From positions 1,824,001 to 1,888,000 of the forward strand of contig OZ244720.1 in NCBI GenBank assembly GCA_965219085.1: a stretch of DNA of 64,000 bases. The letters are read 5' to 3'. The notes under the pieces are model-generated. The model saw nothing but the letters and a program-made list of their open reading frames with translations, was not told the origin of the DNA and did not search any database. The position numbers and the translations under genes were made by a program. Positions within the stretch are counted from its first letter, which is position 1. Each line of letters begins with the position of its first letter. This stretch comes from Dehalococcoidia bacterium (GTDB lineage: Bacteria; Chloroflexota; Dehalococcoidia; UBA2979). Shown piece after piece: positions 1-64,000 of this stretch.

Positions 1-344
1 CAGAACATGGCCCTCGCGGCGGTTGCCGAAGGTCTCTGCCTCGACTGGAGCACTGGGGGTCTCACGAGAATCCCCGGCCTGGCCCGGATGCTGGGTGCGG
101 ACGCTGCCTGGACGATGGTGGGCGTGGTGTGCCTCGGTCAGGCTGCGGCGCTCCCCACCGCGCAGCGGTCGCCGCACTCAGAGGTCGTCACGTGGTTGGA
201 GTGATCTCCGTGTAGCCTCGCCGCGACGCTCCCGGCGGGACACAAGCTCTGCACGCGCCCGGCTTGCCCATCACAATCGACGCTCTCTTCGCTCGGAGGA
301 AGGCCGGGGAGTCGCGGGTTATCCTCGCCACCGAGGGAGGCGAC

Positions 345-1451
345 GTGCCCGCATCGGACTTCATGACCGCCGCGCTCGCCGAGGCGCGGCACGCCCTCGG
401 CTGGACCTCGCCGAACCCCGCGGTCGGCGCGGTCGTCGTGCGCGACGGTGAGATCGTCGGCGCGGGGCGCACGCAGCCGCCCGGCGGCAACCACGCCGAG
501 GTCGAGGCGCTCGCCGACGCCGGCGACCGCGCGCGCGGCGCGACCGTGTTCGTCACCCTCGAGCCCTGCTCCCACCACGGCCGCACCCCGCCCTGCACCG
601 ACGCGCTCATCGCGGCGGACGTCGTGGCCGTCCGCTACGCCATCGCCGACCCGGACCCAAACGTCTCGGGCGCCGGGCACCGCCAGCTCGTGGAGGCCGG
701 CATCACCGTCGAGGCGGGCGATGGGACCGAGGAGTCCTCGCAGCTGCTCGAGGGCTACCTGCACCATCGCCGCACGGGACGGCCGTTCGTGATCGTGAAG
801 TACGCCGCGTCGCTCGACGGGCGCATCGCGGCGGCCTCGGGCGACTCACGGTGGGTGTCCGGGCCCGAGACGCTCGAGTGGGCGCACCGCCACCGGCCAC
901 ACCTCGACGCGATCGTCGTGGGCTCCAACACCGTCGTCGTGGACGACCCGCAGCTGACGGCGCGGCCGGGCGGCACGACCGAGGGGGTGCCGCAACCACT
1001 GCGCGTCGTGGCCGACTCGCGCGGGCGCGTGCCGGACACCGCGCGCGTGCTCGAAGGCCCCTCGCCCACACTGATCGCGACCACCGAGACCTCCGACGCA
1101 GCGTGGCGCGAGCGCATGGCGGCGCGTGGCGCGGAAGTCGCCGTCCTGTCCGCGGACGGCGGCCGCGTCGACCTCGGCGCACTGCTCGCGGCGCTCGAAG
1201 CGCGCGGGGTGCTGACGGTGCTGTTCGAGGGCGGCGGGGTGCTGCTCGGCTCGCTGTTCGACCGGCGCCTCGTCGACAAGTTGCACGCGGTGATCGCCCC
1301 GCTCGTGATCGGGGCGTTCGACGCCCCGGCAGCCGTCGCGGGTCGCGGCGTGGACCGCATGGCGCAGGCGCCGCGGCTGCGCGACGTGACGGTGGAGCGG
1401 CTGGGCGAGGACACGCTGATCACCGGCTACCCGGCCTGGCCTGAGGACTGA
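345..1451 (+). CDS. ribD: Riboflavin biosynthesis deaminase/reductase RibD
   Basis: SPNPAVG, HAE, TLEPCSHHGRTPPC deaminase motifs plus ASLDG and EGG reductase motifs; GTG start at 345 after GGAGG. Confidence 0.96.
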   Translation: MPASDFMTAALAEARHALGWTSPNPAVGAVVVRDGEIVGAGRTQPPGGNHAEVEALADAGDRARGATVFVTLEPCSHHGRTPPCTDALIAADVVAVRYAIADPDPNVSGAGHRQLVEAGITVEAGDGTEESSQLLEGYLHHRRTGRPFVIVKYAASLDGRIAAASGDSRWVSGPETLEWAHRHRPHLDAIVVGSNTVVVDDPQLTARPGGTTEGVPQPLRVVADSRGRVPDTARVLEGPSPTLIATTETSDAAWRERMAARGAEVAVLSADGGRVDLGALLAALEARGVLTVLFEGGGVLLGSLFDRRLVDKLHAVIAPLVIGAFDAPAAVAGRGVDRMAQAPRLRDVTVERLGEDTLITGYPAWPED

Positions 1452-1511
1452 GCCGCGCACGATGGGGGCGAGTCGCAGTACGCTTGTCGGCACGGCGGCG
1501 GAGGGGCGCAC

Positions 1512-2108
1512 ATGTTCACTGGCATCATCGAAGAGGTCGGCACCGTACGTTCGCGCGAGGGCGGCGAACTCGTCATCGAGTGCGCGGTCATCAACGAGGA
1601 CACGCAGCTCGGCGACTCGATCGCCATCAACGGCGTCGACCTGACGGTACGCACGATGGCGGACGACGCGTTGACGTTCGACGTGATGCCGGAGACCTTC
1701 CGGCGCTCCAACCTCGGCGACTCCGAAGCGGGCGACCGCGTCAACCTCGAACGCTCCGTGCGGCCGATGGACCGCCTCTCCGGGCACATCGTGCGCGGCG
1801 TGGTGGAGACGCGGTGCGAGCTCGTGAGCCTGACGCCCGAAGGCGACGCGGTGATCGCGCGCTACCGCCCCGATCCCGACTACATGCAGTACGTGCTGAT
1901 GAAGGGCCCGGTCTGCCTCGACGGCGCATCGCTGACCGTCATGGAGAAGGACGACGACACGTTCTCCATCTCGCTCGTGCAGTACACGCAGGAGCACACG
2001 AACCTGACGAGCCGAATGCCGGGTGATAGCATCAACCTCGAGACCGACATCATCGCCCGGTATATCGAGCAGATCCTCGATGCCCGCTCGGGCGGGAGCG
2101 CCACGTGA
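1512..2108 (+). CDS. ribE: Riboflavin synthase alpha chain
   Basis: MFTGIIEE N-terminus, GDSIAINGV, VNLERS, INLETD. Confidence 0.96.
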   Translation: MFTGIIEEVGTVRSREGGELVIECAVINEDTQLGDSIAINGVDLTVRTMADDALTFDVMPETFRRSNLGDSEAGDRVNLERSVRPMDRLSGHIVRGVVETRCELVSLTPEGDAVIARYRPDPDYMQYVLMKGPVCLDGASLTVMEKDDDTFSISLVQYTQEHTNLTSRMPGDSINLETDIIARYIEQILDARSGGSAT

Positions 2109-3376
2109 CCGATCAACCCGCCGTCCCGGCTGACCACACCACCGACGCCGCGACCCTCGGCGCACGCGACGTGGTCGAGGTTCCCGAGGCGATCGAGGAG
2201 TTCCGCCGCGGCCGCCCGATCATCATCGTCGACGACGAGGACCGCGAGAACGAGGGCGACGTCTGCTACCCGGCAGACGTCGTCGACGCCGACGCGATCA
2301 ACTTCATGGCCATGCACGCGCGCGGCCTGATCTGCATGGCGATGACCGGCGAGCGCCTCGACGCACTCGGGATCCCGCAGATGACGTCGGACAACACCGC
2401 GCCGCTCGGCACCGCATTCACGGTCAGCGTCGAGGCGGCCACGGGCGTGACGACGGGAATCTCGGCGGGTGACCGCGCGCGCACCGTGCAGGTGCTGGCC
2501 GACTCCACCTCGCGGCCCGAGGACCTGACGCAGCCGGGCCACATGTTCCCGCTGCGCGCGCGTGCGGGCGGCGTGCTGGTGCGCGCCGGGCAGACGGAAG
2601 CGTCGGTCGACCTGGCGAAGCTCGCGGGCCGCGTACCGGCATCGGTGATCTGCGAGGTCATGGCCGACGACGGCACGATGGCCCGCATGCCGACCCTGAT
2701 CGAGTTCGCGAGCAAGCACCAGCTGAAGATCGTCACGGTCAACGACCTCATCAAGTACCGCCTGCGCGTCGACTCACTCATCGAGCGCGCGAGCGAGACC
2801 GAGCTGCCGACCGCGCACGGCATGTTCCGTGCCATCCACTTCAGCACGCTCATCGACGAGAAGGTCCACGTCGCGCTCGTCATGGGCGATGTGGCGACGG
2901 AGGAGCCGGTCCTGGTACGCGTCCACGACCAGTGCGTGACCGGCGACGTGTTCGGCTCGCGGCGCTGCGACTGCGGCGAGCAGCTCGAAGAGGCGATCCG
3001 CCGCGTCGCCGCCGAGGGCCGGGGCATCGTGCTCTACATGGACCAGGAGGGCCGCGGCATCGGCCTCCACAACAAGATCCGCGCCTACCAGCTACAGGAC
3101 CGCGGCATGGACACCGTCGAGGCGAACGAGGCGCTGGGGCTGCCCGCCGACAACCGCGAATACGGGATCGGCATGCAGATCCTGGTGAACCTCGGGGTGC
3201 AGCAGATGCGGCTGATGACCAACAACCCGATCAAGCGCTCGGGCCTCGAAGGCTTCGGCCTGGAAATCGTCGAGCGCGTTCCGATCGAGGTGCCCCCCAA
3301 CCTGCACAACACCGGCTACCTGCGGACCAAGCGCCAGCGGATGGGGCACCTTCTCGAATCCGAGGAGTTGGACTAG
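2105..3376 (+). CDS. ribBA: Bifunctional DHBP synthase / GTP cyclohydrolase II
   Basis: DDEDRENEGD, RAGQTEASVDL, CVTGDVFGSRRCDCG, QEGRGIGL, LMTNNP. Confidence 0.97.
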   Translation: MTDQPAVPADHTTDAATLGARDVVEVPEAIEEFRRGRPIIIVDDEDRENEGDVCYPADVVDADAINFMAMHARGLICMAMTGERLDALGIPQMTSDNTAPLGTAFTVSVEAATGVTTGISAGDRARTVQVLADSTSRPEDLTQPGHMFPLRARAGGVLVRAGQTEASVDLAKLAGRVPASVICEVMADDGTMARMPTLIEFASKHQLKIVTVNDLIKYRLRVDSLIERASETELPTAHGMFRAIHFSTLIDEKVHVALVMGDVATEEPVLVRVHDQCVTGDVFGSRRCDCGEQLEEAIRRVAAEGRGIVLYMDQEGRGIGLHNKIRAYQLQDRGMDTVEANEALGLPADNREYGIGMQILVNLGVQQMRLMTNNPIKRSGLEGFGLEIVERVPIEVPPNLHNTGYLRTKRQRMGHLLESEELD

Positions 3377-3377
3377 C

Positions 3378-3851
3378 GTGCCGGAGATCACAGGCCGCCT
3401 CGACGGTTCCGGGCTGCGTCTCGCGGTCGCGGTCTCGCGCTTCAACGAGATCGTGACGGAGCCGCTGCTTGCCGGCGCCCGAGCCACCGCCAGGGACCTG
3501 GGCGTTGCCGACGACGCCCTGGACGTGGTGCGCGTGCCGGGCGCGTTCGAGCTCGGTCAGGCAGCGCGACGCCTCGCCGGCAACGGGGGGTACGACGCGA
3601 TCGTGCTGCTCGGCGCGGTGGTGCGGGGCGAGACGCCGCACTTTGATTACGTATGCAGTGAGGCGGCCCGCGGCGCTACACTGGTGGCGCAGGAGTTCAA
3701 CCTCCCGGTAGCCTTTGGCGTCCTGACCTGCGACACCATGGCGCAGGCGCGGGCCCGTTCCGGCGGCTCGGCCGGCAACAAGGGCGACGAGGCGATGCGA
3801 GCCGCCGTCGAGATGGCGAACCTGTTCCGCGCGCTCGAAGAGCGCGCCTGA
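3378..3851 (+). CDS. ribH: 6,7-dimethyl-8-ribityllumazine synthase
   Basis: SRFN, VPGAFE, RGETPHFDYV, FGVLT, GNKG. Confidence 0.97.
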   Translation: MPEITGRLDGSGLRLAVAVSRFNEIVTEPLLAGARATARDLGVADDALDVVRVPGAFELGQAARRLAGNGGYDAIVLLGAVVRGETPHFDYVCSEAARGATLVAQEFNLPVAFGVLTCDTMAQARARSGGSAGNKGDEAMRAAVEMANLFRALEERA

Positions 3852-3892
3852 GGGTAGGCCCACCCAGCCGGGCCGCAGCAGGGGCAAATACC

Positions 3893-4339
3893 GTGAACTT
3901 CATACCCGACGACCTCAAGCATCCCAGCGGAGGCGAACGCGTCACGAACACCGCCGGCGACGCGATCCGGCTGGCGCACAAGGCATTGGAGCGCTTCCCG
4001 GACGTGGTGCGTCGCCACAAGTTCATCGCCGGCGGCGCCGCGATTTCGACCTCGCTCGTCGCGCTCGCGGGCGTCGCCATCACGCAGCGCATGCGTAGCG
4101 GCCAGACCGAGGAGGAGGCGATCGCCTCGCTCACCGAGGACGAGCTGCACGGCCGCCGCGTCGAGCTCCCCGGCGAGCCGTCGACGAACGGCGCCGGCCC
4201 GACCGACGACGAGACCGGCGAGGACGAGGGCGTCACCGTCGAGGCGGTCGCGCAGGCCGGCGAGGAGCTGGCGCGCGCGGGCTCCGAGGGGGAGCCGACC
4301 GAAGGCAACGGCAGAGCACCGACGGACGCGGGCCAGTAG
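3893..4339 (+). CDS. Hypothetical protein with one hydrophobic segment and acidic tail
   Basis: GC3-biased ORF directly after ribH; FIAGGAAISTSLVALAGVAI segment. Confidence 0.6.
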   Translation: MNFIPDDLKHPSGGERVTNTAGDAIRLAHKALERFPDVVRRHKFIAGGAAISTSLVALAGVAITQRMRSGQTEEEAIASLTEDELHGRRVELPGEPSTNGAGPTDDETGEDEGVTVEAVAQAGEELARAGSEGEPTEGNGRAPTDAGQ

Positions 4340-4352
4340 CGGCGGAAGCGCG

Positions 4353-4553
4353 ATGGTGAGCATCACGGACATCCAGGAAGCGATTCTCGACCTGCCTGAG
4401 ACCGAGTACACCGAGCTGCGGAAGTGGCTCAGCGACCTGGACTGGGACCGGTGGGACGAGCAGATCGAGGCCGATTCAGGGGCGGGCAAGCTCGACTCCC
4501 TGATCGCGGACGCTCGCGAGACCAGGGAGCACCGCGCGCTTGAAGACCTGTAG
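4353..4553 (+). CDS. Putative antitoxin (small acidic protein)
   Basis: 66 aa, WDRWDEQIEADSGAGKLD motif; abuts a RelE/ParE-like gene. Confidence 0.7.
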   Translation: MVSITDIQEAILDLPETEYTELRKWLSDLDWDRWDEQIEADSGAGKLDSLIADARETREHRALEDL

Positions 4554-4841
4554 GTGCACCGGGCGGCGCCGCGGTTCTGGAGACGGTTCGAACGGCTCCC
4601 TGAGCCCCTTCAGCGGGTCGCCAGACGGAACTTCCGGCTGCTGGCGGAGAATCCGGGTCACCCATCGCTTCGCTTCAAGAAGGTCGGCGCGTTCTGGTCG
4701 GCGCGAGTCGGGCGCGACTATCGAGCACTCGCCGTTGAAGACGGCAACGACTTCCTTTGGGTCTGGGTTGGCAATCACGACGAGTACCTTCCCGTACACT
4801 TGTTCCACGCGCGAGCCCTCCCCCACGGAGCGCCGGGATGA
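4554..4841 (+). CDS. RelE/ParE-family toxin
   Basis: RFWRRFERLP...NPGHPSLRFKKV...WSARVGRDYRAL...WVGNHDEY pattern. Confidence 0.8.
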   Translation: MHRAAPRFWRRFERLPEPLQRVARRNFRLLAENPGHPSLRFKKVGAFWSARVGRDYRALAVEDGNDFLWVWVGNHDEYLPVHLFHARALPHGAPG

Positions 4842-6061
4842 ACAACACATCCCCGACTCATGAGTCCGAGCGCCACGATCGCGACGCTGTGTCCCGGCTC
4901 GCGCCGACGCTGCCGAGGCGTATCGCCCACTTCGACCTCGACACCTTCTTCGTCTCGGTCGAGCGCACGCTCGACCCGTCGCTGATCGGCAAGCCGGTGC
5001 TTGTCGGCGGGACCGGCGGGCGGGGCGTCGTCGCGTCCGCCTCTTACGAGTCGAGGGCGTTCGGGTGCCACTCGGCGCAGCCGATGTCGCAGGCGCTGCG
5101 GTTGTGCCCGCAGGCCGTCGTCGTGCCGCCGCACTTCGACCGCTACCAGGAGTCCTCGCGCGCGTTCCACGCGATCCTGCGCGACGAGAGCCCGATCGTG
5201 GAGCCCGGTGGCATCGACGAGGCGTATGCCGACCTCACCGGCCTCGGCGAAGGCGGCACGGGCGCGCGCGCCGCTGCCGAGCGCGTGCGCACGCGGACGC
5301 GCGAAGAGCTGAGCCTCCCCGTCTCGGTCTGCATCGCCGGGTCGCGCACGACCGCGAAGGTCGGCAGCGACCGCGCGAAGCCCGACGGGCTGCTCGAGTT
5401 GCCCGTCGGCGAGGACGCGGCGTTCCTCGCGCCGCTGCCGTTGCGCGAGTTGCCGATGGTCGGGCCGCGCTTCGGCGAGCAGCTCGCGGCGCTCGGCGTG
5501 CGCAGCATCGGCGACGCTGCCGCGCTCGACGCGCGATGGCTGGAGCAGCGCTTCGGCCGCGCCGGCGTCGTGCTCTCCGAGCGCGCTCGAGGCCTCGACC
5601 CCGCGCCGGTGCGGGCGGGCGGGCGGGACGCGCGCTCGATCTCCCGCGAGGTGACGTTCGGCGAGGACGTGACGGACATCGAGGCGCTGCGTCGCACGCT
5701 GCGCGAGCACGCCGAGCGGGTCGGCGCCGACCTGCGCCGGCAGCAGCGGCGCGCGCGCACCGTCACGCTCAAGCTGCGCTGGGCGGACTTCACCACGCTC
5801 ACCCGCAGCCGCACCCTCGACCGCCCCGTGCAGGGCACCGACGACCTCGCGGCGTGGGGCCACGCGCTGCTCGACGAGCTGCTGGCGCGCGAGTCGCTGC
5901 GGCCGGTGCGGCTGATCGGCCTCGGCGCGACAAACCTCGTCGAGGACGCGGTGCAGCTCGGCTTCGATGACGCGTCGACGCGCCGCGCGGAGCAGATCGA
6001 CCGCACGGTCGACGCGATCCGGGGGCGCTACGGGGACGACTCGGTGACGCGAGGGCTGTAG
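4838..6061 (+). CDS. dinB: DNA polymerase IV (Y family)
   Basis: HFDLDTFFVSVE, ASYESRAFG, IDEAY, AKPDG; ATGA overlap with toxin stop. Confidence 0.93.
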   Translation: MNNTSPTHESERHDRDAVSRLAPTLPRRIAHFDLDTFFVSVERTLDPSLIGKPVLVGGTGGRGVVASASYESRAFGCHSAQPMSQALRLCPQAVVVPPHFDRYQESSRAFHAILRDESPIVEPGGIDEAYADLTGLGEGGTGARAAAERVRTRTREELSLPVSVCIAGSRTTAKVGSDRAKPDGLLELPVGEDAAFLAPLPLRELPMVGPRFGEQLAALGVRSIGDAAALDARWLEQRFGRAGVVLSERARGLDPAPVRAGGRDARSISREVTFGEDVTDIEALRRTLREHAERVGADLRRQQRRARTVTLKLRWADFTTLTRSRTLDRPVQGTDDLAAWGHALLDELLARESLRPVRLIGLGATNLVEDAVQLGFDDASTRRAEQIDRTVDAIRGRYGDDSVTRGL

Positions 6062-6120
6062 GCGGACGCAATTGTGCTACTCTCCGCGCTTCCCCTCCGG
6101 GGGTGGCGGAGGTCCACACC

Positions 6121-7263
6121 ATGAGCGCGACCCGCAATCGACTCCCGATGGTCGCCTCGCTCGTGATAGCGCTGCTGGCGGCCGTGGGGTCCGCCTGCAC
6201 CGATGCGCCGTCTACCCCGCTGCGCCCGACGGCTTCACCGCCGCCCAACCCGACGACGCTCACCGGCATCACCATATCGAGTACCGAACTCATACTCGCC
6301 GAGGATGAGACCGCCAGCATCGTCATCGCACTCGACTCGGACCCCGGCGAGGACATCGAGGTCTGGCTTCGACGGGGCAAGACAGGCGCCGATGACATCG
6401 CGTTCACACGTGACCGCGTCACCTGGGCGGCAGCCGATTGGCGGGAGCCGCGCAGACTCACTTTGACTGCCGTCGTGGATTACTTCGCCGAGCGATTCGA
6501 GGCACACGAGCTCCACGTCTGGACGTACCGTCGCGGTCAGATCGGCGCGGGCCAGCAAATCCTCCCGAAGGAGACGATCCATATCTGGGTCAAGGACGGA
6601 CGCGAGTTCAGGTCGTTCACGGGGGGTGGCGCAGGTGAGGTTGTCTTGGAGTGGCCGGGGTGGGGCGGGAACGGCATCCAGCGCTGGCAGTACCGGTACC
6701 GGATCGGCACCAGAACCGACTGGGGCGCGTGGGCCGATGTCCCGAACAGCGACGCCGACACCCGGAGCTACCGCGTCACGGGACTCTCGTCGCACGACCG
6801 CATCTATCGGTTCCAGCTACGACCGTGGAGCAGCACGGGCCCTGGAGCGATCTCTGCGGTGATCCCCGGCTACGTCGCCACGGTTGGCCCTGACGGCATC
6901 CCGCACGAGACGCCGGGGCCCTTGCTCGAACCTGGCCGCAGGTTCCGCCACGCCGACACCACCTTCGTTGTCCCTGACGGGATGATCCTGTCCACGGGCA
7001 GGGGAGGGAGCACAGAGACAAGGGAGACGTTCCTCTTCCTGTATGACGAGACGACGCTGACGCACATGGTGATTCGTTCGAGCACAGGAGAGACAGTTCA
7101 GAAGACGATCTGGGATCCCCCGACCAACTCGTACCAGGTCATCTGGACCGAGACCGGCGACATCGCCGAGAGCTGGAGCGGCGTCCCTCCACCGCCGGGT
7201 CATGATCCCGCGGCACGGTGGGAGCAGATCGAGCAGTCGATCCGGAAGGATCCCCTGCCGTAG
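6121..7263 (+). CDS. Lipoprotein with fibronectin type III domain
   Basis: Signal peptide ending LLAAVGSAC; VVLEW...WQYRY...SYRVTGL...YRFQLRP FN3 pattern; GGAGG upstream. Confidence 0.65.
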   Translation: MSATRNRLPMVASLVIALLAAVGSACTDAPSTPLRPTASPPPNPTTLTGITISSTELILAEDETASIVIALDSDPGEDIEVWLRRGKTGADDIAFTRDRVTWAAADWREPRRLTLTAVVDYFAERFEAHELHVWTYRRGQIGAGQQILPKETIHIWVKDGREFRSFTGGGAGEVVLEWPGWGGNGIQRWQYRYRIGTRTDWGAWADVPNSDADTRSYRVTGLSSHDRIYRFQLRPWSSTGPGAISAVIPGYVATVGPDGIPHETPGPLLEPGRRFRHADTTFVVPDGMILSTGRGGSTETRETFLFLYDETTLTHMVIRSSTGETVQKTIWDPPTNSYQVIWTETGDIAESWSGVPPPPGHDPAARWEQIEQSIRKDPLP

Positions 7264-7276
7264 GACCAGCGTGTGG

Positions 7277-7760
7277 TTACGTCCCAGGCTGGCCGACGCG
7301 GACCGTGGTGATGTCCGTGTCCTGGAACTGCTGGTGCTGCATGGACTGCGCGTAGTTGCGGAGCGGCGTGACGATGCGACGCACGAGGAACAGCCAGCGG
7401 GAGACCGCGAACTGCGTCACCGCCGCGACGACGAGGAGCGACGCGAGGGTCGCAGGCCCGCCGTCCCCTTCGAGCGCGTTGATGCAGAACGGGATGGCGA
7501 AGGCGGCTGTGAACATCGGCAGCACGGCGCCCGCGCCGACGGCGCCGATGCGGCGCACCTACAGCAGCGTCGAGACGCCGACGACGATGAGCGCGACGAA
7601 GATCATCCACGTCACGTAGTCGTCGCCGCGTCCCGAGGCGTTGGCGACGATGACGGGCGTGACGAGCAGCGTGGCGCCCGCGATCACGCTGAACTGCGCG
7701 CCAAGCGCGAGCGAGGTGAGGAGCGGAGGGTGCTCGTCGGCCTCGTAGCGGGGGTTCCGG
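7277..7760 (-). pseudogene. Truncated NCS2 (xanthine/uracil permease) N-terminal fragment
   Basis: Minus strand reads YEADEHPPLLTSLALGAQF...VSTLL*VRRIGAVG...RRIVTP; in-frame TAG at 7559-7561 where Q is expected; C-terminal part missing. Confidence 0.7.
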
Positions 7761-8142
7761 GTGGCTGGGGCGGTCAGGGCTGGCCTTCCGGAGTGGTGGA
7801 GCGGCAGGTTCCAAGCGACGGTGGCACGGTCGGCCGAAACTGCGCCAGCCGTGTCATGGCCGAACCCTAGTAGCGGCAGCCGGGCGTTTCAACCTCGCCG
7901 CGCCGCTTCGTGAACTCAGCAGGCAGGCAGGGGTCTCTATCCCGCCACTTCTTCCCAGCGACGACCGTCTTGGCCACTCCGGCTGCCGTGAGGCCGATCC
8001 GAGGTCGGGTCTCGCCTTCCGGGGTGCAGCGAGCGCGATCGCCGCCCGTGGCGCGCTGTAGTGCCGCGTTGCCTCCAACGTTGTAATCTGGTCACGAGTG
8101 TAGGTGAGTGCTCCTTGCGCTGCGGGGATCGGGGAGGCCGAC

Positions 8143-8862
8143 TTGGACCAGTTGAACGACTTCAACGACGAGCGGACGAGGGGATGGTGCATACACTGCG
8201 GAAGTGACCTCGGCTCGGTGGAGAGAAGCCGAGACCATGTTCCGTCGAAGAGCCTGCTGAATGGATCACTCCCCAATAACATGCCCAAGGTGACGGTCTG
8301 CGCGACGTGCAATCACTCGTTTGCGCTGGACGAAGAGTATCTGAGCGCGCTCCTGGCGTCGGTGCTCTCAGGGAATACGGAGCCCGCTCCGATCCAGTTC
8401 TCTGTCGCGGCCGGGGCCTTGAGTCACAGCCCGGGGCTGCGCAAGCGCATCGAACAGGCCCGCCGGTTGCAGGGGACGCTCTGGGGAGAACCCGAGCTTC
8501 GTTGGGAAGCGGAGATCGACCGGGTGAATCGGGTCGTCGTAAAGAACGCCCGGGGCCACGCGCTCTATGAATTGAACGAAGCCGTGATGGGGCCTCCGTC
8601 GTCTGTCATTTGCTGCCCCCTCGTCTCTCTGACACCCGACCAGCGGCACGCATTCGAGGAGATACCCCAAGAGGCGGTCTGGCCAGAGGTCGGCAGCAGG
8701 ATGATGCAGCGCGTCGCGGGCGTCGCGCCACTCGTCAACGGCTGGGTGGATGTGCAGGAGTCCGTCTATCGCTACGCAATCGGTTGGCCCGGCGGAGAGG
8801 TAATCGTTAAGACTGTCTTGCGTGAGTACCTCGCGACTGAGGTCATCTGGAGCGCTGACTAG
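8143..8862 (+). CDS. HNH endonuclease-like protein
   Basis: CIHC...RDHVPSKSLL...VCATCN zinc/HNH pattern; TTG start after GGGGAGG; lower GC than neighbours. Confidence 0.75.
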   Translation: MDQLNDFNDERTRGWCIHCGSDLGSVERSRDHVPSKSLLNGSLPNNMPKVTVCATCNHSFALDEEYLSALLASVLSGNTEPAPIQFSVAAGALSHSPGLRKRIEQARRLQGTLWGEPELRWEAEIDRVNRVVVKNARGHALYELNEAVMGPPSSVICCPLVSLTPDQRHAFEEIPQEAVWPEVGSRMMQRVAGVAPLVNGWVDVQESVYRYAIGWPGGEVIVKTVLREYLATEVIWSAD

Positions 8863-9017
8863 TCCAGCTTGTGATCCGGTGGCTGCGGGTCGCGAGTCGC
8901 GCGCAGTCGGAGGGCCGCCGTAGCCCGTTACGGCGGCGCGCGGCACAGTGTGCGGGCTTGGCGCGACGTCGCCGCCTGATGGGCGCGACGCGGGTACTCG
9001 CCACAATGCCAGGACGT

Positions 9018-9026
9018 TGGTAGAAT
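9018..9026 (+). promoter_or_regulatory. Extended -10 promoter candidate for the regulator/tetrapyrrole cluster
   Basis: TGGTAGAAT (TGn + TAGAAT) about 45 bp upstream of the 9071 start. Confidence 0.4.
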
Positions 9027-9070
9027 CCCCCCGAAATCTAGCACCACCCGTACAGAATTAGGTAGGTTTC

Positions 9071-9733
9071 GTGGCGAACAGCCGGTCCCGCACGACCCGC
9101 GCAGCTTCCCCCGCGCGCACTACTACCGACGCACCGCCCGCCGACAACCCGCGCTGGGTCAACCTCGGGCGTGCGTGCGAAATCCTCGGGGTGAACGAGT
9201 CGACCGTGAGGCGCTGGGCGGACTCGGGCGAGATTCGCTGCTTCCGCACGCCGGGCGGCCACCGCCGCTTCGCCGAGGAGGACCTGCTCACCCTCATCCG
9301 TGGCGACCGCGACCACGCGCTCGAGGCCGCCGCGGTGCGGCGCATCCGCCGCCGCCTCCACTCCGGCAGCAAGGACTCCGGCTGGTACGGCTCGCTCGAT
9401 GCCGATGAGCGCGAGGCGCTGCGGCCGCTCGGGCGGCGGCTCGTCGAGCTCGTGGGCGACTACATCTCGCGCCGCCGGGCGCACGCGGAGATCGAGGCGG
9501 AGGTCGACGAGATCGGCCACAGCTACGGCGATCTGCTTGTGAGCCGCGAGACGCCGCTGCTGCGCGCGATGGAGGCGTTCACCTTCTTCCGCCGCTCGCT
9601 CGACGAGACCGCGAAGCAGCTCGCCGAGCGCGACCAGATGGATGCCGAGCGGGCGGCGCTCGCGCGCGAGCAGATCGGCGGCCTCGCCGACCGCGTGCTG
9701 CTCGGCGTGACCGCCGCGTACGACGACCGCTAA
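9071..9733 (+). CDS. Excisionase/BldC-like HTH regulator with helical C-terminal domain
   Basis: LGRACEILGVNESTVRRWADSGEIRCFRTPGGHRRF HTH_17/MerR-type motif. Confidence 0.8.
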   Translation: MANSRSRTTRAASPARTTTDAPPADNPRWVNLGRACEILGVNESTVRRWADSGEIRCFRTPGGHRRFAEEDLLTLIRGDRDHALEAAAVRRIRRRLHSGSKDSGWYGSLDADEREALRPLGRRLVELVGDYISRRRAHAEIEAEVDEIGHSYGDLLVSRETPLLRAMEAFTFFRRSLDETAKQLAERDQMDAERAALAREQIGGLADRVLLGVTAAYDDR

Positions 9734-9757
9734 CGACCGCTGGCAAGAGGGGCGCTC

Positions 9758-10489
9758 GTGGGCTACTACCCGATCTTCGTTGAGATGCAGGCGCGGCGCG
9801 TGCTGCTCGTCGGCGGCGGCAACGTCGCCCACGAGAAGATCGGCAAGCTCGTCGACGCCTCGGCCGACGTCACCGTCGTCGCCCCCGAGCTCAGCGAGCC
9901 GGTGCGGGCGATCGTCGAGGAGCACGGCTGCGAGTGGCTCGCCCGGCCCTACGAGCCGGGCGATGTCGAGGGCTACGAGGTGGTGATGGTCGCCACCGAC
10001 GACGGCGCTGTGAACGCGCAGGTCGCCTCCGAGGCGCGCGCGCTCGGCATCTGGGTCAACGCCGCCGACGATGTCGCGAACTGCGACTTCATCCTGCCCT
10101 CGCTGGCGAAGCGCGGGCGCATCGCCCTCGCCGCCTCCACCGGCGGCGCGAGCCCCGCGCTCGCGCGCTGGCTGCGCGAGCGGCTCGAGGAGTTCCTGGA
10201 CGACGAGGTCGTCGCGCTCGGCGACCTGCTGGCCGAGGTGCGGGTGCTCGCGCGCCAGCGCGACCGCGAGTGCGCGGCGCAGTGCGACCGCACACGCACG
10301 CCGCCGCCGCTGCTGTGCGCGGAGTGCCCGAACCGCATCGCGACCGACACGTGGCAGGAGGCCATCGACGCCGACCTGCGGGCGCTGCTGCGCGCCGGGG
10401 AGTACGAGGCCGCCCGCGACCGCATCATCACGACCCTCGGACTCGACCAGCCCCGCGCGGTCCCCGAGTGGCAGGGGCAGCCGGCATGA
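9758..10489 (+). CDS. Precorrin-2 dehydrogenase/sirohydrochlorin ferrochelatase (SirC/Met8, CysG N-terminal type)
   Basis: YYPIF, LVGGGNVA, VNAADD...CDFILP, STGGASPALA. Confidence 0.9.
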   Translation: MGYYPIFVEMQARRVLLVGGGNVAHEKIGKLVDASADVTVVAPELSEPVRAIVEEHGCEWLARPYEPGDVEGYEVVMVATDDGAVNAQVASEARALGIWVNAADDVANCDFILPSLAKRGRIALAASTGGASPALARWLRERLEEFLDDEVVALGDLLAEVRVLARQRDRECAAQCDRTRTPPPLLCAECPNRIATDTWQEAIDADLRALLRAGEYEAARDRIITTLGLDQPRAVPEWQGQPA

Positions 10490-11793
10490 CGGCCAGCGCC
10501 GGGCGAACCGAGCAGGCCTCGATGCTCACGATGGTCGGCCTCAGCCACCACAACGCGCCGCTCGCCGTGCGCGAGCGCTTCGCGATCCCGGCGGACGCCC
10601 TTCCGACCGTGCGTCACGAGGTCGCCGAGCGCTTCGGCGCGGGCGCGATCGTGGCGACCTGCAACCGCCTCGAACTCTACGTGCCGGGCGACCACGCGCA
10701 GGCGGAGCTGAGCGACTTCCTGTCCGGCGCCGCCGAGGTCGAGTCCTCGCTCGGCCAGCGCTACCTGCTGCCGCGCCGCGACGACGAGGCGGTGAGCCAC
10801 CTCTACGCGGTCGCCGCGGGCATCGACTCGATGGTTGTCGGCGAGTCCGAGATCCTCGGGCAGGTGCGCGGGGCGTTCTCGGCGACGGTCACGGCCGGGG
10901 CCGACACCGCGCTGCTCTCGCGGCTCTTCCACACCGCGATCCGCGTGGGCCGGCGCGCCCGCAGCGAGACCGCGATCGGGCACGGTGCGCTCTCGATCTC
11001 CTCGATCGCCGCGCAGCAGGCGCGCACGCTCGTCCCCGACCTGACGCGGGCGGCGGTGCTCGTCATCGGCGCCGGCGAGGCGGGACGGCTCGCCGCAGCC
11101 GCGCTCGTCGACCACGGCGTGGGCTCGATCGCCGTCAGCAACCGCACGGCGTCGCGCGCCGAGGCACTGGCCGAGGAGCTCGGCGGCCGCAGCGTGCCCT
11201 ACGAGACCGTCGGCGCCGCGCTGGCTGCCGCCGACGTGGTGATCGCCGCCACCGACGCGCCCGAGCCCCTGCTCAACGCCGGCCGCGTCGCGAGCGCCCT
11301 CGTGCGCCGCGAGGGCGGCCCGATGCTGATCGTCGACATCGGCGTGCCGCGCGCCGCCGACCCGGCCGTCGCCGCCGTGCCAGGCGTCACGTACCGCGAC
11401 ATCGACGACCTCCAGGAGGTCGCCGCGCGCCACGCGCAGGCCCGCGCCGCCGAGGTCGCCACCGTCGAGGCGTTGATCGAGACGGAGACCGCGGACTTCC
11501 TCGAGTGGTGGGCGCACCTGCGGATCGTGCCGACGATCAGCGCGCTGACCGAGCGCGCCGAGCGGATGCGGCAGACCGAACTCGACCGCACCCTGCGCCG
11601 CCTCGACGCCACGCCGGAGCAGCGCGACCAGCTCGACGCGATGACGCGGGCGCTGGTGCGCCGCATCCTGCACGACCCGATCACGACGCTGCGCGAGCGC
11701 GGCGACCGCGACGTGTACCTCGACGCCGTCCGCGAGCTGTTCCGGCTCGACGAGTCGGCCGGCCCGGCCGGCGACGCCGACGGCGCCGCGTAG
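10486..11793 (+). CDS. hemA: Glutamyl-tRNA reductase
   Basis: TCNRLE, GIDSMVVGESEILGQV, IGAGEAG, DIGVPR; ATGA overlap with upstream gene. Confidence 0.95.
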   Translation: MTASAGRTEQASMLTMVGLSHHNAPLAVRERFAIPADALPTVRHEVAERFGAGAIVATCNRLELYVPGDHAQAELSDFLSGAAEVESSLGQRYLLPRRDDEAVSHLYAVAAGIDSMVVGESEILGQVRGAFSATVTAGADTALLSRLFHTAIRVGRRARSETAIGHGALSISSIAAQQARTLVPDLTRAAVLVIGAGEAGRLAAAALVDHGVGSIAVSNRTASRAEALAEELGGRSVPYETVGAALAAADVVIAATDAPEPLLNAGRVASALVRREGGPMLIVDIGVPRAADPAVAAVPGVTYRDIDDLQEVAARHAQARAAEVATVEALIETETADFLEWWAHLRIVPTISALTERAERMRQTELDRTLRRLDATPEQRDQLDAMTRALVRRILHDPITTLRERGDRDVYLDAVRELFRLDESAGPAGDADGAA

Positions 11794-11815
11794 CCCAGCG
11801 CCGGGGATACGAACG

Positions 11816-12727
11816 ATGACCTCGCTGCGGCTCGCAACTCGCGGCTCGCGCCTGGCGCGGGCGCAGAGCGACATCGCCGCCGACGAGCTGCGCGCCGCCG
11901 ACCCCGCGCTCGACATCGACTACGTGCTGGTGCGCACCGAGGGCGACGCCGACCGCACGTCGCCGCTGCACCAGATCGGCGGGCGCGGCGTGTTCGTGCG
12001 CGCCGTGGAGCTCGCGCTCCTCGACGGCCGCGCCGACATCGCGATGCACTCGCTCAAGGACGTACCGACCGCCCCCGTCGAGGGGCTGACGCTGGCCGCG
12101 ATCCTCACGCGCGGCGACCCGCGCGACGTGCTCGTGGCGTCCGGGGGCCGCCGCCTCGCCGAGCTGCCGGCCGGAGCGCGCGTCGGCACCAGCTCGGTGC
12201 GCCGCCGCCTGCTGCTGCAGGTGCTGCGCCCGGACATCGACGTCGTCGAGATCCGCGGCAACGTCGACACGCGTATGGCCAAGGTCGCGAGCGGCGAGTA
12301 CGACGCAGTGGTGCTCGCCGCCGCCGGGCTCGACCGCCTCGGCCGCATCGACGAGGCGACGCAGATCTTCGAGGCGCTCGAGTTCCTCCCGTCGCCCGGC
12401 CAGGGCGCGATCGCCGTGCAGTGCCGCGAGGACGACACCGACACCATCGAGCGGCTGCTCGCCATCGACGACGCCGGCACGCGCGCAGCGGTCGAGGCCG
12501 AGCGTGGCTTCCTCGCCGAACTCGGGGCGGGCTGCTCGCTGCCGGTGGGCGCGTACGCGCAGATCGACGGCGACCTCGTCGCCCTGCGAGCGATGCTCGG
12601 CGACGATGCTGCGGAGCACGCGCGGTTCGGCGACGCGGCGGGCCCGTCGGCAGACGGCGCCGACATTGGGCGCGGGCTGGCGCAGCAGTTGCTCGCCCCG
12701 CCCCCGGACGCGAACGGCACGCCATGA
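11816..12727 (+). CDS. hemC: Hydroxymethylbilane synthase
   Basis: ATRGSRLA, HSLKDVP, GTSSVRR, IRGNVDTR, GCSLPVG. Confidence 0.96.
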   Translation: MTSLRLATRGSRLARAQSDIAADELRAADPALDIDYVLVRTEGDADRTSPLHQIGGRGVFVRAVELALLDGRADIAMHSLKDVPTAPVEGLTLAAILTRGDPRDVLVASGGRRLAELPAGARVGTSSVRRRLLLQVLRPDIDVVEIRGNVDTRMAKVASGEYDAVVLAAAGLDRLGRIDEATQIFEALEFLPSPGQGAIAVQCREDDTDTIERLLAIDDAGTRAAVEAERGFLAELGAGCSLPVGAYAQIDGDLVALRAMLGDDAAEHARFGDAAGPSADGADIGRGLAQQLLAPPPDANGTP

Positions 12728-14271
12728 CCGAGGGCTCCGTGATCGGGGCCGCGCCGGGCCACGTCTGGCTCGTCGGCGCGGGGCCGGGCGATCCCGGCCT
12801 CGTCACTCAGGCCGGGCTGCGCACGCTGCGCGACGCCGAAGTCGTGCTCTACGACCGTCTCGCACCGCCTGAACTCCTCGACGCGTGTGCCGATGGCGCC
12901 GAGCGCATCGACGTCGGCAAGGCGCCGGGCCGCGCCGCGATGACGCAGGAGCAGATCAACGCCGCGCTCATCGAGCATGCGCGCGCCGGCAAGCGCGTCG
13001 TGCGGCTCAAGGGCGGCGACCCCTTCGTGTTCGGTCGCGGCGGCGAGGAGCTCGAGGCACTCGCCGCGGCGGGCCTCGAGGCGACGGTCGTGCCGGGGGT
13101 CACCTCGGCGATCGGCGGGCTCGCCGCCGCCGGCATCCCGGTCACGCACCGCGGCGTCGCGGCGAGCTTCGCCGTGGTCACGGGGCACGAGGACCCCACC
13201 AAGCCTGCCGCACAAGTCCGATGGGCCGAGCTGGCGACCGCGACCGACACGCTCGTCGTGCTGATGGGCGTGGGCCGCCTCGACGGCATCGCGCGCGCGC
13301 TCATCGACGGCGGACGCCCGCCGTCGACGCCGGCGGCGCTGGTCGTCGAGGCGACGACGCCGCGCCAGCGTGTGGTCGAGGCCCCGCTCGGCGGCATCGC
13401 CGAGGCGGCGCGCGAGGCGCGCGTCGAGCCGCCCGCGCTGCTCGTCGTCGGCGATGTGGTTTCGGTACGCGAGCGCGTCGCGCCGGCGCTGCGCCGCCCG
13501 CTCGCGGGCTGGCGCGTGCTGGTCACGCGCACGCGACAGCAGGCCTCGACGCTCGCCGAGGCGCTGACCGCCGAGGGCGCGCAGCCCGTCCTGCTCCCCG
13601 CCATCGAGATCGCCCGCCGCGCCGACCCCGGCGCCGTCCGCGCCGCCATCAAGACACTGCGAGCAGGCGCCTATGACTGGGTCGCGTTCACCTCCGCGAA
13701 CGCCGTCGAGGCCTGGTTCGACCTCGTGCGCGAGGCGGGCGAGGACGCGCGGGTCTTCGCCGGTGCGGGCCTCGCCGCCGTCGGCGCGGCGACGGCGCGC
13801 GCGCTCGAAGCGCGCGGGCTGTCGGCTGACCTCGTGCCGACGCGCGCGAGCGGCGACGGCGTCGCCGATGCGCTCATCGAGCGCGGCGTCGAGGGCGCAC
13901 GCGTCCTCGTCCCGCGCGCCGAACGCGCCGACCCGGCGCTCGTCGAGCGCCTGCGCGCCGCCGGCGCGACGGTCGACGAGGTCACGCTCTACCTCGCGGC
14001 CCCGCCCGCCGCCCCACCGCCCGAGGTGCTCGACGCCGTGCGCGCCGGCGAGATCGACGCGGTGACGTTCACCTCGTCCTCGACGGTGCGGAACCTCGCC
14101 ACCCTCCTCGGCGGCGACCTCGACGCGCTGCGCGAAGCGGTGGTGGCGTGCATCGGCCCGCAGACGGCGGCAGCGGCCATCGAGGCGGGGTTGCCGCCGC
14201 AGGTGGTGTCGGAGCAGCCCTCGGTCGACGCGTTGGTGGGGGCGCTGCGAAGATACGCGGCGGAGGCGTGA
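12724..14271 (+). CDS. cobA: Uroporphyrinogen-III methyltransferase / synthase fusion (CobA-HemD)
   Basis: LVGAGPGDPGL, RLKGGDPFVFGRGGEE, then VLVTR, FTSANAV, FTSSSTV, CIGPQTA. Confidence 0.95.
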   Translation: MTEGSVIGAAPGHVWLVGAGPGDPGLVTQAGLRTLRDAEVVLYDRLAPPELLDACADGAERIDVGKAPGRAAMTQEQINAALIEHARAGKRVVRLKGGDPFVFGRGGEELEALAAAGLEATVVPGVTSAIGGLAAAGIPVTHRGVAASFAVVTGHEDPTKPAAQVRWAELATATDTLVVLMGVGRLDGIARALIDGGRPPSTPAALVVEATTPRQRVVEAPLGGIAEAAREARVEPPALLVVGDVVSVRERVAPALRRPLAGWRVLVTRTRQQASTLAEALTAEGAQPVLLPAIEIARRADPGAVRAAIKTLRAGAYDWVAFTSANAVEAWFDLVREAGEDARVFAGAGLAAVGAATARALEARGLSADLVPTRASGDGVADALIERGVEGARVLVPRAERADPALVERLRAAGATVDEVTLYLAAPPAAPPPEVLDAVRAGEIDAVTFTSSSTVRNLATLLGGDLDALREAVVACIGPQTAAAAIEAGLPPQVVSEQPSVDALVGALRRYAAEA

Positions 14272-14284
14272 TGGCAGCGTCGAC

Positions 14285-14788
14285 CTACGCTGCCTCCGTC
14301 CTCAGCCGCGCGAGCTCCTCCGCCTCACGAATGATCTCGTCCATGAACGGCATGCGGTCGTGGGGGACGGAGTAGCGGGCCGTCTCGTTACCGCTGGCGT
14401 CGAAATCGTGGCGGTGGAGCGTGTTCACATCCTCGCGGTAGTTGTCGTAGCGGAACAGCGGGACGCTCGCGCCGACGCTCGGCTGCCACATCGCCTGGTA
14501 GCGATACGCGACGGTGCGGCCGCGCGGGTTGGCCTCGTCTATGCGGCCGACCGGACGCAAGCTCTTGCGCACATCCAGCACACCGCCGCTTCGTGTGCGG
14601 ACTCGTCCGATCAATCGAAATCGGTCCGTACGCCGAACGAACCGAAGCGTGTCGGAAACTACGATTCCTTCGCTGCGGAGGGCGTCCATCTTGCGGTCGT
14701 GGACGAGTCGGTAGTTCCAGAACCGCTGAGGGTTGCGTACGCGTCGCTCGCCAGGATCCGCTGGAGGTCGTGGTAGTCCATCATCCAC
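14285..14788 (-). CDS. TumE/DUF6516-like toxin (start uncertain)
   Basis: AYRYQA...LFRYDN...LHRH motif; overlaps upstream antitoxin-like gene. Confidence 0.55.
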   Translation of the reverse strand: MDDGLPRPPADPGERRVRNPQRFWNYRLVHDRKMDALRSEGIVVSDTLRFVRRTDRFRLIGRVRTRSGGVLDVRKSLRPVGRIDEANPRGRTVAYRYQAMWQPSVGASVPLFRYDNYREDVNTLHRHDFDASGNETARYSVPHDRMPFMDEIIREAEELARLRTEAA

Positions 14789-15237
14789 AGGCAGATTTCA
14801 TCCGTCTCGCGCTCGGTTCCGGCAAGCATCGCGTTCCACATGTACTCGGACGAGCACTCGTAGCGGAACTCCATCTTCGCGATGTTCGCCCGTAGCTCTT
14901 CGAGCTCCTCCTCCAGCGTGACAACCTTCGTCTGAGCAAGCAGGACGCGCACGTATTCGGCGCGCGAGGCCAGGGCGGCCGCGTCGTCCGCGGGGTTGTC
15001 GGGAGGGATGAGGCCTTCGTACAAGGGGTTGACGAGGATGTCGCGCAGCAAGCGCCAGTGCATCATCCAGTCGAAGACCTCTTCCTGCCCGGCTTCGTCC
15101 TCGGGTTCGTCGCCGTCTTGCCAGCGATTCCACATCTCCTCGGACGTGCAGCCGTAACGGCGCTCCATGGGTCGCACGTGCGCGCGCGTTTCCCTGACCG
15201 TCGCCGCCACCCACTGGCCCCGCTCGGCAGTGTCCAT
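14659..15237 (-). CDS. TumA-like antitoxin with two tandem domains
   Basis: MERRYGCTSEEMW...DWMM and MEFRYECSSEYMW...LWMM internal repeat. Confidence 0.55.
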   Translation of the reverse strand: MDTAERGQWVAATVRETRAHVRPMERRYGCTSEEMWNRWQDGDEPEDEAGQEEVFDWMMHWRLLRDILVNPLYEGLIPPDNPADDAAALASRAEYVRVLLAQTKVVTLEEELEELRANIAKMEFRYECSSEYMWNAMLAGTERETDEICLWMMDYHDLQRILASDAYATLSGSGTTDSSTTARWTPSAAKES

Positions 15238-15324
15238 CGTCGCGCCTTCCGCTGACCCTGACGTTGACTATCATACCCACGACGCCCTCGCCGCCGCTGC
15301 AAGCTCGAACGAGGAGGCCACGCC

Positions 15325-16323
15325 ATGACCATCGCCACACGACGGGCGACCACGTTCACCCGCACCCGACGCCTGCGCGCCAGCGAGGCGCTGCGAGGAC
15401 TCGTGCGGGAGACGCGCATCGACCCGGCGTCGTTCATCTACCCACTGTTCGTCGTCGAGGGACGCGGGGTGCGCGAGCCGATCGGGTCGATGCCGGGGCA
15501 GTTCCGGCTCTCGACCGACATGCTCGCCGCCGAGGCTGCCGAGCTGCGTGACCTCGGCGTGCGCGCGGTGCTGCTGTTCGGCGTGCCCGACCACAAGGAC
15601 GCCGAGGGGACCGGGGCGTGGATCGCCGAAGGCATCACGCAGCGCGCCGTCGACGCGCTCAAGCAGGCCGACCCCTCGCTCGCCGTCGTCGCCGACGTCT
15701 GCCTCTGCGAGTACACCGACCACGGTCACTGCGGCCCGCTCAACGCGCGCGGCGAGGTCGAGAACGACGCCGCGATCGAGTTGCTCGCGCGCACCTCGGT
15801 CTCGCTGGCCGCGGCGGGCGTGGACATGGTGGCGCCCTCGGACATGATGGACGGGCGCGTCGGCGCCATCCGCGGGGCGCTCGATGAGTCCGGCTACGCG
15901 CAGCTGCCGATCATGGCCTACAGCGCGAAGTACGCCTCGGCGTTCTACGGGCCGTTCCGCGAGGCCGCCGGCTCGGCGCCGCAGTTCGGCGACCGGCGCG
16001 GCTACCAGATGGACCCGCCGAACGTGCGCGAGGCGATCCGCGAGGTCACGATCGACATCGAAGAGCAGGCCGACATCGTGATGGTGAAGCCCGCCCTCGC
16101 CTACCTCGACGTGGTGCGCGCGGTGCGCGACTCGACCGAACTGCCGGTGGCGGCGTACAACGTGTCGGGCGAGTACGCGATGCTGAAGGCCGCGGCCGCC
16201 CAGGGGTGGATCGACGAGGAGCGCGTGATGATGGAGACGCTGACCGGCATCCGCCGCGCCGGCGCCGACATCGTCATCACGTACCACGCGAAGGAGGCGG
16301 CACGCTGGCTTCGTCAAGCTTGA
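15325..16323 (+). CDS. hemB: Porphobilinogen synthase
   Basis: [46 protein letters not shown]. Confidence 0.97.
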
Positions 16324-17141
16324 CCGACGTCCCGCTCGACCCGGAACCGTTCGACCCCGGCGCGATCCGCGCCGTGGCGTTCGACGCCTACGGCACGCTC
16401 CTCTACTGGGACTTCCGCGAAGTCCTCGAGCAGGCGCTCAACGACCAGGGACTCGCGGTCGACGACATCACGGCCGCGGCAAGGAGCTTCGAGTCAGCGT
16501 GGAACCACGTCAGCCCGTGGGCCACGAGCGAGGACGGCAAGCTGGACCGCGACGCCATGTTCGCCGGACCCGCGCCCGAGTTCATCACCACGTGGGAGAT
16601 CTGGCGTCGCCAGTTCACGGGGCTCTTCGAGGACAGCGAACTCGACGGCGACCCGACGCTCGGCGCGAACCTCTTCCGCGAGGTGCTCAGCCACGCGCCG
16701 GCCTTCGACGACGCGCACGACGTGGTTGAGGCGCTCCACCTCGCGGGGTACCGCCTCGGCCTGCTCTCGAACGCCGACGAGGACTTCCTGCAGAGCGCGG
16801 TCTCGCACAATCGGCTGCGCTTCTCCGTGATCCAGTCGTCGGAGTCGCTGCGGGTCTACAAGCCGAACCGCGCCGCCTTCCTCGAACTGTGCCACCGCCT
16901 CGGCTGCCGGCCCGACGAGGTGCTCTACGTCGGGGACTCGGCGCAGGCGGACGTCGCCGGTGCGCGCCACGCCGGGCTCCGCGTCGCGTGGCTCAGCGAG
17001 CGCGCCGGCCACGAGCTGCCCGACGGCTACCCACGCCCCGACTTCACCGTCGACTCGCTGACCGGCGCCGCCGCGCTCCTCGGCGTCACCGTGCCCGCGG
17101 CCCCTGCGGGGTATCCCGGCGTGCAGAGCAGTTCGAGCTGA
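16320..17141 (+). CDS. HAD-superfamily hydrolase
   Basis: [24 protein letters not shown]; TTGA overlap with hemB. Confidence 0.88.
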
Positions 17142-17146
17142 CGCCG

Positions 17147-18460
17147 ATGACCGACGCGCCCGCTCGCAGCTACGAGCGCTCGCACGCCGTGATGGAGCGT
17201 GCACGAGACGTGCTGCCCGGCGGCGTGAACTCACCGGCGCGCGCCTACCGGGCCGTGGGCGGCGACCCGGTCGTGATCGCACACGGCGTCGGCGCGACCC
17301 TCACCGACGTCGATGGCAACGAGTACATCGACTACCTCGGCTCGTTCGGGCCGCTCATCCTCGGCAGCGCGCATCCCGACGTCGTCGCCGCCGTGCAGGC
17401 CGCAGCCGCCGGCGGTACGTCGTTCGGCGCGCCGACGGAGGCCGAGGCCGAGCTCGCCGAGCTCGTGACCGGCGCGCTGCCGTCGGTCGAGATGGTGCGC
17501 TTCGTCAACTCGGGCACCGAGGCGACGATGAGCGCGCTGCGGCTCGCGCGCGCGGCCACCAGCCGCGACCTGATCGTGAAGTTCGACGGCTGCTACCACG
17601 GCCACGCGGACGGGCTGCTCGCCTCGGCCGGCTCGGGCGTCGCGACGCTCGGGCTGCCGGACTCGCCGGGCGTGCCCGCCGTCTTCGCCGCACAGACCAT
17701 CGTCGTGCCGTTCAACGATGCTGCTGCGGTCGCCGCGACGTTCGAAGCGCACCCCGGCATCGCGGCTGTGGTGGTCGAGCCCGTCGCCGGCAACATGGGC
17801 GTCGTGCCCCCCGCACCCGGCTTCCTCGAAGCCCTGCGCGATCTCTGCGACGCGCACGGCGCGCTGCTCGTGTTCGACGAGGTGATGACGGGGTTCCGCG
17901 TCGCGTGGGACGGGGCGCAGGGCCGCTACGGCGTGCGGCCGGACATCACGGCGCTCGGCAAGGTCGTCGGCGGCGGGTTGCCTGTCGGCGCCTACGGCGG
18001 ACCGCGCGCGCTGCTCGAGCGCATGGCGCCGGCCGGCGACGTCTACCAGGCCGGGACACTCTCCGGGAACCCGCTCGCGATGGCCGCCGGGCTCGCCACG
18101 CTGCGCGCGCTCCGCGCCGACGAGGGCGCGTTCGACCGGCTCGAGTCGCTCGCGTCGCGACTCGAAGCGGGGCTGCGGGAGGCGGCCGAGCAGGCCGGCG
18201 CGACGATCGCCATCGGCCGCGTCGGCTCGATGCTGACCGTGTTCTTCCGCGATGAGCCGCCCACCGACTACGCCGAGGCGGCCACCAGCGACACCGCCCG
18301 CTTCGCGCGCTTCCACCGTGCGCTGCTCGACCGCGGCGTGATGCTGCCGCCCTCGCAGTTCGAGGCGTGGTTCGTCTCACTCGCCCACGACGAGGCGCTC
18401 ATCGACCGCACGGTCGAGGCCGTCGGCGAGGCGCTGGAGGCGAGCGCCGCCCGGGCATAG
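17147..18460 (+). CDS. hemL: Glutamate-1-semialdehyde 2,1-aminomutase
   Basis: PGGVNSPAR, VNSGTEATM, FDEVMTGFR, GKVVGGGLP, YQAGTLSGNP, PSQFE. Confidence 0.97.
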   Translation: MTDAPARSYERSHAVMERARDVLPGGVNSPARAYRAVGGDPVVIAHGVGATLTDVDGNEYIDYLGSFGPLILGSAHPDVVAAVQAAAAGGTSFGAPTEAEAELAELVTGALPSVEMVRFVNSGTEATMSALRLARAATSRDLIVKFDGCYHGHADGLLASAGSGVATLGLPDSPGVPAVFAAQTIVVPFNDAAAVAATFEAHPGIAAVVVEPVAGNMGVVPPAPGFLEALRDLCDAHGALLVFDEVMTGFRVAWDGAQGRYGVRPDITALGKVVGGGLPVGAYGGPRALLERMAPAGDVYQAGTLSGNPLAMAAGLATLRALRADEGAFDRLESLASRLEAGLREAAEQAGATIAIGRVGSMLTVFFRDEPPTDYAEAATSDTARFARFHRALLDRGVMLPPSQFEAWFVSLAHDEALIDRTVEAVGEALEASAARA

Positions 18461-18567
18461 CACGAGCGGGCCAGCCCTCCTGAGCGCGCGCATCACATGC
18501 GCAACCTTGACGCGGGCACCATCACCGCCCAGGACTCTCCGCTCGGTACAGCGACCGGAGGCACGAA

Positions 18568-19833
18568 ATGGCGCGCTCGGCCCTGGCCATGCTGGTACTC
18601 GCAGTCGTCGTCGGGTGCACGAGCGACGGCGAGCCGACGCTTCCCGCACACAACTCCGCCGCCGGAGGCGATTCCGCCCAGACTGCTACCCCACCCACCG
18701 GCGGGCGTAGCGCGGACGCGACTGCTGACTCAGCCGCCGAACGCAGCGCCGCTCCCAGCCCTTCGCCAACCCCCGGACGCGGCGCGGACACCACCCCCAC
18801 GCCAGCCGCTGCGGGCAGCACTGCCGCGACTGACGGCGCCCGCGGCGACCAACCTCGGAGCACCCTCGATGACGTGACCGCGCGCGGCACGCTCAGGTGT
18901 GCGTTGCGGCACGAACGGCCTCTGTCAGGTTTCGACGGGTTCAACGGCGGAGCGATTCGCTTCGATATAGATGTCTGCAGGGCGATAGCGGCCGCCGTGC
19001 TGGGCGACGCAACCGGGATCGAGTTCGTGAATGCACGAGACCACGAGACACGCGCCGAGTTGCTCGCGAATGGCGCGATCGACGTGCACACCGCCACCGC
19101 CACCGCCGCGCCTGCCGCAAGCTCCGGGATGGATTTTGCTCGACCGACCTTCTACACGGGCCAGGCGTTCGCAGTGCGCACGGACTCGGGAATCGAATCG
19201 ACCGCCGACATGGACGGCGCCACGATCTGCGTGGTGGCGGAGTGGGCCCCCCAGGTGGTCGTTGCCGACCACTTCACCGCTATCGGCGTCCGATCCCTCC
19301 CGAAAGCCGGTGGGCACTGGGCGGTAGCGGAGGCGTTCTTCTCGGGTCGCTGCGAGGTGCTGACCGCGTACGCGTCTGATCTCGCTATGTGGATCGGCGC
19401 ACGCGATGACCGCGACGACTACACCATCCTGCCGCAGATCATCTCGAGAGAGGCGCTCGCGCCCGCCGTACGGCAGGACGACTCCCGGTGGCGCGACATC
19501 GTGAACTGGGTCGTGCACGGCTTGATCCGCGCCGAGGAGATGGGCATCACCCAGGAGAACGTGGCCGGTATGGCCTCGAATCCGCCGAGCGTCGCCGTCG
19601 CTACGCTGCTCGGCGTCCCCTACGAGGGGGGTGTGCCCGACCTCGGCTTCGGTGTCGGCCCGCAATTCATCCAGCGGGCGATCGCCGCCGTCGGCAACTA
19701 CGGCGAGATCTACGCCCGCACCATCGGCGATACGATTCCGCGCCCTTGCACGCCGAACGCGCTGGCTATCGACGACTCGGTCGACTGTCCCGCCGGCAGT
19801 GGCGGCATCCTGTACGCGCTGCCATACCGCTAG
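18568..19833 (+). CDS. Amino-acid ABC transporter substrate-binding lipoprotein (AapJ/BztA-like), no permease nearby
   Basis: Lipobox VVVGC; FDIDVCRAIAAAVLGD, ISREALAPAVRQDD, VGNYGEIY, GGILYALPYR. Confidence 0.85.
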   Translation: MARSALAMLVLAVVVGCTSDGEPTLPAHNSAAGGDSAQTATPPTGGRSADATADSAAERSAAPSPSPTPGRGADTTPTPAAAGSTAATDGARGDQPRSTLDDVTARGTLRCALRHERPLSGFDGFNGGAIRFDIDVCRAIAAAVLGDATGIEFVNARDHETRAELLANGAIDVHTATATAAPAASSGMDFARPTFYTGQAFAVRTDSGIESTADMDGATICVVAEWAPQVVVADHFTAIGVRSLPKAGGHWAVAEAFFSGRCEVLTAYASDLAMWIGARDDRDDYTILPQIISREALAPAVRQDDSRWRDIVNWVVHGLIRAEEMGITQENVAGMASNPPSVAVATLLGVPYEGGVPDLGFGVGPQFIQRAIAAVGNYGEIYARTIGDTIPRPCTPNALAIDDSVDCPAGSGGILYALPYR

Positions 19834-19862
19834 CCCGGCGGTGTCCCGCGACGCCGTGAACA

Positions 19863-19892
19863 TTGCCCACGGCGCAAGCGGGCTCGTATACT
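19863..19892 (+). promoter_or_regulatory. Sigma70-type promoter for dnaN
   Basis: TTGCCC-N18-TATACT about 60 bp upstream of the GTG start. Confidence 0.5.
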
Positions 19893-19951
19893 CGCGACGG
19901 TTGGGGGCTCAAAAGCGCAGCGCTTGAGCGATTTCTGCTTTGGGGGCCACC

Positions 19952-21082
19952 GTGCAGCTGACCGTGCAACAAGAGGACCTGAATCGAGGCCTCAGTGCCG
20001 TCGCGCGCGCCGTCCCAACCCGCTCCACGCTGCCAATCACGAACAACATCCTGCTCGAAGCCGACGACGACCAACTCACACTCTCAGCCACCGACGCCGA
20101 GACGATCGCGATCACCTACCGGATCGCGTCGGGCATCACCGAGGCGGGCACCATCACGCTGCCCTCGCGGCTGCTATCGGACTTCGTCGCCACGCTGCCG
20201 CCCCAGCCGATCGAAATCTCGCTCGCCGAGCGATCCCGGCAGGTCAGCCTCTCGTGCGCGCGCAACGAGGCGTCCATCGGCGGGCAGGCCGCCGACGAGT
20301 TCCCGCCGATCCCTCCGGTCGAGGACGGCGACACGATTCGCATCGACGCCGCCGCACTCCGCCGCTCCATCAACCAGGTCGCGTTCGCGGCCGCCACGGA
20401 CGACTCGCGGCCCGTGCTCACGGGCGTGCACTTCGCGCTGCGCGACGGCTCGCTGCGGCTCGCCGCGGCCGACGGGTTCCGCCTCGCCGTGAACACCATC
20501 GAGGTTGGCGAGGACAGCGCGGACCGCGAGGCGATTGTGCCGGCGCGCGCCCTGAACGAACTGGCGCGGCTGCTCCCGGAGGTGAGCGAGCAGATCTCGG
20601 TCACCTTCAACCCGGCAAGCACGCAGGTGTTGTTTGACCTCGGTCACGCCACGCTCGTCGCGCAGCTCATCCAGGGCACGTTCCCGAACTACGAGCAGCT
20701 GATTCCCAGCAGCCACGCCACGAGCACCGAGGTGAGCGTCGGCGAATTCATGCGCGAGACGCGCATCGCCTCCATCTTCGCGCGCGACGGATCGGGCATC
20801 GTGCGGCTCATCGCCAGCCCCGGCGAGGACTCGACGGGCCGGCTGACGGTGACGGCGCGCGCGGAAGAGGTGGGCAACAACGAGGGCGAGATCGACGCGC
20901 TGGTGGAGGGCGAGGAGGCCCGCATCGCCTTCAACAGCCGCTACCTGATCGAGGTCCTCGGCGCCCTCGACACGGACCGCGTGGCGATCGAGACAAGCTC
21001 GCCCTCAAGCCCCGGCGTCATCCGCCCCGTCGGCAACGACGATTACGTCCACGTCGTCATGCCGATGTTCGTTCAATGGTAG
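19952..21082 (+). CDS. dnaN: DNA polymerase III beta sliding clamp
   Basis: RSTLPITNNILL, EFPPIP, SRPVLTGV, AADGFRLA, GTFPNY, IAFNSRYL, VMPM. Confidence 0.97.
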   Translation: MQLTVQQEDLNRGLSAVARAVPTRSTLPITNNILLEADDDQLTLSATDAETIAITYRIASGITEAGTITLPSRLLSDFVATLPPQPIEISLAERSRQVSLSCARNEASIGGQAADEFPPIPPVEDGDTIRIDAAALRRSINQVAFAAATDDSRPVLTGVHFALRDGSLRLAAADGFRLAVNTIEVGEDSADREAIVPARALNELARLLPEVSEQISVTFNPASTQVLFDLGHATLVAQLIQGTFPNYEQLIPSSHATSTEVSVGEFMRETRIASIFARDGSGIVRLIASPGEDSTGRLTVTARAEEVGNNEGEIDALVEGEEARIAFNSRYLIEVLGALDTDRVAIETSSPSSPGVIRPVGNDDYVHVVMPMFVQW

Positions 21083-22607
21083 CAAAATCCTTTGCCTCCA
21101 CTCCCTCGATCATCGGCACCTCGACGCGTACATCGGCCTCATCAGGAGCGACGTTCACTCGCACCTCGAGGGCCTGAAGCAGCAGCGCCAACTCGTCCCC
21201 GTCTGCCTCCCTCACCCACTCGCGGATGAACTCAAGCGCTTCCGGCATGCGCTCCCGCAGCAACTCTGGATCGGGGCCGGGCTCGCATTCTGAGCGGAGC
21301 TGTGCCTGCTCGCGCTCCAGCGCAGCCCGACGCCTCGTCAGTCGCTCCTTCTTCTCCTGGAAGGCGTCCCTGGCGATCTCACCCTCCGTGTAGAGGTCGA
21401 CGAGCCGGTCTTCGCTCTCGTCGAGGTGGCTGAGCTCCCGTGTGAGCTCGGTCAGCCGGGCAGCGTGGTCCGTCCCGCCCCGCAGCCGCTCGGCCATGCC
21501 GATCGCGAGCTCCGGGTTCGCCAAGACGTCCCCGATCGTGTCGCGGACGGCCGACTCAAGGACTTCCTTCCGAACCAGGCGGCTCGCGCAGCGCTTGTCC
21601 TCGCGGGAGAGGTACAGACGGTTGCAGCGATAGTAGAGGTAGCGCCCGCGGTTGACGGACTGCCCGACCATGCCCGCACCGCAATCCCGGCAGCGGAGCC
21701 GCCCGCTCAAGGGGTACGTGCGCGACGGAGCCCGCGCGTTGCGACGCTCGGGGTCTTCGAAGCGGGCCTGAGCGCTGGCGTACAACTCGGGGGAAACGAT
21801 CTGCGGCGACGCCCCATCGATCACGATGTGTTCGCTCGGATCCTGCTCGACCACGCGCCGCTTCCGACTACGGCCACCGGATTGTCGGATCATCTCAGCC
21901 TTGGTGCGCCGGTAGACGGTGCGGCCGGTGTAGGTCTCGTTGCGCAGGATCCGGTGGACCGTCACCGGGTACCACTGCTTGCCGGTTAACGTCGGGATGC
22001 CGTCGGCGTTGAGCTCGGTCGCGATGCGGTTAACGGCCTTGCCCGAGGCGAACCCCTCGAAGATGCGCCCAACGACGGGCGACTGCTGGGGATTCAGCAC
22101 GCGCTGTCCTGTCTCGCGGACGTAGATGTACCCGTAGCACCCCGCGCCGGTGCCCTGAGCGAGCTGGCCATTGCGGGCGCGCTCGGCCTTGCCGCGCATC
22201 GTGCGCTCGGCGATCTTCTCGCGCTCGACCTCGGCAATGAGCGCACGCGCGGCCACGATGAACTTCCCGATCGCGGTGTCCTCGAAGTCCTCGGTCGCGA
22301 AATCGAGGCGCACGCCGCTGGTCTCGGCCTCGTCGAAGAGCACGCCGATGTGATTCTGACTCCTCGATACGCGGTCGAGCGCGAAGGCGAGCAGCACGTC
22401 GCACTCGCCGTCGCGCATCATGCGACGCACTTCGGCCATCCCCGGCCGCTCGAGCGACGACCCGCTCGCAGTGTCGCGGATCGTGCGGATGACCGTGTAG
22501 CCGGCCGCTCCCGCGTACTCCAGGCTGGCGCGCTCCTGCGTGTCGAGTGAGGTGCCCTCATCCGCTTGCGCGTCGGTCGACACCCTCGAGTAGACAATCG
22601 TTCGCAT
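21057..22607 (-). CDS. Large serine recombinase (island integrase)
   Basis: YSRVST catalytic motif, ERPGM, DRVSR, AEVEREKIAERT, recombinase domain, LSGRLRCRDCG...YYRC zinc ribbon, coiled coil. Confidence 0.95.
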   Translation of the reverse strand: MRTIVYSRVSTDAQADEGTSLDTQERASLEYAGAAGYTVIRTIRDTASGSSLERPGMAEVRRMMRDGECDVLLAFALDRVSRSQNHIGVLFDEAETSGVRLDFATEDFEDTAIGKFIVAARALIAEVEREKIAERTMRGKAERARNGQLAQGTGAGCYGYIYVRETGQRVLNPQQSPVVGRIFEGFASGKAVNRIATELNADGIPTLTGKQWYPVTVHRILRNETYTGRTVYRRTKAEMIRQSGGRSRKRRVVEQDPSEHIVIDGASPQIVSPELYASAQARFEDPERRNARAPSRTYPLSGRLRCRDCGAGMVGQSVNRGRYLYYRCNRLYLSREDKRCASRLVRKEVLESAVRDTIGDVLANPELAIGMAERLRGGTDHAARLTELTRELSHLDESEDRLVDLYTEGEIARDAFQEKKERLTRRRAALEREQAQLRSECEPGPDPELLRERMPEALEFIREWVREADGDELALLLQALEVRVNVAPDEADVRVEVPMIEGVEAKDFATIERTSA

Positions 22608-22610
22608 GTT

Positions 22611-22856
22611 CTACCCCCGTTGCATTCTACCGCGTGAGACGCCCTGCACTGCGGTCTTCGTCGTTGTCTCGACTTCGTCTTCCCGCGTCGCGCCAGCAGC
22701 TGCTGCGTGCGCGATCGTCAACTCAGTGAGGATCCGGCCCCAGAGGTCATTCCATGCCTTCACAGGCTCGTCTCCATACACGTCGACCTCGAGCCGCGCG
22801 CGAACTTTGCGCGACCCTCCCGTCTGCTTTGTGTCGCTCCTGCTGTCTCCACTCAT
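22611..22856 (-). CDS. Small protein directly upstream of integrase (candidate directionality factor)
   Basis: 81 aa, AWNDLWGRIL; stop lies 3 bp before integrase ATG. Confidence 0.5.
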   Translation of the reverse strand: MSGDSRSDTKQTGGSRKVRARLEVDVYGDEPVKAWNDLWGRILTELTIAHAAAAGATREDEVETTTKTAVQGVSRGRMQRG

Positions 22857-23361
22857 CCCACTCCACCCGGCGACTTGGCCGCGACTGAGACATGCTCATC
22901 ACGGCGGCTTGTTGCTCGCCGCCGTTGGGTTCGCGCCGGCGGCGGGCGCAAGGCCCCCCGAAGGGGGCCGGGCACGGCCAAGCCGCACGCCCGACGTGGG
23001 AGAGGCCACCCGGGAGCGGTCAGTCGCGAGAGCGGAGCAGGATGGGCGGTGTGGAGCGGGCTTGGTCGGTCTGAGGGCTCGGACTGCGAGGTGGAGCGTC
23101 AGGCCTCAGGGACAACGGACTGGAGATCCCGCCTCACCGGGGATCCCGAACACTGGCTGGATAAGGGGAGGAAGAATCGCAATCGTTGGGGAAGTTCAGG
23201 AGGAAGGTGGTCTGGGGGAGGTGGTCGATTTCAGTACCGTCAGTGGGTGGGACACATTGGCGCGCACGCGCCGGACGGAGCCAGCGTTGCCGTCACCCCC
23301 CACGCACGAAAAACCCGCCTCGCGGCAGGTCTCCGTACGGCAGGACGCAGGGCAGGGAGCG

Positions 23362-23691
23362 TTACGGGGTGACTGTCCCGTCGATGACCGGTTGCCCGAC
23401 CTCGACGATCCGTACAGCCGTGCCGGCCGACAAGTCGACCAGCTTCCCGTACAGCAGCCACTGGCCGGCGCCCAGAATGGCGAACCCGGCCAGCACGACG
23501 CTCAGGACCGCACCTGCGGCCCAGCGCATCTCCCCGCGAAGCGTGGCAACGTCACTCCGTAGTGACGCCAGCTCCGCCTGAATGACGGCGAGGTTGGCGG
23601 TCGCAGCGGCTTGCACTGTTTCCACCTCCCTCTGCGCAACTGAGACCGCTTCAACACGGTCCTCCAGTCGCTCCATCCTGGCTAACACCAT
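23362..23691 (-). CDS. Coiled-coil protein with C-terminal TM helix
   Basis: AAGGAG RBS before ATG; heptad segment followed by WAAGAVLSVVLAGFAILG. Confidence 0.65.
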   Translation of the reverse strand: MVLARMERLEDRVEAVSVAQREVETVQAAATANLAVIQAELASLRSDVATLRGEMRWAAGAVLSVVLAGFAILGAGQWLLYGKLVDLSAGTAVRIVEVGQPVIDGTVTP

Positions 23692-23881
23692 AGCGGACTC
23701 CTTCGAGCCCTGCACCGCCAGACCCTCTGGCGGTGACGACGCCTGGCCGAGCCCCGCGAAGGGCCATGGCCGCGCGTCGTCGAGGTGTCGCACTGGTGAG
23801 TGTTGCTAGCTGCCGTGACCGCAGCCGGCCTCGCCACCGCCCGCTCATGGCGGCGATGGCGACGAGCAAGGGCAGCGTCTT

Positions 23882-24444
23882 CTAGGCCACGGGCGCTTGC
23901 CCGAACGGCGATGCGACTCGGGCGCGCTCGTCCCGCGACAGCGCCATGTACCTGTGTATGCGAGCGCCGTGCTGACGCGCGATCTCCACGCTCTGCTCGT
24001 CATGGTCGCGCGTATGCGGGCCATCGAGCCAAGCGACCACCGACTCCGCGACGCCACGCGTGAGCCCCGCCGCGCCGTCCGTTTGGAACAGCGGCTGCCA
24101 GGGGTAGAAATCGTCCTCGTCGTCGACGACGGCGTAACGACTCAGCCCCGGGTTCCGATGGAGCCACAACGCGACTTCGTCGCCGCGGAGCGCCTCGGCG
24201 GGCAGCGTGTCGGTGCACGCGTGTATCACCACGCGGCCGCTCACTCCCGCAGCAGGTCGGCGTACTTGCGCCACGAGCTCGCGAGCACGGTGTAGACCGG
24301 GACGACCGACGCCACGATGAAATCGAAGTTCGCCGCAAGCGATTCTTCAATCGAACCCATCGCCGCATCTCGACGGTGCCGGTTCAGCACCCCGTCCACG
24401 TCCAGGAACACACCATGTCGTCCCCGCGTTGTCTGTCCATCCAT
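23882..24444 (-). pseudogene. Frameshifted HAD_SAK_2-type (Swiss-army-knife RNA repair) phosphatase
   Basis: FLDVDGVLN...SSWR in one frame; RGDEVALWL...YAVVDD...QTD...GLT in another; shift near 24245. Confidence 0.7.
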
Positions 24445-24487
24445 GAGCCTCTCCTCGTGTACGGCCCGCCGAATGGCGTGGTGCTCG

Positions 24488-26396
24488 CTAGCTGTTGTGA
24501 ATGCAGCCGACCTCGCGGTCGCTCGCCGCCTCGGTCATGGCGACGAGCTCATCGCGATGCTGCCCGTCGCCGGTCCACGCCGGGGCGAACCCCTCCGCCA
24601 CCATCACGGCGTCGATGGAGACTCCCTCCAGCGTGTAGACGTAGCGCAGCGTGCGGCCGTGCTTGTCCGCCTCCCGCGGGCCAGGCTCGACCAGGACCGC
24701 CTCACCGACGAGCTCGCGCAGCCGGTTGGTGGCCTCCATGTAGCAGGCTTCGCCGCGCTCACGTGTGTCGATACCGTAGAAGCGGATGCGGCGACCGTCG
24801 GCGATGTCGAAGGTGTCGCCGTCAACGACCGCGACGACCTCGACGCGTTCGGTTGGCTCCCGTGGCGTGACGGCCGAGACGTCGGCCAGTCGCGTTGTCG
24901 CTGTGACCCGACCCCTTGAAACGGGACCACCGTTGATGAGAGTCCTCTGGCCCATGAAAGTGGGTGGAGGAGGACATCACGGTGAAACGACGCAGGCACA
25001 CGCCCGAGCAGATCGTGCGGAAGCTGCGGGAGGTGGAGCGGCTGCTCGGTGAGGGGCAGACGATCGCCGAGGCGGCGAAGCAGGTCGAGATCTCGGAGCA
25101 GACCTACCACCGCTGGCGCAACCAGTACGGCGGGATGAAGGCCGACGACGCCAAACGGCTGCGCGAGCTGGAGCGCGAGAACGCCCGGCTGAAGCGGATC
25201 GTCGCCGACAAGGAACTCGAGATCGACGCGCTCAAGGAGATCGCCCGGGGAAACTGGTAAGCCCGTCGCGCCGGCGCGAGGCAGTCTGCATGTTGCAGGA
25301 CCGCCTCGAGTTGTCGGAACGGCGGGCATGCCGGGTCACCGGCCAGCACCGCTCCACACAGCGCCGCCTCCCGACGCGCGGCCGCGGCGACGACGCGCTG
25401 CGCGCGGAACTCCACGCCTTCTCGCGTGGCCACCCCCGCTGGGGGTACCGCCGGGTCTGGGCGACCTTACGCGAGGAGGGCTGGGGCGTGAATCGCAAGC
25501 GGGTGCAACGGCTCTGGCGTGAGGAAGGGCTGCGCGTCCCGGTGAAACGGCGCAAGCGTCAGCGCCTGGGGGACTCGGCGGTGCCCGCCGCCAGGCTGCG
25601 CGCTGAGCGGCCGAACCACGTCTGGGCGCTGGACTTCCTGTTCGACCAGACCGCGGACGGGCGGGTCCTGAAGCTGCTCAACATCGTCGACGAGCACACA
25701 CGGGAGGCGCTGGCGATCGTGGCCGCAGGAGCATCAACGCCGACGCCACGGCCTCAACGCTCGAGGGGATCGTCGCCCGGCGCGGGACGGCGCCTGGGTA
25801 CATCCGCTGCGACAACGGTCCAGAGCTCACGGCCAACGCGCTGCGCGACTGGTGCCGGTTCTCCGGCACGGGCAGCAGCTACATCGAGCCCGGTGCGCCG
25901 TGGGAGAACCCGTACGTGGAGTCGTTCAACGGCCGGCTGCGCGACGAGTTCCTGGCCGTCGAGCAGTTCGACAGCCTGCTCGAGGCGCAGGTGCTGCTTG
26001 AGGACTGGCGGATCGAGTACAACACGAAGCGCCCGCATAGCAGCCTGGGCTGGCTCGCCCCGGCTGCCTACGCCGAGCGCTGGGAGGCTCAGCAGCACGC
26101 TGGACTCTCATAAGCGGTGGTCTCGCGAAGGGGGTCCGGTCAGCTGCACCGGCGCCCTCGGGGGTGGCGTTCTGCGCGTCGCCGGCCATGTCCAGCAACG
26201 TCTCGCCCCCGGAGTACATGAGCATGGTGAAGAAGCTCCCCACCACAATGCCGACCAGCGCCCGGATGATGAACCGTATGAGCTGTGTGTCTTTCTGGTG
26301 CTGAGCACCGAAAACGCCGGCAGCGCCGGCGTGAGTGAGTTGGTTGCCGATACCGAGGCCCCTATTGGGCGGCGACGACGCGCCCGCGACGAGCAC
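24488..26396 (-). pseudogene. Membrane-anchored thermonuclease interrupted by IS3
   Basis: VVDGDT, IRFYGIDTRE, DKHGRTLRYV; removing IS3 and one GCTG restores in-frame PEGAGAATTRLAD with an N-terminal TM helix. Confidence 0.8.
24904..26142 (+). mobile_element. IS3-family element (orfA 24982-25260, orfB with extra frameshift near 25730)
   Basis: TG...CA ends with IRs TGACCCGACCCCTT / TGACCGGACCCCCTT, 4-bp TSD GCTG, GGGAAAC slippage site, WALDF and ESFNGRLRDE motifs. Confidence 0.95.
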
Positions 26397-26510
26397 AGCA
26401 AGAAGCCCTCCTGTTGAAGGAGGGCGTCTGCTGTGCCGAGTGCGCTTGCGAGGCAGCGCCGCCTGTTCACGGCAGTCCAGGGTCGCCGGAATTACGACGC
26501 CCCGGCGAGT

Positions 26511-26599
26511 CGCTGGGTTGATGAGGATTCGCGGCATCGGACTGCGGGCATCGAAAAACCCGCCGGATGGCGGGCTGTCGATGTGCGCAGGAGAGCGAT
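26511..26599. repeat. 89-bp dispersed repeat copy 1, containing a minus-strand terminator
   Basis: 77/89 identical to 27126-27214; CCCGCC-loop-GGCGGG followed by a T-run on the minus strand. Confidence 0.85.
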
Positions 26600-26995
26600 C
26601 TAGCGATCGCGGAGGGCCTCGGCTAGCGAATCCCCGATCTCGATGGTGACTGCGCCGTCGCCACCGAGTACAACCGCGAGTGTGACAGCGATTGCAGCCA
26701 CTGCAATGACCAGGCCAAGCAGATTCAGGCTCGTCTTCAGCGAGTCCATCCTGCCGTCGAGCGAACCGATCTTGGTGTTGAGGTCGGAGCGGACCGAGTC
26801 GATCTTGGTGTCGAGCGAGTCCATCTTGGATTCGAGCGACGACAAGGCGGACGCGATCGTCTTCGCCGTCGCTTCCATGTTGTTCTCGACTGCTTCCATC
26901 TTCGTGTCCTGCGCAGCCAGTCGCGTGTCGGACGCGGCTATGGCCACACTTACTGCTGCGCGATCCTCAGCAGCTGGGTTCTCTACCGATGCCAC
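26600..26995 (-). CDS. Coiled-coil protein with C-terminal TM helix (DUF1640-like architecture)
   Basis: KMDSLDTKIDSVRSDLNTKIGSLDGRMDSL heptads then LLGLVIAVAAIAVTLAVVL. Confidence 0.7.
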   Translation of the reverse strand: MASVENPAAEDRAAVSVAIAASDTRLAAQDTKMEAVENNMEATAKTIASALSSLESKMDSLDTKIDSVRSDLNTKIGSLDGRMDSLKTSLNLLGLVIAVAAIAVTLAVVLGGDGAVTIEIGDSLAEALRDR

Positions 26996-27046
26996 CTGTT
27001 TCCCCCTTGGAGTGTACATCCGCCGCCGGAGCCGTGCGCTCTGGCG

Positions 27047-27091
27047 CGCTCGTCCGTTGCCGAGTCGTGGTGACTCGGCAACGGACGAGCG
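27047..27091. repeat. Perfect 20-bp inverted repeat with 5-nt loop
   Basis: CGCTCGTCCGTTGCCGAGTC-gtggt-GACTCGGCAACGGACGAGCG. Confidence 0.95.
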
Positions 27092-27125
27092 AAGCGGCGG
27101 CAGGTGATGCCGCCACTTCGGTCGC

Positions 27126-27214
27126 CGCTGGGTTGATGAGGACTCGCGGCATCGGGTCGCGGGCATCAAAAAACCCGCCATCCGGCGGGTTGTCGATGTG
27201 CGCTGGAGAACGAT
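27126..27214. repeat. 89-bp dispersed repeat copy 2, containing a minus-strand terminator
   Basis: Matches 26511-26599; hairpin loop is the reverse complement (ATCC vs GGAT). Confidence 0.85.
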
Positions 27215-27542
27215 TCGCCGAGTAGGCCCGGTCAGCCGCTAGATGTACTGACCACACAGGTGTGAGACACGGCCGACGGGCGGGAGGCCGCCGAGCGAGC
27301 CGTGGGGACGGTGCCTGTTGTACCACCTGAGCCACCCTGCGAGGGCTCTCGCGCGGTTCGCACTGGACGGGTAGGCGAAGGCGTATGCCCAGCTCCGCAG
27401 CAGCATCTGGATGAAGCGCTCCGCCTTGCCGTTGGTGCGCGGCGTGTAGGGCCGCGTCCGCAGGTGGCGCAGCCCCAGCTCGTCGCAGCGAGCCCGCCAG
27501 GCGTGCGATGCGTACGCGGGCCCGTTGAGTTCCTAACGGATG

Positions 27543-28943
27543 TCAAGCTCCGGCGAGGGGTTGTAGCGTAGGCAGCGGACGGGCCGGCGCCGGAGCGCTC
27601 TGCGACTCCTGACCGCGGCGGCCCGTCCCCTTGCGCGAGCCCGCGCGGGGGCCGAGTCGCTGGCGGCGCACCTCGGCTGGGACGCTGTAGCGCTCGGCGA
27701 CGATGCTCCGCCCCTCGGCCACGGAGACGGGCTGGCCGTCGCAGTCGCGGATGACGTAGCGCTCGCCGCGCCGCCAGCAGGCGACGACGCGCGTGAGCAG
27801 CGTGGTGGCGATATGGCAGAGCGCCGAGTTGTGGTGCTTGCCGGCGGCGACCATGAGCCGCTGGTAACGGGCGGCGAGCGTGGGGTCGATGCGCCGCGCA
27901 TGGTCGGCGGCGATGAAGATCGCCTCGCGCAGGGCGGCGTCGCCGCGGCGGGTCGGACGGCCGTGGCGGCCGCTCACGCCGGAGGCGTTGAGCGAGGGCA
28001 CGAGCCCGCTGAAGGAGCGCACCCCGGCGAGGGAGCGGAAGCGGTTGGGATCGCCGAGGCGGGCGAGGATCTGGGGACCGGTGACGGGACCGATGCCCGG
28101 CGCCGAGGTGAGGATCGCCTCGGGGTCGGCCTCCTCGAAGAGGAGCGCGATGCGCTCGTCGAGCGCGGCGACCTCGTCTGTGAGGATGAGGGCGAGCCTG
28201 GCCTCGACGGCGATGTCCTCGGCGAGCTGGTCGAAGTCGAAGGCGTCCTCCCAGAGCGCGAGCGTCTCCTCCGCGGCGTCCAGCAGCGCCGCAGCGTGCT
28301 CCGGGCCCCAATGGCCGCGCGAGTGGCGATACAGGAAGCGCCCGAGGCGCGCCCGGCCGAGCCGTTCCACCGTGTCGGGACAGGCGTAGCCGGCTGCAAG
28401 GAACCGCAGCGGGGTCTTGTTGGCGAGGTCGGCGCGGAAGGCCTCCAGCCACTTCGGCCCGAGCAGCTCCAGCAGCGCGTCGAGCCGCGCCAGCGACTTC
28501 GTGCGCCGCTGCACCAGGCTCTGACGCAGCCGCGTCGCGCGCCGCAGCGGGTCGCCCGGCCCGAGGCCGTGCTCGTCGTGCAGCCCCTCGGGGTGCAGCA
28601 GCGGGAGCCGCGCCAGCAGACGCGAGTCGAGCCGGTCGCTCTTGGTGTGCTTATGGTAGTAGTCGCGCAGGTCCGCCGAGCGCTCCGGCGGCACCAGCAC
28701 GACGCGTGCGCCGCGACGGCGGAACCAGGCGGCGAGCGCCACCCAGGCGTTGCGCGTGGGCTCCAGGATCACCAGCACCTCGGTGTCTGTTCCTCGCTCG
28801 GGCAGCATCGCCCACAGCCGCTCGAGGTCTTCGGCCCCGGTGCGGAAGCGGTGTCCGCTCCAGAGGAAGCGCCCGCTCTCGTCGGCGAGGCTCGCCTGGT
28901 GGGCGGCCCGGGACGCGACGTCGATTCCCAACCACAGCTGCAT
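27543..28943 (-). CDS. IS110 DEDD recombinase
   Basis: LGIDVAS, LEPT, KSDRLD, PGIGPV, SGLVPSLNASG. Confidence 0.95.
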   Translation of the reverse strand: MQLWLGIDVASRAAHQASLADESGRFLWSGHRFRTGAEDLERLWAMLPERGTDTEVLVILEPTRNAWVALAAWFRRRGARVVLVPPERSADLRDYYHKHTKSDRLDSRLLARLPLLHPEGLHDEHGLGPGDPLRRATRLRQSLVQRRTKSLARLDALLELLGPKWLEAFRADLANKTPLRFLAAGYACPDTVERLGRARLGRFLYRHSRGHWGPEHAAALLDAAEETLALWEDAFDFDQLAEDIAVEARLALILTDEVAALDERIALLFEEADPEAILTSAPGIGPVTGPQILARLGDPNRFRSLAGVRSFSGLVPSLNASGVSGRHGRPTRRGDAALREAIFIAADHARRIDPTLAARYQRLMVAAGKHHNSALCHIATTLLTRVVACWRRGERYVIRDCDGQPVSVAEGRSIVAERYSVPAEVRRQRLGPRAGSRKGTGRRGQESQSAPAPARPLPTLQPLAGA

Positions 28944-28959
28944 ACAGTCGCTCCGTTCC

Positions 28960-29215
28960 TGCACCCCCGCGCTCACTCGGTCCGCGCTGGCCACCGGAGA
29001 GGGACGTCGTACCGGACATTCGCTAACAGGGATCCGGGCGCCACCGCCCGGTCACCGGGTTCCCAACAGGACGCTTCGTCCCCGGCGGTGGCCCCGCCCG
29101 CCTCGTGGTCAACAGGCCAGGAGTCGCGTTGCGCTCCGATCGGTCAATCAACGACGGCGGACAGGCGCCGGACCCTCTGATCCTGAGGCCGGCCGGCCGG
29201 TCCGGCCAGCATCCG
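28960..29215 (-). ncRNA. Candidate bridge RNA of IS110 (boundaries approximate)
   Basis: Upstream non-coding end with two hairpin-split loops whose arms match the target and donor junction sequences. Confidence 0.65.
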
Positions 29216-30061
29216 GAGGGCAGATCCAGATTGAATGTCCGTCATCACCGCTTCGACCGTGATGCCCTGTTCAGCGAACCAGTCGAGCGTCCGCTCGAGG
29301 AACGCGAGGGCATCGTGGCGGCGGTCCGTGGGGAGCACCTCGGCGTAGGCCAGCCGCGAGTGGTCGTCGACGGCGACGTGCACGTGCTGCCAGCCCGCGC
29401 GCGGGCTGCGCGTGACCCCGTCGCCCAGGATGCGCTTACCGACGTGCCAGAAGCGCCCCAGCTTCTTGGTGTCTATGTGCAGCAGCTCCCCCGGGCGCTC
29501 GCGCTCGTAGCGCACCACCGGGGGTCGCGGCTCGCGCGGCAGCCGCGCGGCCCAGCCGCCGCAGCACCTTGCCCACGGTCGAGGCGGGGCGGCCGAGCAT
29601 CGCGCCCAGGGTGAGCGGGCCGGCCCCGCTGCGCTCGCGCGCGGCCACGATCTCGGCCTCCTCGGCCGGGGAGAGGCGGCGCGGCTGGTGCTTCGGGGTG
29701 GAGGGACGCTCGCGCAGTCCCGCCCAGCCGCCGGCCCGGTAGCGCGCGAGCCAACGGTAGCCCGTGGCACGGCTCGCGCCGACGCTGGCGGCGGCCTTGG
29801 CGGGGCTCATGCCCGCGAGCATCGCGGAGATGGCGCGGCAGCGCGCCTCGAACGAATAGAGCATCCGCTCGGGCCTGTTGGTGGCATCATGCATCGGGAC
29901 CTCCTTCGGAACCTGGGTCGTGTTCAACCCCAAGTCTCGTCGGAGGCCCCTTTGCGATCAGGTGTCTCGCAGGTGTGTAGTCAGTACAGCTAGAGGCTTC
30001 GTGCCCCCAACGGTAGTACGCGAGTCCCGCGAGGATCGTCACCTTGCCGATAGCGAGGTCT

Positions 30062-30529
30062 CTACCGGGCGGCGACGCCCGCGCGCTCACCGTCGATGCG
30101 CGGGTCCCTGTCGAGCCACAGGTCCTCATCGCCGTGGCGGGCCGCCGTGCGAGCGGACGCCACCTGGGCCTCGGCGGCATTGGCGGCGGCGCGAGCGCTG
30201 AAGAGCATGTCGAGCGCGCGGTCGCCCGACTTCAGGGCGCGCCAGCGGGCCTCCCTCGCGTACGTCGGGCCGCGTGTCGCGAGGCGAGTTGCGTCCGCGG
30301 GGCGTTCCTGTTCGGTCAGCGCGAGGTGGTACATCTGCCCGGCGTGCGCGTGCTGTAGTTGGGCCTGCTCCGTCGCCTTCGGGTCGCCGAGGTGACGCGT
30401 ATCCCGCACCGCGGCTGCTGCGCGTCGTACCTCTCCGAGCGTGGAGTCCGCGAACCTCTTGGCCCTCGCCGCGTGCGTCGCGGTCGCCTGCTGGTCGGTC
30501 AGTTCGCTTGTCGCCTGGTTGGTCGTCAT
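30062..30529 (-). CDS. Hypothetical alanine-rich helical protein
   Basis: AGGAGA RBS before ATG; 155-aa ORF. Confidence 0.55.
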   Translation of the reverse strand: MTTNQATSELTDQQATATHAARAKRFADSTLGEVRRAAAAVRDTRHLGDPKATEQAQLQHAHAGQMYHLALTEQERPADATRLATRGPTYAREARWRALKSGDRALDMLFSARAAANAAEAQVASARTAARHGDEDLWLDRDPRIDGERAGVAAR

Positions 30530-31172
30530 CGGGACAGTCTCCTAATGGGTCTTCCGGGAGCACTACGCCGCCGACATCGTGTCGTGCGGCAAGACGGACC
30601 CCCTGTGTTGACGGGAGTCCGCGATTGACCTCGAGGGGTGGGGTGTCACCTGTACGCGCGCACGTAGGAAGCACAGCCACACGCAGAGTCCCGGCGCAGG
30701 GCGCAGGAATCCCCGTGGGGCGATCGTCGAGGTGGCGGGTGAGTGACGAGACACCATGCTGCAGCGAGTGCTGCATGGTGAGCCCTGGGCGCGGATCGAG
30801 GTCGGTCCGCGAGCAGGTGTCCGCTTACACAACTCCGCCCACCGAAGAATGGTGGTCAGCGTTGCGCAGGTGGCCGGAGGTCGTCAGCGTGAGGTGCCGG
30901 GATCTCCTGCGCGCTTGGTTGTTCGCGAGTCCGCAAGCGGAGTCGGGAGCATCGTGCGCGAACGATGTCTAAGCAAGCTCATCCGAAGATGTGCGAGCTG
31001 CTGGCTGGATGGTTGTACGAGGCCGGCGGATGAGAGCGAGTGTCCTCGTCTGCTATCTGCCGCAACTGCTTCGTCCAGTCTCGTGTTTTGGATGAATCCT
31101 GGCTCACGAGTGCAGCGCTGTATTGAGGGCGGTAGTGTCCCCGTCCCGCGACCAGCCAGTCAAGGGGGTTAA

Positions 31173-31575
31173 GCGTCCGTGGACAGACTTTCTCTGTCCG
31201 CAGCGTCCGTGGACACTTTTTCCGCCTCGTCCGCAGCGTCCGTGGACACCTGTCCGCCTCGTCCGCAGCGTCCACGAGGCTCAAGCGCTGCCCACGCACA
31301 GGCCCAGGACGAGCGTCCGCAGCGTCCGCGAGGCTCAAGCGCGGCCCCACGGACAGGCCCAGGACGAGCGTCCGCAGCGTCCGCGAGGCTCAAGCGCGGC
31401 CCCACGGACAGGCCCAGGACGAGCGTCCGCAGCGTCCGCGAGGCTCAAGCGCGGCCCCACGGACAGGCCCAGGACGAGCGTCCGCAGCGTCCACGAGGCT
31501 CAAGCGCGGCCCCACGGACAGGCCCAGGACGAGCGTCCGCAGCGTCCACGAGGCTCAAGCGCGGCCCACGGACAG
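31173..31575. repeat. Iteron-like tandem array (about 33-bp units then about six 55-bp units)
   Basis: GAGCG recurs at 31311, 31366, 31421, 31476, 31531; shared core GTCCGCAGCGTCC. Confidence 0.9.
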
Positions 31576-32030
31576 CCCGGAGCAAGGCGCACATGAGTCG
31601 CCAGGGCGCCCTCCGCGCGCCGACAGCGCCGCATGAGGGGGCCATGACCGCCAAAAGTGTCCGTGAGACGTGTCCACGGACAGAATCCATGCACGTTAAC
31701 TATAGATCTCTCTCATTAAGTTTCTTTTCTTGTCTCTCGTCCTCCGCCTCTTCCCGCTCCCCACTCCTCATTCCTCGCTCCTCGCCTCTCGCTTCTCGAC
31801 ACCCCATCCGCATCACCATTCCCCGCCCCATCCTTCCCCGTGCCTTCCACGCTTCTCCACGACCCATCCACTTCCACCCCTCCTGCTCCGTGCCACCTCT
31901 GCTCCTGGCTCATCCACTCTTGCTCCTTCACGCTCCACCCCGGCTCGCCCTGCTCTCCTGGCCCCGGCCACGTCACGGGGATCGCTTCCACCGCGTAGCC
32001 CGGTGCTCCCGTAACCGCGACCGAATCCGT

Positions 32031-32771
32031 GCCGCTGCGCGCGACCTGGTGCACGCGTGCACGAGGTGAGCCGGGGGTCGGCGCCACGAGCTGCCGCGGG
32101 CCGGGGAAGAGGCGGTGGCGCGGGCCTGTCGCCGGGCTGCGCCTCGCGCCGGGGGCGCGCTCGGCTGGACCCGCCTCGGGCCGCTCCGCGCCGAGGGGCC
32201 ACACGTCGCTGCGCGCGACCTGGTGCGCGCGTGCACGAGGTGAGCCGGGGGTCGGCGGCCACGAGCTGCCGTGGACGCCGGGGAAGGAGCGGTGACGCGG
32301 GCCTGTCGCCGGGCTGCGCCTCGCGCCGGGGGCGCGCTCGGCTGGACCCGCCTCGGGCCGCTCCGCGCCGAGGGGCCACACGCCGCTGCGCGCGACCTGG
32401 TGCGCGCGTGCACGAGGTGAGCCGGGGGTCGGCGGCCACGAGCTGCCGTGGACGCCGGGGAAGGAGCGGTGACGCGGGCCTGTCGCCGGGCTGCGCCTCG
32501 CGCCGGGGGCGCGCTCGGCTGGACCCGCCTCGGGCCGCTCCGCGCCGAGGGGCCACACGCCGCTGCGCGCGACCTGGTGCACGTGTGCACGAGGTGAGCC
32601 GGGGGTCGGCGCCACGAGCTGCCGTGGGCGCCGGGGAAGGAGCGGTGACTCGGGCCTGTCGCCGGGCTGCGCCTCGCGCCGGGGGCGCGCTCGGCTGGAC
32701 CCGCCTCGGGCCGCTCCGCGCCGAGGGGCCACACGCCGCTGCGCGCGACCTGGTGCGCGCGTGCACGAGGT
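32031..32771. repeat. About 177-bp tandem repeat, four full copies plus a partial fifth
   Basis: GACCTGG at 32043, 32217, 32394, 32571, 32747. Confidence 0.93.
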
Positions 32772-32967
32772 GGCCGGAACGTGCCGGAATACGCTTCCGC
32801 ACGCGTGTGCCACGGAGAGGGCGCGAGGCTGCAGTCACCCTGATAGAATACGGCCAGAGAGGAACACATGGGCTACTCACAAGGCGACGAGAGCAGGGGA
32901 GCGCGGGAGCGGGCGGTGGCCCCCCGGACGCTCCGCCGAGCGCCGCCAGCAGTGAGCAGAGGCCTAG

Positions 32968-33512
32968 CAGGGTGCTGAAAAAGGCGCGGCCATCTGGCAG
33001 GATGGGGCTGGCGGCGGGGGCATAGCCTGGGAGGCAGCCCCGTGCGAGGTGACGCCGAGCGCCAGACCAACATGTTGCTGGCGGTGACGCCGGACTCCTT
33101 CATCCCGGACGACCACCCGATCCGACGCATCAAACCGATCGTCGATGCCGCGCTGCAGCGGCTCTCGCCGCTGTTCGGCACGATGTACGCAACGAGCGGG
33201 CGGCCCTCGATCCCGCCCGAGCACCTGCTCAAGGCGAGCCTGCTGATCGCGCTCTACTCGGTGCGCAGCGAGCGCCAGTTCTGCGAGCGGCTGCGCTACG
33301 ACCTGCTCTTCAAGTGGTTCTTGGACCTCAACATCTCAGACGCGCCGTTCGACGCCTCGACCTTCTCCAAGAACCGCGAGCGCCTGCTCGCAGCCGATGT
33401 CGCGCGCGCCTTCTTCGCCGAGGTGGTGGCCGAGGCAAAGCGCCGCCGGCTGCTCTCCGCCGAGCACTGCACGGTGGACGGGACGCTGCTCGAGGCGTGG
33501 GCGTCGCTCAAG
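32968..33512 (+). mobile_element. IS5-family left end and 5' transposase fragment (CDS from 33042)
   Basis: CTAG then CAGGGTGCTGAAAAA end; MRGDAERQ, GRPSIPPEHLLKA, YSVRSERQ, VDGTLLEAWASLK, then cut by IS1111. Confidence 0.85.
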
Positions 33513-33624
33513 AGATGGCATGAGGGCCGGTCTCTTCCTCAAGGGGGATACTCGCCCCCGAAACAGCGGCCTCGATGGGCCAGAACGGCTCTTTGCGGAG
33601 CTTTGACGAGGTAGGAGACCGGCC

Positions 33625-34713
33625 GTGCAGCAGGATACCGCAACGACGTGGAGCATTGAGGGCAAGGAAGGGTCAGGGGTCACCATCGGCCTCGACGTGG
33701 GCGACCGCTACACCCACGTCCACGCCCTCGGCGCCGGCGGGGAGGTGGTACGTGAGAGGCGCGTCCGCACCACGACGGCAGCGCTGGGCATGGTGCTGAC
33801 CGGCCTCCCCCCATCGCGGGTCGTGATCGAGGCGGGGCCGCGCTCGCCGTGGCTGAGCCGCCTCATGGCGGACCTCGGCCACGAGGTGGTCGTCGCCAAC
33901 CCGCGCCAGGTCGCGCTGATCGCCCGCAGCCAGCGCAAGACCGACCGGCTCGACGCCGAGTGGCTGGCGCGGCTGGGGCGCTTCGACCCCCAGTTGCTCG
34001 CCCCGATCCGCCACCGCAGCGAGGCGAGCCAGCACGACCTCGCCGTGGTGCGCGCCCGCGACGCGCTGGTGCGCTCGCGGACGCTGCTCATCAACCACGT
34101 GCGCGGGGCCGTCAAGGCCTGCGGAGCCGCGTTGCCGTCGTGCACGGCCGAGGCGTTCCACCGCAAGACGGCGGACCACATCCCCGACGGGCTGCGCCCG
34201 GCGCTGCTGCCGCTGGTGGAGGCGATCGGCGAGCTGACCGCGCGCATCGCGGCGGCCGGCCGCGAGATCGAGGCGTTGTGCGAGGCTCACTCCGAGACCG
34301 CGGCGCTGCGCCAGGTCACGGGCGTCGGGCCGATCACCGCGCTCACGTTCGTGCTGACGATCGAGGATCCTGGGCGCTTCCCGAAGAACCGCGAGGTCGG
34401 CGCCTACCTCGGGCTCGTGCCGAGGCAGCGCGACTCGGGCGAGCGCACGCCGCAACTCGGCATCGGCAAGAGCGGCGATCCGCACCTGCGGCGGCTGCTG
34501 GTGCAGGCCGCGCACTACATCCTCGGCCCCTTCGGGCCCGACACCGACCTCCGCCGCTGGGGTGAGCGCTACACCGCTACGGGGGCCGGTAACGCGAAGA
34601 AGCGCGCCGTCGTGGGCGTCGCGAGGCGGCTGGCGGTGCTGCTGCTCGCGCTGTGGAAGACCGGCGAGGTCTACGAGCCGTTGCGCGACGCCGCGGCGCA
34701 GGAGGCCGCGTAG
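33625..34713 (+). CDS. IS110/IS1111 DEDD recombinase
   Basis: IGLDVGD, VIEAG, KTDRLDA, GVGPITA, YLGLVPRQRDSG. Confidence 0.95.
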   Translation: MQQDTATTWSIEGKEGSGVTIGLDVGDRYTHVHALGAGGEVVRERRVRTTTAALGMVLTGLPPSRVVIEAGPRSPWLSRLMADLGHEVVVANPRQVALIARSQRKTDRLDAEWLARLGRFDPQLLAPIRHRSEASQHDLAVVRARDALVRSRTLLINHVRGAVKACGAALPSCTAEAFHRKTADHIPDGLRPALLPLVEAIGELTARIAAAGREIEALCEAHSETAALRQVTGVGPITALTFVLTIEDPGRFPKNREVGAYLGLVPRQRDSGERTPQLGIGKSGDPHLRRLLVQAAHYILGPFGPDTDLRRWGERYTATGAGNAKKRAVVGVARRLAVLLLALWKTGEVYEPLRDAAAQEAA

Positions 34714-34799
34714 CAAGGCGCGGCGCCGAAGCAACCGACCAGGAGAGCGAGACTGAGACGGACCTGGGAGGAGGCCCAGCAAACCAACCACTGCACGTG

Positions 34800-34950
34800 A
34801 TGCCGGGCAACGGGCGACTGCGAGGCGGTAGCGGTCCAACAAGGACGTTCAAGAGTTGGCAGCGCCCCCTGGAAGCAGGATGTGCCTTCATGCACCGGGC
34901 CCGATACGTGGCCCATCAAAGAGTGCGGATAGAAGCTCGGCACAGGCTCC
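34800..34950 (+). ncRNA. Candidate bridge/seek RNA in downstream non-coding region (boundaries approximate)
   Basis: Contains TCAAGAG (left target plus core), ATAGAAG (right end plus core) and CCATC (complement of left end). Confidence 0.6.
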
Positions 34951-35037
34951 GTCAGGGGACATCACGAGCGGATCGGCCCCGATGTCGAGGAGCGCCACGC
35001 CCCGAGGAGGAAGCCGCCACGTCGGCCTTGCAGAAAG

Positions 35038-35948
35038 GTCGGGTAAGGGGCTGGCGCGGTACGAGCCGTAGGCAGTGGCGCTTATCCCGCCGGTTTCCCG
35101 CCGGTGCTCACTTCCACGTGCCGTAGCCAACGCCCGTTTCCAGCCCCTCCCCTTCGAACCGTGCATGCGGTTCTCCCGCACACGGCTCACCGACGTCCTT
35201 CACCGGATGGCATTCGGCCCCGCCCGCCACGCACGCTCCACAACGTCCCTGCGGTGGACTTTGTCGTAGAGCGCGTGAAAACGTCGCTCGGCTCGGCCTT
35301 GGCCGCCCGGTAGAGCGTGTGCTGTAGTTCTCGGACCTTTTGCTCGGCGGTTCTAGCCACGACGGGCACTCGCCAATCCTTCCCCAAGCTACACGCGCAG
35401 ACGAAGTAGCGGCCCTTCCCTCACCGGCGGTTCTGTTGTCCGCTCGGCTCAATCGGTACTATGGCCGCCTCCGACTCCCTCCCGGCCGGCTACCCACTTC
35501 CCGGTTCGTCACCGGTTATAGGGCACCTCGCTCCGGCACCAATCCGCAGGCGCCGGACCGGGGAGGGCCTCCCCAGTTCCCGCCGTCACCTTCCACACGT
35601 TCCGCGCCCTCTACGCCGGGAGGTTCTTCGGGGTTGCGCCTCCAGGCTCTTCACCCCTTCCATGGCCTTCGCCCTGACGGCCGGGGCTCGGCTCCTCCTT
35701 GTTCCCACCATGCGGTGGGTATGTTCACGACGCGGCAGACTTCGCTTCATGCTGCGGACCGCGTGGTCGCTCCCCCTCAAGGGCTTTCGACATCGGGCTC
35801 CGGCCCGGCCCGTTTCCAGACCCGACCGCCGATCTGCTACCGGGCCCCCTGGCAGTTACCCGGACCGGACTTTCACCGGTAGGCGACGACGAGCATGTCT
35901 CCGGACTGATCAGATCATTCTGCACCGTCCTTCGACTTCAGGGCGCAC
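35038..35948 (-). mobile_element. Group II intron with internally deleted RT ORF (911 nt)
   Basis: 5' GTGCG; domain V GAGCCGTGTGCGGGAGAACCGCATGCACGGTTC; domain VI ending CCCGAC; RT stub KVRELQHTLYRAAK...FHALYDKV; EBS1 GCCGTC pairs with 5' exon GACGGT. Confidence 0.92.
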
Positions 35949-35963
35949 ACCGTCCCTCATAGA

Positions 35964-36270
35964 AGTGACCGCTGCGGCTCGGAGGCGTCGCCGGGACTGT
36001 CGTCAGCACCCGCCTCGACCGCGGCGACCTCCGCCGCGACCGGCTCGGGTGCGGCCCACGCGGCGTCGACGAGCAGCGCTTCGGCGTCCGCGGCGACTTG
36101 CTGCGCCTGGGCGAAGACCGACTCGACCGAGCCGGCATCCTCCTCGCCGGCGATGATCTTCCTGGCCAGCGCCAGCATCAGGTCGTCACCGTCGTCCCAG
36201 CGCCACTCGAAGACGCACAGCGTCGGAGCCTCGCGCCGACTCCGCGCCTTCGGCTCCGGCTGCTCGCCGG
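35964..36270 (-). pseudogene. Probable C-terminal fragments of the island helicase
   Basis: DDGDDLMLALARKII...EPQRSL cut by the IS1111 right end; assignment to the helicase is from recalled family similarity. Confidence 0.5.
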
Positions 36271-36274
36271 CCCC

Positions 36275-36685
36275 CTATCGGAGCAGGGCGACGAAGCCAG
36301 CCTGCACGAAGTCCCGGTCGTGAGCGAGTGCCTCCGAGATCCCTCGCTCCTCCATGACAAGGAAGCTCGCGCAGTCGGTGAGACTCTAGGTCTGATCCGG
36401 GCGGCTGGCGTAGCGCTCGACGGCGGCCCGGAACTGCGCGTCCGTCTGCGGGGTCACCTCGACGTTTTGGCTGCGTTCGGCCCGCTCCACAACCCCATAG
36501 GCCAGGGACCGCTGTCGTTCCCCTCGGCTCCCGAAGATGTTGAGCATCTCGACCAGCACCATCTGGGTGGTCACGATGCGGCGCGGCCCGAGCGCCCTTG
36601 TCAGAGCGAGTGCCTTCTCGTGCAGCCTGTCACGAGGATCCTCAAGTGCGACCCAGTACCCCGTATCTGCGAATACGTCGCTCAC
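36275..36685 (-). pseudogene. vapC: VapC/PIN toxin with in-frame TAG
   Basis: VFADTGYWVAL...DQT*SLTDCASFLVM...DRDFVQAGF; stop at 36386-36388 where W is expected. Confidence 0.85.
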
Positions 36686-36954
36686 AGGTTCCGGTCCTTC
36701 GGGTGGCCGTACAAGTAGTGCTTGTAGTTCTCGGCGAGGTCATGGGGCCGATCGTCACGCTCGTCGGCTGGCGCGGACGCGTGCAGTTCCTCGATGAGTT
36801 GCACAAGGGCCCCCCCGCTTCCTTCAGCCCCCTCCTGCGACGCACGCGATGTGTCATCCATCGACACCGTCACCTCCGCGCCCTCGTCCAGGTCGACAGG
36901 CTCCGTAGGCGTGAACACGCCATTGGCGTAGGTAGCCTTCACAGTTGTGGTCAT
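36682..36954 (-). CDS. DUF104/AF2212-like antitoxin
   Basis: TVKATYANGVFTPTEPVDLDEGAEVTV...DLAENYKHYLYG; overlaps vapC start. Confidence 0.8.
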   Translation of the reverse strand: MTTTVKATYANGVFTPTEPVDLDEGAEVTVSMDDTSRASQEGAEGSGGALVQLIEELHASAPADERDDRPHDLAENYKHYLYGHPKDRNL

Positions 36955-37110
36955 GGTCGATCCTCCCGGCGCGCGCCTGCGTCTATCCTACCGCGCGTTA
37001 GGCCCCGGTTGGACGGTCGGGGGAACCGGAAAGGCGCTTACCACCGCGCGCAGTCAGCCGCGCCGTCCACGAGTAGCGCAGCGTTTGGTGTGGATTGGAA
37101 AACCGAGACC

Positions 37111-37870
37111 TCCGTTTCGTACCAGCAGATGGTGGGGAAGTCGACGAGGTCGAGGCCCGTCTGCACCAGCCGCAGATGGCAGACGAGCACGTCGACGCCC
37201 TCCTCGACCCGCTGCGCCACCCAGGCCTCGCGACGTTCGGGAGCGACGGATCCCGGCTTAATCACCGCGACCGTGAAGCCGTGGCGAGTGAGGAAGTCGT
37301 CCATCCGCTCCGTGATGTCACGCGTTCCCGTGTGGGTGGCGTAGACCAGCACCCGCCGGCCCGCCAGGCGCTCGGCGGCGACGAGGTCGACGAGGGACTG
37401 CTCCTTCGGGTAGAGCTTCTCCTCGGAGAGGGGAGGCACCTGGATGAGCACCTCCCCGGACTCCGGGTCGAAGACCGTCTCGCCGCGCGTGCAGCCGTCC
37501 GGGTAGGCCAGGAGCGTCTGCAGGTAGGTGGCCAGCAGCCGCTTCGAGCCCTTCGCCAGCACTTCCGTGAGGGCGGCGCGCAGCGTCTCGAAGACGGAGT
37601 CGTAGGCGCTCCGCTGGGAGAAGCCGCTACCGTCCTCCTCGTCGTCCATCGAGGAGAGCAGCACCCGCTCCTCGTAGGGCGGCAGCCCGGAGGCCACGTC
37701 CGAGAGGCGCAGGAAGATGCTGGCGCCGATGAGGTGAAAGAGCGCCGCGGGGGCGAGCCCCGGCCGCTCCCGGATCACCTTGCGGTACTTGCGGCGGCGG
37801 CTCGTGCGCCCGTCCTCGAGCGACTCGCCGTCGTCGCGCCCGATGGTGTGCTCGACGAAGCCGTAGCGCC
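37111..37870 (-). pseudogene. SNF2/DEAD-like helicase fragment A
   Basis: KLYPKEQSLVDLV, RRVLVYATHTG, LVQTGLDLVDFPT; truncated at WYET. Confidence 0.8.
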
Positions 37871-39371
37871 CTATCTTCTTCGTCAAGGCCATCGGGCTCC
37901 TGAAGCTGGCTGAGTCGACGTCATCACGCGGCGACCGGACGGTCGTGCGGGATCTTCGCCCGGTACGGCCGGCGCGAGCGGAGCATGGCCAGGATGACGT
38001 CGCAGCGCCGGCGCGCGAGGCAGATGACCGCGGCGTTGTGTCGCTTCCCCTCGGCGCGCTTGCGGTCGTAGAAGGCCCTCGAGGCGGGGTCTCGCAACGA
38101 GGCGAAGGCGGCGAGGAACATCGCGTTCTTGAGCCTGTGGTTGCCGCGCCGGCTGCGCGCCTCGCCGCGGAGGCTGGAGCCCGACTGGCGTGTCACCGGC
38201 GCGAGTCCGGCGTAGCTCGCGAGCCTCGATCCGTTAGCGAAGCGGGAGCCGTCGCCGATCTCAGCGAGGATCCTCGACCCTGTCCGGGGGCCGATGCCCG
38301 GCAGCGTCCGGAGGATGCGTCCGAAAGGGTGTGCCTCGAAGAGGGCCTCGATCTCGGCCTCGAGCCGCTTGCGGCGCTCCAGCGTGCGGTCGAGTTCGGC
38401 GACCACCTCGGCGATCACGCGCCCCGTCACGGCCTCGACGGGCACGACGACGGTCTGCGCGTCGAGGGCCTCGGCGACGGTCGCGGCCAAAGCCTTCGCG
38501 AGGCGCGGCGAGCGCTTCCGCACCACCCGCGCGATCCGGCCGCGCCCGGCCGCAGCCAAGGCTTGGGGCACCGGGTGGCGGGTGAGGAGGTCGCGTACGC
38601 CCGGATGGTGCAGCCTGGGACCCAGAACGCGCTCCAGGGCCGGGGACACGCTCGTCAGCCGTCCCGCAGCCGGTTGGAGAGCCGCGTGGCGTCCGCGGCG
38701 AGGTCGGTGTCGTAGCCGTTGAGGACGCGCAGCTGATCGAGCAGCTCGTCGTCGCCGGCGTCGAGCCAGTGCACCTGGTGGCGCCGGGTGCGGCCGGTGT
38801 CGGCGATCACGAAGGCGTCGCGGCGGTCGGTCTTGGCCTCGCCCGGGTAGAGGTCGGCGGCGCGGCGCATGACCAGGCCGGGCACGTATGCGACCGGCAC
38901 ACCGAGGCGCGCAGCGACGGCGAGCACGAGGCTGGCGAGCGAGCCGGGCTGGTCGACGACCAGCGCAGGGGTACCGAGGGCCTGGGCGCGGCCGAGGAGC
39001 GCCTCGATGTCGGCCTCGCCGTTGGCCACGGCGCCGGCGAACAGCGGCGAGCCCGCGGCGTCCAGCACTTCAGCGAAATGTTCTGCCTTGCCGATGTCGA
39101 GGCCAATCCACACGTCGATGTCGTCGGGCGTTCCCACTGCGGCTCCTCATGGGTGCTTCGTCCACTCGTCCGGAAGGCCGCAGGTGCGCGCGCCGTCATC
39201 CACCTTACGAATCAGCGATCAGGTCGCATGTCCCCATCAGAGGTTCACGCACCGAGCAGCGCCGGTGGCAACACCCCCCAAGGCCGTCGAGCGACAGGGG
39301 GCACTGAGCCATGCCGGCACTGCCGGACTCCCGGCCCGGGAACCTACCCAGGCCGCAGGAAGAAGGTAAGG
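37871..39371 (-). mobile_element. IS110 (IS900/IS116-type) element, transposase 39137-37924 frameshifted near 38655, right end clipped
   Basis: IGLDIGK, VDQP, KTDRRDA, PGIGP, YAGLAPVTRQSG; left end CCTTACCTT; TTGACG near right end. Confidence 0.88.
39190..39345 (-). ncRNA. Candidate bridge RNA of third IS110 (boundaries approximate)
   Basis: GTGCCCCCT matches junction GTACCCCCT; GTAAGG is complementary to left end CCTTAC; each guide pair flanks a hairpin. Confidence 0.6.
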
Positions 39372-39614
39372 GGGTACGCATGTGCTAGATCGCCCTGCAC
39401 GGCAGACCCCAGCGCGACGTGCAGTGCGACGGCACGCGCCGTCGCTCCCTCCGCCGTCTCAGGTGCATGGACTGGTCTGTCGAGCGTGATGCACATGCCT
39501 CCCGCAGCACGGATCCAACTCCATGGCAACGTACCACCTTGTTGTGAACCTTCAGTGGACAACAGGCCCGCTACGATGACAGTCCGGTGGACATTCTCAG
39601 GAAAAAGCTACGGA

Positions 39615-40818
39615 GGAGTTCGCCCTCGACGGCGAGGGAGCTTTGCAGCTTCTTCGCCACCAGCTTGAGGGCGTCCGCCTGGAGGGTGTTCCGGTAGGCC
39701 ATGAAGACGACCTGCACGGGCTGCGTCTGACCCACTCGTCACGAGCGCCGTGACGCTGCCGCATCGTGTAGACGCTGTAATCCGTCTCGTACCAAGCGAT
39801 CGTCGGGAACTCCACGAGGTCGAGGCCCGTCTGCGCGAGCCGGGGGTGGCAGACGAGCACGTCCACGCCCTCCTCGACGCGCTTCGCTACCCACGCCTCG
39901 CGGCGCTCCGGCGGCACCGCGTCGGCCTTCATCAACGCGACCCGGAAGCCGTGCCTGCCCAGAAAATCCTCCATCCGCCCGGTGATGTCGCGCGTGCCCG
40001 TGTGCGTGGCGTAGACGAGCACGCGGCGGCCTTGCAGCCGCTCGGCGGCGGCGACGAGGTCGACGAGCGCCCGCTCCTTGGGGTAGAGCCTGTCCTCGGG
40101 GAGCGGCGGCACTTGCACGAGCAGCTCCTCGCTCTCCGGATCGAAGACCGTCTCGCCCTGCGTGAGCCGTCGGGGTAGGCGAGCAGCGTCTGCAGGTAGG
40201 TGGCGAGCGGACGCCTGGAGCCCTTCGAGAGCGCGTCGGCGAGCGCCGCCCTGAGCGTCCCGAACAGCTCGTCGTAGCCCGAGCGCCGCGAGAGCCCGTT
40301 CCCGTCGGCTTCGGTGTCCATCGAGGAGAGCAGCACGCGCTCCTCATAGGGCGGGAGCCCCGACGCCACATCGGACAACCGTAGGAAGACCGAGTTGCCG
40401 ATGAGGTGGAAGAGCGCGGCGGGGGCGAGCCCCGGGCGCTCGCGCACGACCTTGCGGTAGCGCTTGCGGCGGCTCGTGCGCCCGTCCTCGAAGGAGTCCG
40501 GGTCGTCGCACCCGATGGTGTGCTCGACGAAGCCGTAGCACTCGATCCAGCGGCCTTCTTCCGCCCGCCCGAACTCCCCCCGGATCTCCGGGCTGAACCG
40601 ATAGAGGAGATGGAAGAGCGTCGAGGAGTAGCCACCCATGAGGGTGCCCGAGAGGCTAAGCTAAGCGACTTGGCGCAGGCGTCGGCGAGGACGCCGGCGG
40701 CGATGCCTGGGCGGAGCCGCGCGCCTTGAACTCGTGCACCTCGTCGCCGATCAGCAGCTCGAAGAAGCCCCGCAGGCGGTGCTTCACGTAGTCGCTGAGC
40801 GGGTAGCGCTTCGGGCCC
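39615..40818 (-). pseudogene. SNF2/DEAD-like helicase fragment B (several frameshifts)
   Basis: LLIGDEVHEFK, MGGYSSTLF, QTGLDL, WYETDYSVYTMRQ. Confidence 0.8.
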
Positions 40819-40873
40819 GTGCGACCCGCGCTTGCCCATGGAGGAGCGCTCGCGGAAGTTGTCGAGCTCGATC
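40816..40873 (-). pseudogene. Short remnant of a second large serine recombinase
   Basis: ARIGKIELDNFRERSSMGKRG resembles the alpha-E helix of serine recombinases. Confidence 0.5.
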
Positions 40874-42714
40874 TTGCCGATCCGCGCCGCGGTCAGATCA
40901 CCGTCGCCGCCGGGGTTACCTTCGACACCGCGACGACAGACACGTACAGCGTCACGGTCGAGGCCGATGACGCGAACGGCGGTAGCGCGACCGTCGAGGT
41001 GACCATCACCGTCACGGCCGGCCCGACGGAACCACCGATCATCGTCGCAGGTGGGGGCGGTGGCGGCGGTGGGCCCTCGGGACCCAGCCCCAGCAGCGTG
41101 GACTTCGAGTGGACCGTGAAGCTCGACATCGAGGCGCTGGACAGCGGCCACGACAAGCCGACCGGGATGTGGTCGGACCGGACGACCCTCTGGCTCCTCG
41201 ACAACCCAGACGGCGCTGGCGACGCCGTCTACGCCTACGACCTCGACAGCGGCGAACGCGTCGAGGAGCGTGAGTTCGCACTCGATGGGACGAATCGCGC
41301 CCCGCGGGGCATCTGGTCCGATGGCGAGACGCTGTGGGTCGCCGACAGCGGCCAGGACCGCCTCTTCGCGCACGATCTCGCCAGCGGCGAGCGGCTACGG
41401 GACCGCGACATCGTGCTCCACGAGGACAACGAGGACAGCCGCGGCATCTGGTCTCGCGACCGGATCATGTGGGTGCTCGACAGCCGCACGGATGCGCTGT
41501 TCGCCTACAACCTGACGTCCGGTGAACTCCTCGGCGAGTACGCCCTCGACGACACCAACGGCGACCCCCACGGTATCTGGTCGGATGGCGTCGGCGTCTG
41601 GGTCTCGGACCATGGGCGGAAGCGGCTTCTCGCCTACCGGCTGCCCGCGCTGCCGAATGAGCAAGAGCCCTCCGGCGAGGACATGTCACTCGAACGCGTC
41701 GGTGATGAGGACTTCAGGGAGCTGAGCGGCGCCAGCAACAACAGCCCGCGCGGCATCTGGTCCGACGGCGACGTCATGTACGTGGCCGACGCCAGCGACG
41801 ACAGGGTCTACAGCTACAACATGCCCGACGCGATCGACGCGCGCCTCGCCTCGCTCACCCTGAGCGGCATCGAGATCGGGGCGTTCGATCCCGGCCGCGA
41901 GGAGTACGAGGGGGTCGTCGCCGAGGGCGTGACCGAGACCGTCGTGACAGCGGAGGCGATGCAGCGCGGCACGGATGTCGCCATCGACCCGCCCGACGCC
42001 GACGAGGAGGCGGACGGCCACCAGGTAGCGCTGGAGGGCCTCGGCGAGATCACGGTCACCGTCACCTCGGCCGACGGCAGCCGCACGAAGAGCTACCGCG
42101 TGGCCTTCGGCGACGCCGGACAGGAACCGACCCCCGAGCCGTGGGCACACTGCCTGCGCGGCGACATCGCCGAGGGCTTCAGCCTCGTCGTCTCCGAGGG
42201 CGGCAGCGTCGAGGACCTCGTGGCCTGCGCGGAGAGCCGGGATGTCGTGACCCTCTACGCGCTGCACGAGGGTGTCTACGTCTCCTACATCCTCGGAGCG
42301 CCGGAGTGGGTGAACGCGGGCTTCGCCGGGCTGTTCGCCGGTGGCGTTCCCCCGTTCACGCCGCTGACCGTCCAGAGCGGCGGATCGCCTTCAGCCGACC
42401 CGAACCGCGGCGACGGCGCCCTGCTGCCGGGGCCGGAGTGCCTGCACGGCGAGATCGCCGAGGGCTTCAGCCTCCTCGTCTCCGAGGGCGGCAGCGTCGA
42501 GGAGCTCGTGGCCTGCGCGGAGAGCCTGCACATCACGGCCCTCTACGACCTGCAGGACGGAGAGTGGGTCTCCTACATCCTCGGCGCTCCGGAGTGGGTG
42601 AACGAGGGCTTTGCCGAGCTGTTCCCGGACGGCATTTCACCCATCACCCCATTGGTCGCCAAGGGGCCCGTGCCTACGGCCGATGCGACTCAAGCCGGCG
42701 CGGCAAGCCGGTAG
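40819..42714 (+). CDS. 5'-truncated paralog of the giant adhesin (cadherin tail, beta-propeller, cadherin-like sandwich, two CLxG repeats)
   Basis: GGGGGG-PSPS-VDFEW, GIWSDG repeats, DAIDARLASLTLSG, HCLRGDIAEG; no signal peptide. Confidence 0.75.
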   Translation: MRPALAHGGALAEVVELDLADPRRGQITVAAGVTFDTATTDTYSVTVEADDANGGSATVEVTITVTAGPTEPPIIVAGGGGGGGGPSGPSPSSVDFEWTVKLDIEALDSGHDKPTGMWSDRTTLWLLDNPDGAGDAVYAYDLDSGERVEEREFALDGTNRAPRGIWSDGETLWVADSGQDRLFAHDLASGERLRDRDIVLHEDNEDSRGIWSRDRIMWVLDSRTDALFAYNLTSGELLGEYALDDTNGDPHGIWSDGVGVWVSDHGRKRLLAYRLPALPNEQEPSGEDMSLERVGDEDFRELSGASNNSPRGIWSDGDVMYVADASDDRVYSYNMPDAIDARLASLTLSGIEIGAFDPGREEYEGVVAEGVTETVVTAEAMQRGTDVAIDPPDADEEADGHQVALEGLGEITVTVTSADGSRTKSYRVAFGDAGQEPTPEPWAHCLRGDIAEGFSLVVSEGGSVEDLVACAESRDVVTLYALHEGVYVSYILGAPEWVNAGFAGLFAGGVPPFTPLTVQSGGSPSADPNRGDGALLPGPECLHGEIAEGFSLLVSEGGSVEELVACAESLHITALYDLQDGEWVSYILGAPEWVNEGFAELFPDGISPITPLVAKGPVPTADATQAGAASR

Positions 42715-42845
42715 ACATTGGGGTCTGTAGCGGCGCCACTCGGTGCTTGAGTGGGTCATGTCCGAAACGAACCCTCACTGAAGCGACGGCAAGCTCGCAG
42801 CCCACGAGTAGCGCAGCGTTTGGTGTTGATTGAAAAACTGGCAAC

Positions 42846-43020
42846 TCCGTCTCGAACCACACGATCGTCGGGGAGTCGACGACGTCCAGGCCCGTCTGCA
42901 CGAGCCTGGGATGGCAGACGAGGACGTCGGCGCCTTCCTCGACCCGCTTCGCCACCCACGCCTCGCGGGCGCTCGGGCGGCACGGCGTCGGCCTTCATGA
43001 CCGCGACCCTGAAGCCGTGT
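42846..43020 (-). pseudogene. Helicase fragment C
   Basis: HGFRVAVMKADAVPPE...LVQTGLDVVDSPTIVWFET. Confidence 0.75.
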
Positions 43021-43028
43021 GTTCCGAT

Positions 43029-43380
43029 TGTCGACGTTCAGCGACTTTGTCTGCTTAACGGTTCAGCGAAAATATCCTCTCGCGTTTGATCGCTACCCGG
43101 TAGATGATGCCGCACCCTGGCGCCCGGGTGGGCCGCCGGCGCGGATATAGGCGCCGACGGTGTCGCGGGAGATGCCCAGCACTCGGGCGGTGGCGCGCAT
43201 CGAGAGTCCCTGCAGTTGTGCCTGGCGGATGGCCTTCCAGCGCGCCTGCTGCCGCGGGGTGGGCGGGTGCGGCGGCTTGACCCGGGCCTGCGGCGAGGCG
43301 CCGTGTGCGACGAGTCCGTAGCCGCCGTTTGGCGCGGGCTGCGCAAGGTCGAGCGGGCCATCGGCGACCTGCAGGCAACA
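43029..43380 (-). mobile_element. Right-end remnant of an ISNCY/IS481-like element
   Basis: HTH GLSMRATARVLGISRDTV followed by repeated TCGCTGAAC boxes and terminal ACA. Confidence 0.55.
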
Positions 43381-43595
43381 CTCGGTGATCGACGACGGTG
43401 AGGGGGGTCGCGGTAGGATAGGGAGCAGGCGCGCGCCCGGAGGATCAGCTATGACCACAACCGTGAAAGCCACTTACGCCAACGGCGTGCTGACGCCCGA
43501 GGAGCCCCTCGACCTCATGGAAGGTGAGAGGGTGACGGTGTCGATCGAAGGCGCGCCGCCGACGAGTGGAGGGCTGGGCGCGATCGTCGAGGCGG

Positions 43596-64000
<20,405 letters not shown>

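What the first reader, a model, noticed from the sequence alone, without database searches (positions are those of the whole stretch)
27528..29237. IS110 whose bridge RNA appears programmed against the catalytic TDN codons of IS481 transposases
Seen on the minus strand: insertion at ATGACGGA-CA-ACGGG (M-T-D-N-G). The non-coding end carries TGACCGA (29146-29140)-hairpin-GTTG (29113-29110), spelling target TGACCGA-CA-AC, and GTTGGGAACC (29067-29058)-hairpin-GAATG (29021-29017), matching the donor junction GTTAGGAACT-CA-TTC. Circularisation would join TTGACA-N17-CAATCT. Known: IS110 bridge RNAs use this two-loop layout and junction promoters. Inference: an RNA-guided hyperparasite aimed at a conserved DDE aspartate codon, which gives abundant neutral landing sites and inactivates competing IS.
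Basis: partly seen in the sequence, partly recalled or inferred. Interest (0 to 1): 0.8.

Follow-up and report, generated by a model that had tools for sequence, protein, structure and literature searches.

The report
IS110 element aimed at IS481 catalytic codons
A small RNA-guided jumping gene (IS110 family) sits exactly at the codons for the catalytic Asp-Asn of another jumping gene's enzyme (IS481 family), and dozens of its relatives sit at the same codons, but this kind of targeting was already shown for ISEc21 against IS3 elements.

Summary
Window 27526-29237 (minus strand) holds one intact 1,710-bp IS110-group element: a 292-nt non-coding left end, a 466-aa DEDD/Ser transposase and a 17-nt right end. 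It splits an IS481-family transposase gene between Asp and Asn of V-M-T-D|N-G.

The left end folds into a two-internal-loop bridge RNA; 20 of 33 pairs show compensatory changes across 26 relatives.

Its target loop (TGACCGA ... GTTG, core CA) spells the T-D-N codons with one mismatch, at the Thr wobble base.

Of 83 related copies, 80 of them from metagenomes retrieved through the transposase gene alone, 64 of 70 left junctions end in [S/T]-D and 74 of 76 right junctions start with N-G. By independent flank cluster that is 47 of 48 and 50 of 52. Nearly all are IS481-family genes, broken at model position 195|196.

Guide letters covary with targets. Two 99.9%-identical elements lie in IS481 genes only 70% alike, so these are independent insertions.

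The concept is not new. Siddiquee et al. [quoted passage not shown] This is a new lineage with a new target family.

The parts
29238..29933 (-). 5' part of the interrupted IS481-family transposase gene. It ends in ...ATG ACG GA (the 7-nt left target TGACGGA is 29244-29238). It carries a frameshift near 29560 between the HTH part and the catalytic part.
   Evidence: NF033577 matches up to model position 195 (2e-22). rve matches weakly.
29236..29237 (-). Left copy of the CA core. C is the third base of the Asp codon and A is the first base of the Asn codon.
   Evidence: The X9 contig skips 1,710 bases with a 2-letter overlap.
28944..29235 (-). Non-coding left end, 292 nt, which encodes the bridge RNA. 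It starts TTCAATCT, which holds the candidate -10 CAATCT at 29233-29228.
29093..29165 (-). Target-binding stem-loop. The basal stem is 29165-29151 paired with 29106-29093 and the apical stem is 29137-29131 paired with 29127-29120. The internal loop holds the left target guide TGACCGA (29146-29140) and the right target guide GTTG (29113-29110).
   Evidence: In helix 1, 11 of 14 pairs are changed on both sides.
29009..29072 (-). Donor-binding stem-loop. The basal stem is 29072-29069 paired with 29013-29009 and the apical stem is 29056-29048 paired with 29037-29029. The internal loop holds the left donor guide GTTGGGAACC (29067-29058) and the right donor guide GAATG (29021-29017).
   Evidence: The left donor guide matches the right end GTTAGGAACT at 8 of 10 bases. 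GAATG is the reverse complement of CA+TTC at the left terminus.
27543..28943 (-). IS110-family DEDD/Ser transposase gene: 466 aa plus the TGA stop (27545-27543), starting M-Q-L-W-L-G-I-D-V.
   Evidence: PF01548 and PF02371. NF033542 scores 166 bits against a cut-off of 140. D8, E61, D103, D106 and S321 are invariant in alignment A1.
27526..27546 (-). Right end. TTGACA (27546-27541) overlaps the stop codon. It is followed by TCCGTTAGGAACT and the right copy of the CA core (27527-27526).
   Evidence: The motif is found in nearly all relatives.
27239..27525 (-). 3' part of the interrupted IS481-family gene, starting AC GGG CCC (N-G-P-A-Y...). The catalytic E of ...N-G-K-A-E-R-F lies 36 residues after the split Asp. 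The stop codon is at 27241-27239.
   Evidence: NF033577 matches from model position 196 (4.2e-31).

Best explanation
This is an intact, single-copy IS110-group insertion sequence. Its left end encodes a bridge (seek) RNA with two internal loops.

The donor loop pairs with the element's own joined ends (...GTTAGGAACT-CA-TTC...). The target loop (TGACCGA on its 5' side, GTTG on its 3' side, with the shared core CA) pairs with the 11-nt string TGACCGA-CA-AC. In GC-rich genomes that string is the commonest way to write (L/M/V)-T-D-N, the motif holding the second catalytic Asp of IS481-family (rve-fold, DD35E) transposases.

The DEDD/Ser recombinase exchanges strands at the CA core. The element therefore lands between Asp and Asn without a target duplication, and it separates the two Asp residues from the Glu of the host transposase.

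Wobble-base mismatches are tolerated: 0-3 of 7 left-guide bases mismatch in 52 of 53 pairs, and 4 in the last pair.

Shown here: the anatomy, the conserved RNA structure, the clade-wide site, guide-target covariation, and independent insertions.

Inferred: that the RNA is made, probably from a TTGACA-N17-cAnnnT promoter formed on the circle, and bound by the recombinase. Also inferred: that residence in IS481 copies is favoured because such sites are numerous, horizontally mobile and harmless to the host.
For: Family and ends.

Structure: RNAalifold found 22 of 46 pairs with compensatory changes. For the four-helix bridge layout, 95.4% of cells are paired against 85.6% in shuffles (0 of 500 shuffles reach it) and 41-48% when slid; 20 of 33 pairs are changed on both sides.

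Site: 64 of 70 left flanks end in [S/T]-D and 74 of 76 right flanks start with N-G. By flank cluster this is 47 of 48 and 50 of 52. Retrieval used only peptides inside the transposase, so the sample was not chosen by target.

Target identity: IS481 model position 195|196 and rve position 73 of 102.

Covariation:
- First base of the right guide against the Asn wobble base: [[40,3],[0,4]], p = 2e-4.
- Left guide positions -9 to -5: 197 of 265 matches against 183.1 in shuffles; 9 of 50,000 shuffles reach it.
- 13 of 29 non-consensus guide letters match their own target, against 5.4 expected.
- Outgroups with guides ...TACGA/TTTG or ...TGTGA/ACTG sit at ...TACGA-CA-AA.. and ...TGTGA-CA-GT...

Independence: the L021 and L022 bodies are 99.94% identical while their flanks are 70.0% and 70.7% identical.

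Empty site: one contig in run X9.

Precedent for the mechanism: passages of PMC11208160 and section 12 of PMC11187229.
Against: There is no RNA evidence. No RNA run was listed, and Rfam holds no matching family.

The window's own guide has one mismatch to its own site.

The broader left-guide test over seven positions was not significant: 223 matches against 213.1, with 1,118 of 20,000 shuffles reaching it. The significant five-position test was chosen after seeing that result.

The -10 candidate matches TATAAT at only 2 of 6 positions.

The guide alone cannot explain the near-exclusive IS481 residence. In the own genome only 5 of 10 perfect 11-nt sites lie in IS481-type genes. All 10 are empty although the element looks intact. 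So activity here is low or absent, and selection after insertion must contribute.

Kin share guides, so the permutation figures overstate independence.
Confidence: 0.88

Rival explanations
1. Filter rather than aim. The 11-nt guide picks any matching site, and the IS481 association arises mostly because insertions in host genes are purged, while those in multi-copy, dispensable and horizontally spreading IS481 copies persist.
For: In the own genome 5 of 10 perfect 11-nt sites lie outside transposase genes. The GG after AAC is nearly invariant at junctions (74 of 76), yet it is not covered by the 4-nt right guide. This points to gene identity rather than pairing as the cause of part of the pattern.
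Against: The guide consensus equals the codon consensus of the motif. Guide variants follow Ser- and Thr-codon variants of IS481 targets, which implies the guides evolve on these targets. This rival complements the main reading rather than replacing it.
Confidence: 0.4
2. Hitch-hiking composite. One ancient insertion into an IS481 element was then copied around by IS481 transposition supplied in trans, so the many occurrences are not separate IS110 events.
For: Interrupted IS481 copies keep their ends and could be moved in trans (inference only). Several loci share both flanks.
Against: There are 57 flank clusters at the 85% level. L021 and L022 have 99.94% identical bodies in flanks only about 70% alike. 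The targets span several IS481 subgroups and two IS3-like genes.
Confidence: 0.05
3. Protein-read site. The recombinase itself recognises the DNA, and the left-end similarities are by-products of donor-end recognition.
For: None specific. Most guide positions are invariant within the clade, so covariation rests on few changes.
Against: The covariation and the outgroup pattern. Experiments on ISEc21 and IS621 show RNA-determined targeting.
Confidence: 0.04

Closest known systems
ISEc21 (IS110 family; Siddiquee et al. 2024, Nat Commun, PMC11187229, section 12 read in full)
   Same: It has an upstream non-coding region that gives a guide RNA with a bottom-strand match 5' of a top-strand match. 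It forms a circle with a junction promoter and makes no target duplication. [quoted passage not shown]
   Different: ISEc21 targets certain IS3-family members (ISCfr6, ISEc92, ISEc93) in enterobacteria. This clade targets mainly IS481-family genes in GC-rich environmental bacteria. I did not test sequence relatedness because I held no ISEc21 sequence. A tblastn search of plasmids at E <= 1e-8 gave no Escherichia record among its ten most frequent genera or its 60 listed rows; 130 records and 15 genera were not shown. The ISEc21 target logo is in a supplement I could not open.
IS621 bridge RNA system (Durrant et al. 2024, PMC11208160, passages read; the companion structure paper was seen only as a search listing)
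   Same: It belongs to the IS110 group, with a long left end and a short right end. Its bridge RNA has a target loop (left and right target guides) and a donor loop, with the core dinucleotide included in every pairing. A sigma-70-type promoter is rebuilt at the RE-LE junction.
   Different: IS621 has core CT and natural targets in REP elements. Here the core is CA and the target is a coding motif. Nothing was tested at the bench here.
IS4321/IS5075 and the attC-targeting IS1111 members (known to me from the reference lists and text of PMC11208160 and PMC11187229)
   Same: These are IS110/IS1111-family elements that live inside other mobile elements: the terminal repeats of Tn21-family transposons and integron attC sites.
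   Different: They belong to the IS1111 group, with the guide region downstream of the transposase gene. Their targets are non-coding recombination or end sequences, not catalytic codons.

Membership tests
IS110 family, IS110 group | [quoted passage not shown] | tested here: met
   4.7e-21 and 1.5e-20. NF033542 scores 166 bits against a cut-off of 140.
IS110 family, IS110 group | Catalytic D-E-D-D and Ser residues present | tested here: met
   D8, E61, D103, D106 and S321 are invariant in A1. Equating them with the catalytic residues of IS621 rests on recall.
IS110 family, IS110 group | Long non-coding left end upstream of the gene and a short right end | tested here: met
   The left end is 292 nt and the right end is 17 nt after the stop codon. 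Relatives measure 1,682-1,750 bp end to end.
IS110 family, IS110 group | No target duplication; a shared 2-nt core at both junctions | tested here: met
   CA is present at both junctions. An empty-site contig skips 1,710 bases with a 2-letter overlap.
Bridge/seek RNA-guided targeting | A conserved RNA structure with two internal loops | tested here: met
   20 of 33 pairs are compensatory and 95.4% of cells are paired.
Bridge/seek RNA-guided targeting | Loop letters match the target and covary with it | tested here: met
   One broader test was not significant.
Bridge/seek RNA-guided targeting | Loop letters match the donor ends | tested here: met
   8 of 10 bases on the left donor side and 5 of 5 on the right in the window. 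Across 26 distinct pairs there are 195 of 260 matches against 188.8 in shuffles; 644 of 20,000 shuffles reach it.
Bridge/seek RNA-guided targeting | The RNA is transcribed and bound by the recombinase | not testable with these tools
   No RNA run was listed.
Bridge/seek RNA-guided targeting | A promoter is rebuilt at the circle junction | tested here: inconclusive
   TTGACA lies 15 nt from the terminus in nearly all right ends. Columns 4 (A) and 8 (T) of the left end are invariant. The -10 is poor, at 2 of 6 matches to TATAAT. No promoter-like site was found in the integrated copy.
ISEc21-like targeting of second-D codons | The insertion lies at the codons around the second D of a DDE transposase | tested here: met
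   T-D|N-G at IS481 model position 195|196 and rve position 73 of 102, with E 36 residues downstream.
ISEc21-like targeting of second-D codons | Common descent with ISEc21 | not tested
   I held no ISEc21 sequence.

The most novel reading that the evidence does not exclude
Aiming a guide RNA at the second-Asp codons of rve-fold transposases may be a recurrent niche that separate IS110 lineages have found: ISEc21 on IS3 in enterobacteria, and this large soil clade on IS481, with occasional IS3-like genes.

Under this reading the guides track the codon usage of the motif, including Ser-codon variants. The elements also gain a second means of spread by riding on dead IS481 copies that intact copies can still move.

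In addition, 9 of 49 flank clusters keep the target's TA at the left junction, while all 54 right junctions keep the donor's CA. That asymmetry would be natural evidence that only the top strand is transferred and the other strand is copied.
Probability: 0.45. Interest if true: 0.6.

Novelty: new member of a known kind. Interest (0 to 1): 0.45.

Why it matters
It shows that the behaviour described for one enterobacterial element, an RNA-guided IS that homes to the catalytic codons of another IS family, is widespread. The metagenome scan found 551 relatives, and the 80 examined all belong to the clade with this guide type.

It also shows that the behaviour reaches a second and very abundant target family, IS481.

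The set of natural guide-target pairs has known mismatches at wobble bases and at the first core base. It is a ready-made data set on mismatch tolerance and on which strand is exchanged, two open points in work on bridge recombinases.

It also bears on how mobile elements restrain one another in GC-rich soil bacteria.

Tried and rejected
Rfam: no bridge-RNA family matched. Two sub-threshold chance hits appeared: mir-4857, and CRISPR-DR29 on the opposite strand of the donor-loop stem.

Single-sequence fold: z = -1.24, which is not informative alone.

Own genome: there is only one copy, so no within-genome site survey was possible.

Class-level DNA search: 2 of 401 genomes matched, counting G000. 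Only 2 candidates per genome were scored.

Viral contigs with the right-end pattern: 0 matches.

Plasmids: the nearest hits are 51-53% identical Rhodococcus elements in other contexts.

Loop-pattern searches: the first pattern (4 genomes) had a gap set too narrow and found nothing, even in L006's genome. The corrected pattern found 0 of 401 Actinomycetes genomes. That pattern recovers only 38 of 75 known loci, so this is weak evidence, and the hosts of the metagenome copies remain unknown.

PDB sequence search with a left flank: only HTH repressors matched and no integrase. The statement that T-D-N-G holds the second catalytic Asp therefore rests on the rve model position, the D-35-E spacing and recall of retroviral integrases.

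Left-guide test over seven positions: not significant.

Closest paralogue of the host IS481 in the genome: about 70% identical, so there is no own-genome empty site.

Sequencing runs: no RNA holder was listed. All laid runs were contigs, so they say nothing on expression or circles.

Structure prediction, complex prediction, the protein-atlas search, the search for homologous proteins and build_rna_model were not used.

Literature searches that found no paper on IS110 elements in IS481 catalytic codons. Supplements were closed. Supplementary Figs 11-12 of PMC11187229 and Supplementary Data 2 of PMC11208160 may already list this target.

Rows left out of the counts: L008-L017 (outgroups with other guides), L018 and L020 (5'-truncated remnants; L018's right junction is also CA|ACGG in an rve-type gene), L019 (a 503-bp contig) and L101-L102.
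Full report
**What is there.** On the minus strand the window holds one 1,710-bp element. An IS481-family transposase gene runs to ...GTG ATG ACG GA-CA. Next come the left end (29235-28944, starting TTCAATCT), a 466-aa ORF (28943-27546, stop at 27545-27543) and a short right end that ends ...GTTAGGAACT-CA. The host gene then resumes with AC GGG CCC GCG.

Read through, the host protein is V-M-T-D|N-G-P-A-Y. The Glu of ...N-G-K-A-E-R-F lies 36 residues after the split Asp, which is the DD35E spacing.

The ORF carries PF01548 and PF02371. It exceeds the cut-off of NF033542, 'IS110 family RNA-guided transposase'. The two host halves match the IS481 model NF033577 up to position 195 and from position 196.

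The host IS481 copy is itself decayed. It has a frameshift near 29560 and no paralogue above about 70% identity in the genome. The element is single-copy in the 3.3-Mb genome.

**The RNA.** I aligned 26 left ends: the window, 22 relatives that share its guide type, and three outgroups. RNAalifold found two stem-loops, and 22 of 46 pairs had compensatory changes.

I then wrote a four-helix layout that leaves both guide-bearing internal loops open. On that layout 95.4% of cells pair, against 85.6% in shuffles (0 of 500 reach it) and 41-48% when the partners are slid. Twenty of 33 pairs change on both sides.

In window coordinates:
- The target loop lies between stems 29165-29151/29106-29093 and 29137-29131/29127-29120. 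It holds TGACCGA and GTTG.
- The donor loop lies between stems 29072-29069/29013-29009 and 29056-29048/29037-29029. It holds GTTGGGAACC and GAATG.

This is the IS110-group bridge RNA layout described for IS621 (passages of PMC11208160). The left guide has the sense of the top strand and the right guide is its complement, and the core is included in each pairing.

**Relatives and their sites.** A scan of species-representative genomes gave 14 loci.
- Two Dehalococcoidia MAG copies (88-90% amino-acid identity) and a truncated Dermatophilaceae copy lie at T-D|N-G of three different rve-type genes.
- Copies at about 60% identity in Actinoplanes and in an Acidimicrobiales MAG carry other guide letters. 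They lie at ...TACGA-CA-A... and ...TGTGA-CA-GT... sites that fit those letters.

A metagenome scan used two peptides from inside the transposase. It found 551 relatives and kept the best 80, at 64-77% identity.

For the 83 loci of this guide type:
- 64 of 70 readable left flanks end in [S/T]-D, and 74 of 76 right flanks begin with N-G.
- Grouped at 85% flank identity, the loci fall into 57 clusters. The counts are then 47 of 48 and 50 of 52.

The exceptions are L036, L066, L081, L093, L098 and L100 on the left, and L035 and L046 on the right. L093, L098 and L100 have a shikimate dehydrogenase gene on the left and the usual IS481 half on the right. That looks like a rearrangement or a half-site event.

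Flanks tested against NCBIfam:
- Left flanks: 10 of 12 are best IS481 and end at position 195.
- Right flanks: 15 of 18 are best IS481 and start at position 196. Two are best IS3 (L029, L096) and one matches no family (L030).

**Guides follow targets.**
- The right guide is GTTG at AAC targets and ATTG at AAT targets: [[40,3],[0,4]] by cluster, Fisher p = 2e-4.
- For the left guide, a test over seven positions was not significant (223 against 213.1; 1,118 of 20,000 shuffles reach it).
- Restricted to the five variable positions of the 7-nt guide, the count is 197 of 265 against 183.1, and 9 of 50,000 shuffles reach it. That restriction was made after the first test.
- Thirteen of 29 non-consensus guide letters match their own target, against 5.4 expected. 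Examples are ..AGCGA guides at AGC/AGT Ser codons and ..CTCCGA guides at TCG Ser codons.
- Mismatches in the 7-nt left guide across the 53 pairs: 0 in 12 pairs, 1 in 20, 2 in 13, 3 in 7 and 4 in 1.
- The donor guide against the right end gave 195 of 260 matches against 188.8, and 644 of 20,000 shuffles reach it.

**Independent events and boundaries.** The L021 and L022 bodies are 99.94% identical, yet their flanks are only 70.0% and 70.7% identical. Both lie at the same codons. This excludes a single composite that merely diverged.

A contig of run X9 joins 27525 to 29236 in an IS481 relative. It skips 1,710 bases with a 2-letter overlap.

**Limits of the 'aim'.** The own genome holds 10 perfect TGACCGA-CA-AC sites. 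Five are in IS481-family genes and five are in unrelated genes, and all are empty.

The element sits at a one-mismatch site in a decayed IS481. So activity in this genome is low, and the near-exclusive IS481 residence seen across metagenomes must owe something to what survives after insertion. The nearly invariant GG after AAC lies outside the 4-nt right guide and points the same way.

**Promoter.** TTGACA overlaps the stop codon and lies 15 nt from the terminus in nearly all right ends. Columns 4 (A) and 8 (T) of the left end are invariant. A circle junction would therefore read TTGACA-N17-cAnnnT.

The -10 is weak, at 2 of 6 matches to TATAAT. The integrated copy has no promoter-like site. 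This part is inferred by analogy with IS621 and ISEc21.

**Prior art.** Siddiquee et al. [quoted passage not shown] They showed that the upstream non-coding RNA is needed and can be reprogrammed.

Six full-text searches found no paper on an IS110 clade in IS481 catalytic codons. Supplements that may list such targets were closed.

**Verdict.** Both extend to a large clade. The kind of system is already known, so this is a new member that targets a different IS family. Its added value is the natural guide-target pairs and the core asymmetry at the junctions.

Noticed in passing
L027, L052, L057, L065, L076, L079, L082, L085, L086, L092 and their clusters (left junctions): Where the target Asp codon is GAT, the left junction keeps TA while the right junction keeps the donor's CA. 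By cluster the left core is CA 39, TA 9 and AA 1, and the right core is CA in 54 of 54. This one-sided pattern fits transfer of the top strand only, with the other strand copied, as proposed in preprint 10.1101/2025.10.25.684509 (passages read).
   Followed up: partly
L093, L098, L100; L066; L072 against L073; L094 against L095; L056 against L069: Identical or nearly identical element bodies have one flank swapped. Examples are a shikimate dehydrogenase gene ending ...M-L-Q-K-D on the left, and a non-transposase sequence on the right. These look like rearrangements between copies or half-matched off-target events.
   Followed up: partly
L018:2186-3199 and L020:1655-2344 (minus strand): Two remnants lack the element's 5' half. 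In each, the 3' half is fused directly to the N-terminal HTH part of an IS481-like gene, and the right junction is intact where readable. The same kind of internal deletion occurs in two phyla.
   Followed up: no
window 29436-29933 against 29237-29770 (minus strand): The host IS481 gene changes frame near 29560, between its HTH part and its catalytic part. It has no close paralogue in the genome, so the landing site is an old, dead IS copy.
   Followed up: partly
window 25021-26417 (plus strand): Another rve-type transposase gene, apparently frameshifted, lies about 1 kb from the interrupted IS481 (ORFs; weak IS481-model matches at genome 1849021-1850068). This stretch looks like a graveyard of insertion sequences.
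   Followed up: no
window about 31120-31700: ORF translations on both strands repeat the same peptide-like unit several times (...RPQRPRGSSAA...RTSVRSV.EAQARPHGQAQDE...). This indicates a tandem DNA repeat of roughly 100 bp.
   Followed up: no
own genome C1:582645, 898429, 417611, 1678349, 3279068: Five IS481-family genes carry a perfect, unoccupied match to the element's 11-nt target: V-M-T-D-N-G-S-E-F twice and V-L-T-D-N-A-K-A-Y three times.
   Followed up: yes

What the first reader, a model, noticed from the sequence alone, without database searches (positions are those of the whole stretch)
33505..35975. IS1111 element guided to an IS5 transposase motif, with mismatched flanks recording a rearrangement
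Seen: left junction GCTCAAG-AG lies in IS5 AWASLK; the downstream non-coding region has GCGGTAGC (34825-34832)-hairpin-TCAAGAG (34849-34855), spelling TCAAGAGCTACCGC = (L)-K-S-Y-R, a plausible IS5 continuation, and donor matches CCATC (34913) and ATAGAAG (34929). The right junction is AG-TGACCGC in a different gene, sharing ACCGC with the guide. Inference: a second transposase-targeting IS110; recombination between an on-target and an off-target copy fused the two loci.
Basis: partly seen in the sequence, partly recalled or inferred. Interest (0 to 1): 0.72.

Follow-up and report, generated by a model that had tools for sequence, protein, structure and literature searches.

The report
RNA-guided IS1111 element inside IS5
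This is an RNA-guided jumping gene of the IS1111 type that is aimed at another jumping gene's transposase, carries a hitch-hiking group II intron, and has one flank from a second, poorly matched site, which marks a lost stretch of chromosome.

Summary
Window 33515-35965 is an IS1111-group insertion sequence: an IS110-family RNA-guided transposase (33625-34713), sub-terminal inverted repeats and a 3' non-coding RNA gene (~34793-34960).

**Guides.** One internal loop of the RNA carries GGCGGTAGC (34824-34832) and TTCAAGAG (34848-34855). These spell both halves of the IS5 target CTCAAGAG|CTACCGCC. Eight uninterrupted IS5 copies read exactly this, and four sister copies sit at that site. Guides and flanks co-vary across four guide types in this genome and five more in related MAGs.

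911 nt of the "non-coding region" (35038-35948, minus strand) is an ORF-less group II intron. It sits inside the right inverted repeat, 17 nt from the end.

**The flanks.**
- The left flank is IS5. The right flank (TGACCGCT, from 35966) is the tail of a repeated helicase-like gene.
- Six paralogous tails read GAGAACAG|CG.. at that point, so the site is a weak pseudo-target with the AG core.
- One IS5 right half is missing from the genome and no reciprocal junction exists, so DNA was deleted.
- I cannot tell whether the cause was homologous recombination between an on-target and an off-target copy, or a one-ended RNA-guided transfer.

This is a new member of a known kind, of moderate interest.

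The parts
32964..33514 (+). 5' 551 nt of an IS5-family element (full length 1303 nt). Its transposase ORF starts at 33042 and is cut after ...EAWASLK.
   Evidence: Pfam DUF772. 14 genomic copies of this left part. Left end at about 32964. Full element and its length. An intact copy passes NF033581.
33513..33514 (+). AG core dinucleotide at the left junction. The same AG recurs at 35964-35965.
   Evidence: Empty sites read CTCAAGAG|CTACC. Filled sites read CTCAAGAG-ATGGC...CATAGAAG-CTACC.
33515..35965 (+). IS1111-group insertion sequence: 2451 nt with the intron, 1540 nt without it.
   Evidence: Boundaries come from four sister copies and eight empty IS5 sites. Sister copy c2 is identical over all 2451 nt.
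33520..33533 (+). Left sub-terminal inverted repeat ATGAGGGCCGGTCT, preceded by the terminal extension ATGGC (33515-33519).
   Evidence: Read directly. It pairs with AGACCGTCCCTCAT at the right end of intron-less copies at 13 of 14 positions.
33625..34713 (+). IS110-family RNA-guided (DEDD) transposase gene, 362 aa, intact.
   Evidence: Pfam PF01548 and PF02371. NCBIfam NF033542 at 240 bits against a cut-off of 140.
34793..34960 (+). Predicted bridge/seekRNA gene: a long closing stem, a target-binding internal loop, three small hairpins and a single-stranded donor-like stretch.
   Evidence: Consensus fold of 7 variants and single fold. Variable columns are confined to the two loop strands. No Rfam family matches here.
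34823..34833 (+). 5' strand of the target loop (right-target guide). GGCGGTAGC is complementary to the top strand GCTACCGCC of the IS5 site.
34848..34855 (+). 3' strand of the target loop (left-target guide). TTCAAGAG is identical to the top strand (C)TCAAGAG, so it pairs with the bottom strand.
34927..34935 (+). GGATAGAAG, a candidate left-donor guide. It is identical to the right-end terminus ATAGAAG.
   Evidence: GGATAGAAG is kept in 6 of the 7 aligned variants; one, L007, reads GAATAGAAG, so the terminus match ATAGAAG is kept in all 7. The DNA here also served as a recombination site in copy d5.
34913..34917 (+). The assignment is weak.
   Evidence: Complementary to G|ATGG of the left end. 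Other copies read CCACC or CCACA although their left ends are unchanged.
35038..35948 (-). ORF-less group II intron, 911 nt, inserted in the right inverted repeat between GCAGAAAG and ACCGTCCC.
   Evidence: Rfam RF02003 (35747-35882) and RF00029 (35038-35190). Absent from copies c3-c5. Present at the same site in MAG locus L005, with 880 of 881 nt identical. No Pfam domain in its two longest minus-strand ORFs.
35949..35965 (+). Terminal 17 nt of the element: 12 nt of the right inverted repeat (35949-35960), the extension AGA and the core AG.
   Evidence: Identical to the last 17 nt of intron-less copies.
35966..36220 (-). Truncated C-terminal tail of a repeated helicase-like gene. TGACCGCT (35966-35973) is the right half of the pseudo-target.
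   Evidence: Ten or more paralogous tails in the genome. Six that extend across the point read GAGAACAG|CG.., and their translations read ...EPQRSLFSWAEFMA....

Best explanation
**What it is.** Window 33515-35965 is an IS1111-group insertion sequence.
- Its DEDD transposase works with a non-coding RNA made from the 3' non-coding region.
- One internal loop of that RNA carries two guides. GGCGGUAGC pairs with the top strand to the right of the AG core. UUCAAGAG pairs with the bottom strand to the left of it.
- The element is therefore aimed at CTCAAGAG|CTACCGCC inside the IS5 transposase gene (codons A-S-L-K-S-Y-R).
- A single-stranded GGAUAGAAG matches the element's own right terminus, which is the donor side.

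**The intron.** An ORF-less group II intron entered the right inverted repeat on the opposite strand. It now travels with the element: the window copy and copy c2 are identical over all 2451 nt but lie in different IS5 copies.

**The rearrangement.** In the window copy both junctions are exact, transposase-made ends, but they belong to two loci. On the left is the cognate IS5 site. On the right is a weak pseudo-target, inferred as GAGAACAG|TGACCGCT, in the tail of a helicase-like gene.

Most likely there was one copy at each site, in the same orientation. Homologous recombination between them then deleted the IS5 3' part, the DNA in between and the left part of the tail.

**Shown and inferred.**
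- Shown: the element's identity, its guides, the target, the intron, the hybrid flanks and the missing IS5 half.
- Inferred: that the RNA is made and used, that the second copy once existed, and that homologous recombination was the route.
For: **Family features**
- Transposase domains.
- Sub-terminal inverted repeats with a 7-nt left extension (AGATGGC) and a 3-nt right extension (AGA), and the non-coding region downstream.
- These are the IS1111 features listed in PMC11187229 (passages and sections 8, 9 and 13 read) and in PMC11208160 (passages).

**Target**
- 8 empty IS5 sites read CTCAAGAGCTACC.
- Copies c2-c5 are inserted exactly there.

**Co-variation of guides and flanks**
- Of the 37 copies in hand (26 MAG loci and 11 in this genome), 24 had a readable guide and both flanks. 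They make 15 distinct element and flank combinations; the other 13 were left out because a flank or the guide could not be read.
- 11 of the 15 match their own guide at 10 or more of 13 non-core positions. Two score 8. Two (d4 and L013) score 4 and 6.
- Non-cognate pairs average 4.3, with a maximum of 11 (n = 192).
- One case is a single-base swap: guide AGTGGGTG with flank AGTGGGTG in d1 and d2, against AGCGGGTG with AGCGGGTG in L024.
- All variable columns of the RNA alignment lie in the two loop strands.

**Intron travels with the element**
- The window copy and c2 are identical over element and intron.
- They share two private SNPs (34551 C, 35012 A) against c3-c5 and all diverged copies.
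- Their IS5 flanks differ 7 nt from the junction.

**Rearrangement**
- The right junction lies exactly at the element terminus.
- Six of six paralogous tails that cross this point have AG in the same register.
- The right half-site matches 5 of 7 positions, which 2.4% of AG sites do.
- 14 IS5 left halves face 13 right halves. Of the 12 right halves that a pattern search found, all follow either CTCAAGAG (8) or a right end (4). The thirteenth, d4's, is too diverged for that pattern. Its right flank was read directly and also follows a right end.
- None of the 11 left ends has a tail-type flank.

**Recombination among copies does occur in this genome**
- d4 is a chimera, 100% identical to d1 from about position 300 to the end, yet it sits in IS5.
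- Copies d2, d3 and d5 carry extra right ends joined to internal sites that follow an AG. An off-target insertion followed by homologous deletion would leave exactly that.

**Local junctions are real**
- Run X16 has a 970-nt contig covering 35159-36128 with no differences.
- Run X14 has contigs covering 34921-35152 and 35936-36128 with no differences.
Against: - **No second copy survives.** No reciprocal product exists either, so the two-copy route rests on analogy.
- **The pseudo-target is weak.** It matches 2 of 6 left and 5 of 7 right non-core positions. About 3,690 AG sites (1.1%) in the genome match as well or better.
- **The left half of the pseudo-target is inferred.** It comes from paralogs that are only 77-88% identical.
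- **The RNA is not shown to exist.**
  - The fold is no more stable than shuffled sequence (z = -0.91; 44 of 200 shuffles fold as well).
  - Only 2 of 45 predicted pairs show compensatory change, and the stems are nearly invariant.
- **The CCATC donor match does not hold** in diverged copies.
- **Short contigs cannot link the two junctions.** They are 2.45 kb apart, and runs X14 and X16 may be the sample the genome was assembled from.
- **Independent retrohoming is not fully excluded.** The intron could have entered two copies separately. One RT-like locus exists in the genome (RVT_1 at 3113454-3114152, with a GIIM match that contains a TGA).
Confidence: 0.5

Rival explanations
1. The element, its guides and its target are as in the best explanation, but the hybrid flank was made in one step by the recombinase itself. 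Either the right-end junction (donor-left plus IS5-right) was transferred to the pseudo-target's right half on the same chromosome, or the left-end junction of a copy in the tail was transferred to a cognate IS5 site. The DNA in between was lost as a circle. No second full copy and no homologous recombination are needed.
For: - A preprint on an IS110-group element reports exactly such junction transfers, LD-RT to a new RT and LT-RD to a new LT, without a circular intermediate (10.1101/2025.10.25.684509; abstract and section 8 read).
- Both window junctions are exact element ends.
- The pseudo-target lies on the same strand and in the same orientation as the IS5 site.
- No second copy or reciprocal junction exists.
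- This route needs fewer events than two insertions plus homologous recombination.
- The extra right ends joined to internal AG sites in d2, d3 and d5 fit one-ended transfers between sister chromosomes equally well.
Against: - The preprint concerns the IS110 group, not IS1111. It is not peer reviewed and reports top-strand transfer only.
- The seekRNA paper warns that the two groups may work differently (PMC11187229).
- The pseudo-target match is weak.
- The sequence cannot separate this route from homologous recombination.
Confidence: 0.3
2. The two junctions are both real but are not linked in the cell. The assembler collapsed two identical 2.45-kb copies, one in IS5 and one in the helicase tail, and dropped the DNA between them. 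Alternatively, it mixed two strains.
For: - The genome is a single 3.3-Mb contig rated 92.7% complete, from a lineage known here only as MAGs.
- It holds five near-identical copies.
- The public contigs I could lay are all shorter than the element, so none links the two sides.
Against: - If two copies had been collapsed, a tail-left|left-end junction and a right-end|IS5-right junction belonging to this IS5 copy should exist in the reads. Neither is in the assembly. I could not search the reads for them, because the loose-end table was cut: 84 rows were not shown.
- A 2.45-kb repeat is short for long-read assemblies. That point rests on my own knowledge, not on a call.
Confidence: 0.08
3. An ordinary on-target insertion in IS5 was followed by an unrelated, illegitimate deletion that happened to start at the element's right end. 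Alternatively, an inversion or translocation left its reciprocal product elsewhere.
For: The region is crowded with mobile DNA and repeats.
Against: - The break is exactly at the element's last base. On the other side it falls at a position where 6 of 6 paralogs have the AG core and where ACCGC follows in register. Only 0.15% of AG sites have that.
- No orphan IS5 right half and no left end with a tail-type flank exists anywhere in the genome, which rules out a retained reciprocal product.
Confidence: 0.04

Closest known systems
ISEc11, ISPa11 and ISKpn4 (IS1111 family, seekRNA; Siddiquee et al. 2024, PMC11187229)
   Same: - DEDD transposase and sub-terminal inverted repeats.
- 7-nt left and 3-nt right terminal extensions.
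- Non-coding region downstream of tnp.
- Two short target matches in the RNA, with the top-strand match 5' of the bottom-strand match, overlapping at the insertion point.
   Different: - The target is the coding sequence of an IS5-family transposase, not a REP, an attC site or a chromosomal site.
- The host is a Dehalococcoidia-class lineage.
- The element carries a group II intron in its right inverted repeat.
- Neither the RNA nor transposition has been shown experimentally here.
IS621 bridge RNA system (IS110 group; Durrant et al. 2024, PMC11208160)
   Same: - An RNA with a target loop that reads both strands around a 2-nt core.
- A separate part of the RNA that matches the element's own ends.
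- Programmable specificity.
   Different: - The RNA lies 3' of tnp, not in the left end.
- The order of the guides is reversed.
- The inverted repeats are long.
- The donor-like nucleotides sit in a multiloop or single-stranded stretch, as that paper notes for many IS1111 members, not in a simple internal loop.
- The core is AG; that IS621's core is CT is recalled, not taken from a call.
[quoted passage not shown]
   Same: An IS1111-family element whose specific target lies inside another mobile element, so that each copy of the host transposon offers a landing site.
   Different: Here the target is inside transposase coding sequences (IS5; in sister subfamilies IS1380-like and IS3-like genes), not terminal repeats. 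I did not read that paper.
Direct-transfer pathway of CazIS110-1 (Sun et al. 2025 preprint, 10.1101/2025.10.25.684509)
   Same: It predicts LD-nRT junctions: a right end joined to a new right half-site while the rest of the element stays in place. The window's right junction looks like that.
   Different: - It was shown in vitro and on plasmids for an IS110-group element.
- Here there is only a genomic footprint, in an IS1111-group element, which homologous recombination explains equally well.

Membership tests
IS110 family (RNA-guided DEDD transposases) | Transposase with an N-terminal DEDD (RuvC-like) domain and a C-terminal Transposase_20 domain | tested here: met
   PF01548 (E = 2.8e-19) and PF02371 (E = 4.6e-20). 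NF033542 at 240.1 bits against a cut-off of 140.
IS110 family (RNA-guided DEDD transposases) | Site-specific insertion without a long target duplication; each element has its own target | tested here: met
   Five near-identical left junctions lie at the same IS5 position. There are 8 empty sites, and only the AG dinucleotide is shared by both junctions.
IS1111 group | Sub-terminal inverted repeats of about 11-13 bp (7-17 bp) with asymmetric terminal extensions, 7 bp (occasionally 6) on the left and 3 bp on the right | tested here: met
   ATGAGGGCCGGTCT pairs with AGACCGTCCCTCAT at 13 of 14 positions. The extensions are AGATGGC on the left and AGA on the right when the AG is counted on the left. 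The criterion is from PMC11187229 and PMC11208160.
IS1111 group | The long non-coding region lies downstream of tnp, with a short left end | tested here: met
   The left end is 110 nt (33515-33624). The 3' non-coding region is 341 nt without the intron (34714-35037 plus 17 nt).
IS1111 group | The RNA carries matches to both target strands, with the top-strand match 5' of the bottom-strand match | tested here: met
   GGCGGTAGC (pairs with the top strand) at 34824-34832 lies 5' of TTCAAGAG (pairs with the bottom strand) at 34848-34855. The order is the same in all 9 guide types. The criterion is from PMC11187229 sections 9 and 12.
IS1111 group | A seekRNA/bridge RNA is transcribed, binds the transposase and is needed for transposition | not testable with these tools
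   No RNA run held the stretch (0 of 19 rows were on record as RNA). The evidence is co-variation and fold only.
IS1111 group | Excision to a circle that joins the right and left ends | not tested
   No circle junction (CATAGAAG-ATGGCATG) was searched for in reads. The joints table lists none.
Group II intron | Domain 1-4 and domain 5/6 RNA structure, 5' GUGYG and 3' AY ends | tested here: met
   RF02003 at 95.1 bits (cut-off 49) and RF00029 at 44.8 bits (cut-off 40). The minus strand starts GTGCG at 35948 and ends ...CGAC at 35038. The GUGYG and AY consensus is recalled, not from a call.
Group II intron | Intron-encoded reverse transcriptase or maturase | tested here: not met
   The 911 nt hold no Pfam domain in the two longest minus-strand ORFs. 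It is therefore an ORF-less derivative. Only one RVT_1/GIIM locus exists elsewhere in the genome, and its GIIM match contains a TGA.
IS5 family (the target) | DDE transposase of the IS5 type | tested here: met
   An intact copy (L029:190-1263) passes NF033581 at 254 bits against a cut-off of 140. Pfam finds DUF772 and DDE_Tnp_1.

The most novel reading that the evidence does not exclude
The hybrid flank, and the extra right ends in sister copies, are natural footprints of one-ended RNA-guided junction transfer by an IS1111-type recombinase at partly matched pseudo-targets. If so, bridge and seekRNA recombinases themselves, not host homologous recombination, sculpt chromosomes by deletion and duplication in the wild.

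A linked reading is that this family has diversified its guides to hit the coding sequences of rival transposases (IS5, IS1380-like, IS3-like). It would then act as an RNA-guided weapon between transposons rather than merely seeking safe landing sites.
Probability: 0.25. Interest if true: 0.65.

Novelty: new member of a known kind. Interest (0 to 1): 0.45.

Why it matters
**A natural reprogramming series.** RNA-guided IS110 and IS1111 recombinases were described in 2024, mostly from a few model elements. This genome and its relatives offer near-identical scaffolds whose two loop strands alone have changed, redirecting the element to at least four different mobile-element targets in one cell. 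Empty and filled sites are available for each.

**What the system does off target in nature.**
- A weakly matched pseudo-target was used.
- A chromosomal deletion followed.
- Right-end duplications arose in sister copies.
- Some copies now carry a guide that does not match the site they sit in.

That bears on the specificity and safety of bridge recombinases as genome-editing tools.

**Layered parasitism.**
- An IS sits inside another IS's transposase gene.
- A group II intron sits inside the first IS's inverted repeat.
- In relatives, an IS110-group element sits inside the guide RNA gene itself.

None of this changes the known mechanism. It is useful natural history, not a new principle.

Tried and rejected
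**Leads that went nowhere or were rejected**

1. *Right boundary.* On first reading I thought the element ended near 35037 and that the rest was unrelated. I rejected this because intron-less copies continue with ACCGTCCCTCATAGAAG, the same 17 nt that follow the intron in the window.
2. *Reciprocal junction.* I searched for a tail-left flank joined to a left end, for a tail-left flank joined to an IS5 right half, and for any IS5 right half not preceded by CTCAAGAG or a right end. None was found. Five of the 17 pattern hits were unrelated near-matches.
3. *Size of the deletion.* The DNA to the left of the IS5 fragment (28000-33010) has no similarity to the 1.5 kb that follows six paralogous tails. 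The extent of the loss is unknown.
4. *Orthologous empty site in relatives.* The tail and the vapBC cassette occur in many copies in 18 of 18 genomes of the genus. The best match (G015, 97% over vapBC) is not colinear with the window, so it gave no ancestral site.
5. *Parent intron.* RF00029 finds only the two copies in the genome, at 36.4 bits, below the cut-off in that search. A third, 86% identical and further deleted fragment lies at 3165839-3166316 in a different context.
6. *Public runs.* A part without cover in a run, and the small-share runs X8-X13, say nothing. In run X2 the intron plus right-end stub continues into a different flank after 35965. I take this only as a sign that intron-bearing elements exist elsewhere.
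7. *RNA fold energy.* It gives no support (z = -0.91).
8. *Nested IS110-group element seen in MAG loci.* It is absent from this genome. BLASTN found nothing, and TBLASTN found only matches at 31% identity.
9. *Literature on introns in IS ends.* A search for group II introns in IS110-family ends listed 6 papers (listing only). None appeared to describe an intron in an IS1111 inverted repeat. I make no claim that this is unpublished.

Supplementary files of the papers were not opened. The IS1111 bridge RNA models and target logos held there could bear on how typical this RNA is.

Full report
**1. What is at the coordinates**

The window is G000:C1:1824001-1888000, from a 3.31-Mb, high-GC, single-contig genome. 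Its relatives are Dehalococcoidia and Tepidiformaceae MAGs.

- ORF 33625-34713 (+) encodes a 362-aa IS110-family RNA-guided transposase. Pfam finds DEDD_Tnp_IS110 and Transposase_20. NCBIfam NF033542 scores 240 bits against a cut-off of 140.
- Upstream, ORF 33042-33614 begins as an IS5-family transposase (DUF772) and reads ...GTLLEAWASLK before it runs into foreign sequence.

**2. Boundaries and sister copies**

BLAST against the whole genome finds five near-identical copies (at least 99.7%; the window copy and c2-c5) and six diverged ones (85-87%; d1-d6).
- In c3, c4 and c5 the element is 1540 nt. It is bounded by CTCAAGAG|ATGGCATGAGGGCCGGTCT... on the left and ...AGACCGTCCCTCATAGAAG|CTACCGCC on the right.
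- Uninterrupted IS5 copies read GCTCAAGAGCTACCGCC. Eight of them exist. An intact copy translates to ...EAWASLKSYRPRD and passes the IS5 model NF033581.
- The AG is common to both junctions and is the core.
- The ends carry 14-bp sub-terminal inverted repeats with one mismatch. Counting the AG on the left, the terminal extensions are 7 nt on the left and 3 nt on the right, and the long non-coding region lies downstream of tnp. These are the features that separate IS1111 from IS110 elements in Siddiquee et al. (PMC11187229) and Durrant et al. (PMC11208160).

**3.

Rfam places group II intron domains on the minus strand: D1-D4 at 35747-35882 (95.1 bits) and D5/D6 at 35038-35190 (44.8 bits).
- Comparison with c3-c5 shows a 911-nt insert at 35038-35948, between GCAGAAAG and ACCGTCCC. 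That is inside the right inverted repeat, 17 nt from the terminus.
- No Pfam domain is found in its two longest minus-strand ORFs, so it has no recognisable reverse transcriptase ORF.
- Copy c2 (genome 1971386-1973836) has the same intron. The window copy and c2 are identical over all 2451 nt. They share two private substitutions (34551 C, 35012 A) that are absent from c3-c5 and from all diverged copies.
- Their IS5 flanks differ (93.6% identity, with differences 7 nt from the junction). The intron-bearing element was therefore most likely copied as a unit by transposition.
- The same intron (880 of 881 nt identical) sits at the same site in locus L005 of another MAG, whose host element is only about 85% identical. 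This right-end site is therefore a true homing site for the intron.
- In this genome RF00029 finds only these two copies. There is a single RVT_1/GIIM locus, whose GIIM match contains a TGA.

**4. The guide RNA**

An alignment of the 3' non-coding regions of the copies in this genome shows near-invariant sequence, broken by two short variable blocks.

A consensus fold of seven variants places those blocks as the two strands of one internal loop. The loop is closed by GGGCGACUGC/GCAGCGCCC and capped by a conserved GUCC-N5-GGAC hairpin. It lies inside a long closing stem that also encloses three small hairpins and a single-stranded stretch containing GGAUAGAAG.

In the window:
- The 5' loop strand is AGGCGGTAGCG (34823-34833). 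Its reverse complement reads GCTACCGCC.
- The 3' strand is TTCAAGAG (34848-34855).
- Together they spell the IS5 site on both sides of AG. The strand that pairs with the top strand comes first, which is the IS1111 order (PMC11187229 section 9).

The diverged copies give the control:

| Copies | Left guide | Right guide (reverse complement) | Flanks | Target |
|---|---|---|---|---|
| d1, d2 | CGGCAGAG | AGTGGGTG | GGGCAGAG\|TGGGTGAG | IS1380-like DDE_Tnp_1_4 gene |
| d3 | TCCACCAG | AGCAGCTCG | CCCACCAG\|CAGCTCG | beside an IS256-like gene (that name is recalled; one search gave only the ORF) |
| d5 | CCGCATAG | AGCAGCCTG | CCGCATAG\|CAGCCTGG | IS3-like gene at ...YNTKRPHSSLG (the IS3 name is recalled), 10 empty sites |

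- Five further guide types in 26 MAG loci behave the same way.
- Of the 37 copies in hand, 24 had a readable guide and both flanks. They make 15 distinct element and flank combinations; 13 copies were left out because a flank or the guide could not be read.
- Eleven of the 15 match their own guide at 10 or more of 13 non-core positions. Two score 8, and two (d4 and L013) score 4 and 6. Non-cognate pairs average 4.3 (n = 192).

Caveats:
- The fold is no more stable than shuffled sequence (z = -0.91).
- The stems hardly vary, with 2 of 45 pairs compensatory.
- No Rfam family matches the region.
- No RNA data were available.
- GGATAGAAG is kept in 6 of the 7 aligned variants, and its last seven letters, which equal the right terminus, are kept in all 7.
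I regard that half of the donor reading as unproven.

**5. The mismatched right flank**

After CATAGAAG the window reads TGACCGCTGCGGCTCGG..., not CTACCGCC.
- This DNA is the C-terminal tail, on the minus strand, of a helicase-like gene. The tail is repeated ten or more times in the genome and occurs in 18 of 18 genomes of the genus.
- Six paralogous tails that run across the point read ...CCCACGAGAACAG|CG(A/T).... The window's T is a synonymous difference (TCA against TCG, Ser). The ancestral site was therefore very probably GAGAACAG|TGACCGCT.
- Against the guides this matches AG plus 2 of 6 left positions and 5 of 7 right positions. About 1.1% of the genome's AG sites do as well, and xxACCGC follows 0.15% of them.
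- So the site is a weak but non-random pseudo-target. The break lies exactly at the element's last base on one side and at a conserved AG on the other. That points to the recombinase, not to a random deletion.

**6. What was lost**

- The genome holds 14 IS5 left halves (8 empty, 6 next to a left end, d4 included) but only 13 right halves.
- A pattern search found 12 of the right halves: 8 follow CTCAAGAG and 4 follow a right end. The thirteenth, d4's, is too diverged for that pattern. It was read directly and also follows a right end.
- None of the 11 left ends has a tail-type flank. No tail-left|IS5-right junction exists.
- The rearrangement is therefore a deletion with no retained reciprocal product. 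Its size cannot be recovered.

**7. How it happened**

Two routes give the same sequence.

Homologous recombination between them then removed the DNA in between. This genome shows that such recombination occurs:
- d4 is a chimera, 100% identical to d1 from about position 300 onward. It sits in the IS5 site with the wrong guide.
- L013 and L014 in the MAGs also have guides that do not fit their flanks.
- d2, d3 and d5 carry two, two and five right ends. Each extra right end is joined to an internal site that follows an AG, and some of those sites resemble d5's own guides. An off-target insertion followed by homologous deletion would leave this.

*(b) One recombinase step.* Either the right-end junction was transferred to the pseudo-target's right half, or the left-end junction of a copy in the tail was transferred to a cognate IS5 site. 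This follows the "direct transfer" reactions reported for an IS110-group element in a preprint (10.1101/2025.10.25.684509, section 8).

I rank (a) first at 0.5 because it needs only known processes that are seen in this genome. I put (b) at 0.3 because it needs fewer events. Sequence alone cannot decide between them.

An assembly collapse of two real copies remains possible (0.08). Public contigs confirm each local junction:
- Run X16: 970 nt covering 35159-36128 with no differences.
- Run X14: 34921-35152 and 35936-36128 with no differences.

None of them links the two sides, and these runs may be the source sample.

**8. Comparison and novelty**

By every feature I could test, the element is a member of the IS1111 group. 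The transcription and function of the RNA, and circle formation, remain untested.
- Aiming at another transposon has a precedent in IS4321 and IS5075, known to me only from a reference-list entry.
- What is new here is the particular target, the set of naturally reprogrammed sister elements, the intron carried in the inverted repeat, and the genomic footprints of off-target action.
- This is a new member of a known kind.

Noticed in passing
G000:C1:340396-341913 (copy d4): This element sits at the IS5 (type A) site of a diverged IS5 copy but carries the IS1380-directed (type B) guide. From about position 300 to its end it is 100% identical to d1, and its first 100 nt resemble d5 (97%). It is a recombinant whose guide no longer fits its site.
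   Followed up: partly
G000:C1:1261318-1261394 (d2), 893304-893397 (d3), 2849988-2850740 (d5): These copies carry tandem extra right ends: 2, 2 and 5 copies of ...GACCGTCCCTCATAGAAG. Each extra junction joins the right terminus to an internal site of the non-coding region that follows an AG, for example GGATAG|AAGCTC and CTGGAAG|CAGGATG. They look like self-targeted off-target events.
   Followed up: partly
L018:3822-5104; also L005, L014 and L024: In four MAG loci a different, IS110-group element (1281-1283 nt, 362-aa transposase on the minus strand, long left end) is inserted inside the IS1111 element's guide RNA gene. The site, GGATAG|AAGCTC, is the donor-guide position. This element is absent from the window's genome.
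   Followed up: partly
L006:2133-2358 and L014:2129-2354; L008-L012 share the same pre-left-end flank: In L006 and L014 a second, unrelated group II intron (RF02005, with an RT-like coding stretch upstream) abuts the left end of the element on the minus strand. L008-L012 were not scanned with Rfam but show the same 16 nt before the left end, so they may hold it too. Introns have colonised both ends of this IS family.
   Followed up: no
G000:C1:2245422-2246918, and the same position in the IS5 copies that hold c3, c4 and c5: The IS5 element is also hit by a second, different IS110-family element (1497 nt, 409-aa stop-to-stop frame on the minus strand). It lies 130 nt downstream of the type A site. 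Some IS5 copies hold both insertions.
   Followed up: partly
window 25892-26048: An IS3-like element in the window holds an empty target site (CCGCATAG|CAGCCTGG) for the d5 subfamily. It is one of 10 such empty sites in the genome.
   Followed up: partly
window 31172-31575 and 32031-32777: Two tandem arrays lie just to the left of the IS5 fragment: period 55 nt x 5.8 copies (97% matches) and period 177 nt x 4.2 copies (96%). A related array lies at genome 1954172-1954761 on the other strand.
   Followed up: no
window 36277-36954 (minus strand): A vapBC-like pair: an AF2212-like antitoxin ORF (36682-36954) and a PIN-domain ORF (36386-36685). Read through, the PIN frame continues past an in-frame TAG at 36383-36385 to about 36277. 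The cassette lies inside the helicase-like gene, between its body (37038-37892) and its tail.
   Followed up: no
window 35966-36220, with paralogs such as G000:C1:2582330, 1914205, 719636 and 2589839: The last ~100 codons of a helicase-like gene (...DYSVYTMRQASRRSWRIGQTQPVQVVFMAY...SLFSWAEFMA...) are repeated ten or more times in the genome, often behind unrelated upstream sequence. They are multi-copy in 18 of 18 genomes of the genus. This looks like the repeated attachment region of an integrating element.
   Followed up: no
window 37924-38649 (minus strand): Another IS110-family transposase fragment (Transposase_20 domain only, 241 aa) abuts the truncated body of the helicase-like gene.
   Followed up: no
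window 43596-63977 (minus strand): A single ORF of 6793 aa.
   Followed up: no
L013 and L014: In L013 the guide does not fit either flank (type F guide at a type E site). In L014 a type B guide does not fit the right flank, AGCAGGTCC; its left flank could not be read. Hybrid or mismatched flanks recur in this IS family.
   Followed up: no
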